A stretch of 63,766 nt of DNA, the filler included, from Olpidium bornovanus S191 (Eukaryota > Fungi > Olpidiomycota), in assembly GCA_017911155.1 (NCBI GenBank). It is 32 parts of 32 records of this genome, joined end to end, with 100 filler letters (N's around TTAATTAATTAA, not from the genome) between each part and the next. Parts side by side here need not be neighbours in the genome. Positions count along the whole stretch, not along the records: positions 52,488 to 53,638 come from JAEFCI010004354.1; 31 more parts are not named here. One strand, 5' to 3'. Below, piece by piece: positions 1 through 63,766 of this stretch. A program made the position numbers and the translations under genes. The notes under the pieces are model-generated. The model did no database searches. It was not told the DNA's origin and saw only the letters and a program-made list of their open reading frames with translations. Within the stretch, counting starts at the first letter, position 1. The number at the start of each line of letters is the position of its first letter.

Positions 1-292
1 CATGTCACGTGGCTCAGGGCTCAAAGGAGGTGTGTGTTCGGCCTCTATTGATCACATCTTTCAGTAAAGAAAAAAAAAAGAAAAAAAAAAAAGAAAAAAG
101 GGACCGTTGCTGTTCGGGGAACTGCCGCAGACGTCCGGGCCACGCTCCCCTCATTCCGTGGTGGTTGTTTCCCGTAGCGCCTTTAGTTGTTTTTCCGCGC
201 CAGGAGGAGCGTATATACTTTGCGGGCCCGCTTGTGAGAGAGGAGAGGTGCTGTCTGTTGTCTTTGCGGCGCCCGGTGTCGCTATCCGCAAA

Positions 293-1732
293 ATGTCCAG
301 CTTTCCGGACTACTACACCGTGCTCGGTGCGGACCCCTTCGCCGACCAGAACCAGATCAGGGAGTAAGTGCGCCGCGCGCCGAAGGTCGCTCTTCCTCCC
401 CCGGTGCGGCTCTTCCCCGGGGGACGCTGTCCGGGGTCGGCGGCCGCCGCCGGTTTTGGGGCATCGGACGTTCGGACCCACGCCCTGGCTTTCGGAACCC
501 GCCGCTCCGCGAGAGCCGTGGACGGACACTGCGCCGCGTGTCCGGCCAGGAACCCGGCGACTCCCGCGCCTTCTTCCAGCTTTTCTTGTCCGCCGGGCCC
601 CGGGGTCGGTTCGATTTGGGGAGAAATATCGCGCCGTTGTCGCGCTGATCCCCGCTTTGTCCGGTGCGCCCCGGGCCCACTGTTCGCCCGACCGTTTCGT
701 CAGAGCATACAAGAGGGAGTCGCTACGCCATCACCCCGACAGAAATCAGTGCACCGAGGAGTCAACACGAAGCTTCCAACAGGTAACAAAAGAAAAAACG
801 AGAAGAAACATCCTAAGATGGTTGCCAGCCGGTGTTTTCGCTCTTAAGCCGAGTTCGTGTTTCATAGCGTACAAGACTGGCGAAAAACGCGATGGGGGGT
901 TTTTTTTTTCCTCCTGCTTTTGACAAGCCGGAACCGTCTCTCGCACCCCCTCCCCTTTCTTCTCCTTTACTCAAGATCGCGGACGCGTACTTTGTCCTGT
1001 CCGACCCTGGACGGCGAGCGTCGTACGATTCCGCATACCGAACCGTCTACGGGTCCGGTTCGCGACGGCAAACCGCCGCCGGCCCAGCTAGACAACAAGC
1101 TCGGCAGTGGAACGACGTGCACGCCGAGGCCGACGCGGTGTTTGGCGACGTCTTTTACGACTTGCTAAAGCCGGAGGTGGATAACCCGTGGTGGTTTTGG
1201 ACACCTGTCGGGACGATAGCCGGAATAGGTGAGAGACTTCGGCCGCCCACCCTCGCGCACCGCCCCACCCGGCCGGCCCCCGCCCGCCGAAAATTCCCGG
1301 GGGTATCTTGGCGACCGCGGGATTCTTCTCCCGCCCGGAAAAAGTGCGGGCTTCGTTTCCATTGGCCGAGGAAGAGTCATTTTTCTGCGAGCGGGAACAC
1401 CGGCGGCCGTCCAGACGAAGGTTTCGCATCGGCCCTTTCCCCCCCCCCTTCCCCTTACAGTTCTAGGGTTTATCATCGCCAACCTTCCGGGAGCAGTACT
1501 GGTATGTAGTCACGGGATGCCGAACCTCTTTCGTTCGCCGTGGCCTGTCGAAGCGCGGACCTGGTAAATGTCAGCAAAATTCATATCTTGAACCCAGGGC
1601 GGGTACGCTGGAAACAAGCTGGGCGTTGTGCGGGACAACAAAGGCAAATCCGTCATGGAGGTCTTTAATTCTTTCTCGCACCAACGCAAGCGCGACATCC
1701 TCTCGGCGATAGCCAAAAAGGTGCTCCTATAG
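293..1732 (+). CDS. DnaJ (J-domain) protein, fungal type, 5 exons (293-363, 704-782, 976-1228, 1461-1501, 1598-1732)
   Basis: Spliced translation MSSFPDYYTVLG...AYKRESLRHHPDRN...IADAYFVLSDPGRRASYD contains the HPD motif and J-domain helices. C-terminus GFIIANLPGAVLGGYAGNKLGVVRDNKGKSV resembles a conserved fungal J-protein tail. GT-AG sites keep frame. Confidence 0.85.
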
Positions 1733-2917
1733 GCGTACGGCCCTCCGCTCAAAAACCGTCAATCGGGAAGCTCTGGGACGGTACCAGACAGCACAGGTGA
1801 CGCAGAGAGAGTTACTTCCGTCACCCGTTTGCGCTCAAACAACTCTGGATTATGTAAAGTACGGTGCTGTGAGAGCCGATTTGAAAAAAAAAGGCGGCTC
1901 TGCCATCAGCAAGGCCCTCACTGCAAGGCCTGGTTCAGCTCGATTCCGCGTCGCTCGGAACGTTTTCGTTCGCGGCGAACGCCTGGCCAGAAGAGCGCGT
2001 GTTTGAGGGGGTCCCTTTCCGTGCGGTTGATCCCGGCACACACGGTACGTTGATGAATAAAATGGGTCTAGGTGGGTTTTCGCTTCGTTCCGCTCCTGGT
2101 CAGCAGTTGGTACACAGCGCTTTGATGCTTCGAGTTGTGTTTATTCGGCACCGCCACCAGCAACATTTCGAAGAAACGACGTGCGGCGCACGCCGCGCCG
2201 CCGGAATAAAACTCGGCCGCCTCAAAAATCACGATCGTAAAAGGGAGGTGTGCGGTGGAAACGCCAATCGGCGGGTCGTGCACTTATTGCCGGAATCCAA
2301 GATAACCAACAAGACGGGCCGGCAGATGTTAAAAACCAGGGTGTCTCGTAACCCTTCATCATCCCCCCCCCCCCCCCAGATTCAAAGAACTGCCCGGGAC
2401 CCTCTCCCCCCCTAGCTTCCGATCCCGTTTTTTTTCCCTCCGCGGCAGTTATCCTGTGCTCTTCCATTTGTGTGCGCTTTGAGAAAGCTCTCCTCGACAA
2501 ATTTCTTAACAGGAATAAAAGTTTTAAAAAGTCTATGTATCTTGATGTAGAGACCTTGCGGCTATCTTGTCGGACGCTTTTTGTACAACCGCCCCGTTCG
2601 CGTCCACAGAGGCTCGAGGCGAGACGCGTCAGCGAAAAGGACAGGTCGTGAGGAGAGGGACGACCTTAAAACCGCTACGGCTCGCGTCTCACGTTAATTT
2701 TTTTTTGTCTTCGACCTCCGACGCGGTTATCCGAAAGAGAGGGTCGTACGCTTGCCAGACGCCGGCAGCAGGTGACGTGCGTGCCCAAGTTTTTGCTCTC
2801 AAGGGCTTGCTTTGCAGGGCCGACGAGTGCCCCTTTTTTCGTCAGATCCAACCCTTCGCGGCGGTTTTCGTTGTTTTCGTTGAAGAATGCCGGCCCCTGC
2901 AAAAATTTCCCCCCTCT

Positions 2918-3390
2918 TCACGGATCGGCGACGTCGGGTTCGGGGACCGCCGGGGCGGGTGCGGGGAAGCCCAAGTTGTCGAACAGCTGCCGCCACTCGT
3001 CCAGACGCGGCTCTATCGCGCGCAAGGCTTTCACGGCGTCGTCGCCCTCGGTTCCGGCCGACTGGAGGATCCCGCTCAGCAGCGACGCCGCCTTCAGAGC
3101 CTCCACCACTTCTGCCCTCTCGGTGACGGCGACCCGGACCATTTCGCCGAGAATCGTAACCAACGGCTTTTGGTTGTTGTTGTTGTCATCATCAGCGGTT
3201 ATCAGCGGAGGCGACCGGCACAGTCAGCGGCCCTGGTCTCGCCCTTCCCGCTACCTCCCCCTCACCCCCCACCCCCCCACCCCCCCACCCCCCCGGGTGC
3301 ACGGAGGGAGGTGGACGCGCGCATGCTCCTCCGCCCACACGTACGCCTTCGCCTTTCGCTTTCTCCTGCAAGGCGTTGGCGCTCCTCATG
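2918..3390 (-). CDS. hypothetical protein fragment (spliced, runs off contig)
   Basis: Helical-looking ORF VTILGEMVRVAVTERAEVVEALKAASLLSGILQ...PRLDEWRQLFDNLGF, with an upstream exon ending at a GTACGT donor. Family not recognised. Confidence 0.35.
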
Positions 3391-3392
3391 AG

Positions 3393-3492
3393 NNNNNNNN
3401 NNNNNNNNNNNNNNNNNNNNNNNNNNNNNNNNNNNNTTAATTAATTAANNNNNNNNNNNNNNNNNNNNNNNNNNNNNNNNNNNNNNNNNNNN
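3393..3492. other. artificial contig linker N44-TTAATTAATTAA-N44 (first of 31)
   Basis: The same 100-nt spacer with stops in all six frames starts at 3393, 5874, 7022, 8475, 12949, 14341, 16040, 19072, 20695, 21932, 23989, 25256, 27802, 28989, 31337, 32547, 35080, 36260, 38247, 39555, 40978, 42473, 46304, 48329, 50593, 52388, 53639, 54885, 58116, 60700, 62484. Confidence 0.98.
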
Positions 3493-4817
3493 ATGGTCTG
3501 TCTTTTTGTCGATACAGATCACAACTTTTCAACCATTCTCGGACATTCTTCCCCGTGTTTGGCCAGGAGAATCTCATCTGTACGGCGCCAATTATTTTCT
3601 TTTCGCCAGCATGCATCGTCTCGGTCTTGGACCGTAAAAAGTTCTTGTTTGCGCATTAATTGAGGTACGTAAATTTGCTTTCTAAGGTATCAAATGCCAA
3701 TTATTCTCCATTCTTCTATGCCTGACTTATCTCCAATCAACGTTCAAATCCGTTGTGTCTCCTTGTCCGTTATGTGCGTTCCGAGCAATTCTTCGATGTT
3801 TGACTTGACTGAAATAACCGTGGCGGCGAGCAGCAGGCTCTCTGCCCCTGTGAAAACGACTGATGACTTCTCTATGGAATTTCCTGGAGACACCTCTGAT
3901 GCTCAAAAAAACAAAAAAAAAGAAAAACAAAAAAAAAGAAAAACAAAAAAATAACATGATATAACAAAAAAAGCAAGAAAATCCAAGAATAAAATTAATA
4001 AAGCAAATTCTTACTGTAATCCGCTTGACTCTGCCGGTCCTTCTTTCTCCCTTTCTCTGATCAATTCTGACTGCGCATGGCATCGAAGGCAACTTGGGAA
4101 ACAATCAGGCCGTCGTGATAGAGCGTCTGCGACGTAATTATATTTTCCTGGTTGGTATTCAATGCGCATGTCAGAGCTTGAATCTTCTCAATCCAAGCGG
4201 CCTGACAACGTGACAGACGAGATTGTCGATTAAGCAATTTAAGGGCCTTGTGATTAGTCTTGGCGATCAATGTTCGTCCTTCCAGGTACGGGCAGCCTGA
4301 AGCTGGTCTCAACAAGCGCGAGGAGTTCTCGGGTCCAATATCTGCTTTCTGCATCCTTCATTGTTCGTGACCAGAATAAAGTGGGTTTGTCGTATTTGCC
4401 CTGCTCGGTATCCTGCCCAACTCGGCCACCGATTGCATATGCTGAGGCGTCAGTATAAAATACGGTGGTGGCTGCAGAATGACAGTATGTAAGAACGGGT
4501 GCTGTCATCAGTTTGTTCTGCAATATTATTCACTCCTACTTGTCGTGCGGTCCAGATCCATGGTGCGTCTAGCCGGCAAAGCAGATTTAGCGGCTTTATT
4601 ATACCAGTCTAATCCGGTATCCGTTGTTGAAAATATTTGGCCATGCCATCAAAAATGACGCAAGGTCCTCTAGGTGTACAATCTGAGGCCAGGGGGGTGA
4701 TGGCCTTAACTTAACCCGGATTTCATTGGCGTTGATGGCGTGGCCGAGGTGCTCGACCTGCGGCTCATCAAAATGGAATATTTTAGGTTTACGATAGCTC
4801 CTAATGCCTGCAAGAAT
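3493..4817 (-). mobile_element. degenerate Ty3/gypsy pol remnant (RT C-terminus, RNase H, integrase zinc-binding domain)
   Basis: In RT-RH-IN order: KPKIFHFDEPQVEHLGHAINANEI (RT); TAPVLT...FYTDASAYAIGG...WSRTMKDAESRY...ELLALVE...KTNHKAL (RNase H); HAGEKKIIGAVQMRFSWPNTGKNVREWLKSCDLY (integrase H2C2 region). Multiple frameshifts and stops. Confidence 0.85.
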
Positions 4818-5648
4818 CGTTGCAACCTTTGGGGTAGGGTTAGGGTTATCGGATATCGGATGTTTCAGTAGAATGAGAGAAAAAAAATACAAACCACAGC
4901 CGGGCCGGAAGGGCGCGCAAAAACGTGTAAGGGATCCCCATCCCAACCCTCACATCCCCTCCCCACAAAAAAAAAAAGAAAAAGCGGCCGATCGAGAAAG
5001 CATTTTTTTTTGCCCAGCCGGTCGTTCCACAACTGTGCTTCCCGCCTCCCTCCCCCCCCCTCCTTCCCCACCACATCTGCGGCCGCCTGTGAATCCGCGC
5101 GCGTCGGCTTTTCCTTTCGGGGCCGGGGGGGCGCGAGTCGCGGCTTGTTTTTTTTTTTGAGCGCGCGGTCGGCGAAAAGAAAGTCGTTTCTTTTGGGGGG
5201 GGAGGGGGGGGGGGTTGTGGTTTTTCTGAGGGGTTGGCACAAAATTGGGTTTGACGATGGGGCCGGATGTTTAGACCAAAATTCTTCTTCGGGTCGGGGC
5301 CTGAGCAAACGACCCATTGCCGACTAGGTGTAAACGATGACACCGCAAGTCCTTACCGCTTATGACACAAATGCTTCCCATCCCGCGGTTTTACGCCGAT
5401 CTCCCGCAGATTGCTTCACATTTTGCGGTTCACAGCACTCATTCCCCACAGATGGTTCTCGCAGGCAAAATCACTACGAAGAGACGCCGAATCCACTCGT
5501 TTTTCCCTGCTTTTGTGACACATTCCAGGTTTCATCTCACACAAGGAACCGCTAACTTTTTGGGAAATTTGCAGATGTTAGTCGGCAAGGTTGGGATTAA
5601 AAAATCTAACTACATACAAGCTGCCGGGAAACCCGACGGGGCATGTTA

Positions 5649-5692
<44 letters not shown>
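5649..5692. repeat. (GT)n microsatellite
   Basis: About 22 GT units with one interruption, read directly. Confidence 0.95.
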
Positions 5693-5694
<2 letters not shown>

Positions 5695-6111
5695 CGGCGT
5701 GAAAAAAAAAAAAACGGCGGGAAAAGGTATGTGCAGATGCCGGAAATTTTCGCGAAAAAAACGGCAACGGAGGTGGGAAAAAAAAAAGAAATAAAAAATG
5801 TCGTCTTCATATTATCCTTCCCCTTTTTTGTTTTAGATATCTCCCGGCCGGCGGGGTAAAGCGCCGCGCGCGGNNNNNNNNNNNNNNNNNNNNNNNNNNN
5901 NNNNNNNNNNNNNNNNNTTAATTAATTAANNNNNNNNNNNNNNNNNNNNNNNNNNNNNNNNNNNNNNNNNNNNACGAAAAAAAAAAAAAATAAATAAATA
6001 AATTTGGGAGGGGGGGAAAGAAACGCGACGCCCGGGGAGGGAAAAAGACGGGAGGAAAAAGGGGGGGGAAAGGGGGGGAAAGGCCGGGAAAAAAAAAAAG
6101 GGCACGGGCGG

Positions 6112-6167
<56 letters not shown>

Positions 6168-6173
6168 AAAAAA

Positions 6174-6214
<41 letters not shown>

Positions 6215-6287
6215 AAGCCCCGCACCACCTTTGCGGGACGAATAATTTTAACTCGGCCGCGACCCGCGCCTTTCCCTCCCTCCCCCC

Positions 6288-6328
<41 letters not shown>

Positions 6329-6658
6329 AACCCCCGGGACTGGTTCAGAGGTGGTTGACGATAAGTTTTTACGCTGACTCGAAAAAAAAAAACGCAAAAA
6401 GGCGGTCGAAACAACGGTTGGAGGGAGCTCACCGTCACGCGTGCGTGGGTGGGGTGACTCGTGTGTTCGTGCCTTTTTTCTTTCTTTCTTTTCCCGCCCC
6501 CTCTCTTCCCCCTCCCCCCCTCTTTCCCGGGCCCAAATCTTGGAAAAAAAAAATGCGCCCTCTGATCCCCACCACCACCACCACCCTCCCACACACGCGC
6601 ACACAATCGCACCTCCCGCCCGCTCCCTTTCCGGGGCAGGGGTTTTCTTCTCTCAAAA

Positions 6659-6795
6659 ATGACAGCCATCAGCAAGCCTTCGGTGCTGGTGGACATGTTC
6701 TACAAGTCTCACGTCCGGACGCCGTCCAGCCGACACCGCGACATTCAGAAGATCGTCGCCGCTCAGGTCAACGGGGAAAGGCCTCCTCGGCTGGC
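6659..6795 (+). CDS. probable first exon of an unidentified gene
   Basis: AAAATG start context, non-repetitive peptide MTAISKPSVLVDMFYKSHVRTPSSRHRDIQKIVAAQVNGERPPRL, followed by a GTATGT donor. Confidence 0.35.
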
Positions 6796-7500
6796 GTATG
6801 TGGCCCCTTCTGCCCTTTTCTCCCGTTTCTTTTTGTTTTTTTTCCTTTTTTTTCTTTTTTTCGTTCCTTGCCGCCGTTAACGAAAAATGCCATCCACCCA
6901 CCGCCGTCTCTTCCTCATTTTTCTCCCCCGCCTGTTGCAAAAAAAATTAATAATCTCACGACGGGGCCTTCCGTGCCACTCTCCTCGGCCGTCTGCATTT
7001 CCTCCCCCCCCCCCCCCCCCCNNNNNNNNNNNNNNNNNNNNNNNNNNNNNNNNNNNNNNNNNNNNTTAATTAATTAANNNNNNNNNNNNNNNNNNNNNNN
7101 NNNNNNNNNNNNNNNNNNNNNAAATCATCAAGTTACACCGCGTCCCTTCGGCGAAGAATACGGCAGATGGCCTAACCAAGGCACTTCCTCGTCCACGCTT
7201 GGAGGAGATTCGGACGGAACTTGGGATGGTGGACGTGATGGCAGAGCTATGCCGTTAGAAATCCTTTCTCCTTTTCCTTTTTTTTTTCTTTCTTTCTCCC
7301 CTTTGTTATTTTTGTCTTGAGTGCTACCCCTTGCGCTCAATCTCCGAACCTTCCCAATGTTCACACTCAATCCAAGAGGGCGCGTCAAAGTATCACATGT
7401 CACACACATAGAAGAGCTCCCGGAAGCCACCCCTCCCTTCCACTACCACACGGCGAAAATACACAATAACAACACAAAACCAACAAACCGAAAAAACGCA

Positions 7501-8215
7501 CCACGCCGGGGTGATGCGTGTCGTGGGCGCTGGCGAGGAGCTGTTGGCGCAGCTCACAGTCGGGTACGTACAGGCGATCTCCGTTGGTATAGGAGATCGT
7601 CTCTTAGCACGAATTGTCGCGCTCTGCGTGAATTCAGCTGGTGGGACACATGCTGACGAGCGAATTTGGCGTATTCGTCGTCTTCTATTTGTTGACGCAC
7701 GGCGTCACGGATGTCGCCTATCTCGATGATACTGGCGGCTCGCTCATGCTCGGAGACGAGGATCTTGGCTCGGCATTTCGGACAATTTGGCGCGAAGCTG
7801 GGCCGCCGCGACAGGATGTCTGCAACCAGGTTGGTTTTTTTGTGGTGCGTATTTTATGGTCATGTTGAGCTCTTGAAGACGCTTGATCCATCCTGCCTTT
7901 TGTTTTGACAGGCGCGTTTGGGTCTGGAGCCATTGGAGTGCTCGGTGGTCTGTCTTGGCCACGAAGGGGCGACCATCGATGTAGGGGCGGACGATGCGTA
8001 GCATCTCGACCAAGGCAAGTAGCTCTTGTTCGTAGACGTTGTAACGTGTCTCCCGATCCTGCGTTTTGCGACTCCAATATAATACTGGATGTTCGTGTCC
8101 TTCTTCGTCAATCTGGTCGATCCATCCTCCGATCGCAAACGCAGAGCTGTCATAGTGCACGACGGTCTGGAGCTCTGGGCGGAACCAGCGCGTGATCGCG
8201 CGCTCCTCGAAAATG
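7501..8215 (-). mobile_element. Ty3/gypsy pol fragment (RNase H to start of integrase zinc-binding domain)
   Basis: VHYDSSAFAIGGWIDQ...PVLYWSRKTQDRETRYNVYEQELLALVEMLRIVRPYIDGRPFVAKTDHRALQWL...WIKRLQELNMTIKY, then frameshifted RLYVPDCELRQQLLASAHDTHHPGV. Confidence 0.9.
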
Positions 8216-9769
8216 CCGGGGAGAATCATACCCTGACCGCCGTCAGCGAAACGCGCTGCGGAGCGCGAAAACGGGCAAAATTCCCCCCCCCCCCCCCTCC
8301 CCCCCTTCTTTTTTTCTTTTTTTTTTTTTCTTTTTTCTTTGGCGACCGCATGCGGGGGGTTTTTTTTTGTCTGAGGCCCGGGGAGGGGAAGGAAACTGTT
8401 GACTTCGGGTTGAAAAAGGGAGCCACTGGGGCTCTTCTATTCCTTGATTCTACCCGGGTTTATAGAGAGGGATTNNNNNNNNNNNNNNNNNNNNNNNNNN
8501 NNNNNNNNNNNNNNNNNNTTAATTAATTAANNNNNNNNNNNNNNNNNNNNNNNNNNNNNNNNNNNNNNNNNNNNCATGGACGTGGACAACAAATGAAACC
8601 GCAAGCTTGAGCTGCCCGGTACCCTCTCAACAACGTTTCCCTGGTTTCATCTTCACACCTTCACCCGTATCAAGAACCGTCCACCTTCTCCTCAATTGCC
8701 CGGGAAAACCCGCTACGGAACGAAGAATCGTCCGTTTAAGGTAGGGAGAAAAAAGGCAGGAAAGAACCAAGCCGCCGGATTCTTGTGCCCGCCCGTCTTC
8801 ACTACAATAACCAAACTTGCGTGTGTCGATTCAAATCGAATTGTTTTCTCTCTACCTCTTCTTCTAAGGGACCAAAGTAGCAGAACAAATAAAAGCGGGT
8901 GATCGGGATGGTGGGGGGAAAAACGATGAGCGACCTGGCGAACCGCTTCTAGGGTTCGACGCTGGAGTCTTTCAGAGTAGGGGTTTAGAATGTGGTTCTG
9001 TTTGGCGAGGGTGAGGCTCCGGTCTTTCTCTTGGGGGGACGTCGCGCGAAAGTTAGAGGAAACGCGTCCGTCACACAATGGGGGGGAGAGGAGAGGGGAT
9101 TAACGTGTACAGCGCTCAAGTTATCGAGCACGAGAGCCGAAGTATTGCCAGCAACTTTTCGAGCGCCAGTGGGCGTTTCCCGTTTTTTTTTTTTTTTTTC
9201 CTTCCTCCACACTGCGCCCGAGCCACACGGCCATTAGCGGAGAACTGGAATTCTGGACGCGTGCCTTTTCCGTCACGGATTACAGCACTTGGTGAAATGA
9301 GAAAGGCTTCGACCGATCAGAGAGTTTTTGGGAACCCCTCCCCGAAACTTGGAGAATGCCTCGTTGACTCGTGGCCAAATTCAAGCAAACCCTCCACTAG
9401 ATGCACAATCTTCGTAGCCTCGGCGAACATAGAAAAAAAAATACATCTCCTACTCTCGCGGCCCCAAGGGCCCCCCCTCCCATCACGATGAACACGAACT
9501 CGTGCAACAGGATCTTCCTATCCCTCCCCCCCTCGTGGTGCTTTCCTCCTCCTCCTTTGCGGCGACCCAACCACCAACCGCACCGAACTCTCTGCCGCCT
9601 CTTACGTGTACAGCCTGTGCAGGCCTCTCCTACATCCGCAACCGCGTCCGGACGCGTTTCTTCGAGTGACTTTTCTCCGGGTCAGAGCTGTTCCTTTTTC
9701 TGCGTTTCATCTTCTTCCCGTCGATGGTAGCGGTGGCGGGCGGGTTCCGGCGCTGCGCAGTGCGCTGCG

Positions 9770-10693
9770 AAGTTACTCTTTCGCTCTGGTCGAGGGTGGT
9801 GCTCTTCGAAGGGTTTCTTCTCAAAAATGACCGAGGATGAGCCATAGGTCGTCTCCGGGTCTGTCGTTCTCGGGGCCTCCGGGTCAGTTGCCAGTATTAG
9901 AGGGCTTTGGCTCTGTGGCCATCGGGCCAGCCTCCCGGCGCTCTGAGTGTGTCTCCGGGTTGGTCTCCGGCTCAGCCGGGTCCTCCTCCAGGTCACTTTC
10001 CGGATTCCCGGGATCTGTCTCCTTGGCTTCATTGGGACTGTCTCCGGGTATCTGGGTCTGTACGCTGGGACTTCCTGACGAGGCGGCTACTCCGTTGTCC
10101 AAAAACGGGCCGGCCAAGGGTATGTGCGTGGTGGCTGGATCCTTTGCACGTTTGATCCATCTTACCAGTCCTTCCCAAATTGTTCCTCTCGAAACTGGGT
10201 TAGTCCACGGACGACCGTGTGTTCGAGGGGTCCTGGGACAGGGTCTGGAGTCCCGCCTCCCACCGCACCGTTTACGGGATTTCTCGTCCAAACTTGACTA
10301 ACGCCCTGAGCCCCGCGAGATCTCCAGCACCAAAGAGGACGCAATCTTTGCATATTCGGAAGAGGCTGTCGTCCACAGTCCGTTAAGAATCAGCTCCTTT
10401 ACCTCATCCTCGCTTAGGAACATCGTCCTCGTATGGTTACAGAGAACACGGTTAACTTCAGCCTTGAGTGAACACTGTATCCCCGTCAGCGATGATGATA
10501 AGTTCCATATGTGGATAATTCACGCTGCACGCTTATCGATGATGAAGGGTTGGGCGCTTTTGAACTTTTTGTTGAGGTCCTCAATTTTTTTTTCCAGCAG
10601 AACTAGGCCACGCAAAATGGTCCTGACTGCGGCATTGTGGTCCTCATTGTACTAGACCATCGCTGTAGAATTAGCCTGTCGTTCGGTGGTCAT
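9770..10693 (-). pseudogene. decayed long ORF (about 300 codons, one frame, scattered stops), possibly retroelement gag/ORF1
   Basis: One minus frame reads as protein-like text (AAVRTILRGLVLLEKKIEDLNKKFK...SEDEVKELILNGLW...acidic P/E-rich tract) broken only by isolated TAG/TGA codons. No splice pattern; family not recognised. Confidence 0.35.
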
Positions 10694-11275
10694 GCAGATA
10701 TCATTTCTCTACTTTATTTACATCAATTTGAAGGCGCTTCACCTTTGTGGGTGGAGGGGTGGACGAGACTTTGGCCGGCCGCCGCGCCGGCACAAGAGAT
10801 CGGGTAATAGGTGATATAGGGCATTATGGTACTTCTGTGGATATAACGATATCAGCATCGCATTTAGCAGGCATTAGTATTTCATCAAATACTGTGCCGC
10901 ACTTCATCAACCACACCGTCGAACATACATCGTGTAAGCGCTACATTTTCTGCCGCATTCGTTAACGGGCGCAGCGGACGGTTCTCGGCAGGCGAGAAGG
11001 CGCAACGGCTTGGCGGTGCGAAGGGGCGAGCGGGCGAGAGAAAGACGGCGAAGCTACGGGGCCGCGGAGGCGGTCGAGAAACTTCGCACGGAAAGCTCTA
11101 GTCGAGGGGCCTTCGGGCCGCGGCAATGCTGCTGGCAACGTGGTTGAAAGGGGGCTAAATGAGGGAGCTGCCGGAAGGTAGGAAGGAGGAAGATGATTTT
11201 TTTCGCTCAGTTTTGCTTTGCGCGCCGCGGGAGAGCGGGCCGGCCGGCTCCTCTCCACCGCCTCTCAGAGTGATG

Positions 11276-11285
11276 ATCACGTGAC
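11276..11285. promoter_or_regulatory. ATCACGTGAC E-box (Cbf1/USF-like) upstream of ACY1
   Basis: Near-palindrome about 145 bp upstream of the ATG at 11430. Confidence 0.5.
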
Positions 11286-11429
11286 CCGCCGAGCACATTG
11301 CACGGATTTTTCACAACAAATCCGCCCCACGAGCCCCACGAAACACCCCGCCCCCGCCAAATTCCCGAGTTCTTTTCCGCACCCGGGAGACCTGCCTGCC
11401 AGCCCGCGAACGACCCGCGAACCGAACGC

Positions 11430-12948
11430 ATGGAGCACCCGGCCGTCACGGTGAGTGCTTTCCGGGGAAGATGAGTTGGCCTTACCCTGGGAGGAGCAGA
11501 TCTCACCGCGACCTGTCTTCACCTCCCTGCGCTCTCCGCGTTCCCCGCCGCTCTCCACCACACTCTCAAGACTTTTCGAGAGTACCTACGCGTGAACACC
11601 GTCCAGCCCACGCCGGGTGGGGGCCGGCAGCTGGAGGCCGGGGGGGCGACCGAGGCTCTTCGGCGCGTGTTGCCAAGATGGCGCGCGCTTCCGATTCACC
11701 CGTATTTCTCTCTCCCCGATTCGCTCCTCGACCGCAAAAATTAAAAAAAAAAAGACTACGTGGCGTGCTGTGCCTTTCTGAAGAAAATCGCAGGCAGTCG
11801 CACGTATGACAGTGTTCACGTTTACGAGGTACGCGAGAAAGGATGCAACCCAATCCTCTCACGCGCCGACGGCCTTGCCGCGGGAAACTAAACTACGCGC
11901 CCCGTTGGCCGACAGGTCACCCCGGGGAAGCCCGTCGTGGTCATGACCGTGCTGGGCACCGATCCGTCGCTGCCTTCCATCATGTACGCCCTGTTTGCGC
12001 GCGCCAGGCGCGAAGCGGGCTCGGCATCTTAAACGGCTTTGGGGTTGACGACTTTCGGACAAATGCCAATAGGCTCAATTCCCACATGGATGTTGTTCCG
12101 TACTACAAAGAGCACTGGCGACACGAACCGATGTCCGGGTACAAGGACGATAACGGTGATATTTTTGCCCGTGGGTATGTCCATGGGGCGCCTGAACTTT
12201 TGACGGAGTTTTTTTCGCTTACCTGAGCTGCCGGCTGCTTGTAGAACGCAAGGTGCGTTTTCTGCGCGACCGGCTGCGTTTCGGCAGCAGAATTGGACGC
12301 GGACCTCTGGCGAGACTGAGGTTGTTGAATGGCGCGGCCCGAAGACATGAAATCTGTCGGGATCCAGTACATGGAGGCCGTGCGTAATTTAAAGGCGCGC
12401 GGCGAAAAGTTTCTCCGGAATATCCATGTCGTGTTCGTCCCAGGTGCGCCTCTAAGCTGCAAACCCCACCTGTCATTCTGTGTTTTTTTTCCGGCTTGAA
12501 ACTCGCTAAATATCAGACGTTTGCGATACCTGCGTGCCTAGACGAGGAGATTGGTGGCCACCACGGCATGCAAGAGTTTTTGAAGACTCCAGAGTTCAGG
12601 GCCCTGAACGTTGGCTTCGCGCTGGACGAGGGCCTTGCGAACGAAGGGAGCGCTTTCAAGGTAAGGGGATATCCACGCCTTAGTTGCGTGGACTTTGTCC
12701 TACCTTGCAGTTGAACCCTCGTTCTGCCGGACTGGCAGGTCTTCTACGGTGAACGTGCCCCGTGGTGAGGCCCTTTCGCTCCGGTACAGTTCTTCGGTGT
12801 ACCGTGCTCCAAACGGGTATAGGCTCACATGCCGGACGCCACCGCGGACGGGCCTCCAGGTGGGTCACGGTGCGGGCGAGTGGAGGTACCGGTCACGGAA
12901 GCCGCTTTATCGAGGATCTTGCGTCAGACAAGCTTATGCGCATCATCG
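11430..12948 (+). CDS. ACY1: aminoacylase-1 (M20 metallopeptidase), 3-prime truncated, at least 10 exons
   Basis: Spliced: [24 protein letters not shown]...[31 protein letters not shown]...[18 protein letters not shown]...FVPDEEIGG...ALDEGLA...YGERAPWWV...GHGSRF. Contains the SHxDVVP, DMK and DEE metal-binding motifs. Confidence 0.95.
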
Positions 12949-13117
12949 NNNNNNNNNNNNNNNNNNNNNNNNNNNNNNNNNNNNNNNNNNNNTTAATTAA
13001 TTAANNNNNNNNNNNNNNNNNNNNNNNNNNNNNNNNNNNNNNNNNNNNCATGCAGGATGGGCGCCGCTTGATTATTCGTACTCTTTACAACTGAAGTCGT
13101 TTCTGGAAGGTACGACG

Positions 13118-13933
13118 TCAGCTTGGCGGCCCCGGCGGGTTTGGGGATAATTGGGAGGGATTATTCTTGGTGGTTAACGGGAGTCTTTTTTGCCCGGAAA
13201 TGAAACCTGCAGAAACCGCCCTGCGCGCGTTTGAGGACAAGCGGACCAATCGGCGCCGCAACAATACGATCGGCCACCCGCCCGCCGGCCTCACGCACGT
13301 CAGGTCGCTTATGCGGGACCGTTCGACGTCGACGCCGATGCCTGCCAGCGGCGCCGCCCTCAGCCGGATCAGTTCGCTCTCGGCGGCCGCGCCGCCGCGG
13401 GTCAGCAGCCGGAACGCGCAGCTGGACTCCCTTGACCTCTGCTTGGCGCCCAATTCCGCTCTGAAGACCCCCGCCCCGCTCCCGATGCACTCGACCGGCC
13501 AGCCGTGCGTGGTGTCGTGCCTCCTCGTCGCTTGGAAGGCCAAGTCGCCGCTCCCGTACAAGTCGGCCGGCTCGGTCGGCGAAGCGACGTCCAGCTTCGC
13601 CAGCACCTTCTCCTCGCCGGAGTCCTTGCCGCTCCCGCCTACCCCCGTTCCGGCGGGGAAGATGAGCAGGCGCCCCTCCCTCGGCAAAATCCTCCGCCAT
13701 ATCGGCGAGCCTTCCGCTCTCGGCCAGTCCAACGCCGCGCCTTCGCCGGACCCCCCGGCTCTTCCCGAGCCCGGCCCGCTCTCCCTGGCGATCCCCGGCG
13801 AGAATCGCGACATGTACCCGTCGCCGGTTGTCATCAGCGCCGCGCCGCTCACCCCGACGTCGCCTCGGGCGCTGCCGACGCTCGGGCAGAACGTGAAATT
13901 ATATCCATCGCCGCCGGAAAGTTTCCATATATT
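13118..13933 (-). CDS. hypothetical protein, probable large terminal exon
   Basis: Long GC-rich ORF after a CAG acceptor (NIWKLSGGDGYNFTFCPSVG...IWRRILPREGRLLIFPAG...EEKVLAKLDVAS...GWPIVLLRRRLVRL). Family not recognised; the opposite strand is also open. Confidence 0.4.
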   Translation of the reverse strand, partial: NIWKLSGGDGYNFTFCPSVGSARGDVGVSGAALMTTGDGYMSRFSPGIARESGPGSGRAGGSGEGAALDWPRAEGSPIWRRILPREGRLLIFPAGTGVGGSGKDSGEEKVLAKLDVASPTEPADLYGSGDLAFQATRRHDTTHGWPVECIGSGAGVFRAELGAKQRSRESSCAFRLLTRGGAAAESELIRLRAAPLAGIGVDVERSRISDLTCVRPAGGWPIVLLRRRLVRLSSNARRAVSAGFISGQKRLPLTTKNNPSQLSPNPPGPPS

Positions 13934-14218
13934 CTGACCAGCGACCGAGTCCCGAGAGCTCCATTTTGCGGACCTGCCACGAGCGGACGGCCCCCGAGTG
14001 ATTCGCGGGCAAAAGCCGAACGAGAGAGTTTTGCTTTCGAGTTTACGTGGTTGCGGGTCTCCAACGCGACCCTCCCCAACCCCCACACTCAACGCACACG
14101 CGCGCACGGCAAACCTGTTCCGGTTCCTACGCGTACGCAGCGGTAATGAGCCGAACCTGCCCGACTCTGCGGGGTCCCCTGGACCGCGCGCGGCGAAACT
14201 CGAATCGACGGTCGGACT

Positions 14219-14256
<38 letters not shown>

Positions 14257-14284
14257 CCCCCGGGCGGGGGAAACCCCCAAACCC

Positions 14285-14326
<42 letters not shown>

Positions 14327-14619
14327 AAAAAAAAAAAAAANNNNNNNNNNNNNNNNNNNNNNNNNNNNNNNNNNNNNNNNNNNNTTAATTAATTAANNNN
14401 NNNNNNNNNNNNNNNNNNNNNNNNNNNNNNNNNNNNNNNNGCGGCCGGGCGGGGTAGCGAAGGGAGGTTGCACGCGGAAAAAAGGGGGCGGCGCCGCGAG
14501 GGTTTTCCGCACAGAGAGAGAGAGAGAGAGAGAGCGAGAGAATGAGAGAGAATGAGACTTGTGTCTCTTTCTGTAATTTTCTTTAATTAAAAACAAAAAA
14601 AAAGAGAAGGAAAAAAGAC

Positions 14620-15888
14620 AAATAGCAGCGTGCCGCATGTCTTCAGCAACCCCCGCGTTTTCGGCGTCAACGGCGGCCCTTCCGTCGTCGACGGCGCTGA
14701 TGACCTGGCCGATCGACGCGGCATTCTGCATCATTTCCCCCAACCTCCCTCGCAGCATGTCCTTTACGCCGGCCATGTTTGAGAGTCCCGCCCGGCCCGC
14801 CGCCGTGACGGCGGCGGAAAACGACTGGGTGGCGTCCCCGGACAGCGGAACGTCCTCCACCGATATGTCGCCGGCGGAGGAGTTGGGCGTCCCGCCGGCC
14901 GCCGTCGCGGACGCCGGCGACTGCTGAAAAAAACTGCTCGAAGCCTCCGAAAGCAGCCCGGGCTGAAGCGCAAGCGCGGGTGCTCCAGCCTCCGACGCCG
15001 GCCGCAGCGGCGTCGAAAGCTGCTCGTCGACCGGGGAGAACGTGGCGGCGACCGAATACTTGCGGTGTTTCGCCGGCGAAATTGAGACTATGCCCCGCTC
15101 GGACGGTCCCGGTGTCGAGTCCGAAACCAGGAACGAAAAGACGTACGTGGCGATCGAGGAGCGCCGTCGCTTGCGCCGCGTTCATCGGAAGAACGGCCGT
15201 CTTTGTCAACCTGTATATCGGGTGGCTACGTGGGCCGTCCGGGTTCCTCTCGATGATCCCGACGCTCGCCCTTCCCGTTATGACCAGCAGGCGCGGCCCT
15301 GGTACGGTTCGAGGCGCGTGTGATGAGCGCTGTCCCGGCCGCGCGTCCGAAACGACGCGCGCAACGACCGGGACGTCGTACCGGTTGCGAAGTTCAGCAT
15401 TCCGATTATGCCGTGGATCTCATAACGCCGGGTGGTCGCCTGAGCATTATACTCCTCTATAAAAAAAAAAGAACAAAGAAAAAAAAACCGAAGAGGGCAG
15501 AAACGGGAAAAATTACTCAAATCGCGCGTGCGCCGCGAAAAAAGACAGCGCCCGCAAGCTTGCACGATCATGATGGGGAGGAGGGGTTCGAAGCGAGAGC
15601 CGCTCGAACGACACAAGGGCCAACGTCACAAAAATAAAACCGTCGTCGTCTTCTTAAACGCTCAATCCTCGCCGCCGGGGCCCCCGAAAAGCTCTTACCT
15701 CTGACAACGGAGATGTCGCCGGACGGAAAAGCGATGTGCAGCGTTTCCGGCGGCGGCGGATTCGACGTCTGGTTCGGAAACCTAGGCCGCTTGGCGGCCG
15801 ACCGGGCCTTTGCCACCAGAACGAAGGCGTTGTTCTCGACGAACAACGTTATTCGTCTGTGAAGGTAAGGCGGGTCGTTCTCCGCCAT
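14620..15888 (-). CDS. SacI-homology phosphoinositide phosphatase, N-terminal part (SAC1/SAC2-INPP5F-like)
   Basis: Spliced MAENDPPYLHRRITLFVENNAFVLV...YEIHGIIGMLNFATG/PRLLVITGRASVGII...HPIYRLTKTAVLP matches the SAC N-terminal pattern GxxGxxxLxxGxYLxVITxRxxVG...HxIYrv. Confidence 0.8.
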
Positions 15889-15971
15889 TTCCCGCCTTCT
15901 GCCCCGGCCGCTCCACCCCGCCGGCCGGGGCCCCGCCGCGAGGGAAGGAACAGAGAGAGAGAGAGAGAGAG

Positions 15972-16039
<68 letters not shown>

Positions 16040-16139
16040 NNNNNNNNNNNNNNNNNNNNNNNNNNNNNNNNNNNNNNNNNNNNTTAATTAATTAANNNNN
16101 NNNNNNNNNNNNNNNNNNNNNNNNNNNNNNNNNNNNNNN

Positions 16140-16510
16140 CAGGCGGCGAGCATCAATGGCGTCGTCATATCGCCGGATAAAGTTGGAGAGAAGGCTCGAA
16201 AAGTCAGAAAAACCATTAACGACGGCATTTATGGACTCGCTCCGTTATGTCGTCGTCATGCCAGCAAAAAAACTATGTCTCAGTTAGGGTAAAGCTAGAT
16301 GGTGCCGGAGCTCGAACACGGATGCCTTCCTATCGCCGCTGTCATCGCCAGCTCCTGTGTCGGTAAGAATCAACAACGGAGATTAGCCAGATTGGTTCCT
16401 CCCAACAGCGGCGAGATGGATGTTTCTTTCGTCCCGTTCCTTAACATTGTTGACTCCCACAAACCGGAGAAGGGCAGGTTGTAGCGATTGAGCTTGTATG
16501 TGGAGTCAAT
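16140..16510 (-). mobile_element. degenerate MULE (Mutator/FAR1-type) transposase remnant
   Basis: IDSTYKLNRYNLPF then frameshift to FVGVNNV; ILTD then frameshift to QELAMTAAI; and RSESINAVVNGF...LLSNFIRRYDDAIDARR, matching MULE DDE-domain and FAR1-type downstream motifs. Confidence 0.7.
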
Positions 16511-16722
16511 TTTTTTGATTGTTTTAATTTTTCTTTTTTTCTTTTTCCTGCGGGCCCGCGAACTTTCTCGAGAGGGGCCCGGAGTACCCCCTTAAATGGG
16601 AGGCCCAGGGGACAAAAAAAAAAAGGAACGGAAAAAAAAAACACCCGCCGGCCCCCTCTTTCCACTTCTCTTGCAAAAAACAACTTCTCTCCAATCACCC
16701 AGGACCCGACCTCGCGGCCAGC

Positions 16723-18769
16723 ATGGTGTCCTTCGTGTGCGACGTGGTGAGTGTCCCGTTCCAGCCACCTGCCGCCGCCCGTTTGTTTTCTCTCTTCCGC
16801 GCGTCATCGCCCTTCTCGTTAAGGGCGCCGCGTGCTTCGTCGTCAGTTTCCCTGCGACACGGAACCGCCCGCGCCGCGGCTCGTTTGGTTGTTGCGTGGT
16901 GCTTCCTCGTATTTGCTTTTCTGACCCGTCGCGCACCTTCGGCGCGTGGTAACCTCTTCATTTCCAGTGCCAGGACACTTTGAAGAAGGTTCGCGGTCGA
17001 CGCTAGTTGATTGCGTTGCTGGCGTCGTGATCGAATACCAGAAGCGGCGGGCGCTGGAAAGCAGGATTCGGAGGCGCAGATGGTTGATTTTTTTATATAT
17101 TTTGCGTTCCCTTCAGGCCAAGCTCGACCAGCACAAAGGTCGCTGCCACGGAGCCAGCTTTTCGTGCATAGACTGCGGCACTTCGTTCAAGGGCGCTGAA
17201 CACAGGGCCCACACCTCTTGCATTTCCGAGGCTGAGAAGGTATTGCGGCCCGCAGTTATTCGTAAAAGTCGCTTTGATCGGGTGGAGATTACACCTTAGC
17301 CTGGTTGTACGGCCCGGCTGTACTTCTGTTAACAGAACCTCACGTGCTTCTGTCCCAGTACGAGAAGTCAGTGTTTAAAGGTCCCAAAAAGAGCAAAATG
17401 AACGGCGCGGGCGACAGCATCAAGAAGGACGGTCAGATTCTTCCAGAAAAGCCCAGGCCCATCGTCGAGCAGATTAAAAAGAAAACGGAGGAAAAGCAGG
17501 GGAAATTGGCTTCTGCCGCTGAAGTTGCGAACGGGGGAAAGCAGGGGAAAAACTCTGCCGCCGACGTCGCGAAAGGAAAAAAGCACGAGGAAAAGGTCAC
17601 TGTTGTTGAAGCTGCAACAGGAGAAAGTCAGCGGGAAAAGGCCATCGCTGCGAAAGTTGCGAAAGGAGAAAAGCAGGAGGGAAAGGTCCCTGCTGATGAA
17701 GTTGCGAAAGAAGAAAAGCAAGGGAAAAAGGCTCTTGCCGCGGACGTTGCGAAAGGCGAGAAGCAGAGGAAAAAAGACCTTGCCGCTGAAGCCGCGAAAG
17801 GAGAAAAGCAGTCTGATACGCCCAATAAGCGCAAGGCTGACACGAAAGAGCTCGCTGCTGGCGATAAGGAAGATAGTTTTAAAAAAGTAACTTACTGCGT
17901 CGGAAACGAGGTGGAGACGTGTGGATCTATAACACGCTCACCACTCTGAACCTGTTGTTGTCTACTTAGCCTAAGGTGAGCGAGGCTGCTGGAATTAAAG
18001 AGGCAAAGGAGACGGAAAATAAGAAGGAAAACGGGGAAGTGAAGGTTTTGGAAAGCAAGGAAGTCAATGAGGAAGAAATGACTTTGAAGATCCACGACAA
18101 GATCGAAGGGGCGAAGGAAATGGAGAACAAGTTGAAGAACGCAAAGAAGAACAAGAAGGACAAGCAAGAGTTGAAGGATGAGGTGGCGGCGGCGGAGATT
18201 TCCGAGACGACCGGGCAGGAAAATGAGTTTGTCGCAGAGCCCGCGGAGAAGAAAGACATCGAAATGGTTGATTGCGAACAGGGCGACAAGCAGGATGTGA
18301 ACAGCCAGGTAGCTCGTAAGAGAACCCGGAGGAGAGGAAGCAAGAACAGGAGCAGAAGCGCGGCACCACGATCGTCCGAGAGTCAACTCGCCGCCGTCAA
18401 CGTGACTAAGGAAATCAAGGAGGTTCTAAAAGAGGTGAGTGGGACGTGCCGCATTGGAGCAAAGGCTGGCCGAAACTTTCGCAAGGCAGTAATTTCCCGA
18501 TGTTCACGTCGTATAGACTGGCGGCGAGCTTTCATTCAACGCACTACACGCGATATTTCGAGAGAGGTACAAGCAGTCGCAGAACCTGGCAACCGTCGAG
18601 AAGATGATAGACGAGAACGTAAGCGATTTGAGGCCAGCCTTGCCCTGTATTATGAAATACCCAAATCGCAGTATCAGCTCGCCCGCTTTCTTTGCTTATA
18701 TGTAGTTTGTTTATATTGCCAACGCAGGTAAAGCTCGTTTTCAAGGATGGCATCGTTCGGATGGTGTAA
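16723..18769 (+). CDS. LYAR-type C2HC zinc-finger nucleolar protein (cell growth-regulating nucleolar protein family)
   Basis: Spliced MVSFVCDV/CQDTLKK/AKLDQHKGRCHGASFSCIDCGTSFKGAEHRAHTSCISEAEK/YEKSVFK is the LYAR signature. A long K/E-rich middle follows, and the final exon VKLVFKDGIVRMV* ends at 18769. Confidence 0.9.
17491..17812 (+). repeat. coding 45-bp (15-aa) tandem repeat, about 7 degenerate copies
   Basis: Consensus AAEVAKGEKQGKKxL repeats in frame inside the LYAR-type gene. Confidence 0.85.
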
Positions 18770-19176
18770 AAGCCAACCGATATATCTTCCCGGCCCTTCT
18801 TCCACGGCCTCCTAGAAAGTACTATTACAAGCGGGAAAGCACGATAAATGTCTTCTGTGCGAGCCGTTTACAGTCATTGCCTTCGACTCTCCAGTAAACC
18901 GCGCGTGACAGCAACGAAAGGACCGCATTTGTTAGAGCTGAGAAAGGGAGGTTCAGTCGGGGAAGAGAACAGCTTTGTTTTGCTGGGCAACTATATGTAC
19001 CGGGAGTTCGAATGGGCGCGCGGGTAGCACCGTCTCCTCGTGATGATGACAACTCCCAGACCGATCACATGNNNNNNNNNNNNNNNNNNNNNNNNNNNNN
19101 NNNNNNNNNNNNNNNTTAATTAATTAANNNNNNNNNNNNNNNNNNNNNNNNNNNNNNNNNNNNNNNNNNNNCTGGG

Positions 19177-19236
<60 letters not shown>

Positions 19237-19499
19237 CCCCCCCCCCCCCCCCCCCCCCCGCCTCCCGAGCGCGTCCACGCGCAGCCTTTCCCCCCAACAA
19301 CAACGCGACTGGCCGGGGATTGTACTACGACGCACGAACAGAACGGCCGGACCAGCTTGGAAGGCTATCAAGCCACCCTTTTTTGGTTCTTGTTTTCCTC
19401 ACCGAAGTGATCAATACACAACAGACCGGCCCGCTTTTTCTCACAGGCCGTCGCGTTCTTTCGTCCTCAACGATAACGACAACGCGCCGGCACCCGGGT

Positions 19500-20694
19500 C
19501 AACGGCCGGCCAATCCACCGGTAGATGGCGGTATAGCCGCCCTGGCCGCCAAACTTGCCGCCCTTAAGGCACAATTCGCGGCCCAGCAGCCCTCACAGGT
19601 GCTACCCCACGGCCTGCAATAAATTTTTCTCCCATTTCTACTATCACCAACTGTGGTGCTGTTTCTGGCGGTGGGCAGGCGACCTCCCTCAGGGGCCGCG
19701 CGCCCATATTCATTTCGAAGATCCAAAGAAGGATTCCGCAACGAGCCTGCCATCGTCGACAGGGGCGGTGCCAGCAATGACAACGGCGATTTCCCTGAAT
19801 ATGCTGGCTCTGCTGGACAAACTGTGCCCCTCCAGGCAGTTCAGACGTTTTGTCTCTCTTTTACTCTCAATAGCAGTACCACCAGAAAGCAGGCCTACGA
19901 CATTCAAATCGTGGTTCCCGCAAATGCCTGTGGTCAGGCAGTTTACCAGATTCTGGCGTACACGGGAATGGTACGGGGCGCGCAGCAAGATGCTGAGCGT
20001 CATCCGGAATGGGCACAGCCCACGCACGGAATGCCCGCACGACAGTGTCTAAAGGCAAGCGGAGGGTTGGATTCTTTAAAATTGAGGTATTCAAATGGAC
20101 TACTCCAATTGGCAGTGGGTACGATGCAGCAGAAAGGCGCACCACACAATCACCCAATAGGTGAACTACGTGCTCCGGTTGACGCTGGATCCAGACCAAT
20201 GTGATCCAAGCCTCTAATCGCTCATGTGACGCAAGGCTCTAATCACCAATGTGATCCAAGTCCAATAAAGGCCTAGTCGCCACACGTCCGCTTAACTAGG
20301 AGTGTGCCCACAGGTGAATTCGCGCTTCGCCCTCACCCGAACACAACAACAAGAAAACAAACGTTTCCTCTTCCCGCTCCACCCGTCGCTCCCCGCTCGC
20401 GCTCCTCAGCTTCCGGCTCCGCTTCCGCAGCTATGCCACATCACCATCATCACTCATCTGGAAGAAGCCATTGCGCGAAAGTTTGATCTCAGCAGCAATG
20501 GACAACCAAAGAAGATTTTTCGGTCTCCAACTACTCGAGGATGAGAATGGCAACAGAACTCAGGACCAAGCACAATATGTTTGCCGGCTGTTGGCACGGA
20601 TGAATTATTCAAATTGTCATCCAGTTTTCACCCCTCTCGATGTTGACGCCATATGGGTTTTACAACCAAGGAGAGATCAAGCAACTTCTCATGA
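19500..20694 (+). mobile_element. collapsed LTR-retrotransposon remnant ending in Ty1/copia reverse transcriptase
   Basis: 20450-20694 reads EEAIARKFDLSSNGQPKKI, frameshift, FGLQL...QDQAQYVCRLLARMNYSNCHPVFTPLD (copia RVT_2 pattern). Weaker gag-like (ARSKMLSVIRNG) and integrase-like (GIQMDYS...AAER) traces lie upstream. Confidence 0.7.
20196..20270. repeat. 25-bp imperfect tandem repeat, 3 copies
   Basis: ccaatgtgatccaagcctctaatcg / ctcatgtgacgcaaggctctaatca / ccaatgtgatccaagtccaataaag. Confidence 0.8.
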
Positions 20695-21003
20695 NNNNNN
20701 NNNNNNNNNNNNNNNNNNNNNNNNNNNNNNNNNNNNNNTTAATTAATTAANNNNNNNNNNNNNNNNNNNNNNNNNNNNNNNNNNNNNNNNNNNNGCATGC
20801 AAAAATAACAGGGGGAAAAAAGGGAAAGAAAAAAAAATACAATATGAGAGCGATACATAAATCAGGAGGAGGGCTATCCAGAAAACCTGTAATCTCAAAC
20901 GTGCAAAATGGTACCTCTGTCGGAGGTAAAGACGCGAACGCCGGCGGAAGCGCGGAGATAATCAGACGTCGGGGGCGTTGCGCGCGGGGCCCCTTCCTCC
21001 CCA

Positions 21004-21931
21004 TCAACTGCGCAAGAATTTGGCGCGGCGAGTCTTGCTTAGCTCCCAGTTCGGATTGCTGCCCGAGGGCCTCTCCCCGTCTCCGGCCGACGCGTCGCGC
21101 GCCGCAGGCGCGAACAAGATGGCGGGAGGCGCGGCCAGCGCAGCCATTGTCCCGTCTTCCGCGCCTCCTTCTTCCGCGGTCGGCGACACGCGCGTCCCGT
21201 GCGGCAGCAAGCCTGCCGCCCCGGGAACCGCCAACGAATTGAGCGTGCCGGGGTCGCTGCTCGGCCGCTGACAGCTCATGGGGGTAACGGCCGCGGCGCC
21301 GGCAGAACGCTGCACGTCGGGAGCGAGGAGATGGTGCAAGCTAAAAAGCGGCTGGCTTTGCAGCGGATGGTACTCCATGCTGTTACTCATCTGCGACATT
21401 TCCGCGGCCGCAGGGATGCTGGAGGCTTTAAGCAGGGGAGCGTTCTCACTGCTGATGCCGGGTAGAATAAGTTTGCCGTAACAAGGCTGAACTGCATAGG
21501 AGCGGCTTTTGCCGGAAAACCGGTGCGGAACCGCTTGACTCACCGATGCACAAGATTTATGCCGTCGATTCGGTTGGTGGAGGGCCCAGGCAGCGCTCGC
21601 TGTAAAGACGCCGATTCAGGCAAACGCCCGTCGCCAGGATATGCTGTGGACGGTAATTTGTCAAACGATGTTGACGGCGACACGGTCGTCGAGCTGCCCG
21701 CATTGTATATCAGCATTATGCGGAAGGCGTCGGAAACCCTGGATGCAAGTTCGAGACCAAACTCCTGGCCGTCGAGCATCCTCTCTATTGCCATCGCGGC
21801 GGCCGGGTCAAACACCTGGTGAAATGGCAGCGTCCCACTACGGAAAATCAGGATATAAACTGTGAGCGACGGTCACGATCTAATGCCCGTGCTGTGGTTG
21901 CACAGATAATTAACTCACGTCTTCTCCATGC
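21004..21931 (-). CDS. hypothetical protein, C-terminal exons
   Basis: GTLPFHQVFDPAAAMAIERMLDGQEFGLELASRVSDAFRIMLIY followed by a low-complexity S/P/A-rich ORF ending at 21004. Splice-like GTGAGT and TAG sites upstream. Family not recognised. Confidence 0.4.
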
Positions 21932-22110
21932 NNNNNNNNNNNNNNNNNNNNNNNNNNNNNNNNNNNNNNNNNNNNTTAATTAATTAANNNNNNNNNNNNN
22001 NNNNNNNNNNNNNNNNNNNNNNNNNNNNNNNCCCCCCCCCCCCCCCCCCCCCCCCCTCGTCCCGGGGGAAGATCCGGCGTTTGCGCGGGGGCGTTTCGGC
22101 GCACACATAC

Positions 22111-22445
22111 AGCGTCCCCAGCACGCTGTCGAAGGGCAGGAAGCCGGCGGGGTCCGAGGGCGATCTGACCCTGACCTGTATCTTCGCCCCGCGGTTGTGG
22201 TTCAGGCCGAGCAGGGTGGGGTTTTTCGGGTAGAACTCCTCGAGCCTCCTGACCCTCCAGCCCCGCCGCTTCATCACGGGCTTGACCTGCGCCGCGGCCC
22301 GCCGCAGCACGTCCAGCGCCTTCGCGTGGTCGCTCCGGGACTGGAGCGCGGCCACCGAGCCGAAGAGTTCCAGGCCGAGCGTCGCGGACGACGACGGGCC
22401 GGGGGTTCCGGACCCCCGGTCGCCGCCGCCGCCGTGCACCGGCAT
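22111..22445 (-). CDS. WSS1: WLM-domain metalloprotease Wss1, exon 1 (truncated)
   Basis: ALDVLRRAAAQVKPVMKRRGWRVRRLEEFYPKNPTLLGLNHNRGAKIQVRVRSPSDPAGFLPFDSVLGTL, then a GTATGT donor just before the expected HELxH motif. Confidence 0.92.
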
Positions 22446-23354
22446 TTCTGAGGGCGCGCTCTCCGTCTGTCTTTTCCCTCTTTTTTTTTTCTTTCTCTTT
22501 GGGGAGCGGGAGCGAAGTGTAACAAGTTTGGCAAACTCTTTTCCTTCTCGGTCAAACGTCGCACGCAGCGGCGGCGGAGCCAACCGCCGCCCCCCCCTTC
22601 TCCCCGCGTTCTCTTGCTTTTCCAAACGGAAAACACAGAAGCCCCCCCCCCCCAAAAACCCCGGGTCCGTAAACAGATCAAGAAACATTCTTCGTCTGCT
22701 TCGCGTCTTCCGTGCTCGGACCCTAAATAAAAAAAAACCCCGCGCCGCGCTCGTTCTTGCGCGCGGGCGGCCCAAACGGCTGAAACCTGTTTCTTTCCCC
22801 GCGTCCGCCACTTAGGCGGCGGCAACCGCAGAAAAAAAAAAAAAAAAAAAAAAAAAAACCCCCCCCCCAGCCCCCGGGGAAAAAAAAAAAAAAAAAAAAA
22901 AAAAAAATAAATAAAAGTGGAATGGAACACCCTCTACACGACCAAGCCCGAATCCACGCCGAATGGCGAGCGTTTGCTAAAATACGAGTCGATTTCCGCG
23001 ATCGCGAGGGAAAGGCAGACACAGCCGGTGAACGCGCGCGAAAATGTCCGCAAACTGTTGTGGCGAAAAGCGCGCGACTATCTTTTCGGCCGCGTTTGAA
23101 CGGGCGGAGAATCAGGCGGACGGATCAGGCGTCGGCGAGTCGGTCGCCGGCACGCCACGCCAGAGGAAGGGGTATGGTCGGGAGAGCCGGCTCCGGAACT
23201 TCTCGGATCTCGGTGGCTGGAGCTGACGCCGCCGGGGCAGAGGGTCAGCTTAGCCCCGGCTGCCGGTTTGCCGCGGCGACCCCGCCGCCTCCTTCCAGCG
23301 GTACGAAGTCTACTCCGGGAGACCCGGGGCGCGCCACCGGCCGCGCTCCGACCG

Positions 23355-23440
23355 CGTCCCGGCCGTCTCGGCCTGGTCATTGTCGCGCTGCAAACCACGT
23401 CCCGGCCGTCTCGGCCTGGTCATTGCCGCGCTGCAAACGA
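23355..23440. repeat. 43-bp tandem duplication (2 copies)
   Basis: cgtcccggccgtctcggcctggtcattg(t/c)cgcgctgcaaac(c/g)a repeated back to back. Confidence 0.9.
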
Positions 23441-23574
23441 CACACGAGGAGGGGTATCCGGCCGAGGTCGAGCACCGGAAAAGTGCTCCAACTCCCGCGT
23501 GTCCGCCAGCCAGCGGGGTCTTGATTCGGAAGACAGAGCGGGATCGAGGGCATCGGTTGCCCATGTTCTGTTGG

Positions 23575-23844
23575 TCACTTCTCCTTCCACTGGTAGCCGC
23601 ATTCCGGGTTGCAACACTGCAATTTTTTTTAAAAAAAAAAAACCAAAACCAAAAGTGGTGTCAGGTCCATATCCTGGTACCGGAGTTCGCAACGGCGCGG
23701 CGGAGGAAAAAAGCAAAAAGGCGCCGCAGAGAAGAAAGCGAAAAGGCACGCCGACCTTGTAGAATATGCTCGCAGGCTCGTCGGCGGATCGTATCTGGAT
23801 CATCATGTAGTACGCGCGGTCGTGCTCGCACTTCGGACAGGCGG
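23575..23844 (-). CDS. RPC11: RNA polymerase III subunit C11 (RPC10/POLR3K), last two exons
   Basis: AACPKCEHDRAYYMMIQIRSADEPASIFYK / CCNPECGYQWKEK*. The SADEP TFIIS-like ribbon separates it from Rpa12 (SADEG) and Rpb9. Confidence 0.92.
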
Positions 23845-24088
23845 CTGTTTCGGCGATTTCACTTATTAGCGCTACAGGGCGGTCGAGAGAAAAAAACCGA
23901 AGGGGCGAACGGGGAACAACGGCGTCCAAAAGGGCGGAGCAGCGAGCGGGGGGGGGGGGGGGCGGGGGGCCCCGCGGGGGGGGGCGGGNNNNNNNNNNNN
24001 NNNNNNNNNNNNNNNNNNNNNNNNNNNNNNNNTTAATTAATTAANNNNNNNNNNNNNNNNNNNNNNNNNNNNNNNNNNNNNNNNNNNN

Positions 24089-25140
24089 GATGATCAAGGA
24101 GCCTGATAAATTTATGGCTCCGCACTGGGTTGCGGATTTTTCCAAGGTTCTGGCTACGCGGGACACCGTGCGCTTCGACATCCAGCGCACCGCAAAATCC
24201 GTCCACATGGCAGTGCTCCTGAAGCAGGATATTATATTGTTTGAATGGGCTGCAGAACCGTATTCTAAGTGAGCATCACCGCAGCTTTTATTGGTTGCTT
24301 GTGTGATAGTGGTACCGTGCGTTGTGCCGGAATAAGACTTAAGTCTCTTCTTGCGGTTGTAGGTTCATGAAAGTCAAGGCCTTTTGGCTACCGGAGACCC
24401 CAAAATTCGTCTCATTGCAACACGACATGCTTGAGCCCACGTTTCTCATTGTAGGTTACGCCTCCGAGCTGAACGCAGTTCGAATATCAGATGCCGAAGT
24501 CTCGGACCTCCCTGTACCAGGAGAGATAAGAGCGGCGGAAGGGGAATGGGAAGACATGATCCCGCTGCTGCACCCGGACGACAACAAAGTGGAGGCGACC
24601 AACGTCTTTCACGGCACAGCCCGGAAGGCGGCAGTTGTCCGAGCAGGGCAGACCGGGACGGCTTTGCGCGACCATGCGTCGTCGCGGGTGAAGGCGAAGT
24701 ACTATTTGGCAACCTACGGCAACATGTCGTCGATTGTGGACTCGGCGGCCCGGCCGGTGAAAAACCTTCCCAATTTCACGAGGAAGGAGGGCGGGCCGCA
24801 GACGGGGGCGGCCGCCGACGGGCATCCTTCCGCACCGTCGCCCGAAACCCCGCCCGCACCGGTGTTCAGGTGGTCCGCGACGCCAAGCAGCATCATCTGC
24901 AACTGGAGCGAAAACGACCCTTCCGAACTGATCGCGTTCCTCGGCAAGGGCGGCGTCGAGGTGTGCTCGTTCCGCACCGGCCGGAGGGTCACCGTTTTCC
25001 CGCCCGGCGCCCCGGTGCGCTTGATCGCCCAGAGCCGAGACAAGCAGATCTTTTTCGCGTCCGGAAAGTCGCGGAAACGGTGCAGCTTGCACGTGATAAA
25101 ACTCGACCGGCTGGCGGAGCAGCGGGCAGCAGACGCATGA
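24089..25140 (+). CDS. C-terminal citron-homology (CNH)-like domain protein, possibly a MAP4K/GCK-family kinase tail
   Basis: Two exons: ...HMAVLLKQDIILFEWAAEPYSK / FMKVKAFWLPETPKF...FRWSATPSSII...GVEVCSFRTG...RLIAQ. The pattern resembles the LLxWxEPxxKFMxxK segment of MAP4K CNH domains. No kinase domain on this contig. Confidence 0.6.
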
Positions 25141-25355
25141 AGGGTGCCGTTGCGGGCCGTGAACCGCCCGAAAAACAGAATCCGAGCCAATTAAAGAAAA
25201 ATAAGCGGGCCGAGGCGTGGCCCATTTTAAGAAGGGATGGGGGAGTGGGCGGGGANNNNNNNNNNNNNNNNNNNNNNNNNNNNNNNNNNNNNNNNNNNNT
25301 TAATTAATTAANNNNNNNNNNNNNNNNNNNNNNNNNNNNNNNNNNNNNNNNNNNN

Positions 25356-27136
25356 CATGTACGCGTCCAAAAGCGGGCGGACGTGCTTGACAAGGTCTGA
25401 GAACGGGACCTGGATTATCACCAGCAACAGTAGCGTCTCGAGTTGCGACGCTGCGTATTCGCGCGCCGGGCGAGACGCAGGCTCTGCCAGCAGGATGTCG
25501 AGCGCGCTCCGCATCAGGCCAATGATCTCTTGCAACATTTCGGTCTCCTGAGGCAGCTTCGCGCCGTTTCGGACGCCCGCACCCGCACACGTCAACAGCA
25601 GGGAAAAGAGTTTCCCTAAACTCCACGTCGCCGCCTCCGTCCTTTCCCGCTGAGCCGCCTCCAGCCGAATCCTGCCCTGCTCAGCAAGCACCTCCCATAT
25701 CGGCTTCATATGTTCGCGCTTCGTCTGATTTGACAGCAACCGGAACGTACAGTCCACCATCCGGAACGTGCGACCGGGAGCTGCAAAACGCGAAAAAGTG
25801 CCGGAGTTCGGTCGTGTTAACTTTTCGCACAGCCGCAGGCTCTCGGCAAGCAGCCGAAACCGACCTTCCTCCTCTTGAAGGAGCTGCTCGAGGATAGTTT
25901 TCAGAGTGCCCGCTGCTCTGGAGTGGACCCTGCCGCCGACGCCCTTTGCAGTCTCGCTGAAGAGGCAGGCAAGACCTTGCTCAAAGTTAACAGCAGCGGT
26001 GCCGCAATATTCCGGCTCATCGCGTAAAAATTGCACCAGGCACGCGGCGACGCGGCCAAACTCCGAGAGAACGCCCGCTTCCCCGTCCGCCGGCCGAGAA
26101 AGTTTTCGCAGGAGGAAAGCCAGGCATTCTGCAGCGAACCGCGAGACGTGCTGGTTGTAGTGGTGGTTCCCGGCAGCAACGCCTCCCTTGGCCGAACTCG
26201 ACCCAAGCAGAGGTGCCAAGAGGTTGAATGCCGAAACGAAGTTGCTGGTCAACAGCCTTGAAAGGTATTTGAACAGGTACGCAATTGAGTTGAAAGCAGC
26301 CTGCGGAAAACACAGGGAAACACAGGGACCGTAAGGTTTCCAAGCGTGAAGCCGCCGCACACGAAGAAATGCTGGCGACCGGGCGAACCTCAAGGATGGC
26401 CACGTCCTTGTACCGCAGCAGAGGTAAAATCGAGGAAATAACACGCTCGAAATACGGATAAAACTCGTCCTGCAGGTCTCTAGCAAGCGTCGTGACAAGG
26501 CTGGAACAACCAGGTACGCGCAAGTCAGCCGGGGGGCCTCCTCCCGGTTCGCCATCCAAGCAGACGCGCGCGCGCGCCCTCTCATACTTCAGAAGCGGCT
26601 CTAGCGCCAGGCTGTTGTGGACTTCCAAGTGGCGCAGCAGGACGTCCACAACTTTTTCCTTGTTGTACAGGAGGATCGCGAGTGAACCCGTGTACTGGTC
26701 CACCTCCCGCCGGAAATGCGTGAAGTGCAGCGTGCAGTTCAGCTCGCTCCAGGACGAGAGAGACTCGGCAAAGAGGGAACCGGCATGCTTTTGTGGAAAC
26801 CGTTAAGCGGGGGGGGGGAGCCACGCAGAAGGGGTCAGAAGGACGTTTCCGGCGCCCGGCCGCCTCGGCCAACCTGACGCAGAACGGGCGAAACGGGCGC
26901 GCGCTAACGGGACCCCGCCACAGCTACCTCGGGTTCGTCGCGCACGCGGGCCACTGTCCTCCCAACCAGGATTTGAACGTCCTCGACTCTTGACTTGAAC
27001 GAACGATACTGCGGCCAGCGAACGCGAGAATGGAAGAAAGGGGTTTATTTTTCCCGCTCGAAAGTCAGCGACGCGGGACATATATGCGCCCAAGGGGGTG
27101 GGCTGCTGCTAGGGGGGGGGGCCAACGGCGGGGCGG

Positions 27137-27179
<43 letters not shown>

Positions 27180-27251
27180 TCTCTCGCTCACCCTGAAGCG
27201 GTTTGCGCCGCCGGTCGTGCTCAGCTGCTTGGCGGCATCCCCGGCGGGCAT
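25356..27251 (-). CDS. UTP20: small-subunit processome component Utp20, N-terminal part
   Basis: Spliced MPAGDAAKQLSTTGGANRFR/YRSFKSRVEDVQI...RDEPE/HAGSLFAESLSSWSELNCTLHFTHFRREV...LALEPLL...LARDLQDEFYPYF...AAFNSIAYLFKYLSRLL. Confidence 0.93.
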
Positions 27252-27630
27252 GGCTGGGCGCTCGCTCACTCTCTCTCTCTGGGCGGGGCGCCGGGGAGGA
27301 AGTCGTGTGTCCCTTCCCCCCCTTTCCTCCTCTCCTTTTTCCTCCTTTTCTTCCTTTCTTCCCACTCTAACAACCCCGCCCCCACTGAAAAAAAAAAAAA
27401 AAAAAAATTGCTTTCCCCCCGTCCCCCCCCTCCCCCCTTTTTCTCGCCCCCCCCCCCCTCTCCCTGAACAACGGACGTGGGGCAAAGCAGACAAAGGAAG
27501 ACGGGTGCACAATGGAGGGACCAAGGATGGAGGGCGGAGACGGCGGACGGCGGACGCCGGAGACCTCACTGCGCGGTTCGGAACGCTGTAGAGCTTCTAC
27601 AGGCTTTTGGTTTATTTTGCGTGGCGTTGG

Positions 27631-27705
27631 CGTGCAGGATTTACAGGGGGAAGAAAGGAAGGATGGCCAACGTGCAGGATTTACAGGGGGAAGAAAGGAA
27701 GGATG
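27631..27705. repeat. 40-bp-period tandem duplication
   Basis: cgtgcaggatttacagggggaagaaaggaaggatg (35 bp) occurs identically at 27631 and 27671. Confidence 0.9.
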
Positions 27706-27911
27706 ATTCCAGTAGGAGTCTGCGCTGCCGGCTACGTCCAACCCCCTTTCCCACATTTTTCCACCACCCCACCTCTCCTAGGGAATTTATCACGCCCATG
27801 GNNNNNNNNNNNNNNNNNNNNNNNNNNNNNNNNNNNNNNNNNNNNTTAATTAATTAANNNNNNNNNNNNNNNNNNNNNNNNNNNNNNNNNNNNNNNNNNN
27901 NGTGCCACGCA

Positions 27912-28230
27912 GACGGGTGCACGATATGCACACGAGTGTTTCGCTGGTGCGGAAGGGAAATGGAAGTTGCTCCTTCCCCTATGCGGGCACCGTCCGACGG
28001 ACGACGTCCGCAAAATCATGCGGGAAGAAAAGATGCAACGAGGAGAACGGGCGGAAGGTCGCCGAACGTTGAATGTTCAGGAAGCCCCGAAGACGGCAGC
28101 TGCCGCCGTCAATTTGCGTGGCACGGAGGAAGCCTTGGCGGCTGCTTTTCGAACCGTTTTGAGAATTTACCCGGTCGTGTCACTGCGGTCATCCACGGGC
28201 AATTTTTCCTACGCCGCCATGCTTCCCGGG
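27912..28230 (+). CDS. possible internal exon of an unidentified gene
   Basis: Open frame from a GCAG acceptor to a GTTAGC donor: TGARYAHECFAGAEGKWKLLLPLCGHRPTDDVRKIMREEK...EEALAAAFRTVLRIYPVVSL. Confidence 0.3.
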
Positions 28231-29089
28231 GTTAGCTCCGCTCTTCTTCCCCCCACTTCCCTGCCCTCTGCATTCGATATGCATCCCGTCGTACCCCAAA
28301 CGTTCGGGCGCGTGAATTCCGGTTCGCGTGTGTGCGTACATAGGGTAAGCTCCAAGATACCTCGCCACTCGTAGAAAGTACGTAGATTATGGTACAGAAG
28401 AAAAGACGTGCGTGCGTGGGGGTACCGCGCGAGAAAGAAGAAACGACGAGGCGTACAAAGAGCGGAAGGCCGAAGAGAAGACGTGGCTTCCAAACAAAGG
28501 TAACGGAACGCCCAAGACGGAAGGGCGGCGGACTCGGCCAAGCCGACTAAAAAAATCAAATAAGGACCTCGGACCTCCTCTCCAAGCGGAGATTCGGCTG
28601 CCTACGTACCCAGTTGCCCGGGATCAGAGGTACCGTAGTTCCGTGAGGATAAATGGAATATAAATAATATATGTAATATAAGTAAAATAAATAATATAAA
28701 TATTCTTGGGTAGTCCGCGGCCTGGAGCGCGGTTCGGAAACAATCGGTTAGAATATTGATCGAGCGCGCGTTCATGCGAAATATACGCAGTGCAAATATA
28801 CCAAAATTGTCCCCTTCACTAGAGAATCAAACAGAACGGGTGAGCGCTTCTGATGTCGCAAAGAAAACATGAAAACAAAGAAAGATAAAGCTCCCGTATA
28901 CCATAAATGTTCGGCTTTACACTAGAAGATGAAAAGGGAAGGAATGAGCGGGAAACAGGAAAAACGAGTAAGATCAAAAGTGCATCAANNNNNNNNNNNN
29001 NNNNNNNNNNNNNNNNNNNNNNNNNNNNNNNNTTAATTAATTAANNNNNNNNNNNNNNNNNNNNNNNNNNNNNNNNNNNNNNNNNNNNC

Positions 29090-29329
29090 ATGGCGCACCT
29101 GGGTTTCGAAAACGCGGCGTCGCACTGCTCTCCACGCCTGGCGTACTACCTGTTTCGGTACGTTCGGGCCGAGGAAGGGGAAAGAGCGAAGCCGCGGCAG
29201 AAGAGGATCCGCCGACTCGCGGGCGGCGACGACGACGAAGGCCGGGTTCCCCCGCCGTCGCCGCCGCAATTCGCGAAGAAAATGATCCGCGACGGACCAA
29301 AGTTGAACAACTTCAGCATTGTCGTGTGA
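29090..29329 (+). CDS. possible exon fragments of an unidentified gene
   Basis: MAHLGFENAASHCSPRLAYYLFR and KMIRDGPKLNNFSIVV are bounded by GTACGT and GTGAGT donors. Not recognised. Confidence 0.3.
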   Translation: MAHLGFENAASHCSPRLAYYLFRYVRAEEGERAKPRQKRIRRLAGGDDDEGRVPPPSPPQFAKKMIRDGPKLNNFSIVV

Positions 29330-31301
29330 GTTTTTTTTTGTGCGTATCGCGCCTTTTGCTTCAATCTCGTCCCCGCGCACGCAATTACCCGTCTCCCGGC
29401 ACACCTCCCCCGCGGGTCGTTTTTCAGACCGGCCGGGTGAATGGTGCCGCGGCAAAAAAAAAGAAGGAAAAGGAAATTTTTTTCTTCTTCTTGGTTCGCA
29501 GTGGGGCGAAGCACGCGGTCGCGGTTATCATTAATCCCAGTGTCGAATCGGCTTTTCTGCGGGCGAGGGGCGGTTTGGAAGGGGGTGTGTGTGGGGGGAG
29601 GGGGGGGAAGGTCGACGGCAAGAAAAAAAAAAAAGAAGATTCTCGAGCCTTTGAAAATCACGTCAAAAACTGCGTGCCGTGCGCCGTTCCTCCCAGATTA
29701 TTTTTGAGTAGTGATTGAATCCCGCGCTCTCCCTCTCGGTTTCACCGAATTTTGGAACAGTTATTCGAGGCCCTTCACCCGCGCGCGCGCTTTTGTTGCT
29801 TCTCGAGGCTTCCTCCCCCTCAGCCACCCCCAGATGAGATCCCCTGCACAGGTGCTCCGATGCCTATCCGGTTGCTCCGCGCGGCTGAGCGATTTCCACG
29901 TTCTGGCGGTGCCGTGTGGTTTCCACGTTTGCGGCAGCGTCTGCATAAAACCCAATCCGACGGCGAGGGATTTGGCGGGTCGAAGACGGCGGGCAGGTAA
30001 AAGGCCCAACGAACTTCCTTCCGTCATTAAACGGCCGCCCAAAACTCCCCTGCCCTGGTTATTTCCGCATCCTTCGCACGTTCCACCGAAACAAAACAGC
30101 CACTCCATTCCTCGTGCCTTACACACTCCGGCCAAACGGTCACCCCCCCCCCCCCTCCCCCCCCCCCCCCGGCCCCCGGGCCCCCCCCCCCCCCCCTTCC
30201 CCGCCCCCAAGGTCGAAGACTTTTTCTCTGGAGTAGAAGACGCGTGTTCGCTGCTCTGCGGAACCGCCGAAAACAAGCTTGCTGTCAAAGCTAAAGCGGC
30301 CAACATTCCCCTCCCTTTCTTTTCTTCGGTTGTCGCGTGGTATGGCCACCCATTGGACGCAGTGCAGACATTCCTCTCCGGCCGGCGACCGGGAATTGCC
30401 ATAGTTTTGCCCTGAACACTGTACCCTGGCATATTCCCGCGACAAACTTTCCAGCACTTGGTTATAAGTTGCAATAAATAAAAGGAAATACCCCCTGTTA
30501 CATTTATTCGGGATTTGATTCGCTGAGCGGCAGGAAAATTGGAAGGTTTAAACTGGGCCGGACGTTTGAACCTCCATTACTCTCTCACTACTAGACATCC
30601 TGGTACCAGATGAAAGAAAGTTTTCGAAAAAGAATTACGTGATGATGTGAATTATCTGAGCAGGTTGTCTTTAATTAATTATTTTAAATTAGTGTCGTAA
30701 TGTTTTTTATTACGTCGCTAATGCGCCCTTCGACGCGCCAATGGGCGCCTCCGCCGGCGCCGGCGCCGCCATTAGTGCCGTCGCCGGTGGGGCGAGAAGC
30801 GAGAAGGTGCATACTCCGTGTGCAACCGCGGGTGAGGTAACCAGTCCGTTCAGCAAGCGCGTACTTTTCACAAAGCATTGCCCGGCAGGGATTTAACCTC
30901 TTCTTCGGGCACGACTTGGGCGAGAGGTGTGTCCGGTGGAAGTTCGTTCTCCCGGATTGGCAGAGTCTTCCGCCAAACCCGTTGTCGTCAGCTGCTGTTG
31001 TGCATCACAACAGTATGACTGTCAGTTACATGATGTTCGTTGGGGGGCGTCAAGCACATCAAGCATCGAAGGTGTCTGCGTACGCGTTAACCGAGCTTTT
31101 GCTCGACACGCCGTTATTTCCAGCATGCCGGGTTCTAATTCGTCCCCCGCGGGCGGGTCGAATAAAACCGTTTTTTGGAGGGGCGATTCCGTAGTTATGA
31201 CCAATTCTTCCGTCAATAAGGAATTTTTTTTTTTGGGGACGTCTGGCGGAACAAAATCAGGACGTTGGCCAAAACCGAAAGGGCGTCGAGCGGCGATCAA
31301 A

Positions 31302-31336
<35 letters not shown>

Positions 31337-31436
31337 NNNNNNNNNNNNNNNNNNNNNNNNNNNNNNNNNNNNNNNNNNNNTTAATTAATTAANNNNNNNN
31401 NNNNNNNNNNNNNNNNNNNNNNNNNNNNNNNNNNNN

Positions 31437-32155
31437 AAAGGACTGCCAACGCAGAGCCGATATCCGTGTAGTAAAGGAATCCAGTGCTGAATAGTACTGG
31501 AAACCACGACAGTACGAACGCGCTCAGAGCCGCCTGGGCGTCAGTCCGTCCTACATGGAGTGTGCGGAACAAGGATACCAAGACAAGATAAATGCACGTG
31601 GACAGGATCGTGTTCGTCCACCGGAGATGCTGCGTCGTGCACCACCAAGGGCCCGTGGCAGGCAAGCCATCCGCCGGCAGACTCTTCGACGGCAATAGCG
31701 ATAATGGCAGGAGGACGAAACTGGAGTAAATATATCTGGTCGAAAGTGTTTCCGCCGGACGGCGGGTTCCGGAGAGGAGGTCGTTTGGGGGTTTAAGCAT
31801 TCAATGAGTCAACTGGCCCGTTTATCCTGGACAAAGCGTAGAAAAGCCTTACAAGCCCGGTGGGGTCGTGATCTTTGAGTCCCACTTGGTGAACTCCGCC
31901 CGACAGAATGCTTGCGCCTGTGGTACGTGGAAGATTTCATCCTATTCGGGCCAACGAGACAGAACAAAGGCTTGGCCGTCCGCGAACACGAAACGCTATT
32001 CCGATCCCCCCAGCGCACCCCCCCCCCCCCCACACGAGACGCACCATGTAAGGATCCGGTACCGTGAAGGTATTCAGGACGAAGGTTACCGCGACTTGTA
32101 CCAGCACTATCCACACGTACCAAGGGAGCCGCGCGAAGAGCGAAGTGGCCCCCAT
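31437..32155 (-). CDS. ALG10: Dol-P-Glc alpha-1,2-glucosyltransferase Alg10/Die2, N-terminal part
   Basis: [37 protein letters not shown]...FLYYTDIGS carries both diagnostic ALG10 motifs, with hydrophobic helices. The start could be an upstream ATG. Confidence 0.93.
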
Positions 32156-32646
32156 CTTCAAGCCTTTCTTAAAGGACGGAAAACCTTTTTCAGCATTCCG
32201 TAACATGGACGCGTGCGACCCTGCTGCTGACATGCGGCGCCTGCAAGGTCCAGACCGCCGCTGTGGGAACGTGGCCTTACCTCAAGGAGGGGAAAGGCCG
32301 AACCGGCGGCAAAGCTCGCCCGCCGCTTCCCCGGCGGCGAGCGTGCGTGTGGGAGGGGACGGTCACCGGTTGTGGCGCCGGCGTGCCTCTGCGAACGGGC
32401 TGTGCGCGGGCGGGGGTGACAATTTTTTCACGCCACAACCAAAAAAAAATTTCCCCGCCTTTCAAAACAGAGGGAAAAAATATGATGGGGTAAGCCGACT
32501 TCGCGGCGGACCCGAAGCAACGGAGAAAGAACAGATCAAGGTTTAGNNNNNNNNNNNNNNNNNNNNNNNNNNNNNNNNNNNNNNNNNNNNTTAATTAATT
32601 AANNNNNNNNNNNNNNNNNNNNNNNNNNNNNNNNNNNNNNNNNNNN

Positions 32647-33605
32647 CATGCGCGTCCACGTCCAGGTTCAGCATACCGGCGGAGTCCGGCATGACGGGAC
32701 GCCATCGGTCCTCCTTGAATATGTGTGGCTGGCAGGAAAATATCGAAAAAAATTAGGTGCAAGTAAAGGAAATTCGGCGAGAAGCTTGATGACTCAAGGG
32801 CCGGCGCGCGGGACGAGTCGGCGGGCGTGGTTGCGGAATCAACCAACCAGAATGGCGACTTCGCTTCCCGAGCGCGCAGACGCGAGCTTCTTGTTGTCGA
32901 CCTTGAGAGGGAAAGGAGGGAGCGTAGCGCGTTGGTTTCGGGCGTGTTCCCCCAGTTCGGGTCCGCGTGGGGGCACAGCTACTCGAACGTCGACTTACCA
33001 TAATGAGGATGATAGGTCCAGGCGACGCCTCTCGCAGAGCGGACGCGATCTTAGCGGCTGTCGGCGGAACAGAGGAATCGTCCGCGCGTTCGTTCGCGTG
33101 ATAGTAACCAGCTATCCGGAGCTTGTTGGCCTCGCAGTGAATAAGCACCTTAACAAGCGGTTTTGAGAGACAGCGATCAATGGCGGTTTTCCTAGCGTTC
33201 GGTTCTGCACTAGGATCCAGCGCGCGCTTGGATGCTAAACGGCGTGTCTCCCAAGAGTCGGAAACGGTCTCCGACGACAGAGCGGGAAGCCTGCGGGGAA
33301 CATCCACGTCACCGCTATGCGGTCCCCCTGTTCCCCTCTCCGTCGCCCTCGTCCGCGGCCTACCCGCTCACCTGCTGCACCGCGATTTCAGTCACGGGCG
33401 ACAGGGTGGACCACCTGTGAAACAGGTGCACGGCGTCGACGATGGCCACCGTCTCCGCCGGGGCGTGCCGCTCGTCGCCCGCGCTGGCCAGCAGCAGACC
33501 TGACACCGCGCTGCCCGGATGCCGCGCAGCGTGCAGCACAATCTTGGCGTAGGCGTCCGCCGACAGCGTCGCGGTCGTCGGCGCCGCAGCGGTGGGGGGA
33601 GCCAT
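32647..33605 (-). CDS. EMC8: ER membrane protein complex subunit 8/9 homolog (UPF0172, MPN-like)
   Basis: TLSADAYAKIVLHAARHPGSAVSGLLL...IVDAVHLFHRWSTLSPVTEIAVQQ/V...IAGYYHANER...KIAS...IILIM/VDNKKL. 3-prime end runs off contig. Confidence 0.9.
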
Positions 33606-33707
33606 GCCAGAAAGGGGCGGGGGTTTTTTCGGGGGGTTGTTTCTTTCGGTCTGCGGGGGTGCGGCGGGTTTCTCGCCGGCCGGCGGACAACAACTGAAGG
33701 TTTTGAA

Positions 33708-33717
33708 GTCACGTGAC
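33708..33717. promoter_or_regulatory. perfect palindrome GTCACGTGAC in the divergent EMC8/9-UTP10 promoter
   Basis: About 100 bp upstream of the EMC8/9 ATG and about 385 bp upstream of the UTP10 ATG. Confidence 0.55.
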
Positions 33718-34100
33718 CGTCCCTTTTTGACAAAACCCCCCTGGGGGAGAGAGGGGTTTTCCGCCAGACCCTCTTCTTCCCCTGCGAACGACCCGCTCTC
33801 TCCAAGAGCGGCGTCCCCGAAACAAACGAAAGCGCTCGCCGCCGTCCATTCCCGCTCCGAAGGGTTGAGGGCCCCGCAGAGCGAAGGGGGGAGTGAGAGA
33901 GAGGGAGACAGAGAGAGAGAGATAGTCAGAGAGAGAGAACGAACCCCGCCGGCGGACGGTGGGATCCGCCCTGCCTTGCACCGCGTTCCTCCTGCAGGCA
34001 CCGTTTCGGCAACGGCCTCCCTTGGGACCCCCAGACGGAAAAAAACTGGACTGCGACTTGCAGCAACAGAAACAGCTAGCGCTCGATTTTCCCCTCCGCC

Positions 34101-35079
34101 ATGGCAACGTCGTTGGCGTCGCAACTCGTCGCGGTAGCGCAGAGGAACCAGGCACTGAACTTTCGCCGGACGCGGAAGCGGTACTCGTTGTTATTTTCGC
34201 CCGAGGACGCCGCGGACCTCGACAACGACTACATATACTCGCTTGCCGCAAATGGGTTGCAGGAGCTCGCCTTGCTCGACCCCACGTTCTTGCACTTTGA
34301 GGCCGCTTTGTTCTCCGAAGTTGTTAAGGCCAAGGACCGAGAGCTCATGGTGAGTGGAGTGCGCGTGAGTTTAAGGGCGCGACAACCACGACCATCTGTG
34401 TTCGCTTGTTCACCGGTGCCACGGTTTTTTAACGTCGTGCAGGTTCAAGAAGAATTGAACAAACTCAATAGACGCATTGACAGCTTTCTTCAGCGTGTTT
34501 CCCCGTTCTTTCTGCACAAGGCCACTGCGAAGACCCTTGAGTGGCTCATTCGGCATTTCCGGATTCAAGATTTTAACGTCGAGTCGATCCTCAAGTGCTC
34601 GCTGGTCTACCACGAAACGCAGCAGTTTGCAAAGTTGATTTCGATATGCACGATACGGTGAGTGGCGGCGTTCATTATTGGCAGATTTTGGTTTGCCCGC
34701 GGTCTTGCAAACGCTCACCGACCGCTCGCGGAACGCCATCTTAACAGGGAGGACTCCCGTTGGGCCTTCCTTCGCGAGCTGCGGAATAACCCCAAGCCAG
34801 TTCAGCTAAGAGTTCTCGTACGGCAGTGCGTAAAAGACGTGTCATTGGTTGAGTTCTCGTGTGATATGGTACGTTCTCGCGACCGTGTTCGCGGTGTGGC
34901 CAGCTCAGTCCACGGCTGACTCTCGATGCCGTGGAGAAAGGTCAAGTCTGCAGCACGCGAGCAGTCTCTGCATACGTCCCTTGTCACCTTCCAGGCGGCG
35001 CTGCTCATCCAATACATCCAGGCTGTTCCTAAGGTCACGGAAAAGATTATGGTCGTCCTGCTACCTCACATCATCCATG
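34101..35079 (+). CDS. UTP10: U3 snoRNP protein Utp10 (HEATR1), N-terminal part
   Basis: MATSLASQL...SLLFSPEDAADLD...ANGLQELALLDPTF..FEAALFS...KDRELM...IDSFLQRVSPFFLHKATAKTLEWLIRHFRIQDFNVESIL...YHETQQF. Confidence 0.95.
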
Positions 35080-35232
35080 NNNNNNNNNNNNNNNNNNNNN
35101 NNNNNNNNNNNNNNNNNNNNNNNTTAATTAATTAANNNNNNNNNNNNNNNNNNNNNNNNNNNNNNNNNNNNNNNNNNNNCATGACAAAGCCTAGATCCCC
35201 GCGAAAATGACCTCTCTCGTCCGCAAATCCAG

Positions 35233-35358
35233 GTCTACCAACAAACCTCCTACGCGCTGGAGCCCGTGTCGGAAATCCAAGATTATGTCAGAGAGTACAA
35301 GGTGTTCAACGACGACGAGGCGTACGCGCAGTCGCTGGTCTGCGAGGCCAGATTATGA
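35233..35358 (+). CDS. last exon of a RasGEF (Cdc25-like) domain protein
   Basis: VYQQTSYALEPVSEIQDYVREYKVFNDDEAYAQSLVCEARL* matches the RasGEF end motif YQxxxYxLxxxxxIQxY...EDxxYxxSLxxEPR. Confidence 0.8.
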   Translation, partial: VYQQTSYALEPVSEIQDYVREYKVFNDDEAYAQSLVCEARL

Positions 35359-36360
35359 CATCCCCCCCCGCACCCACCCCCCCTCCCCCCCTCTCACTTA
35401 CCTTTTCTCCCCCGACCCCCGGCCCCCGGGGACTCACGGAAGAAAGATCCAACAAAAGGAAAACGAAGCGGCGACGGGCGCCGGCCTCTCGCACCCGCTC
35501 TTCTCCCTTCCGCGCCCATCCCCTCCGTCAAAAAAAAAAAGAAAAAAATTCCACGCGCCGCCATTCCAGATCCCCGCCGTAAGAACTATTTATAATGTAT
35601 TTATCTTTCCCTCATTCGCCCCTCCCCTCCGCGCACCCCTTTCTCCAGCCTTTTCCTGTGATTGCGGGTTCCCAAACCCCCCAGCGCCTCCGGTGTTTTT
35701 TTTTTCCTGATTTGCGCGCAGTTCTTTCACTACGGGCAACTAAATCATCTCGCATACATAATAAACGGTACCGCAAGAAGAGAGAAGTGAGAGAGGAATG
35801 AGGGGAGTGTGCCTCGCCTGCGGTCGTTTGCGACGTAGGATTCCCCGCAATTGTTGTTGCCCTCCGTCTTTTTTTTTTTTTTTTTTTTTTCTTTTCGCGC
35901 CCTCCTTTATTATCATCATCTGTGTTTTTGCGCTTCCCGGCAAGCAGATTTTTTTTTTACGGGCGGCCGATGGGAGGGTCGGGGGGGGGCGCGGTAGAGC
36001 TCTTTCCGCGTCGTGGAGATCGTGCGCGAACATAGCGAAAACGGAAAAGAAGATAAACAAAAAAAAAACGCGTCTGTGGGTTCTGCGGGCATCTTAATTT
36101 TACGCCAGGTACATTTTCACCGGGTAACTTGGATCGGCCATGTAATATCGTACATCAGGCGGAATCGGATACTATTTACAAACGGGTGGATTCCATTGGC
36201 GAAATCTGTCGGAGACGCCTCGAAAATCCCGAGGGCGTCGGTTTGTTGAGGGCTACCGCNNNNNNNNNNNNNNNNNNNNNNNNNNNNNNNNNNNNNNNNN
36301 NNNTTAATTAATTAANNNNNNNNNNNNNNNNNNNNNNNNNNNNNNNNNNNNNNNNNNNNC

Positions 36361-37941
36361 ATGCTCGACACGCAAGTTCGGAGGCACCTTGAGAAGCTCC
36401 GCCAACTTCTCGGCGACCCGGCGGTCTCCTCCGGCCCGTTGGAAATAGCGCACCACCTCACAAGCAAGCTGATCCCGAAACTCTTTGCCGCCATCCACGA
36501 GTCAATACGCCGTTGCCTCGTCTTCACCAAAGGACTCGGCGCAAAGCAGCTCGTCCTCGTAGTCGACGAGTTCGCCGACGGTGTCATCCGCACTTTGGGC
36601 GACGTCGTCGGCCGCCTCTGCGTGGAGTGCGGTCTGGAGAACAGGCCGCCAGGCCCGGACGGCGGCGGGGCTTCGGACGTCGACGACGAGAAGGAAGAAG
36701 GCGAGCCCGAGAATTGGGTTAACTTCCAGGTCGGGCTGAGGCTCATCGGCCTGTCGCTGCTGATACAGCGCAAGCTGGACCACGTCCTCGGGCTCACCCG
36801 CGGGCCGGGCTTCCGCGAAGCCCGGCGGATCGTCGAGCTGGCTCTCGACGCCGGCCTGGAAGGCGGCGGGGACGGCGGCCTGGAGCGGTTTTTCCCGAAG
36901 CTCCTCGAGGTGCCGTCATCGGCGGCGGCCAAGACCAGGAGGGCGTCCCGGCCGTCGCCGCCGTCTGACAGCAGACCGGCTGCCGCGGAGGACAGCGACA
37001 GCGCGAGCGAAGCGGAGGGAGGCGGACCGGACGCCGGCGGCGCAGGCGACGCGGGGGAATGGGCGCCGGAGGGCCCCCGGAAGTGCCAAGCCGCGCTGGC
37101 GGTCCTCGTGCGGAGCGACCTCCTGTCGGCGCCCCTGCGGTCGTTTTTCGACGAGGTCTTCGCGGCGCCGGAGGGCCAACCGCCCCCGGAGGGCGACCCG
37201 CTCCGGAACGCGCGGTCGTCGAACCGGCAGCTGACGGCCAAGGCCCAGCGGTTCGTGTTCGACGCGACGCTGGCGCCGGTGGTCAAGCAGTTCGCGGCGC
37301 TGCCCCGGCTGGCCGCGTGGAAAAAGGCCGACGGCCGGAGCGCGGCCGCGTCCCCGCTCAACCTCGAGATCCCCCAGTTCTCGCTCTCCCCGTCCCCGTA
37401 CGTCACACGGCTGGGCGAGCACCTGCTGATGCTCCCGCAGCACTTTGAGCCGTACGCCGACGACGAGGGCCTCAAGTTCTCGGTGGAGACGATCCCGTAC
37501 TACGACTCCTCCGAGGCGGAAGAGGCGGCCGAGGGCGGGGCGCACGTTGCCCCCGCCGCCGCCGCCGCCGCCGCCACCTCCGGCGCGCGCGACGCGGCGG
37601 CGGCGGCGGCGGACCCCGTCAGCACCGAGCAGGTCACGCACATCTGGCTCACCAGCATCGCGCGCGGCGCGATGGCCCTGCTCGCGGCGCGCGTGCTCCA
37701 GATCCCCTTCCTCAGCCCCCGGGGCGCCCGCCAGCTGTCGACCGACCTGGGCTACCTCACGAACGTCCTGCGCGCCCTGGAGATCCGGCCGACGCCGCTG
37801 CTCGCCGCCGTCAAGGCCTTCTGCGAGATGCCGGACGCGGAGCTCGCGGCGGAGCTCGCCAGGCGGGCCGGCCGCGGCGGCCGCAGCGAGGACGACGCGG
37901 CGTGTAAGAGGGTCGCGGCGATGCGGAGGGTGCGCGTTTAA
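36361..37941 (+). CDS. COG7: conserved oligomeric Golgi complex subunit 7, C-terminal 526 aa, single exon
   Basis: IPQFSLSPSPYVTRLGEHLLMLPQHFEPY and WLTSIARGAMALL...QIPFLSPRGARQLSTDLGYLTNVLRAL match the long animal/plant-type COG7 C-terminus. Confidence 0.9.
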   Translation: MLDTQVRRHLEKLRQLLGDPAVSSGPLEIAHHLTSKLIPKLFAAIHESIRRCLVFTKGLGAKQLVLVVDEFADGVIRTLGDVVGRLCVECGLENRPPGPDGGGASDVDDEKEEGEPENWVNFQVGLRLIGLSLLIQRKLDHVLGLTRGPGFREARRIVELALDAGLEGGGDGGLERFFPKLLEVPSSAAAKTRRASRPSPPSDSRPAAAEDSDSASEAEGGGPDAGGAGDAGEWAPEGPRKCQAALAVLVRSDLLSAPLRSFFDEVFAAPEGQPPPEGDPLRNARSSNRQLTAKAQRFVFDATLAPVVKQFAALPRLAAWKKADGRSAAASPLNLEIPQFSLSPSPYVTRLGEHLLMLPQHFEPYADDEGLKFSVETIPYYDSSEAEEAAEGGAHVAPAAAAAAATSGARDAAAAAADPVSTEQVTHIWLTSIARGAMALLAARVLQIPFLSPRGARQLSTDLGYLTNVLRALEIRPTPLLAAVKAFCEMPDAELAAELARRAGRGGRSEDDAACKRVAAMRRVRV

Positions 37942-37977
37942 AAAACGCCCGTTTTTTGAGGAGACAAAGACACCGCC

Positions 37978-38008
<31 letters not shown>

Positions 38009-38036
38009 ACCCCCCCCCCCCCCCCCCCGCACCGGC

Positions 38037-38075
<39 letters not shown>

Positions 38076-38346
38076 CCGCCCCCCCCCCACCCCCCCCCCC
38101 GGCCCCCCCCCCGCCCCCCCCCCCCCCCCCCCCCCGCATGCAAGAGCGCGGAGCCCCGCGTGGTAACCGCGCGGGAAGGGACCGGACGCACCGCGTCGAC
38201 AGACGCGACGTCGAGGAACGGCTTTGCCGTCGTTCTGCCCTTGCTCNNNNNNNNNNNNNNNNNNNNNNNNNNNNNNNNNNNNNNNNNNNNTTAATTAATT
38301 AANNNNNNNNNNNNNNNNNNNNNNNNNNNNNNNNNNNNNNNNNNNN

Positions 38347-39554
38347 CAAAACCAAAGGTAACTTGCCACCCTTCCCGGCACCGAGATTAGCACGAGAGAG
38401 GAACAGAACAAATCTAATGTTCAGCCTACAGTACCAGAGATGCAGAATAAGCAAAACCGTGGCATGTACCTTGGTAAATTTCGTCTCAAACAGCCTTAAA
38501 CTCGCCGGTACGGAGGCGAGTCTCTTTGCAAGAGTCCGGCTCCACTGGCCCCTGCTGAGCCGCGCCAACCTGCGGAGGACCCTCATCCACATGGGCTTGT
38601 CGAGCGACCGCCACTGCGCGATGGCCAACTTGGTGAGCACGATTTCCCAGCTCGCCGTCGAGAACACGTCGGGCTCCACCGCCTGTTTGCAAAGAGATTT
38701 GCTGGCCCGCCCGGCGGCGGCCGAGGACTCCGCCTGCCGCGCTCCGGAAACTTCCGCGCCGTTCTGAAATGCGCGCAACACGTCGTCTTCCGCCCCGTCG
38801 TCCTGCCCCAGGTCCTCGGCGAGGTCATCGTCGTCGTCCAGTTCGGGAACGAGGTGTTCCCGCCTTCGGGCGATGCGCTCCGCCTTCGTTTCGGGCGGCT
38901 CGGCCGGACGGACGGAAAAGGAAGGCGGCGACTCGCCCGCCAGTAATTTGGCAAACGCGTCCTCAGCCCAAAACGCCTCCCGGCCGCCGTCCTCCAGGCG
39001 GTCGATCCTTTCGTTGATCCGCTGCAGCTTCTCCTTAAGGCTGACGTGTGCACCTTTCCTCTTCTCCTTCTTCCTTTTCTTCTTTTTTTCCGATCGTATC
39101 TGGTCGCGTTTCGCCGCGTTCATCATCGCTGCTTCCATGATTGCGGCCTGCGCTTCGAGGGAGAGCGGAGGCACGGTGGTCCGTTTGGCCGTCAGCTTCC
39201 CGCGGGCGAGGTTCTGCTTGATCTTCGTAATGCCGTCTAGCCGATCAAATCCATGACATATGGATGACGCGCACGACGCAGATAAGCCAAAGAACCCGCA
39301 CCCCGCGAATGAAATATCTCACGCAGAATAAATACACGGCAAATCGTACCGCTGAACAACTTGCGGATATCCCTGTTTGTGACGCCGTCAAGCGGATCCC
39401 GTCCTCTGCTGTCGCGCTCCGTGAGCCAAGAGGCCATGTTGCTTTCCACGCACCAGTCAACCAGAACCTCGACGACACTGGGCAAGCACTGCTTGCAGGC
39501 GTAATGAAAAACCGTTTCTCGGTTGTTGCCGTACTTCGCCTCCATCGATATTGC
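38347..39554 (-). CDS. ankyrin-repeat protein with a TRANK1-like (putative RelE-fold) segment, internal fragment
   Basis: Exon 39554-39350 has ankyrin-like ETVFHYACKQCLPSVVEVLV...DSRGRDPLD. Exon from 39236 has a K-rich and an acidic linker, then SWEIVLTKLAIAQWRSLDKPMWMRVLRRLARLSRGQWSRTLAKRLASVPASLRLFETKFTK. Confidence 0.65.
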
Positions 39555-41306
39555 NNNNNNNNNNNNNNNNNNNNNNNNNNNNNNNNNNNNNNNNNNNNTT
39601 AATTAATTAANNNNNNNNNNNNNNNNNNNNNNNNNNNNNNNNNNNNNNNNNNNNAAAGCTCTTCAAGACCAAACGAGAGCCTGATGCGGTCGCAGGGTTC
39701 GGCATCAGGTGGGTCGGGTCCTGCAAATTCTCTCAGAGGTGAACTCCTCAGTTCCCGCCTGAGCTGCCGACTCACGCGGCTGTCATTGAGCTCTCCTCAA
39801 GGCCCCCTTTCCCCCTCCTTTGGCAAGTGCGCAAATTGGCACGAAAACGTGCTTCCCTTATTGCGCAACGGCACTTGGATTTTTTTTTGTGCCAAATTCC
39901 GTGGCCTGCCGCACGACTCTTAAAACGCTGCCGACGTCAGAGTTTGCGGAGCGGAAAACTGACGTGACAAAGGTGCGTCATGTCTCTGTACCGGCAATCT
40001 CGAGCGCTCTCTTGACTCTCCCCTAAAAACATAACACAACGCCAACGGCAAAAACCTTTTTCTAACATTTTATCAGCACCAGAGCCTCCTCCCCCCCGTC
40101 ACCCCCCTCGCCGCTGCCCGAAGCTCCCTCGAACTGGTTCACCCGCGCCCGCAGCTTCTCGATCGCCACACGTCACCTTGCTATTTTGCTCCCTTTGCGC
40201 GGTGTTGTACATTTCTGGTAGATTGGGGCCTTCAGATCTTGCTTTGTGGGCATGCTGTTCGTCGAGCGGAAAGATGCGGCCACTCTGTTTAGAACAATCC
40301 AAGATGACGAATTGGCGCTTCCGGGCAGGACTCCCCCCCTTCCCAAACACACTCGCACCACCCCTCCCACAGCCATTTCAACATTCTCAGTTGAATAGAA
40401 CCGACATTCTGTGTTGTATAAACCCCAACTTTTGCAAAATAACATTGCATTGCATGTCAACCCCTCTCGGTCTGCTTTTTATTTTTTGTTTGAACTTTGA
40501 TTTTCTCGGGATTCTGACGCATTTCGGGCAAAATTTGTCCGGACAAGACAAAAACGCAAATACGGCCGTAACGGCAAAATGATGCACACAACGGCAGAGG
40601 GCGGGCAGAAGCGGAGGGAGACGCAAAGGAGGAAAACACATTCTGTAATTTCAGGCGCGCGGAGGGCAGATGTGCGGAAGGCGGCGCATCCGCGAGGGAC
40701 AAGCCCGAGCGAGCATCTGCCACCGCTGAGAGACCTGTCGGGCGAAAAAAAAAAAAAAAAAAAAGGGGGCGCTTTTCCCTCTGCATTTATCCGGGCTGGG
40801 GACCGGTCCTGGCCCGAAAGGCACAGGAGCTGCATTAAAAAGCGCTGTGGTGTTAGCATGTTGTCCAAAATCACCGGCTTGATCAGAACCCTAAACTGGG
40901 CGAACCCCCCCCGGACCGGCAATCCTGACGCAATGCCGCCGCTGGCAAAACAGAGTTCAAGGAAGGGCACCCCGGGANNNNNNNNNNNNNNNNNNNNNNN
41001 NNNNNNNNNNNNNNNNNNNNNTTAATTAATTAANNNNNNNNNNNNNNNNNNNNNNNNNNNNNNNNNNNNNNNNNNNNCATGAATCGATGGATCACTCGGA
41101 ACTTGGCGAGTGCGACATCGGCACGCCTGGAGGTGACTGGAGGTGCCCTAAGGTATCTCCTGGTGTGCTCAGTGAACGTAATTGCCATTTTGGAACCATT
41201 GATGCCAATTGGAAAAAGGCCGATTTTGTCAGTGTGCCAAAGTGTCATTAACTCATTGTACTGCGGCCAGACCACAGGGGGTCCAAGGGGGTCCTCATTG
41301 TACTCC

Positions 41307-41494
41307 GACCAGAGGGGGTCGCGGTCGGAGGCCGGATTGGGATGCGGACGTGGCTGCTGTGCTTGGGCCATTCGAGCCCGGCGACCGCAGTTGGACCAGA
41401 GGGGTTCGCGGTCGGAGGCTAGACGGCAATGACGAGGCTTGGGATGCGGACGTGGCGGCTATACTCACGATATTCGAACCCGGCGACCGCAGTT
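41307..41494. repeat. imperfect direct repeat, 87-bp and 101-bp copies
   Basis: gaccagagggg.tcgcggtcggaggc...tgggatgcggacgtggc...ttcga.cccggcgaccgcagtt starts at 41307 and 41394. Confidence 0.85.
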
Positions 41495-42273
41495 CGGCCG
41501 CCCTCTACGGGGACGCATTAGGGTAATAGCCCTGCACCGGTAGAAAGCGTTTCCAAATGAAATTGGGTTTATCTTTGGACGTAATCGCCCGCTTGATGTG
41601 GCGTCCCTCGACGTGCCCCTTCCGTTTTGTCCCAAAAACAGGCTCCCCGGACGTAGCTTAGCTGCCCACCCCGGCAACTACCTGGACGACGGCGAGATCG
41701 ATATGAGCTACGAGGTCGCATTCGTTTACCTGCGTTCATTTACCTGCTAATGCGGCTCCTCGTGAAGCTCCGCATGCGATCTAACTAGCCTCCGTCATAT
41801 TCCGACATGGCCTCAGGGCTTGCTGCGGCTGGGCGAAACCGTCGGAAACGCGAAACAGGAGGGGCTGCACCCGACGGTCATCTACAACCTGCCAACCCAA
41901 ATACTTCAAAGCTGTAACGCGCAGGGCGCCACCGAGAATCCCGACCAGCGGTGCGTTGGTGGCGGCTGAGCTGGCCGGGCCGGAATTTTTTTTTTCTCGC
42001 CCGTTTGGAGCGGGAACGGCGTCTTCGTGGAAAGCTGAGCTTCCTCGCACTCCCCACCTTGCGGACTGCTGCGGTTGCCCCAAATGTCAATGTTGCATCT
42101 GTCGTACGTACGCCGCCCGCGGTTTTTGCGCTTCGCCGCTCGCCTGTGAGCCGGAAAAGAAAAAATCTTTTTCTTCTAACCTCACTCGCGTCTAGTAAAC
42201 TGACCCCGTTGTTGCCGACGCCCTCACCCGCTGACGTCTAGTCAGCGACTACGAGCAGGGCAAGTCTTTCCCG

Positions 42274-42472
42274 TTGTACCATCTCTCTGAGCTGGAACTC
42301 GGGGAGATGAAGCAACAACTGACCGAACTCCTGTGCGCCAGGCACATACGCTACAGCAAGTCTCCGTGGGGGGCGCCCGTCCTCTTCGTTCGAAAAGCTA
42401 ACGGCAAGCTCCGCATGTGCATGGACTTCCGTTACCTCAACAAATCGACGATAAAGGACGCAACCCCCCTCG
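42274..42472 (+). mobile_element. Ty3/gypsy reverse transcriptase, N-terminal fragment
   Basis: [20 protein letters not shown]...[42 protein letters not shown]. Confidence 0.92.
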
Positions 42473-42713
42473 NNNNNNNNNNNNNNNNNNNNNNNNNNNN
42501 NNNNNNNNNNNNNNNNTTAATTAATTAANNNNNNNNNNNNNNNNNNNNNNNNNNNNNNNNNNNNNNNNNNNNCCTCGCGCAGGGTCTCCATCCTGCCATA
42601 TTATATTATTTTTTGTGTCTGCTGTCTAATCGTATCATTAGGATTACAATCGATATCGATTAGTACTGGATATCATTGGTTAAATAATTTTTCCTGTGTT
42701 TACTGCCCTCCAG

Positions 42714-45700
42714 GTACCAAACGAATCCGCAGGACTCCGTTCTGGCCCGTCAGAAAGACGGCGCCCTCGGAATTGTCGGGTGCCTCTCAGCTGTCATGCT
42801 TGGCAAGGTGCGTCATTATTCTTATTATTAATTTAGCAAAGGGCCGCTTTTGTCCTCCAAACGTGTTGACGGTGAGATGCTGAATGTATTTATGCGTTCG
42901 CGTTTCCAGAATTCCCCCGTTCATAGTCAAATGGAGCAGTTCTTCGTCATGCACGTGCTACCGGATTTCCGCAGCCCACACAGGTTCTTGCGTGCCAGGT
43001 GCTGCGACCTGATCGTGAAGTATGACGACCTTTGTTGGAGTGACAAAAACGTGCGTGGGATTTTTCTGCCTGATTTCAATTTCTTGGCACGCGGCCACCG
43101 GGCTGACCCAGTTGTATCAGAACCTGCTGATGGCGTACCGGTCCGTCGCCCAATGCCTGCAAGATCCGGAACTTCCCGTCCGTGTTCAAGCGGCGATCGC
43201 GCTGACGGCGCTACTTGACAAGGAGGAAGGCGAGTTGGCCCGTCCTGCGGTTCGGGGCGTGATCTGCTTTATCACCGTGTTGTTTTTCTGACACGTTTAT
43301 GTCGGTTCGCGTGTTGCAGTTCGGGAGGCCATCAGCAGCGATGCCGCCAGAATAATGGAAGGTGCGCGTCGGAGGAGAAATCGTCGTACGCATTTCGCTT
43401 TGCATGGCGGGAGGTGCTAAAATGCAAAATCTCTCTCTCATTTTACAGTGCTATTGGATCTCACGAACAAGGTCGACCTAGACACCCTCTCCAACACCAT
43501 GGACGTCTTCGTCGGCACTTTTGCAGAACAGCTGGCGCCATACGCCGTGCAGCTCGGAGAGCAGCTTGTGAGCATTCTGACGAATGTTTCTTTTTGTTTG
43601 TCGCCGCGCGCCCGTCATGTTCGCTTGTTGTATTGAGTCCGCTTTGCGTAAATCGTCGCGGAAAGAAAAATACCTTCATGCGCATGATGAGTGACGTCAA
43701 GGCGCAATCGGAGGCGAACGGCTCGGGCGACGCCAACTACGACGAAGCCAGCGACAAGACGATGGCGGCAATGGGCGTGATGCAGACCGTGACGACGCTC
43801 ATCATCAGCTTGGACCATTCGCCGGAGATTGTGGCGAAGCTCGAGGAGGCCGTCTTGCCGATCGTGCGGCACGTGCTGGAGGAAGGAGAGATTGGTATGG
43901 CGTATGATAGCGCGCTGTAATGATCGGAAACCGCTATCCTGGTTCTTGAACCGGACCAGCGGTTTTCCGTTCCTGATGTGCTCCTACACGCGTTCTAAAT
44001 TCAGAGCTATTCGAGGACGCGTTCCAGGTCCTGGACGCGCTTACCTACACTGCCAAGAGCATCTCTCCGAACATCTGGGGGGTGTACGAAATGATATACA
44101 AAGCCTTCAAGAGTTTTGGTCCCGACTTTATAAGAGAAATGGCCACCTCCTTGGACAACTACGTTTCTTATGGGACGGATGTATTCGTCTCGTCTCCCGG
44201 CGTGCAGGAGATGTTCATGGATGTTATCCAAACGGTAAAGCGCGGTTCAGACGGAAGGATTCGATGTGGTTCTGCGCGTCGCGTGAAGAAATTGAACTTG
44301 ACGATGCGCGAGCTGTTGAACAGACCCTGCAATGCGACAACGTCGGCGAACAAGATTACATGCAGGCGTGCAAGCTTATGGACTCAGTGATGCTGAACTG
44401 CCGGGGGTCCGCGGATCAGGTCCGTGTTTCGCTCGTTTGACAATCCGATTTGTCGTCAGCGTTTCAGAACCAGCTCGTGAAACATGCCTCAGACGTATTA
44501 ACCCGCACCGGCGCGGCTTCACGATTTGGGAATACCCTTCCCACACAGTTCATCCCGAAGTTCCTCGACCTCGTTTTCAGGACGTGCGCCCCGGAAGGGC
44601 GAACGAAGACGAAGGCGTTCCTCCTGCACTGCCTGCTCGTCGTGCTCGGCTGCGTGTACAACAACCCGGCGCTGGCGCTTCACTACCTTGAATCCCAGAA
44701 CTGGGCCGCGGGTTTCATTGACCTCCTCTGCGTCAACGCTGCGGCCCTGTCCCGCGTCCACGACAAGAAGCTTCTTGTCACGGCCGTCTCGGCACTGCTG
44801 GAGTTGCCGGAAGAGCGGCAGGGGCTGGCCCTCCCGAACCGGTGGCCCAAGCTGCTGGAGGCGCTGGTGTTCGCGTTCAAGACCCTGCCCGAGGCTATAG
44901 AAAGTGATTACCGCGAATTTTTGTGGTTTCTACCGCTATATTTTGCCTCTTCCTCGTTGCTTTCCGTTTCGTATACAAAAGTCAACGTTAACTTTTTTTT
45001 TGGTTTTCCGCGCGTTGTGCAGAAAGGGAGCGGGAGGAAGAGGAATATGGAGAATCCGACGACGATGACGACGAGGAAACCGACCCTGGGCCGGAAGTTT
45101 CAAAAGACGACGACGGTACGAGAGAATCGAGTACAGGTCGCGCTTCGGGATACCACACCTCAATTCCTTGACGCGTTCGCCTTTCTCCTGTCTGATTTTG
45201 ACCATTATTCTTTCCTTTTCGCTTCTGCGTCCGCCGCTGGCAGACGGCGAATGGGACGACGAAGAAAACGTCGAAACCGAAGAGAGCGCCTACGTAGAAT
45301 GGCTGGCAGCACAGGCCAGCGCCAATATACCCGAAGACGGCGACAGCGACGACGAGAACGATTGGACGGGCAAGCACGGCTCGGATCTGGAAGAGGAGCT
45401 TGACTTCGAGTCTCCCCTCGACGACCTCGACGTTTACTGCCGCTTCCAGGAAGCTTTTAACAGTACGTTTTTTCTTTCCAACTCTTACCGGCACTGCACC
45501 GTTTTTGCCGTGAAACGGCGTCGTCTCCTTGCCCCCCGTCGGCTTTCGCACGGCGCAAAACGGACGGAAAATTCACAATCTCGATTCCACCCTTTTTGTT
45601 TCCTTTCCTTTCTTTTTCTTTTTTTTTGTTTTATATACTCCGACTTCCGGCTCCCTGAAAGACATACAAGCAAGAGGCACGTCCGCGTTCGCGTACCTCA

Positions 45701-45804
45701 CCAATCAGCTGCCGTGCGAACACCAGGCGGTCCTACAAAACGTCATCGAGACGGCGAACAGGAACAGGGCGGCGGCGACGGCGAAAGCCGCCGAGCAGGC
45801 ATGA
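42714..45804 (+). CDS. NMD5: importin-7/8 family karyopherin (Nmd5/Sxm1-like), C-terminal two-thirds, multi-exon
   Basis: RQKDGALGIVG...MEQFFVMHVLPDF.SP..FLRARCC...ELPVRVQAAIAL...DKTMAAMGVMQTV...VHDKKLL, an acidic loop, ESPLDDLDVY, and a stop at 45804. Confidence 0.92.
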
Positions 45805-46252
45805 CGTCCCTTCCGTCGATTTTTTTCTCTCGAAGCAGGAGTGTAATTACTTTTTTTTTTTTTTGGGAATTCCCCCCTTCCTCTCTCACTCTCTCCCTTC
45901 CTTCCGCCCCCCTTACCTCCACTCCCGCCGCCGTCCCCCGCCGCCTCCTTTCCTTTCTCTCGCCCATTTGCCGTCCCGCGCACCCTGCATATTGCCGCGG
46001 TGTCTCACGCAGTTTATAGAGCACGCAGCTTTTGTAGATCATCTCACGGCGTGTCCTGTTATGACGTGATCAGCAACCTAGACGTTCCTTTTTTTTCAAC
46101 TTAAAAAGCGCTTTTTGGCCCGCCTCCAGCGAGAGGAGACACCGTCCAACCAAAAAAAAAAAAAATTGCTTTTTCCGCCGCTCCAATTTCCTGCGTTCTC
46201 CTCCCACCCATTCGGATTTGGCGCATCGGGCGAACCCGACCCTCTTTAAAAG

Positions 46253-46292
<40 letters not shown>

Positions 46293-46403
46293 AAAAGAGA
46301 AAANNNNNNNNNNNNNNNNNNNNNNNNNNNNNNNNNNNNNNNNNNNNTTAATTAATTAANNNNNNNNNNNNNNNNNNNNNNNNNNNNNNNNNNNNNNNNN
46401 NNN

Positions 46404-47822
46404 AACGGTGCCATCGTCGTCCTTTGAATGCGTAAATTGGGGGGCAACGCAGGAATTGGTCACGGTCAGGCGCTACTGCAACGTTCCTTAGATTTCCAAG
46501 CCGGTTGTTGTTGCGCAAGTCATGGACTAGGCACCAGCTTTTCAACCCACCAGGTTGATGACCTCAAAGAACTCCGTCAGTTGGGTCCATATCCTCTTCT
46601 GTATCTCCTTCTTTTCCTCTTCGTATTTCGCCACTGCGCGCTCAATTTCCGCCTCTGCACACTTGTGGAAATTCTCCACCTTTGATTTCCACTCCTGTTT
46701 CTCGGCTTCAAGGACATGGGGCTCATTCTGTGCGCGTTCCTGATGCCACACAAAAGATTTAGTTTGTCAGCGCTGACTGGTAATTAGGTTACGAAAAATT
46801 GGGTGCACGCGTGATTTTCCCCTCTTTTTATTTCTTTTCTTACTTTGAACGTCTGCATTCTTCGACGCTCCTCCTCGGCTTTTTCAAGCTCCGTCGTCTT
46901 TTTTTGAAGTGTCCGCCGCAGCTCTGTTTATCGAAAAGAGCCAGACGATGCGAATATAAGATTTTGGTCCTCCGGTTTTTAATAACCGTCCGAAAGCAAT
47001 CCAGCTGTCGCCGAAAACTGCGACATTCACTACACCTTCGCAGCGACCTTCCAGCTCGTCTTTCAAGCCTTCAAGGCTCAGCTTGTACCGCCGACGGTTC
47101 CGCCGCCTTTTTGAGTACAACTTCCGCATTTCCGTCTCCTGCTCGGTGGCTTTGTCGAGCAGGACAGCAGACTCGTCGTTTGCTGCCTTCACCAGCGTCC
47201 CGTGCATCTTCCGCAATGAGTCGTTCTCTTCCTGCCTTCGGATCCCGCGAATTTCACATTGCGTTCGGGCGTGAACGGAGACGACGATCGGGGTCACGGT
47301 CCGTGGTGCGGTCCTTGCGATGTTCATCAACCCCCCGGAAAAGAAAAAGAAACGGTACGCATCGCATCGAAAAGGGGAGAACAGGTGGGGTCGCGCGGAC
47401 ATCTCCTCAACCCTCGTTTTCGCGTCCTTGAGGGTCTCCGCCTTCGTTAGAACTTCGAGTTTGAGCTGCTCCAGTCTCTCCTGCCGCTTCCTCTTGGCGG
47501 CCGCGTGCTTGGTCGCCTGCACGCCGGTTCGGCGGGGCCTCCGTAAACCTCCGCCGGCGGGGGGGCCAGCGATGCCGCCGGGAACCGGTTTGTCGACCTT
47601 GGCCCACAGCTTGATGATCCTGTCGGCAAACGCCCTTTTGGCGTTGGCCACTCCCACCGCTCTTCTGCCCCATCTCCCTTCCGTGATCGCTTTGTAATAC
47701 TCGTGGTAGAGGGCCGGCAACGAGCTCGGCAGTTTGTCCACAGAGTCGGAGAGGGGCATCGGCGACCCGTCGGCGACCCTCGGCGCCGTGCGCCGCCGAG
47801 GGAAGAACGTCGAGAGCGCCAT
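46404..47822 (-). CDS. coiled-coil hypothetical protein, multi-exon, 3-prime truncated
   Basis: ATG at 47822. E/K/R-rich heptad-like exons: RKRQERLEQLKLEVLTKAETLKDAKTRVEE; EENDSLRKMHGTLVKAANDE; LEAEKQEWKSKVENFHKCAEAEIERAVAKYEEEKKEIQKRIW. Confidence 0.6.
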
Positions 47823-49073
47823 GTCAAAAAATTTCGGGCGGCCGACGAGCGCCGCGAAGGAGGCGAGGTCCCTGAGTTGTTACAAGGAAGGTGGAAAGTG
47901 AACGGCCCGCCGGCACCGTCTGTCCCCGTTTCCCGGATATCAATACCGCAAGAGACCCAAGGGTGTGGCGCGATCGGGGCAGCGGCGGCCCTGCCGCCCT
48001 CGCTACAGCTGCTGGCCGGCAGGGCCTTGTGCGCAAGTGTTTTCCGGCTCCGGGGACCGGCCGGCACGCACCAGCCCAAGGTCGCAAGTGCGGGGGATGT
48101 GTGGCGGTGGCCGGTGACCCGGGCGGGAGACCGAAGCGGCGCTTGCAATCGAGCGTTGCGGTTCAGAAAAAAAAAAATCTGGGCTTGCCTTGCCTAATTT
48201 CCACCCTCCCCCTCTCGCCCACCGCATCCAAATGGTTTAAACCTCCCGGAGTGTGCAATCCCGGCGGCAACTTCTTATCAGAAGCCATTCCATCGAGGGA
48301 GCGACAATTGGCGCGTTTTACTTCCATGNNNNNNNNNNNNNNNNNNNNNNNNNNNNNNNNNNNNNNNNNNNNTTAATTAATTAANNNNNNNNNNNNNNNN
48401 NNNNNNNNNNNNNNNNNNNNNNNNNNNNCATGGGTTTTCCATAACTTTTTTCGGTGTTAAACGCGGAACTCGCCGATGTCAATGGCACACACGCTGGTAT
48501 TGCTGAGCTTTCCTCAAAGTCCCCGTTCCCCCCGCGCAATCACAAATTCTCCACACGCGAAAGTCGCTCCGGAGGGAAAAAAAAAAAAAAAAAAAAAAAA
48601 AGAAGGCGCGCTCAGGAGAAAAAAAGGACACCGCGGGGACATTGGGGGGTTTTGCCGCCGCGGCGAGGCCGGCCGGCCGGCCGGTCAATCCGACGAGAAG
48701 GCAGGCGAACGCGGGCAGGTGATGCTGGCGATCGCCGGCGCGCGCGGCTTGTCCACGCGCGGAGACCGAATTCTGCTCCGTCTGGAAGACGGTTTGAAGG
48801 GCAGGGGAGATTGCGTTTATCATTTTTTTTTTCCGCTTTTCCCTGCGCAAACGCGTTTTTCTTTCCGCCGCGTGCCGCGTGCCGCCCGCCCCGCTCGGGG
48901 CCTTCACGGCGGAGTCTCTGACGCCACGCGCACGCGCTCACCCACAAACGCGCTGACTCTCTCTCTCTCTTACACACACACATCCTCTCGCACGCACACA
49001 CACACACTCACACACAAACACACACACACACCCGCCCGGGCGATCCCGCGGCCAAACTGCCGGCTTGGCCTCA

Positions 49074-50032
49074 ATGACCACCAAGCAGCAGCAGGCGCTG
49101 CTGCCGACCCCGGGGGACGCCGGCGCAGCGCCGGCGAGTCCCGCCGCGGGCGCGACCTCCGGCGTCGGGCCGAACGCCGGGGCGGGGCAGGGGGCGAACG
49201 ACCAAGGCGCCGCGGCGGGCGGCGGAAGCGGCGGAAGCGAAGGGCAGCCGCCGCCGCTGCCGCAGCAGGCGCAAGCGCAGGCGGCGGAGAACGTCGCCGA
49301 CGTCGGGACGATCGGGCCGGACGTGATCACGGGGCTGTCGTCCACGGCGCACAAGCACTTCGGATTCACCAAGGCCATTGAGGTGACTCCCGCCTCCGCC
49401 TCCCCGCACCATTCTTACGGCCCCCCCCCCCCCCCCCCACCCCGTGTATTCCTTTCTTTCTTTTTCCGCGGAAGGTGCGGGAGTTGTTCCGGGGAGAATG
49501 CCGTGATCCTGCTTTTTTTCGTATCCCCGTTGACCATCGCCGAGTGTTCCACCCCCCCCCCCCCCCCCCCCCCCCCCGCCCCCCCCCCCCCCCCCCCCCC
49601 CCACGCGCCGTCACCCCCCGTCTTTCCGGCTTTTGAAAAAGGACGTCCTGAACGCCGAGCGGGCGGAGCTCCGCGAGAAGCTGAAAACCTCCTGCCCACA
49701 AGGCCTCCCCGCCCGGAGTTACCTGGAGCACACCGTCGTGCCGGTTCTGCTCGAGGGCCTGAAAGCCCTGGTGAAGGAGAGGTGGGTGCGCCCCCACACC
49801 CACCCCCCCTTCCGCCGGGTTTTCCCCCCCGGGACGTCCCGCCCGGACGAAATTTTCCCGGCCTCCCACCGCCCCACCCTCACCCTGTTCTTTCCGTCGC
49901 CGCCGCCGCCGCCCGTTTTGCCCGGAAAATCGCTTTTTGTTTCGCTCGGATCCGGCCCGCAGGCCGCCCAACCCGACGGAGTACCTCGCCGTGTACCTCC
50001 TCAAGAACGGGAAAAAGGGATGCGCGTTGTGA
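49074..50032 (+). CDS. SDC1: Dpy-30 motif protein (COMPASS subunit Sdc1/DPY30), 3 exons
   Basis: QGLPARSYLEHTVVPVLLEGLKALVKER/PPNPTEYLAVYLLKN is the Dpy-30 dimerisation motif, preceded by an A/G/Q-rich N-terminus. Confidence 0.9.
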
Positions 50033-51120
50033 ACCCGGTTTTTCCAGATACCAACCCCGCGCCGCGCGCGCGTCGACGCCGTTAAAAAAAAAAAAAAAAT
50101 AATAAAGAAAAAGAAAAAAAATAAAAGAGATGGCGCGAAGGCGGGGTGCGGGGTGGGGGGGGCGAAGTATAAAATTTGCGAATCAGGCGAAACCCCACCA
50201 CCCCCCGTCTGCTGACCCGGAAAAAAGCTTTCTTTTTTATTTTTTTTTTTATTTCTACGGTAAGCGCTCGCGTCGGCGCGGCGGCGTGCGATCGGACCGC
50301 GCCGCGCGCATTTCCGGGCTTGCCACCCGGAAAGCGCCGAAAACCTCCCGTTATGCGGGACGGGGGTGGTGCAAGCCATGGGGTTCAGCTCGAGTTCCGC
50401 GCGCTGCCCCGTCCCCGCGTCCGCATCCCGTCGTGCGCGCCCCTCCTTTTCCCCGCCCCCAAATCCCGAACAAACAACGAACTGTGCCGACCCCCCGTGA
50501 AAAGGCTCCAGGAGTCTCCCCCCCCCGTCAGCCTTCCAAGGTCCACATCCCGCCAATTCTCTCTCGCCCGGCCGGCCGGTGTGAAGGGGGGGNNNNNNNN
50601 NNNNNNNNNNNNNNNNNNNNNNNNNNNNNNNNNNNNTTAATTAATTAANNNNNNNNNNNNNNNNNNNNNNNNNNNNNNNNNNNNNNNNNNNNCCTCCCCC
50701 CTCCCCCCGCCGCTCCTCCGCCCTCCCCGCGCTCTCTCCAACTCCCGTCCCCCCTCCCCCGGCTCTCGCGGTCTCGCCCCCCCTCCCCGCCGCCAAAACC
50801 CTCGGTCGTTCCCCGCGTGCGCCCACGCCGGCGGAACCCGCACGGTCCCTCGGGGCCCTCCGGCGCCTCTGACCAACTGCCCGAAACCTCCCGAGCGTCG
50901 ACCCCGGCGCCGGGGTTTTTTCTTCCCTTGAGTTTCCTTGCCTCTATTCGGTAAACTTTACAAGCTCTTTTTCCTTCTCTCTCTTTCTCTCTCCCTCTTC
51001 TCCCCTCTCCCTCCCTCTCTCCTCTCTCTCTCTCTTCCACGTCGCTCGTCCTCTCGTCGCCGCTCAGAACCTCCTCTCTCGCCTCTCCCTGGCCGGACCG
51101 CCCCGGGATCCGCCTCCACA

Positions 51121-52069
51121 GGTCTTTTTTTCGGCCGGGGAGCACCAAAAGAAACCGTTCCGGTTCGAGGAGGAGGCGCTGACGTTTGGTCAGAGGCAGG
51201 AAGAGATCCTCCGGAAGATGGAAAGGATTTCCCGGAAGGAAGAAGTTATCAGGCGGATGATGATCGAGCTCGAGAAGGAGACACGGGAGGTCAATGAGAT
51301 GCAGACGAAATTGGACGCAGACTATCCCCGAGAAACCGTGAAAAGGGACAACGCGCAGAACGGGACCTGCGGCGAGAAGCTGAAGGTCCTCCTCAGGGCG
51401 AATCGGGGCTGCGTCAAATTGCCCGGATCAGTCTGCTTCTGCGCTGTCGGGATCACAACGAGGCTGAACTATGCCTTGCCCACTACGCTTACACCGAACG
51501 CAGGATGTCCCGTTCCTGCGCGAGAACGCGGAAGGCAACAGCTGCAGCGCACGAGCGAATGTCCGTGCTGTTCATTTTCGACATCCTCCCTCCGTTGCCC
51601 CCCCCCCCGCCCCTCTTTGGCTATCACGTGCCCGAACCTGCGCCAAATCCCGAAGTACGCTGACTGTCTCACCGCCCTCCCGCCCAACGCAGAAAGTTCC
51701 GGTCTCAAACAGAGACAACGCGGAAGGAAACCGGCGTCTGGAAGCGAACAAAGATGACGCGGGAGGAAGAGGTCGTTCTGAAGCGAACAAAGACGGCGCA
51801 GAAGGCAGCAATATTTCAAAAGAGAACGTAAAGGTACCGTACATTTCGTATCTCAGATTTCTTTTTGCCGGGCCTGTGCCTGCCCTGCTCGGCATCTAAA
51901 TTTTCCGAAAAACATTGCTAGTTGATCACGCCGACTGATGGCTTGACGGTTCGACCGGAGACCGGGATAAGTAACATTGCGGACCTACAAAAGGGTGCGA
52001 CGGGAGCCCGGCGCGACTTCCGTGCTGCTACCAAAGAAGATCTGTCGGACCGCGCCAAAAGCCGGAACG
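51121..52069 (+). CDS. hypothetical multi-exon protein fragment
   Basis: Splice-bounded open segments VFFSAGEHQKKPFRFEEEALTFGQRQEEILRKMERISRKEEVIRRMMIELEKETRE; KVPVSNRDNAEG...KENVK; LITPTDGLTVRPETG...AKSRN. Confidence 0.45.
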
Positions 52070-52487
52070 GTATGCGTTTTCTCTGTCGCAATTATCGCGA
52101 CAATGCGCAATGAGCAAGCCTGACCAAGATGCCAGGTTCAGAACTTCCACCTGATGTGACTCCCTATGCGGAAAAACGCAATCCGGTGCACGAACCTCGC
52201 GAAACCAAGTCATTGAGGGCTGCCGCAGAGCAGAAATGTACGGGACCAGTTTGAGGAGCGTGAGATGGCCCAGCCGTGACAATGGGTTTAATGATGTACC
52301 AATCTTTGCAGCGAACGCATGCCCCAAAAGCGAATTTTTAAACGAAGAGAAGCCGGCTGCCGGGGGCGAACGTCATGTGAAGAAAGCNNNNNNNNNNNNN
52401 NNNNNNNNNNNNNNNNNNNNNNNNNNNNNNNTTAATTAATTAANNNNNNNNNNNNNNNNNNNNNNNNNNNNNNNNNNNNNNNNNNNN

Positions 52488-53577
52488 CATGCCTGTGGTA
52501 ATTTTCTCCAGAATTCCTGAGCTCAACAACGCTTTACCGAATGTCTGGGACACGGCGCAGATCTTTTCCGCCCCGTGTATCGCCGCTTCAAGTTCCAGCT
52601 GACCGCAGGACGGAGATTTCAACCTCTTGATAATGCTTCGGGGGACGATACGAAAGGAGCGGGAACATGAGAACCTCGCAGATTTTGGAAACCCGCTCGC
52701 GCAAAGCGCTACAACCCCGCCGAACGTGGATGTTCCTCACTTTTGTTGGATGTTAACGCGCTCCGCCATCGTGAATCCGACGCATCCAAGCGTCCTGTGC
52801 AGCCCGGATTGTTCAGAGCGGGAGCGGGGGACGGGGAGGGCCGGGTACCCAACAAGGTAGCGACGGGCACAGCGACTAACCGCAACGCAAGCGCCCTGGC
52901 TAGAGGTTCGGTGGACTCCAGCACATACGAGATGGACTTGACGACTTCGTCGGCAGTTAGGAGCTTTCGCAGGTGGGCGTGAGATCGCTCGAAAACGCGG
53001 AAGATGTGGTAGCGGACCAAGTTGTTGCTGTGCCGCGGAGTTTGAGAAGTTTTCCGCAGGGTGAGCGCGGGAGATGTCCGAAAAGACGCGGGCGGCGGGA
53101 CAAGTGACCGCCGTTGCGCGGGAACCGAGGCGGCCGTTTGTCGGCAGGATGCACGAAGCGGAGAAGGGGGGAGGGGGGGGGGGGGGGGGGGGGGGGAGGG
53201 GGGGGGAGGGAGGGAAGGTGAAAGGTAGTGCAGAACGAATCGCTGCACCATACTACGGCCGTCTACCTCGTCGTCCTAAACCAGTCGGCCAGCTTCAAAA
53301 ACCCGGCGTTGATGACAGTGGGAAACGGCTGCTCTTCGAACAACTGGCCGAACAGTTCGACGGCCTGCAGCTGCAAGCCCGGCTCGCCGGATCGGTACGC
53401 GGCCTCCAGCGTCGCGAGCTTGACAAGACCGCCGCGGCCGAAAGACGCGTCCGCGGACAGAGAGGGCGCCGCCGCTTCGGCGGAGCCGGCGGCGGGGACG
53501 GCAGCCGGCGCGCGCCTGCGGCCGAGACGCCCGTGCGGAGGAGGAGGAAGAGGAGGAGGAGGAGCGCCGCCAAACAT
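52488..53577 (-). CDS. INTS7: Integrator complex subunit 7 homolog, N-terminal HEAT region, 4 exons
   Basis: Spliced LATLEAAYRSGEPGLQLQAVELFGQLFEEQPFPTVINAGFLKLADWFRTTS/NNLVRYHIFRVFERSHAHLRKLLTADEVVKSISYVLESTEPLARALALR/TLGCVGFTMAERVNIQQ/NIIKRLKSP...LELEAAIH is collinear with the metazoan INTS7 N-terminus (PFPILINSAFLKLADxFRxGNN...DPVARAITLR). Confidence 0.88.
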
Positions 53578-53738
53578 CGCGGCGAGCTGACCGGCGAGCG
53601 GGCCGTCGGCGGCGGCCGGGACGTCGACCGACGCGGGGNNNNNNNNNNNNNNNNNNNNNNNNNNNNNNNNNNNNNNNNNNNNTTAATTAATTAANNNNNN
53701 NNNNNNNNNNNNNNNNNNNNNNNNNNNNNNNNNNNNNN

Positions 53739-54713
53739 CATGTAAAAGAAGATGTCAGCTGATTTCTTTTACTTGGACAATACAACAAAAAAGGGTCAAG
53801 ATCTTCGCGTGCATAATTCTTGCAAACTGCCATCCACTCCTCAGCTTTCCGTTATCGTTCCCCACCTTCTCGCGGACTACCCAGCTTTGGTGACCGAGCG
53901 CAGCGGTCTTGAAGTCATTCTCCAGAGATGCGAGCAGCGCGGCTGACGTCGAAACGGTCGCGTCGTGCTCCCCTAAGGAAAAAGCCACCGACCAGAACTT
54001 CACCAAGACATCACGTGCCGCCTCGAGTGACTGGTACGGGTCGGTCAGGCGGTCTATAACTGTGCGGTGGAGCTGCGGGATCACGTGAGTGTTTAACATG
54101 TCAGGCGCTTTCCGCTGCACTTCGACCATCAACGGCCCTAAAACGTCGAGCGCCGCCGTCGACAAGTCCGCTTCATAATGGTTGATCGCTTGCTTCACGG
54201 CAAGGATGATATCATGGAGCACGTCAGCCTGGTAGTTAAGGGACAAGAGTGAAAAGACAGCACGTGAGGAAGGCCTCCGCATGACGTCCGGGAAGCAGGG
54301 GCTTTGAGGTCAGGCAGAGTACCTGGAAACGAACGTTTCTCGTTTGTAAGTCGGCACGAAACGAATAAAACGCGTCCAGCTTGTGATCTATGTGCAAGGA
54401 ACTCCAAGCGGTCAGTAACCCTCGTGCCCGCGCGTCGCGCGTCTAAGAATTCGGGAGCGGGCGGGCATGCCGCGCGCGTCGCGCGTCCCAAGAACTCGGG
54501 GACGGGCGGGCATGCCGCGCGCTTCGCGCGTCCCAAGAACTCGGGGGCGGGCGGGCATGCCGCGCGCTTCGCGCGTCCCAAGAACTCGGGGGCGGGCGGG
54601 CATGCCGCGCGCTTCGCGCCTCCCAAAAAGAGCTCGGCCAGCGGGGCCCCACCTGTCTTGCGGTGCGTCAGGTCGCGGAGGACGTGGTCGAAATCCACAG
54701 CGGGGTCGACCAT
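53739..54713 (-). CDS. STU1: CLASP/Stu1 microtubule-associated protein, N-terminal TOG-like domain
   Basis: MVDPAVDFDHVLRDL/DHKLDAFYSFRADL.../DIILAVKQAINHYEADLSTAALDVLGPL...VIDRLTDP...AARDVLVKFW...LENDFKTAALGHQSWVVRE matches the HEAT pattern of Stu1/CLASP N-termini. Confidence 0.7.
54430..54625. repeat. intronic GC-rich 45-bp minisatellite, about 4.5 copies
   Basis: Unit cgcgcttcgcgcgtcccaagaactcgggggcgggcgggcatgccg, lying in intron 1 of the STU1-like gene. Confidence 0.92.
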
Positions 54714-55433
54714 GGCGGCGGCCTGGCGGGTGCCGTGCCGTTTCCCCCTTTCCCCGCCGGTGCTGCTGCTGGCTGCCCCTTTCCCGCTGTGCTGTCGCCC
54801 TTTCCCGCCTCGCAAGACTGCGGCAAGTCGGGGGAGGTGGTGGGGAAGGGGGGGGGACGGGGGGGGGGGGGGCGGGGGGGGGGGNNNNNNNNNNNNNNNN
54901 NNNNNNNNNNNNNNNNNNNNNNNNNNNNTTAATTAATTAANNNNNNNNNNNNNNNNNNNNNNNNNNNNNNNNNNNNNNNNNNNNCATGATGACAATGTAT
55001 CGTGGGCGTGGTTCCTTCCTCGTGCTTCCCCCACTTGCAACATCATCCTCCCGCACCTGTATCCCTTCGTTTCCTCATCCCTGAAGAACGCGTTTCCATC
55101 GAGCTCCCACCTCTTTGCCAGTCTTCAGGTGCAGAAACTTCCTCCTCAGGCAATTTCCCCAAAGATTTCCATCAACTAAATGAAGCCATCGACGGCAATT
55201 ATCGGCTTTTGCGCGCCTCCTCCCGCTGTCCGAGGCGGCCAGTTTCATCCAACAACGGAACGAGACCGTCGTGAAGCTTCCCTCGCGTCACAGAACTTCC
55301 CGCATTTCGCAGAATTTCCGGGACTGTATTTGGGTTTGAACTGTCATTCAACTCCCGCGCCTCCCAAAGCCTCCAGACCGTAGGCGCAAACAGCGATGTT
55401 TTCCTTAAAATGCTGTACACGATGCATAATATT

Positions 55434-56150
55434 TTATCTTCGTTTTCCCCTCTGCTTTTTCTTCCCCTGCTGCTTCCCTTGGCCCTTGTTGGATGGGGGG
55501 CCAGAACTTTCGGCTGCGGTTGCAGCTGGCGTTCGTGGTTCCGTTGGGGCCTGCGCCGGTACCGCATCCTGAGGACCTCCTGGAGCTTTGGGCAAGTCGG
55601 CGCCCGCTGTCGCAGCAGGCATTTCTGGGAAAAACCCAGGATGGAAAAATCGTCAGTTCCTTCTGAGGCAGTACCAGCTGCTCTCCCACTGACAGCTCTA
55701 ACCATGTTACCAGCGGCTACGCCCAGCGGTCTGTTTTGCATCTGCCTCATCAAATATTTGTTCAGCCGCTCAAATTTTTTCAGGTCTGCCGCCTGGTCCG
55801 TCCAGAACTTTAACACCTGAGCACGCCCGGTTCGAAACGTCAGGCAGGAATAACCTTTCGCTGGAACGTTTGGAGCTCCCCTCAGACGGGCCCACGCACC
55901 GTTTTGTCATCCGTGACCTTGAACACGAGGCACCCGTCCACGCGCCGGATGTTGACCAGGTAGCGGGCCTGGATGTGTGGAGAAACGTCCCGCTCGTGAG
56001 TTGGGTGTTCTCGACGGGGGCGAACAAACACGGCGCCCGCGCCACTGTAGCGGATAGCGCGACGCACACTTTGCTTACCTTGGCCGGCGAGTTCCCGTAC
56101 AGAATCTCCACCGCGGACTGGAACTCGTCCCAGGTCTTTATGTAGCCCAT
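55434..56150 (-). CDS. SRP21: signal recognition particle Alu-domain subunit SRP9/Srp21
   Basis: MGYIKTWDEFQSAVEILYGNSPAK/ARYLVNIRRVDGCLVFKVTDDKT/VLKFWTDQAADLKKFERLNKYLMRQM, with a fungal-type A/P-rich and basic C-terminal extension. Confidence 0.93.
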
Positions 56151-56305
56151 TTGGACGAGCCGAGCGGCGGTCGCGGTCTCGGCTGCGCGCGCGGCCTGTG
56201 CGGCGCGTTCGTCAATCTGGTAGGAAACAGACGCGCAACGTGCGTAGGGCCGCGGACGGCCTCCCGAACGCATTCCTGCCCAGTTTTTAACGTCACATCA
56301 GCAAG

Positions 56306-56315
56306 GTCACGTGAT
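56306..56315. promoter_or_regulatory. GTCACGTGAT E-box upstream of SRP9/21
   Basis: About 155 bp upstream of the minus-strand ATG at 56150. Confidence 0.5.
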
Positions 56316-56444
56316 CGGGCTTCCCCAGGTCGCCTCTCTGGCGGTCGTGCCGCAACAAACTCGCGTGTTCATTTCTTAGCTCCCGATGCTTTCCGTTGCG
56401 CCCGTCATGGTCGCACACATTCAAGTTCGCCTGAGTCTTTTTTG

Positions 56445-56772
56445 CTAAGTTTCCTCATGTGGCGCGGCAGTGTCACGCCGACCGGCCGGCACCAACATGG
56501 TTAGATGCGTCTGTGTGACGTCGCGGCGGGGTGGGCGAAGGGCTGTCCGCGTGATGTCAAGTGGGGGACAAGGGGAGGAACTCAATCCCGGGTAAGGCCC
56601 CAAACCGTCAGTCCCAAACGTGAGCCCCTTGGCGTGGATCTCCAGCCGTGCGTACGCGTGGCTAAACCCGTTGCCCGTGCGGGCGAGAAGGAAGATGTGC
56701 GCGGCGATCACCTCCACGGTCAGGGTATTTTCGGGTGCCGGCGCGGCGTCGTTGCCGCCGCCGGCGCTCCCG
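56445..56772 (-). CDS. possible C2-domain-like exon
   Basis: NTLTVEVIAAHIFLLARTGNGFSHAYARLEIHAKG resembles the first strands of a C2 domain (LtVxVxxA...GxSxxYxxl). No clear start or continuation. Confidence 0.3.
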
Positions 56773-57088
56773 CTTTTTCAACAGTCTCGACATCGATCTC
56801 CGTTAGTTCCTTCCCCCTTCCCCCCTTTCTACCCCTCTCCCCACCCGCCAGCCCGCCCCGCCCGCGCGCCGAGGTCGGACGAAGAAACGACGTTTGACAG
56901 TCGAAAACGGCGCAACGGCGGGGGGAATCGACAGCAGCCGTCCGCCGTCAACCGTCGCCAGAGGTGATCGCTGGAGACCTCCGGCCGCGAGGCGTCTTTC
57001 CTTCCTCCTCTTCTCGCTTTTCTCTGCTGCGGAAGGGTTGGTACGCGCGCGCGCGTGTCCCCATTCATCCAGTTTTGCCTGCAAAACA

Positions 57089-57124
<36 letters not shown>

Positions 57125-58616
57125 TTCAGGAAAATTGGTCGTGCGGTCTGCGACCGGGAGAACGTCTCGAGATTCGTACTGGCGCGCCGGTTTGCGACGA
57201 AAATACGGCTAGCAGACGGAACGCGACTTGAGGGGGGGCGCGGACGCAGGGGTTCACGGAGCGGCCATCGGACCCGAGAAGGCAATGTCTTGTTTGGCCG
57301 GGCCGACACACCTCGTTTGCGGGGTAAGGCGGGGGGGTCTGTCCTGGGGGTTGAAAGCTTCCCGGTGTTCGCAACGTCGGCAGACCACTTCATTTCGCCG
57401 CGGCAACCCGCGCCGTCCAAGTGCGTTTACCGCCTCGAGGGCCACCTCCCGCGCTTATCCGGGTTCAAGAGGCCGCAGGCCGAACGGCTGGTGCTGGGAC
57501 GATCGGCAGCTTCGGGAACCTCTTGCGAACGCACGACTCGCTTGGCGCGCGCGAATTTTGCTTTTAGTCTCCCAGACCCCCTTCTCCCCCTCTCCCCCTC
57601 CCCCCCTCCGGCAGTTCTCTGTATATATATATATAATGTATGTATATGGATATGTATATATAGTATCGGAATAGTGTTGTCTTGACTCTGTACGCTACTC
57701 GAGCCGGTCGCCCGGCCCGGACGCCGCCCCGCTCGAGGTGCTGACGAGGAGAATGGCGGCTGTGAGGGACAGGGGCGGCTAGAGCGTCGCGGAGTATTTT
57801 TTGGTGGGTGCTCAGGTGACATTGCTCGGCGCAAATGGTCTACTCTAAGACCCTGCTCTCCGGATGCTGTACTGCAAGCGGCGTATGCTCTGAACGGAGC
57901 AATGCCAGGTGGTTTTTATCCGGTTGGTTTAATAGCACCGAATGCAAAATCTTTTTTTTTTTTTTTGGGGGGGGGGGGGAAGGGGGAAAGGGGGGGTTCG
58001 ATCAATCGACTGATCTTGCAAATATTTGGCTCTCCTCGCCCACCGGTGATTTCGGGTTCCCGAACCGCTTGGCGTCGTCTACTTTTTTCGTTTCCGGGAC
58101 GGCGAGCCGAAGATCNNNNNNNNNNNNNNNNNNNNNNNNNNNNNNNNNNNNNNNNNNNNTTAATTAATTAANNNNNNNNNNNNNNNNNNNNNNNNNNNNN
58201 NNNNNNNNNNNNNNNCGGTGGTATTCGCGCTTCGCGGTCGCACGTTTCGCCAACTCGCACCCAGCTGACGCCGAAGGCCTGCAGATCTGATCTGACAGTA
58301 GTTCAAGGTGGAATATCAGGCAAACCAGACGGCATGGTCAGAAGCTTGTGAGGTTCCTGAGGTTCCTGTCAATCCTTTCTGTCAGTTAAACCCCTCGTTG
58401 GAGGTTTCACTCGCCGTTCGATTGATGCCCCCCCCAACCCCCCCCCCCCTAACCCCCCTCCCCCAAGACGAGGTGCCAATCGTGCCTTCGTTGTGGTCGT
58501 CTCCGTTGCCGTCACCGCTGACTTTTGCCATCGCTGTCGTCTTTGCTGTCACGGCCGTTGCCGCTTTCACCGTCACAGCAGTGCTCCACCTTTGCCGCAC
58601 CCCCTCTCCCTGTTGA

Positions 58617-58850
58617 GAATCTGCATCGGACTCCGCGTCAGGTTCCGCGTCGGAATCTACGTCGGATTTCTGCGTCAGACTCTTTATTCGGATCCGCAGT
58701 CGATGCTGAGTCAGGTTCCACACCAAATCTTGCACAGGATCCCTGTTGGATTCTGCATGCGGAATTTGCAAGTTGGAATCCGCCGCATGTTTCTGTGTTA
58801 GATTCGTGCGCCAGATTCTGCGACGGATTCTACATCAGATTCTGCATTCG
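58617..58850 (+). repeat. decayed 12-bp repeat array (consensus about GATTCTGCATCG, i.e. DSAS)
   Basis: gaatctgcatcg gactccgcgtca ggttccgcgtcg gaatctacgtcg gatttctgcgtca ... gattctgcgacg gattctacatca gattctgcattc, with indels. Confidence 0.7.
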
Positions 58851-60108
58851 GTCCATGCATTGTGTACTGCCTAATACTGGCTCGTGGCTCGTAGTCCAAG
58901 TTTATGTTCTCGAATCCCCCCCTTCTTCCCCCCCCCAACTCCCCTCCCTTCCCGTGTCGCGGTGCACCAAGCAAGTTCGGCAGTTCTGCGGAGTAGAATC
59001 CCTGGCTTGACGGAGGCGAGTGGGATCTCTCCCCCGAAAGGTTAAGCGAGGCGGCGGGCCGCGGGGGCTTTGCCGCAGGCGGCCAGCCCCGCTCAGCGGC
59101 GGCTGCGGGCGGTTAACCCCGGACCCATGGAGGAGGGGTTGTTTTCGCGCGGTTCGTGCGGTCCTTGCTCACGCGCAACGGAAAACCGTCTTTCCTGGCT
59201 GTCAATTTGAGTGCCCCAAGTGAACAGGGGTCTGACGGCCTGTGCTTTTCCCGCAGCCGGGCGTTTCCCCTTCCCCCGGACGGTGAAAAGACGACAACCA
59301 AAAAAAAAAAAAAAAAAAAAAAGCCAACCGGCGGTACTACTTGTTTTTTTTTTTGCGTGGTCGAGCGAGGAAGGGAGGGGGAGGAAGGGGGAGGGAAGGG
59401 GTTCAGAGAAGTTTCGTTTCTCGTGTTTTAGCAAATGCGAAGGGGGGAGGAATGGAGAAAAAGAGAGGGGACCGGAAAATGCGGAGTGCCGGGGAAAAGG
59501 AAGCGAGGGAACAAAAAAAAAAGAAAAAAAGGAAGAAAACCCGGTCTCAGGATGGAGGACGGATGTTGGGGAACAGGCTAGGAGAGGAAAGGGGGGAGGG
59601 TGTGTGTTGCGAGTGTGTTTGCGTTTGAGTGTGTGTGTGAGCGTAAGTGAGTGAGTGAGTGAGTGAGTTGGTGTGTTGTTAAGGCCGGAGCGAACCTGGG
59701 GGGAATTCTACGTAATCTCCTATATCTAGCAAACAGTGCATGACCGGCAAACCGGACGGAAAAACGTGACGCAGGAAAAGGGGGATTGGGGAGGGTGAAC
59801 GGGTACCGGGGACCGACGTCTCTATCCTCTACTTCAGCGGGCAACCAAGGGACCTATGCGCAACGCGTTAGCAAACGGAACGCAACAGGAAAAAAAAAAA
59901 GTGAAGCATGGAAGAAGAAAGGAGGGGGGGACGGTGTGGGCGGGGAAGGGGGAAGGGAAATATTTGATGATGTCTTGTCTTCTCTTTCGTGCTTTCGTCT
60001 AGCGGTCGTTTGTCCCCGGTTGAATGGAAAAGAAAAACATTGAACCTCGTACTTGCGGAGAAACCGCCCGCTGCATCGAGCGCGCAGGGGTCGAGACCCG
60101 CCTGGTGT

Positions 60109-60699
60109 TTAGTGCTTGAGCGAGTTCAGTCCCGGCACGGCGGAGTTGGCGTTCGGGTTGACGGCGCACATCCAGATTCGGGTCTTGTAAATCTTAAACA
60201 GGTCACGAACGAGCTCCCGGAAGTCGATCCGCCGCTCGGCAATGAAGTAGAAGGTGAGCTTGCGGCGATCCCTTTTTTATTTATCATTCGTGCGCCCGAT
60301 GTAGATTATTGTAAGCAAACGAGGTCGAAGTCGACAGCGGCAGGGAAAAAAAAAAAGCGGAAGCGCCCGCCGAATCCGGGAGTGGGAAGCCGGGCGGGTG
60401 GGTGATTCAGCCCCATAAGCAGAACAACGGCAGCTCACCATTGGTACTCCGCGTCGACGACCTCCATAGGAAGGTTCTTGTGTCTGACCTTGGTCTGACA
60501 AAGCAGCATGGCCTTGCTCTCGTCCTGGCTCTTGTTAACGAGCATAGTAACCTCGGCGGGCTGCGCGAGCCTGTAGATCCCCTTGGGGTGGAGTTCCTTG
60601 ACGGGTGACTGGGTGGGTGCGAGCATGCCCGGGATGCTCATGCCCATCTCCGCGACCGCGGCCGCCTCAGCCTGGCGCTGCTGTAGCATCTGCACCTGC
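60109..60699 (-). CDS. PSP1 C-terminal domain protein, last two exons
   Basis: [12 protein letters not shown]...[66 protein letters not shown]. Confidence 0.93.
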
Positions 60700-60799
60700 N
60701 NNNNNNNNNNNNNNNNNNNNNNNNNNNNNNNNNNNNNNNNNNNTTAATTAATTAANNNNNNNNNNNNNNNNNNNNNNNNNNNNNNNNNNNNNNNNNNNN

Positions 60800-60869
60800 A
60801 AAAAAAACCAAAAAAAACCAAAAAAAACCAAAAAAAACCAAAAAAAACCAAAAAAAACCAAAAAAAACC
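60800..60869. repeat. (AAAAAAAACC)7 decanucleotide repeat at contig start
   Basis: Seven perfect 10-bp units, read directly. Confidence 0.95.
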
Positions 60870-61101
60870 AAAAAAATCAAATCAAAAAAAGGAAACAAAA
60901 ATAAAAAAAGAGATTCGACGGGGTGCAGCCGCCATCCCCATCCCCGCGAGAAATGCAATGTGCCCAGGGCCATCTCTCCGCCCACCGCCCTCCCCTCCCC
61001 TCCCCTCCCCACCCCTCCCACCCTCAACCACACCCCCCTTCCCCTTCCCGTTCGACATCCACGATGATCATCACAGATCTCAGGTAACAGTACACCGGCA
61101 T

Positions 61102-62483
61102 TCACGAGTCCAAAGACAACGAATCGGATCGCTCTCGCCCGAAAGCCTCGTCGTCCTCCTCGTCGCCCGCCTGCGCGTCCCGCCCAAACATCTCCGGCGG
61201 CAAGCCGCCGCCGCCGCCGCCGCCGTCGACAGCCGCGCGCTTTTCCCGGGAGCCGACGCCGTTCCCGCCGTTCCCGCCGCCCCCCGGCGCGGCATTCCGC
61301 GCTCTGCCCGGCGGTCTCTCGATAACGTCCACCTCGGAAGGCGGCGGTTTGAAGACCGTGCCCGTAAAGAAAAGGAACACGATGAAGAACAGCAGGACGT
61401 ACAACACCACCCGCCGCGGTGTTGTCCGCCCGCAGCGTACGTTGACTTCTCTTAATGTGCCAGGATTTTCGCAGAATTGGGTGTCAGGAGAGGTAGAAAA
61501 CAGGAGGCACCTCGAAGACGAAAAAACAAAAAATAAAATAAAAAAATAAAAAAAGAGGCGTACCCTAAAATTGACGATAGAAACCCCCATACAGCGAGAT
61601 TTCCGCGTGAATGTCGCCGGCTGTATTTGCTGCGCTCATCGTCGTCGCGATCCCCAATGTTTCCTCTCCCTAGCGGAAACGCCGATCCCCTTGGATAAAG
61701 GCCTGAGATGCGTTAGCCGAACAGCGAGCAAGCGAGACGGGGATATTAAATGCACAAATCAGGGAGCGGCCGGCAACGGGCGGGATGCGGTGCCAAACCG
61801 AAAAGTCATACCTGGATCCGGCCCCCCAATACTGTCTTTCTGTGCAGAAATCGCCGAGGGCGCATTCGCCCACGGAGCATAGGCACCGTTCGTCGGAAAG
61901 GCCGCTTCGGCGCCGGTCGCCGCCGGAGTTCGCGGAGACCGCAGAGAAGCGGTTGCACCCCGCGCGGTTGGCACCAGCGACACGTCGCCACCAAGCAAAG
62001 ATTTCGTGTTGGCCTTCGTAGCCTGCACACCGCCAGCGTTCGAACCAAGAAAAGGCTCCGTTGCCGCCGCCGGCTACGAGAGATGGGGAGGCAACCGCAT
62101 TAGGCGGAGTTCAAACAGAAGTGGAGCCGAAGATGTTTCAAAAGAAACGCGCAGCTGTTCGCTGCTGCCGCTAACCTTCTTCGGCAGCATTCGTTGCGCC
62201 CAAATCGAGTTGGCAAAGACGTCCCTGATATTGTTAGCGATTTGCGTTTCCGTCGTTGGAGGCGGAATTATCGGCACATTGCAAGTCGGACAAGCTGCAA
62301 ATGTCGACAAAGGGGGGTCATTTGCAAGAAGCAGGAATCAAAATCCCATCAACCGCACAAAGCGACAATAGTGGACGGTCCCGACGAGCGCGATCTTGGG
62401 TCTGTGTTGTGGAACCCACCATACGCAGCCGACGGGGTATTCTCGGGCAAACGAGCGGCGTAGTCATCCAAACATCGGACATG
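61102..62483 (-). CDS. ZFPL1: zinc finger protein-like 1 homolog (Golgi RING/PHD-like protein with C-terminal TM), 5-prime truncated
   Basis: HVRCLDDYAARLPENTPSAAY/ACPTCNVPIIPPPTTETQIANNIRDVFANSIWAQRML parallels metazoan ZFPL1 [26 protein letters not shown]..PIFPP...LRE.L..VNWAR. Downstream TM RRVVLYVLLFFIVFLFF. Confidence 0.85.
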
Positions 62484-62583
62484 NNNNNNNNNNNNNNNNN
62501 NNNNNNNNNNNNNNNNNNNNNNNNNNNTTAATTAATTAANNNNNNNNNNNNNNNNNNNNNNNNNNNNNNNNNNNNNNNNNNNN

Positions 62584-63766
62584 GAGCGAGGGCGGTGGTG
62601 CCGGGGCAGTTGCTGAAGAGATCGGGCGCGGTGGCGGCATTGCAGGCGCTCCGCTGGGTGCATGCGGGGTGGGTGGCAGCGGGATAGGCGCCGCTACGGT
62701 CGCCGAAGGGGCCGGCGCCGTGCCCATTCCAGGCGTCGTTACAGGTGCGCTGGCTCCCGAGAAAGCACCGCCAGGCACAGCAGGAGGTCGCGCGTAGGGA
62801 GGTTGACCAGGGGCGACTTGTCGCACTCCAGGTGGCGGAGGAGGCGGCAGCCCGCCCGGAGGCGGCGGCGGCACCGGGGCAGCCGGCATCGAGGGCGGGT
62901 ATCGCGAGGGGGATCCCATCATTTGCATTTGCGGGTAAACCTGCGGATAACTAATAGGCGGTGGGGTTGGAGGCAAGCTCTGCGGCTGCGGCGGCTGCTG
63001 CTGTGGGAACTGTGGCCCGATGTTGTCTCTGCACGGAATATACTGTGCTTTAGCAGTCATGCAAAATACAAAACTGCAGAAAGGGTACCAACGAGCATGA
63101 CCCACCCTTTCCTGTACGCCGCCGTGGCGTCCTCAGCGGGCGGGACCCATCCCCCCTTCGCAGCCTGCTGCGCAGTCCTGCCGATGGACGCCGTATGGCC
63201 GTCCCAAATGACCTTTTGCTTTTCCGCCACTTTGGCCCGCTCCGCGTCCTCGTCGATCTTCTTGCCAATCTCCACCTCGTCCGCAGAGCCAAAAATGTCT
63301 GAACGGAAGGCGGAAAAGCCGGCCAGATTCTTTGCAACGTCCGTGCCTGTAAAATGCGGGTCGCGTTCGAACAATTCAATATGATTCAATACGACATTGT
63401 GGCGAGGGCAACCAGGGAAAGCGCGCTAAAAAAATTCGAGAAAAGCAACGAAATGGCTTATCCAAGGTATTCATAAACGCTTTAAGCAACATTTCGAACG
63501 CACCTTCCCGCAGAAGATTGGACTCCTTCTTCTTCGCCTCGTTCGCTTCTTTCTGCTCCTTCCATTTGGGGTCAAGTAGCTCGATGCGCATGTGCTCTGC
63601 CATTTCCGATACAGGAAACGACTGGTTACACCGCGGGCACACCTCCATGGGCTCCCCAAACGAGGCCGCTTTGCCGACGAGGGCTTTCGGCACGTAGTCA
63701 GTGCGGATCTTAACGGCCGTGGGACCGTTCTCGGGCTTTCGATGTGAGGTTGAAAGTCCTGCTGGA
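62584..63766 (-). CDS. SF3A1: splicing factor 3A subunit 1 (Prp21/SAP114), internal fragment
   Basis: KIRTDYVPK...CPRCNQSFPVSEMAEHMRIELLDPKWKEQK...DVAKNL...RSDIFG...VIWDGHTASI, then a proline-rich tail. Confidence 0.95.

Follow-up and report, generated by a model that had tools for sequence, protein, structure and literature searches.

A divergent TRANK1-family gene fragment with the first half of a pre-helicase domain of predicted RelE-type fold

On the minus strand of positions 38347-39554 a gene fragment was identified which is a divergent, previously unseen member of the known TRANK1 family. The window, i.e. the whole stretch of DNA that was analysed (63,766 nucleotides, filler included), holds an internal fragment of this spliced gene. 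It carries the N-terminal half of a domain that lies directly ahead of a UvrD-like helicase in related proteins, and models of two relatives support a RelE/YoeB/YafQ fold (RelE/ParE superfamily) for this domain. With moderate confidence we propose that it serves as an RNA- or ribosome-engaging head, which is probably an endoribonuclease in most members of the family.

Gene structure of the fragment

Frame analysis of the minus strand revealed two open stretches in different frames. Exon 1 (39350-39554, minus strand) is truncated by the edge of the piece, and its translation contains the ankyrin-like repeat or repeats NRETVFHYACKQCLPSVVEVLVDWCVES and GRDPLDGVTNRDIRKLFS. It is followed by intron 1 (39237-39349, minus strand; 113 nt, GTACGA...GGCTAG), a GT..AG intron in phase 1, and excision of this intron fuses both reading frames with zero stops. 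Exon 2 (38470-39236, minus strand) encodes the linker and the first half of the conserved domain in an open frame; at its 3' end, the codons for FTK directly precede GTACAT. Spliced together, exon 1 (39554-39350) and exon 2 (39236-38470) give 324 residues without a stop codon. The base composition changes at these borders, with a GC content of 48.7% in intron 1 versus 56-63% in the flanking exons. GC3 amounts to 79% in the coding frame of exon 2 and to 77% in the minus coding frame, compared with a GC content of 47-49% in both introns. The fragment is genuine eukaryotic coding sequence with short GT-AG introns.

The last 123 nt are AT-richer and were assigned tentatively to a second intron and a third exon. 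Intron 2 (38371-38469, minus strand; 99 nt, GTACAT...GGGAAG) has a GC content of 47.5% and contains CTAAT; counted from the T of CTAAT, the distance to the acceptor AG is 20 nt. Exon 3 (38347-38370, minus strand), again truncated by the edge of the piece, encodes GGKLPLVL, which would be the start of strand 3 of the domain. As 99 nt are a multiple of three, the frame stays open even if intron 2 is not spliced. Nevertheless, unspliced read-through of exon 2 to the edge of the piece is less likely, because the GC content falls to 47.5%, the GTAC donor is the same as in intron 1 and splicing restores KGG[RK]. The resulting junction of FTK with GGK fits the FSKGGR and KF[ST]KGGR of the relatives.

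A gene on the plus strand was rejected, since the long open reading frames found there are shadows of the minus frame and the codon bias suits the minus frame only. A structured RNA was also considered; no Rfam family matches the piece.

Relatives in the TRANK1 family

The C-terminal 110 residues of the product were compared with 1.84 billion representative proteins in an exhaustive phmmer search (E<=0.001). Exactly three proteins matched, and all of them align at query residues 37-110, i.e. with the conserved segment SWEIVLTKLAIAQWRSLDKPMWMRVLRRLARLSRGQWSRTLAKRLASVPASLRLFETKFTK (SWEIVLTK...LFETKFTK). A first-pass annotation of the DNA had quoted this peptide, which is indeed encoded at exactly 38470-38652 on the minus strand, and had compared it with a segment of TRANK1. 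The search bears out this parallel: the best match, P0001 (XP_041361942.1; 970 aa; E=1.1e-5), is named "TPR and ankyrin repeat-containing protein 1-like" by NCBI, followed by P0002 (1675 aa; E=4.6e-5) and P0003 (1926 aa; E=1.2e-4), and the relatives P0013 and P0014 read WEVECT...LASGEWQPHLCKKL...LNLFEAKF. With BLASTP, an identity of 42% over 72 aa was determined between the product and P0003 (pairwise E=4e-14), in an alignment which crosses the junction of exon 2 and exon 3. A family HMM, built with the window left out, scored the window's sequence with 44.4 bits, versus 9.7 bits for the highest-scoring one among 1000 shuffles. The similarity of the conserved segment is above chance.

When the complete spliced product served as query in a word-indexed protein search, no match was obtained at E<=1 and thus no close orthologue. 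This search was limited by its word filter, as the exhaustive search then recovered the relatives. The conserved segment had no match in sequence searches of Pfam and PDB.

In P0001, P0002 and P0003 a Walker A motif (GTGKTT) is located about 240 residues downstream of the domain. The same spacing of about 240 residues was observed in those ORF pieces that are long enough to reach Walker A. The Pfam cut-off for UvrD-helicase is reached by P0001 and P0003; for P0002 there is only a sub-threshold match to UvrD_C_2 (24.7 vs 27.4 bits). P0003 furthermore contains Pfam ankyrin repeats (residues 712-785) and a lysine-rich cluster, both ahead of the domain. A layout of TPR, ankyrin and SF1-helicase domains had been given for TRANK1 in the first-pass annotation. 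From this layout, ankyrin repeats (P0003) and the UvrD-like helicase were recovered in the relatives, and a Pfam TPR was absent from P0001-P0003 at E<=0.01. The piece itself stops inside the domain, 8 codons into exon 3; the helicase is known here from the relatives only. An exact 30-mer of the gene had no counterpart in the metagenome and viral contig collections.

By profile and sequence searches about 50 further members were collected, mostly ORF pieces of invertebrate-type genomes. The family consensus, WE..T ... G.W ... L.L[FY]E.K..KG.RI.WE ... IIRVW..V..HD, is found directly upstream of the helicase; the window contains the first half of it. Here the window's sequence falls with a WEIVLT-type, non-animal-looking subgroup (P0002, P0003, P0048 and L005), which is only 39-41% identical to the animal sequences. 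L005 is an AT-rich, intron-bearing relative on a metagenome contig (Ga0215267_1073, 6.2 kb), extending from 2577-3261 on. Its domain is 47% identical to that of the window and is completed by strand 4 and helix 3, after which Walker A and the helicase motifs follow. A named vertebrate TRANK1 was not among the matches of a further word-indexed search, which were ORF pieces of invertebrate and protist type only; the link to TRANK1 therefore comes through NCBI's name for P0001. Taking together phmmer, BLASTP, the HMM, the collinear order of the parts and L005, homology between the segment and the domain that precedes the helicase in TRANK1-like proteins is well supported by sequence comparison.

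Several observations were made on the relatives themselves. The introns of L005 interrupt the gene ahead of VPTSLKLY and behind QQHYTK, and no intron follows KFSK. These positions differ from those of the window's gene, so intron positions in the domain are not conserved. P0003 is a single ORF on L001, a Logan contig of 6464 nt (SRR3322357); this contig is probably a transcript assembly, as the ORF is uninterrupted over 5.8 kb. P0053 and P0055, a partial protein of Volvox africanus and a related fragment, are similar to the family in its linker and Walker A part, with FPPAS..YT..KFY...DFPF...ILLGRSGTGKTTCAV. Both are fragments without the RelE-fold region. Judged from these motifs, the TRANK1 family seems to reach green algae.

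The region ahead of the domain had been described as an ankyrin-like exon with a basic and acidic linker, and these parts were found again. The ankyrin-like exon (39350-39554) matches Pfam Ank_3 weakly and below the cut-off (E=0.038, 15 bits). Its ankyrin-like stretch is collinear with the Pfam-supported repeats at residues 712-785 of P0003. The basic cluster EKKKKRKKEKRK (39055-39090, minus strand) is lysine-rich and resembles a nuclear localisation signal; it may be such a signal or an RNA-binding tract. Lysine-rich clusters occupy the equivalent architectural place in P0003 (KKGGKKKGKKGRKGARK) and P0002. At the DNA level, the cluster of the window corresponds to an imperfect tandem repeat rich in TTC/CTT (39056-39091, plus strand), the sole tandem repeat in the piece. 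It is followed by a probable helical or coiled stretch, SLKEKLQRINERIDRLEDGGREAFWAEDAFAKLLA (38938-39042, minus strand), assigned from sequence only; P0003 and P0002 have a similar stretch, to which it can be aligned loosely. The acidic run ELDDDDDLAEDLGQDDGAEDD (38782-38844, minus strand) has a counterpart in P0003, where the acidic stretch SSDDEEDVIEF stands directly ahead of the domain. Ankyrin part, basic cluster, helical stretch, acidic stretch and domain follow one another in the same order in the window, P0003 and P0002.

Predicted fold of the pre-helicase domain

The N-terminal half of the domain (38470-38667, minus strand) comprises strand 1 (WEIVLT), helix 1, helix 2, a loop and strand 2 (LRLFETKF). 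With the start of strand 3 these are the only elements held by the window, and the fold was taken from models of the relatives. The P0003 domain (about 120 residues) was modelled with AlphaFold2 on an alignment of 19 sequences, with a mean pLDDT of 89.5 and a pTM of 0.83. The model contains a strand at 9-12, helices at 14-22 and 25-39, strands at 60-64, 70-79 and 93-103 and a helix at 106-122. For the P0001 domain, which is 41% identical to that of P0003 and has a 25-residue insert, AlphaFold2 predicted the same topology (pLDDT 87.1). As both models used largely one 19-sequence alignment, they are not fully independent. The predicted fold consists of strand 1, helix 1, helix 2, the antiparallel strands 2-4 in one sheet and an extra C-terminal helix. 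An initial strand plus T, two helices and a further strand had also been read from the sequence in the first-pass annotation, in agreement with the models.

A comparison of the models with known structures by AlphaFold2 and Foldseek had been suggested there as a check of the supposed RelE fold. In Foldseek searches against PDB, the top 19-21 matches per model were all RelE, YoeB, YafQ or ParE-type toxins, with TM values of 0.56-0.75 (normalised to the toxin chain) and a probability of 1.00 for the toxin matches of both models. For the P0003 model, 35 of the first 37 matches belong to RelE, YoeB, YafQ, ParE-type toxins or Cami1. Among the individual structures, 7v6w_F was matched with E=5.7e-4, probability 1.00 and TM 0.73, and E. 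coli RelE (4fxe_E) with TM 0.71, both target-normalised; archaeal RelE (1wmi) and ribosome-bound RelE (4v7k) are included as well. The top 19 matches of the P0001 model are all of the RelE/ParE superfamily, with target-normalised TM values of 0.59-0.75. Thus, the RelE superfamily dominates the matches of two models. Beyond the toxins of toxin-antitoxin systems, the Foldseek lists include Txp40 (7xbj), an insecticidal protein, as well as Cami1 (8phb).

At the level of sequence, the expected RelE/ParE profile match failed to appear. No such match to the domain was obtained at E<=10 in Pfam (with the segment and 19 family members), NCBIfam or a PDB profile search. A direct comparison of the family with E. 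coli RelE by hhalign yielded a probability of 5% (pairwise E 0.0078, 72 collinear columns), and with E. coli YoeB a probability of 0.3%; neither is significant. The RelE and YoeB queries were the exact PDB sequences. Hence, membership in RelE applies at the fold level and not to a curated sequence family.

These results also bear on the question whether the likeness to RelE is a modelling artefact, produced by a shallow alignment of a small alpha/beta domain which in reality would have no relation to RelE and act as an accessory domain at the N-terminal side of this family's helicase. The alignment had just 19 sequences, sequence-profile support is lacking, and the Foldseek values are modest: E-values range from 5.7e-4, the best, to 1e-1, the identity to the toxins is 5-20%, and the query-normalised TM among the toxin matches is 0.41-0.55 at an rmsd of 3-5 Å. 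The low query-normalised TM is, however, accounted for by the extra helix and the insert of the family domain. Moreover, two target sequences with 41% identity led to one topology at pLDDT 87-90, and the match lists are almost purely of the RelE superfamily, with probability 1.00 and toxin-normalised TM 0.56-0.75. We regard an artefact as highly unlikely. A RelE/YoeB/YafQ fold of the TRANK1-family domain is supported by the models.

Conserved residues, possible function and known systems

Residues are numbered according to the P0003 fragment. W8, T13, G41 and R98 are invariant in the family alignment, and E9, E62, K64, R70, W73, E74, S80, R82, Y93, E95, W100 and H106 are near-invariant. In the model, strand 2 carries E62 and K64, strand 3 has R70 at its start, and strand 4 carries R98, with H106 closely behind it; together with E74 they form the conserved polar residues of strands 2-4 and just beyond. 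Catalytic residues of the toxins are K52, K54, R61 and R81 in RelE, R65 and H83 in YoeB and H63 and H87 in YafQ. By secondary-structure register only, we infer that the conserved polar residues of the family occupy the catalytic places of RelE, YoeB and YafQ. The half-domain of the window keeps W, E, T, G, K, E and K, and all conserved residues of the visible half are retained.

The proposed function would combine the parts of the protein as follows. The RelE-fold head may engage RNA or the ribosome and would probably act endonucleolytically in most family members, the UvrD-like SF1 helicase would use ATP to move on nucleic acid, and the role of the ankyrin and TPR parts may be partner binding or sensing. 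The broader claim that an active RelE/YoeB-type endoribonuclease head is joined to the SF1 helicase throughout the TRANK1 family, from protists and possibly fungi to humans, appears doubtful to us.

The main alternative, which we consider rather unlikely, is a RelE/ParE fold without nuclease activity, which would serve as a module for binding RNA, ribosomes or proteins or as a regulator of the SF1 helicase. Superfamily members of the ParE type do not cleave RNA. A catalytic motif of RelE, YoeB or YafQ is not recognisable in the sequence of the family, members without K64, R70 and H106 are still retained, and the tentative exon 3 of the window is without R70, W73 and E74. The extra long C-terminal helix, the 25-residue insert in animals and a motor of the UvrD type, commonly a DNA helicase, also fit a non-nuclease role. 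Against it, many charged residues of strands 2-4 are near-invariant from animals to protist-type sequences, which exceeds the needs of fold stability. Furthermore, the members without K64, R70 and H106 have lost them jointly in one subclade, and this resembles the decay of one functional site. An endoribonuclease in most members thus remains the reading that we prefer.

The subclade in question consists of P0035, P0036, P0038, P0040 and P0042. Here K64 is deleted, R70 is replaced by P and H106 by A, Q or W; W8, T13, G41, E74 and R98 are retained, and the residues that determine the fold are kept. From the alignment this looks like the decay of a single active site in an inactivated paralogue lineage, and the loss may have been one evolutionary event.

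For the window's gene, the residues encoded by the tentative exon 3 are atypical. GGKLPLVL stands against GGRILWEE or GGRVIWER in the relatives, with K, L and V in place of the near-invariant R70, W73 and E74. A proline falls within the expected strand 3, and GC3 of the 8 codons is only 50%. Going by the sequence, the acceptor could be misassigned, or the window's copy could be divergent or inactive. A decaying paralogue or pseudogene without a function of its own would agree with the exchange of three near-invariant residues, with the drop of GC3 from 77% to 50%, with the lack of a close orthologue in the word-indexed search and with nearest relatives of only 40-47% identity. On the other hand, eight residues are too few for a judgement and the call of exon 3 is possibly wrong. 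In addition, 324 codons over two exons are free of stops and frameshifts, the codon bias is strong, the splice sites are clean and the visible half-domain retains every conserved residue. A pseudogene is therefore improbable in our opinion.

TRANK1 is listed among the interferon-stimulated genes (PMC6880163), which fits a role in defence, though only loosely. In published abstracts, TRANK1 is presented as a robust risk gene for bipolar disorder, and little is said to be known of its role there. In a full-text literature search with incomplete coverage, no paper combined TRANK1 with RelE (whole words) or TRANK1 with UvrD, and two comparative-genomics papers which treat the RelE (BECR) fold widely make no mention of TRANK1. 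Within this incomplete coverage, the pre-helicase domain of TRANK1 has not been described as a RelE-type fold; an earlier description may exist elsewhere. An unannotated pre-helicase domain with the fold of ribosome-dependent RNase toxins would provide a testable biochemical idea for a family whose function is unknown. If the head were active in the whole family, TRANK1 would be a eukaryotic, interferon-linked effector for translation shut-off, directed at the ribosome or RNA and derived from a bacterial toxin fold, and this would be the first biochemical activity for this bipolar-disorder risk gene. As the window contains a divergent member of non-animal type, the layout of ankyrin part, basic linker and RelE-fold domain would be old.

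Among the closest known systems are TRANK1 (lupus brain antigen 1) and animal TRANK1-like proteins, whose pre-helicase domain is, by sequence comparison, homologous to that of the window. In TRANK1-like relatives the order is ankyrin repeats, conserved domain and UvrD-like SF1 helicase; the helicase and TPR parts of the window's gene would lie beyond the piece. There are also differences in insertions. Animal TRANK1-like proteins have an insert in helix 1, which the window is without, and a long one separating strand 3 from strand 4, which is absent from the window's subgroup, where its relatives are visible.

With RelE, YoeB and YafQ the family domain shares the predicted fold and strand order, and conserved basic residues and a histidine would lie at comparable secondary-structure positions. 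There is no significant sequence similarity between them. RelE/ParE toxins are paired with an antitoxin, whereas the family domain has no antitoxin partner and forms part of a larger eukaryotic protein with several domains, encoded by a spliced gene; the longest relatives seen have about 1,700-1,900 residues. It also has an extra C-terminal helix compared with the RelE toxins.

A RelE-fold module that is likewise fused and not paired with an antitoxin is present in Cami1 (CARF-RelE), a ribosome-dependent RNase ancillary to CRISPR. Its structure 8phb was among the Foldseek matches of the P0003 model (E 0.07-0.08, TMq 0.52-0.55). In contrast to the TRANK1 family, Cami1 is a prokaryotic protein whose CARF domain places it under the control of cyclic oligoadenylate, and it has neither a helicase nor ankyrin repeats. 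The fusion of a RelE-fold module into a larger effector is thus known from Cami1; new here would be that the module is eukaryotic and joined to a helicase.

Schlafen 11, 13 and 14 and HELZ2 are interferon-induced proteins with a nuclease and an SF1 helicase. Their layout, with an RNase-type domain joined to the helicase, resembles that of the TRANK1 family; the nuclease folds (Schlafen core and RNB, respectively) are unrelated to the TRANK1-family domain, and homology with the window would not be expected. Like TRANK1, these proteins figure in lists of interferon-stimulated genes. The TRANK1 family would exemplify an RNase fold of the toxin-antitoxin type within a eukaryotic helicase machine, in parallel to Cami1 in bacteria and to Schlafen and HELZ2 in vertebrates.

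Follow-up and report, generated by a model that had tools for sequence, protein, structure and literature searches.

Positions 52,488 to 53,638 of the window (the whole stretch of DNA that was analysed, 63,766 nucleotides with filler included) make up the entire contig JAEFCI010004354.1 of the zoosporic, root-parasitic fungus Olpidium bornovanus (assembly GCA_017911155.1), in agreement with the fungus-like genome noted in the initial annotation. The contig is 1151 bp long with a G+C content of 64%, and the sequence analysed is its exact reverse complement. It carries a single gene, located on the minus strand (52488-53577), while an Rfam search of the piece gave no RNA gene and hence no snRNA gene. 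Exons were built by joining three minus-strand reading frames at GT..AG sites, and the four exons so obtained splice to a product of 220 amino acids, with no stop or frameshift across them (Table 1). The earlier proposal of four exons with canonical splice sites is borne out by this model, as all three introns are of the GT..AG type and interrupt the coding sequence in phase 2. Open reading frames on the plus strand (e.g. 53074-53694, 206 aa) were without a family match, and were rejected as antisense artefacts of GC-rich sequence.

Table 1. Coordinates of the features of the INTS7 locus, counted along the window.
Feature	Position	Strand	Description
BJ554DRAFT_6879 model	52737-53577	-	mis-spliced
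Exon 1	53267-53577	-	311 nt; ATG at 53577; ends ...FLKLADWFRTT
Intron 1	53028-53266	-	239 nt, GTAGAC..CACAG, phase 2
Homopolymer-rich tract	53166-53217		in intron 1; ~50 nt, G-rich on + strand
Exon 2	52881-53027	-	147 nt; SNNLVRYHIFRVFERSHAHLRKLLTADEVVKSISYVLESTEPLARALAL(R)
Intron 2	52795-52880	-	86 nt, GTTAGT..CACAG, phase 2; within Arg codon of ..LR|..LG..
Exon 3	52741-52794	-	54 nt; (R)TLGCVGFTMAERVNIQQ(N)
Intron 3	52636-52740	-	105 nt, GTGAGG..CGAAG, phase 2
Exon 4	52488-52635	-	148 nt, cut by contig end; (N)IIKRLKSPSCGQLELEAAIHGAEKICAVSQTFGKALLSSGILEKITTGM...

A Pfam-A search with the spliced product identified INTS7_N (PF24436) with an E-value of 4.8e-42, well outside what chance would give. 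The score was 145.1 bits, where the gathering threshold is 42, and residues 54-209 correspond to profile positions 1-153 of 503. Among PDB chains, the product matched human INTS7 (8rbx_g and 7cun_G, both from Integrator cryo-EM structures) with an E-value of ~3e-28. Judged by sequence, the gene belongs to the INTS7 family, as had been proposed for 52488-53577. Residues 36-207 are collinear with residues 7-178 of human INTS7 (172 aa, ~40% identity; 7CUN chain G, 7PKS, 8RBX chain g) with only one 1-aa and one 2-aa gap, and cover its N-terminal repeats. The collinearity with metazoan INTS7 claimed in the initial annotation thus stands, whereas its size of about 150 aa was too low for both the product (220 aa) and the aligned part (~172 aa). 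Both motifs quoted earlier are present in the product, as PFPTVINAGFLKLADWFRTTSNN and EPLARALALR, and the Olpidium and human proteins have the PFPxxINxxFLKLAD, NN and D/EPxARAxxLR motifs in common. The fragment covers approximately one quarter of the gene (profile positions 1-153 of 503) and includes no HB or C domain.

Compared to human INTS7, the Olpidium protein has an extra N-terminal stretch of ~29 aa which is rich in proline and alanine. The first ~29-35 aa of the product are Pro/Ala/Gly-rich and of low complexity, followed by helical-repeat sequence; at the level of the DNA, residues 1-48 (53433-53577, minus strand) form a Pro/Ala/Gly/Arg-rich low-complexity segment (MFGGAPPPPLPPPPHGRLGRRRAPAAVPAAGSAEAAAP...) with 76-82% G+C. 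An N-terminal, alanine-rich low-complexity bias has been published for O. bornovanus proteins (PMC11878562), and the Ala/Pro-rich N-terminus of the fragment fits this bias, which is consistent with an Olpidium origin. It is reasonable to take the ATG at 53577 as the start codon, since residue 7 of human INTS7 is already aligned at Olpidium residue 36. The frame is open over the 61 nt upstream up to the edge of the contig, and an earlier start of Olpidium INTS7 may lie beyond that edge. The poly-tract noted before was seen in intron 1, where the plus strand has an uninterrupted G24 (53173-53196), an A and a G9 (53198-53206); the coding strand is thus a poly-C/pyrimidine tract (C24, C9), and the GC skew peaks here at 0.81. 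Such a G24/G9 tract could be a site prone to polymerase slippage or assembly problems, or could form a G-quadruplex or i-motif.

The only close database protein for the 220-aa query is the 199-aa 'MAG: hypothetical protein BJ554DRAFT_6879 [Olpidium bornovanus]', which derives from a different splicing of the same locus. Exon 1 is common to both models, after which the deposited model is frameshifted, so that QQLGPLPHLPRF... represents exon 2 read out of frame. It then retains intron 2, returns to frame in exon 3 and terminates at a TGA (52739-52737) inside intron 3. We could reproduce this model only by removing a 241-nt intron without GT..AG ends. Approximately 80 of its 199 residues, i.e. 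those from the out-of-frame exon 2 and the retained intron 2, do not correspond to real protein, and the re-spliced model regains ~95 residues of INTS7 homology in exons 2 and 4. The deposited protein already has a precomputed match to PF24436, and no correctly spliced (transcript-derived) version was found in the protein collection. The practical gain at this locus is a correction of the public record, in which BJ554DRAFT_6879 becomes the 5' part of INTS7.

Relatives were collected with a HMMER scan of 1.84 billion representative proteins, using a profile built from INTS7 of Backusella circina and the translations of the four exons, each in a row of its own, which gave 659 family members, 114 of these at E<=1e-30. 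A further search with a 172-aa profile, to which the human N-terminus was added, listed only proteins shorter than ~300 aa and absences from it are uninformative: full-length INTS7 proteins, the human one included, do not appear in it, and the full-length relatives used here come from the representative scan. The ten best nameable BLASTP matches are all from early-diverging fungi belonging to the Mucoromycota or Zoopagomycota (Mortierellomycotina, Mucorales and Basidiobolus), namely Dissophora, Actinomortierella, Mortierella, Lunasporangiospora, Podila, Linnemannia, Basidiobolus, Circinella, Spinellus and Apophysomyces, to which Backusella can be added. These best matches have 42-46% identity, and the maximum is ~46% among 264 relatives from the two large protein searches, which argues that the contig does not come from any sequenced genus.

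A phylogeny had been suggested as a check for contamination. In a neighbour-joining tree calculated from 164 sites of 166 N-terminal regions, the Olpidium fragment falls within a clade of 36 members, of which 21 are labelled, every one of them as Mucoromycota or Zoopagomycota. Next to the genera named above, this clade contains Massospora, Dimargaris, Tieghemiomyces, Dipsacomyces, Coemansia, Smittium, Martensiomyces, Bifiguratus and Calcarisporiella. The next branch out consists of four chytrids (Spizellomyces, Fimicolochytrium, Geranomyces and Blyttiomyces), followed by Balamuthia, Physarum, Dictyostelium and Naegleria, and then by the animals, a placement which agrees with the published position of Olpidium (PMC7865070). 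Bootstrap values were only 0.07-0.2, as is expected with so few sites, and for this reason scoring against group profiles and a comparison of intron positions were added. The fragment scored 185.6 bits with the Zoopagomycota profile and 182.0 bits with that of the Mucoromycota, versus 147 bits for Amoebozoa with Naegleria, 134 bits for chytrids and 125.7 bits for Metazoa, a margin of 35-60 bits, whereas raw identity does not discriminate (~41% to animals vs 38-40% to the fungal groups). With regard to orthology, the fragment groups with INTS7 of the relatives of Olpidium in an order that follows the species tree, albeit with weak bootstrap, and it is close to no single sampled fungal lineage, as is expected for a separate phylum.

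The introns were compared with those of INTS7 genes from a fungus and a fish. In B. circina, introns 1-3 are at the same codon and in the same phase 2 as all three Olpidium introns, and exon 3 measures 54 nt in both species. In the fish Sinocyclocheilus, introns 1 and 2 are identical in codon and phase, whereas intron 3 is absent, so that the Olpidium gene differs from the vertebrate one by its third intron. From these shared positions, introns 1 and 2 can be regarded as ancient opisthokont introns, and intron 3 as common to at least the two fungi, Olpidium and Backusella. Sharing of codon and phase speaks for a fungal gene that is native and was inherited vertically, and together with the nearest relatives, the tree and the group profiles this makes the native fungal origin of the gene well supported, in line with the earlier view that it is not a host or animal contaminant.

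Further likenesses to INTS7 of early-diverging fungi were seen in comparisons with B. circina K501DRAFT_241903, Basidiobolus meristosporus ORX91810.1, Lunasporangiospora selenospora KAF9585576.1 and Geranomyces variabilis KAJ3161856.1, which have the motifs LKLADWFRT and LELEAAI in common with Olpidium, whereas the Olpidium copy was deposited as a mis-spliced 'hypothetical protein' on a truncated contig. The full-length INTS7 proteins of related fungi are 770-1060 aa long. Basidiobolus, Mortierella and Spizellomyces each have the whole of INTS7_N, while INTS7_HB and INTS7_C were found in Basidiobolus and in a neighbouring gene model of Backusella; the region following residue 185 has 13-24% identity among fungi. 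Labelled INTS7 matches come from the Chytridiomycota, Zoopagomycota, Mucoromycota, Amoebozoa and Naegleria, to which the Olpidiomycota are now added. Full-length INTS7 is found in Balamuthia, Physarum, Dictyostelium and the heterolobosean Naegleria, the latter with all three Pfam domains, and on this distribution the INTS7 family appears far older than the animals. One review calls Integrator 'restricted to metazoans' (PMC9006982), another treats it as a metazoan complex that has a smaller version in plants (PMC10533338), and the presence of INTS7 in these amoebozoan and heterolobosean genera is contrary to the former statement, made in a 2022 review. The distribution of INTS7 as a whole rather points to an ancient eukaryotic complex, which disappeared at some point on the fungal branch towards the model yeasts.

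Several of the fungal orthologues already carry the name 'Integrator complex subunit 7' (or '... N-terminal domain-containing protein'), given by NCBI submitters or UniRef, which bears out the remark in the initial annotation that other early-diverging fungi might have auto-annotated homologues already. The novelty is reduced by this: the Olpidium gene is real but not new, an ordinary addition of one more lineage to a known family, and a fungal INTS7 would be unsurprising to anyone familiar with the species distributions in InterPro or Pfam. Conversely, no study devoted to Integrator in fungi, or to its range across eukaryotes, emerged from the literature that was searched, and Integrator is not mentioned by Merenyi et al. 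2023, so the biology of Integrator in fungi is largely unstudied. Nrd1-Nab3-Sen1 is unrelated to Integrator, being an RNA-binding heterodimer with a helicase and without an endonuclease scaffold. In budding yeast it does the same job, that is the termination and 3'-end formation of snRNAs and short Pol II transcripts (PMC10533338).

What the Olpidium protein may do can be considered by analogy with the human complex. In the human structures, the Integrator backbone is made up of INTS1, INTS2 and INTS7; the nuclease dimer INTS9/INTS11 is brought by INTS4 to INTS7, which also contacts RPB3 of Pol II, and INTS11 is then able to cleave the nascent RNA of the paused polymerase (PMC9006982). By this analogy, the full Olpidium INTS7 would be an alpha-helical repeat scaffold forming the backbone with INTS1 and INTS2 (PMC9006982), and would anchor INTS4 and the INTS9/INTS11 endonuclease while touching RPB3 (PMC9006982). 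The complex would then cut nascent snRNAs as well as promoter-proximal transcripts, and so end transcription (PMC9006982). A non-animal INT7-like scaffold could also serve a smaller complex for snRNA 3'-end formation, as exemplified by Arabidopsis DSP1, which has a shown role in snRNA 3' cleavage with a CPSF73-type nuclease (PMC5079582). DSP1 may thus be a model for a possible role of non-metazoan INTS7, although it has ~25% similarity to animal INT7 in the ARM region (PMC5079582), compared to the ~40% identity of the Olpidium fragment. An Integrator-based system for snRNA processing or attenuation in the Olpidium lineage is plausible, the basis for this being a single scaffold subunit.

Several other readings of the locus were weighed. 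As INTS7 is an alpha-helical repeat protein, and cross-matching is possible among such families, the gene might belong to a different HEAT/ARM-repeat family and resemble INTS7 by repeat composition only. The initial annotation had itself named a best profile hit to another HEAT family as evidence against INTS7, yet INTS7_N is the sole Pfam family at E<=1 for the spliced product, 100 bits over the cut-off and matched from profile position 1. The only significant PDB matches are likewise INTS7 chains, the next ones having E-values of ~0.7, and the intron positions are common to INTS7 genes of fungus and fish; this reading was rejected on the Pfam and PDB results, and we give it practically no credence. 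Contamination is a fairer question, given the history of the assembly. The source of GCA_017911155.1 was non-axenic zoospores from cucumber roots, with other organisms present, which were sequenced with a metagenome approach (PMC7865070). The Olpidium contigs were extracted by tetranucleotide binning and similarity filters (PMC7865070), giving a bin of 13,695 contigs and 29 Mb from a raw assembly of 187 Mb (PMC7865070), and the O. bornovanus proteome has a BUSCO score of 27 (PMC11878562). The contig could therefore come from another eukaryote in the zoospore preparation, such as a root-associated fungus or a protist, and have been binned wrongly with Olpidium, all the more so since 1151 bp is short for compositional binning. 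Against this, the identity of at most ~46% to any of the 264 relatives leaves no sequenced genus as the contaminant, the profile affinity and the place in the tree (on the Zoopagomycota/Mucoromycota side and outside the chytrids) are as expected for Olpidium, and the G+C content of 64% and the Ala/Pro-rich N-terminus fit the traits described for the Olpidium proteome. The plant host is an unlikely source, as the INT7-like DSP1 of Arabidopsis has a low similarity to animal INT7 (PMC5079582), while the fragment is ~40% identical to animal and fungal INTS7. Exact-DNA and protein-guided scans of the JGI metagenome contigs gave no overlapping or closely related contig. We consider a wrongly binned contig very unlikely, and put the probability that the contig holds the first four exons (220 codons) of a native, vertically inherited INTS7 gene of O. 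bornovanus at approximately 0.85.

A gene that is native to Olpidium could still be a decaying relic, or act outside a canonical Integrator, in a reduced plant-like complex or in an unrelated role. A single subunit is seen here, represented by its first 220 aa; the INT7-like DSP1 of Arabidopsis acts in a smaller complex with CPSF73-I (PMC5079582, PMC10533338), and in several fungal orthologues the HB and C domains are not detected by Pfam (E<=0.001), which indicates that the C-terminal parts diverge. If this is what happened, the presence of INTS7 implies no animal-type Integrator system. A relic is difficult to reconcile with four exons lacking any frameshift or stop, with canonical sites at all splice junctions and with the strong conservation of the motifs in common with human INTS7. 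The gene is moreover retained in every early-diverging fungal phylum sampled, which suggests purifying selection and thus a function, and overall we think it unlikely that Olpidium INTS7 is a relic or acts outside Integrator, albeit less so than an error of binning. With regard to the complex as a whole, we see roughly even odds that Olpidium and other early-diverging fungi keep a complete working Integrator (INTS1/2/7, INTS4/9/11 and possibly the PP2A arm), which would generate the 3' ends of snRNAs and attenuate transcription by Pol II, and that its replacement by Nrd1-Nab3-Sen1 took place within the Fungi, after Olpidium, the Zoopagomycota and the Mucoromycota had branched off. Should a complete Integrator indeed be kept in these fungi, the step from Integrator to Nrd1-Nab3-Sen1 could be placed on the fungal phylogeny, and would be testable in tractable Mucorales or chytrids.

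Finally, errors in gene models were also observed for INTS7 of other species. In B. circina (MU622265.1), the annotation divides INTS7 between two adjacent genes of the same strand, which are 155 nt apart and encode proteins of 257 aa (with INTS7_N) and 698 aa (with INTS7_HB and INTS7_C); these are almost certainly one INTS7 gene split by annotation. The INTS7 gene of Sinocyclocheilus rhinocerous (LAVF01S010980.1) is similarly split into a model of 153 aa and one of at least 228 aa, both with INTS7_N, and the first of these contains a spurious 'YL' derived from the intron after ...ARAITLR and ends in non-homologous residues. The Mortierella alpina protein KAF9966059.1, which clusters with the Mortierella INTS7, has the UniRef name 'D-aminoacyl-tRNA deacylase'. 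At 1233 aa it exceeds its 903-aa relative by 330 aa, and its gene model probably fuses INTS7 with a neighbouring gene.
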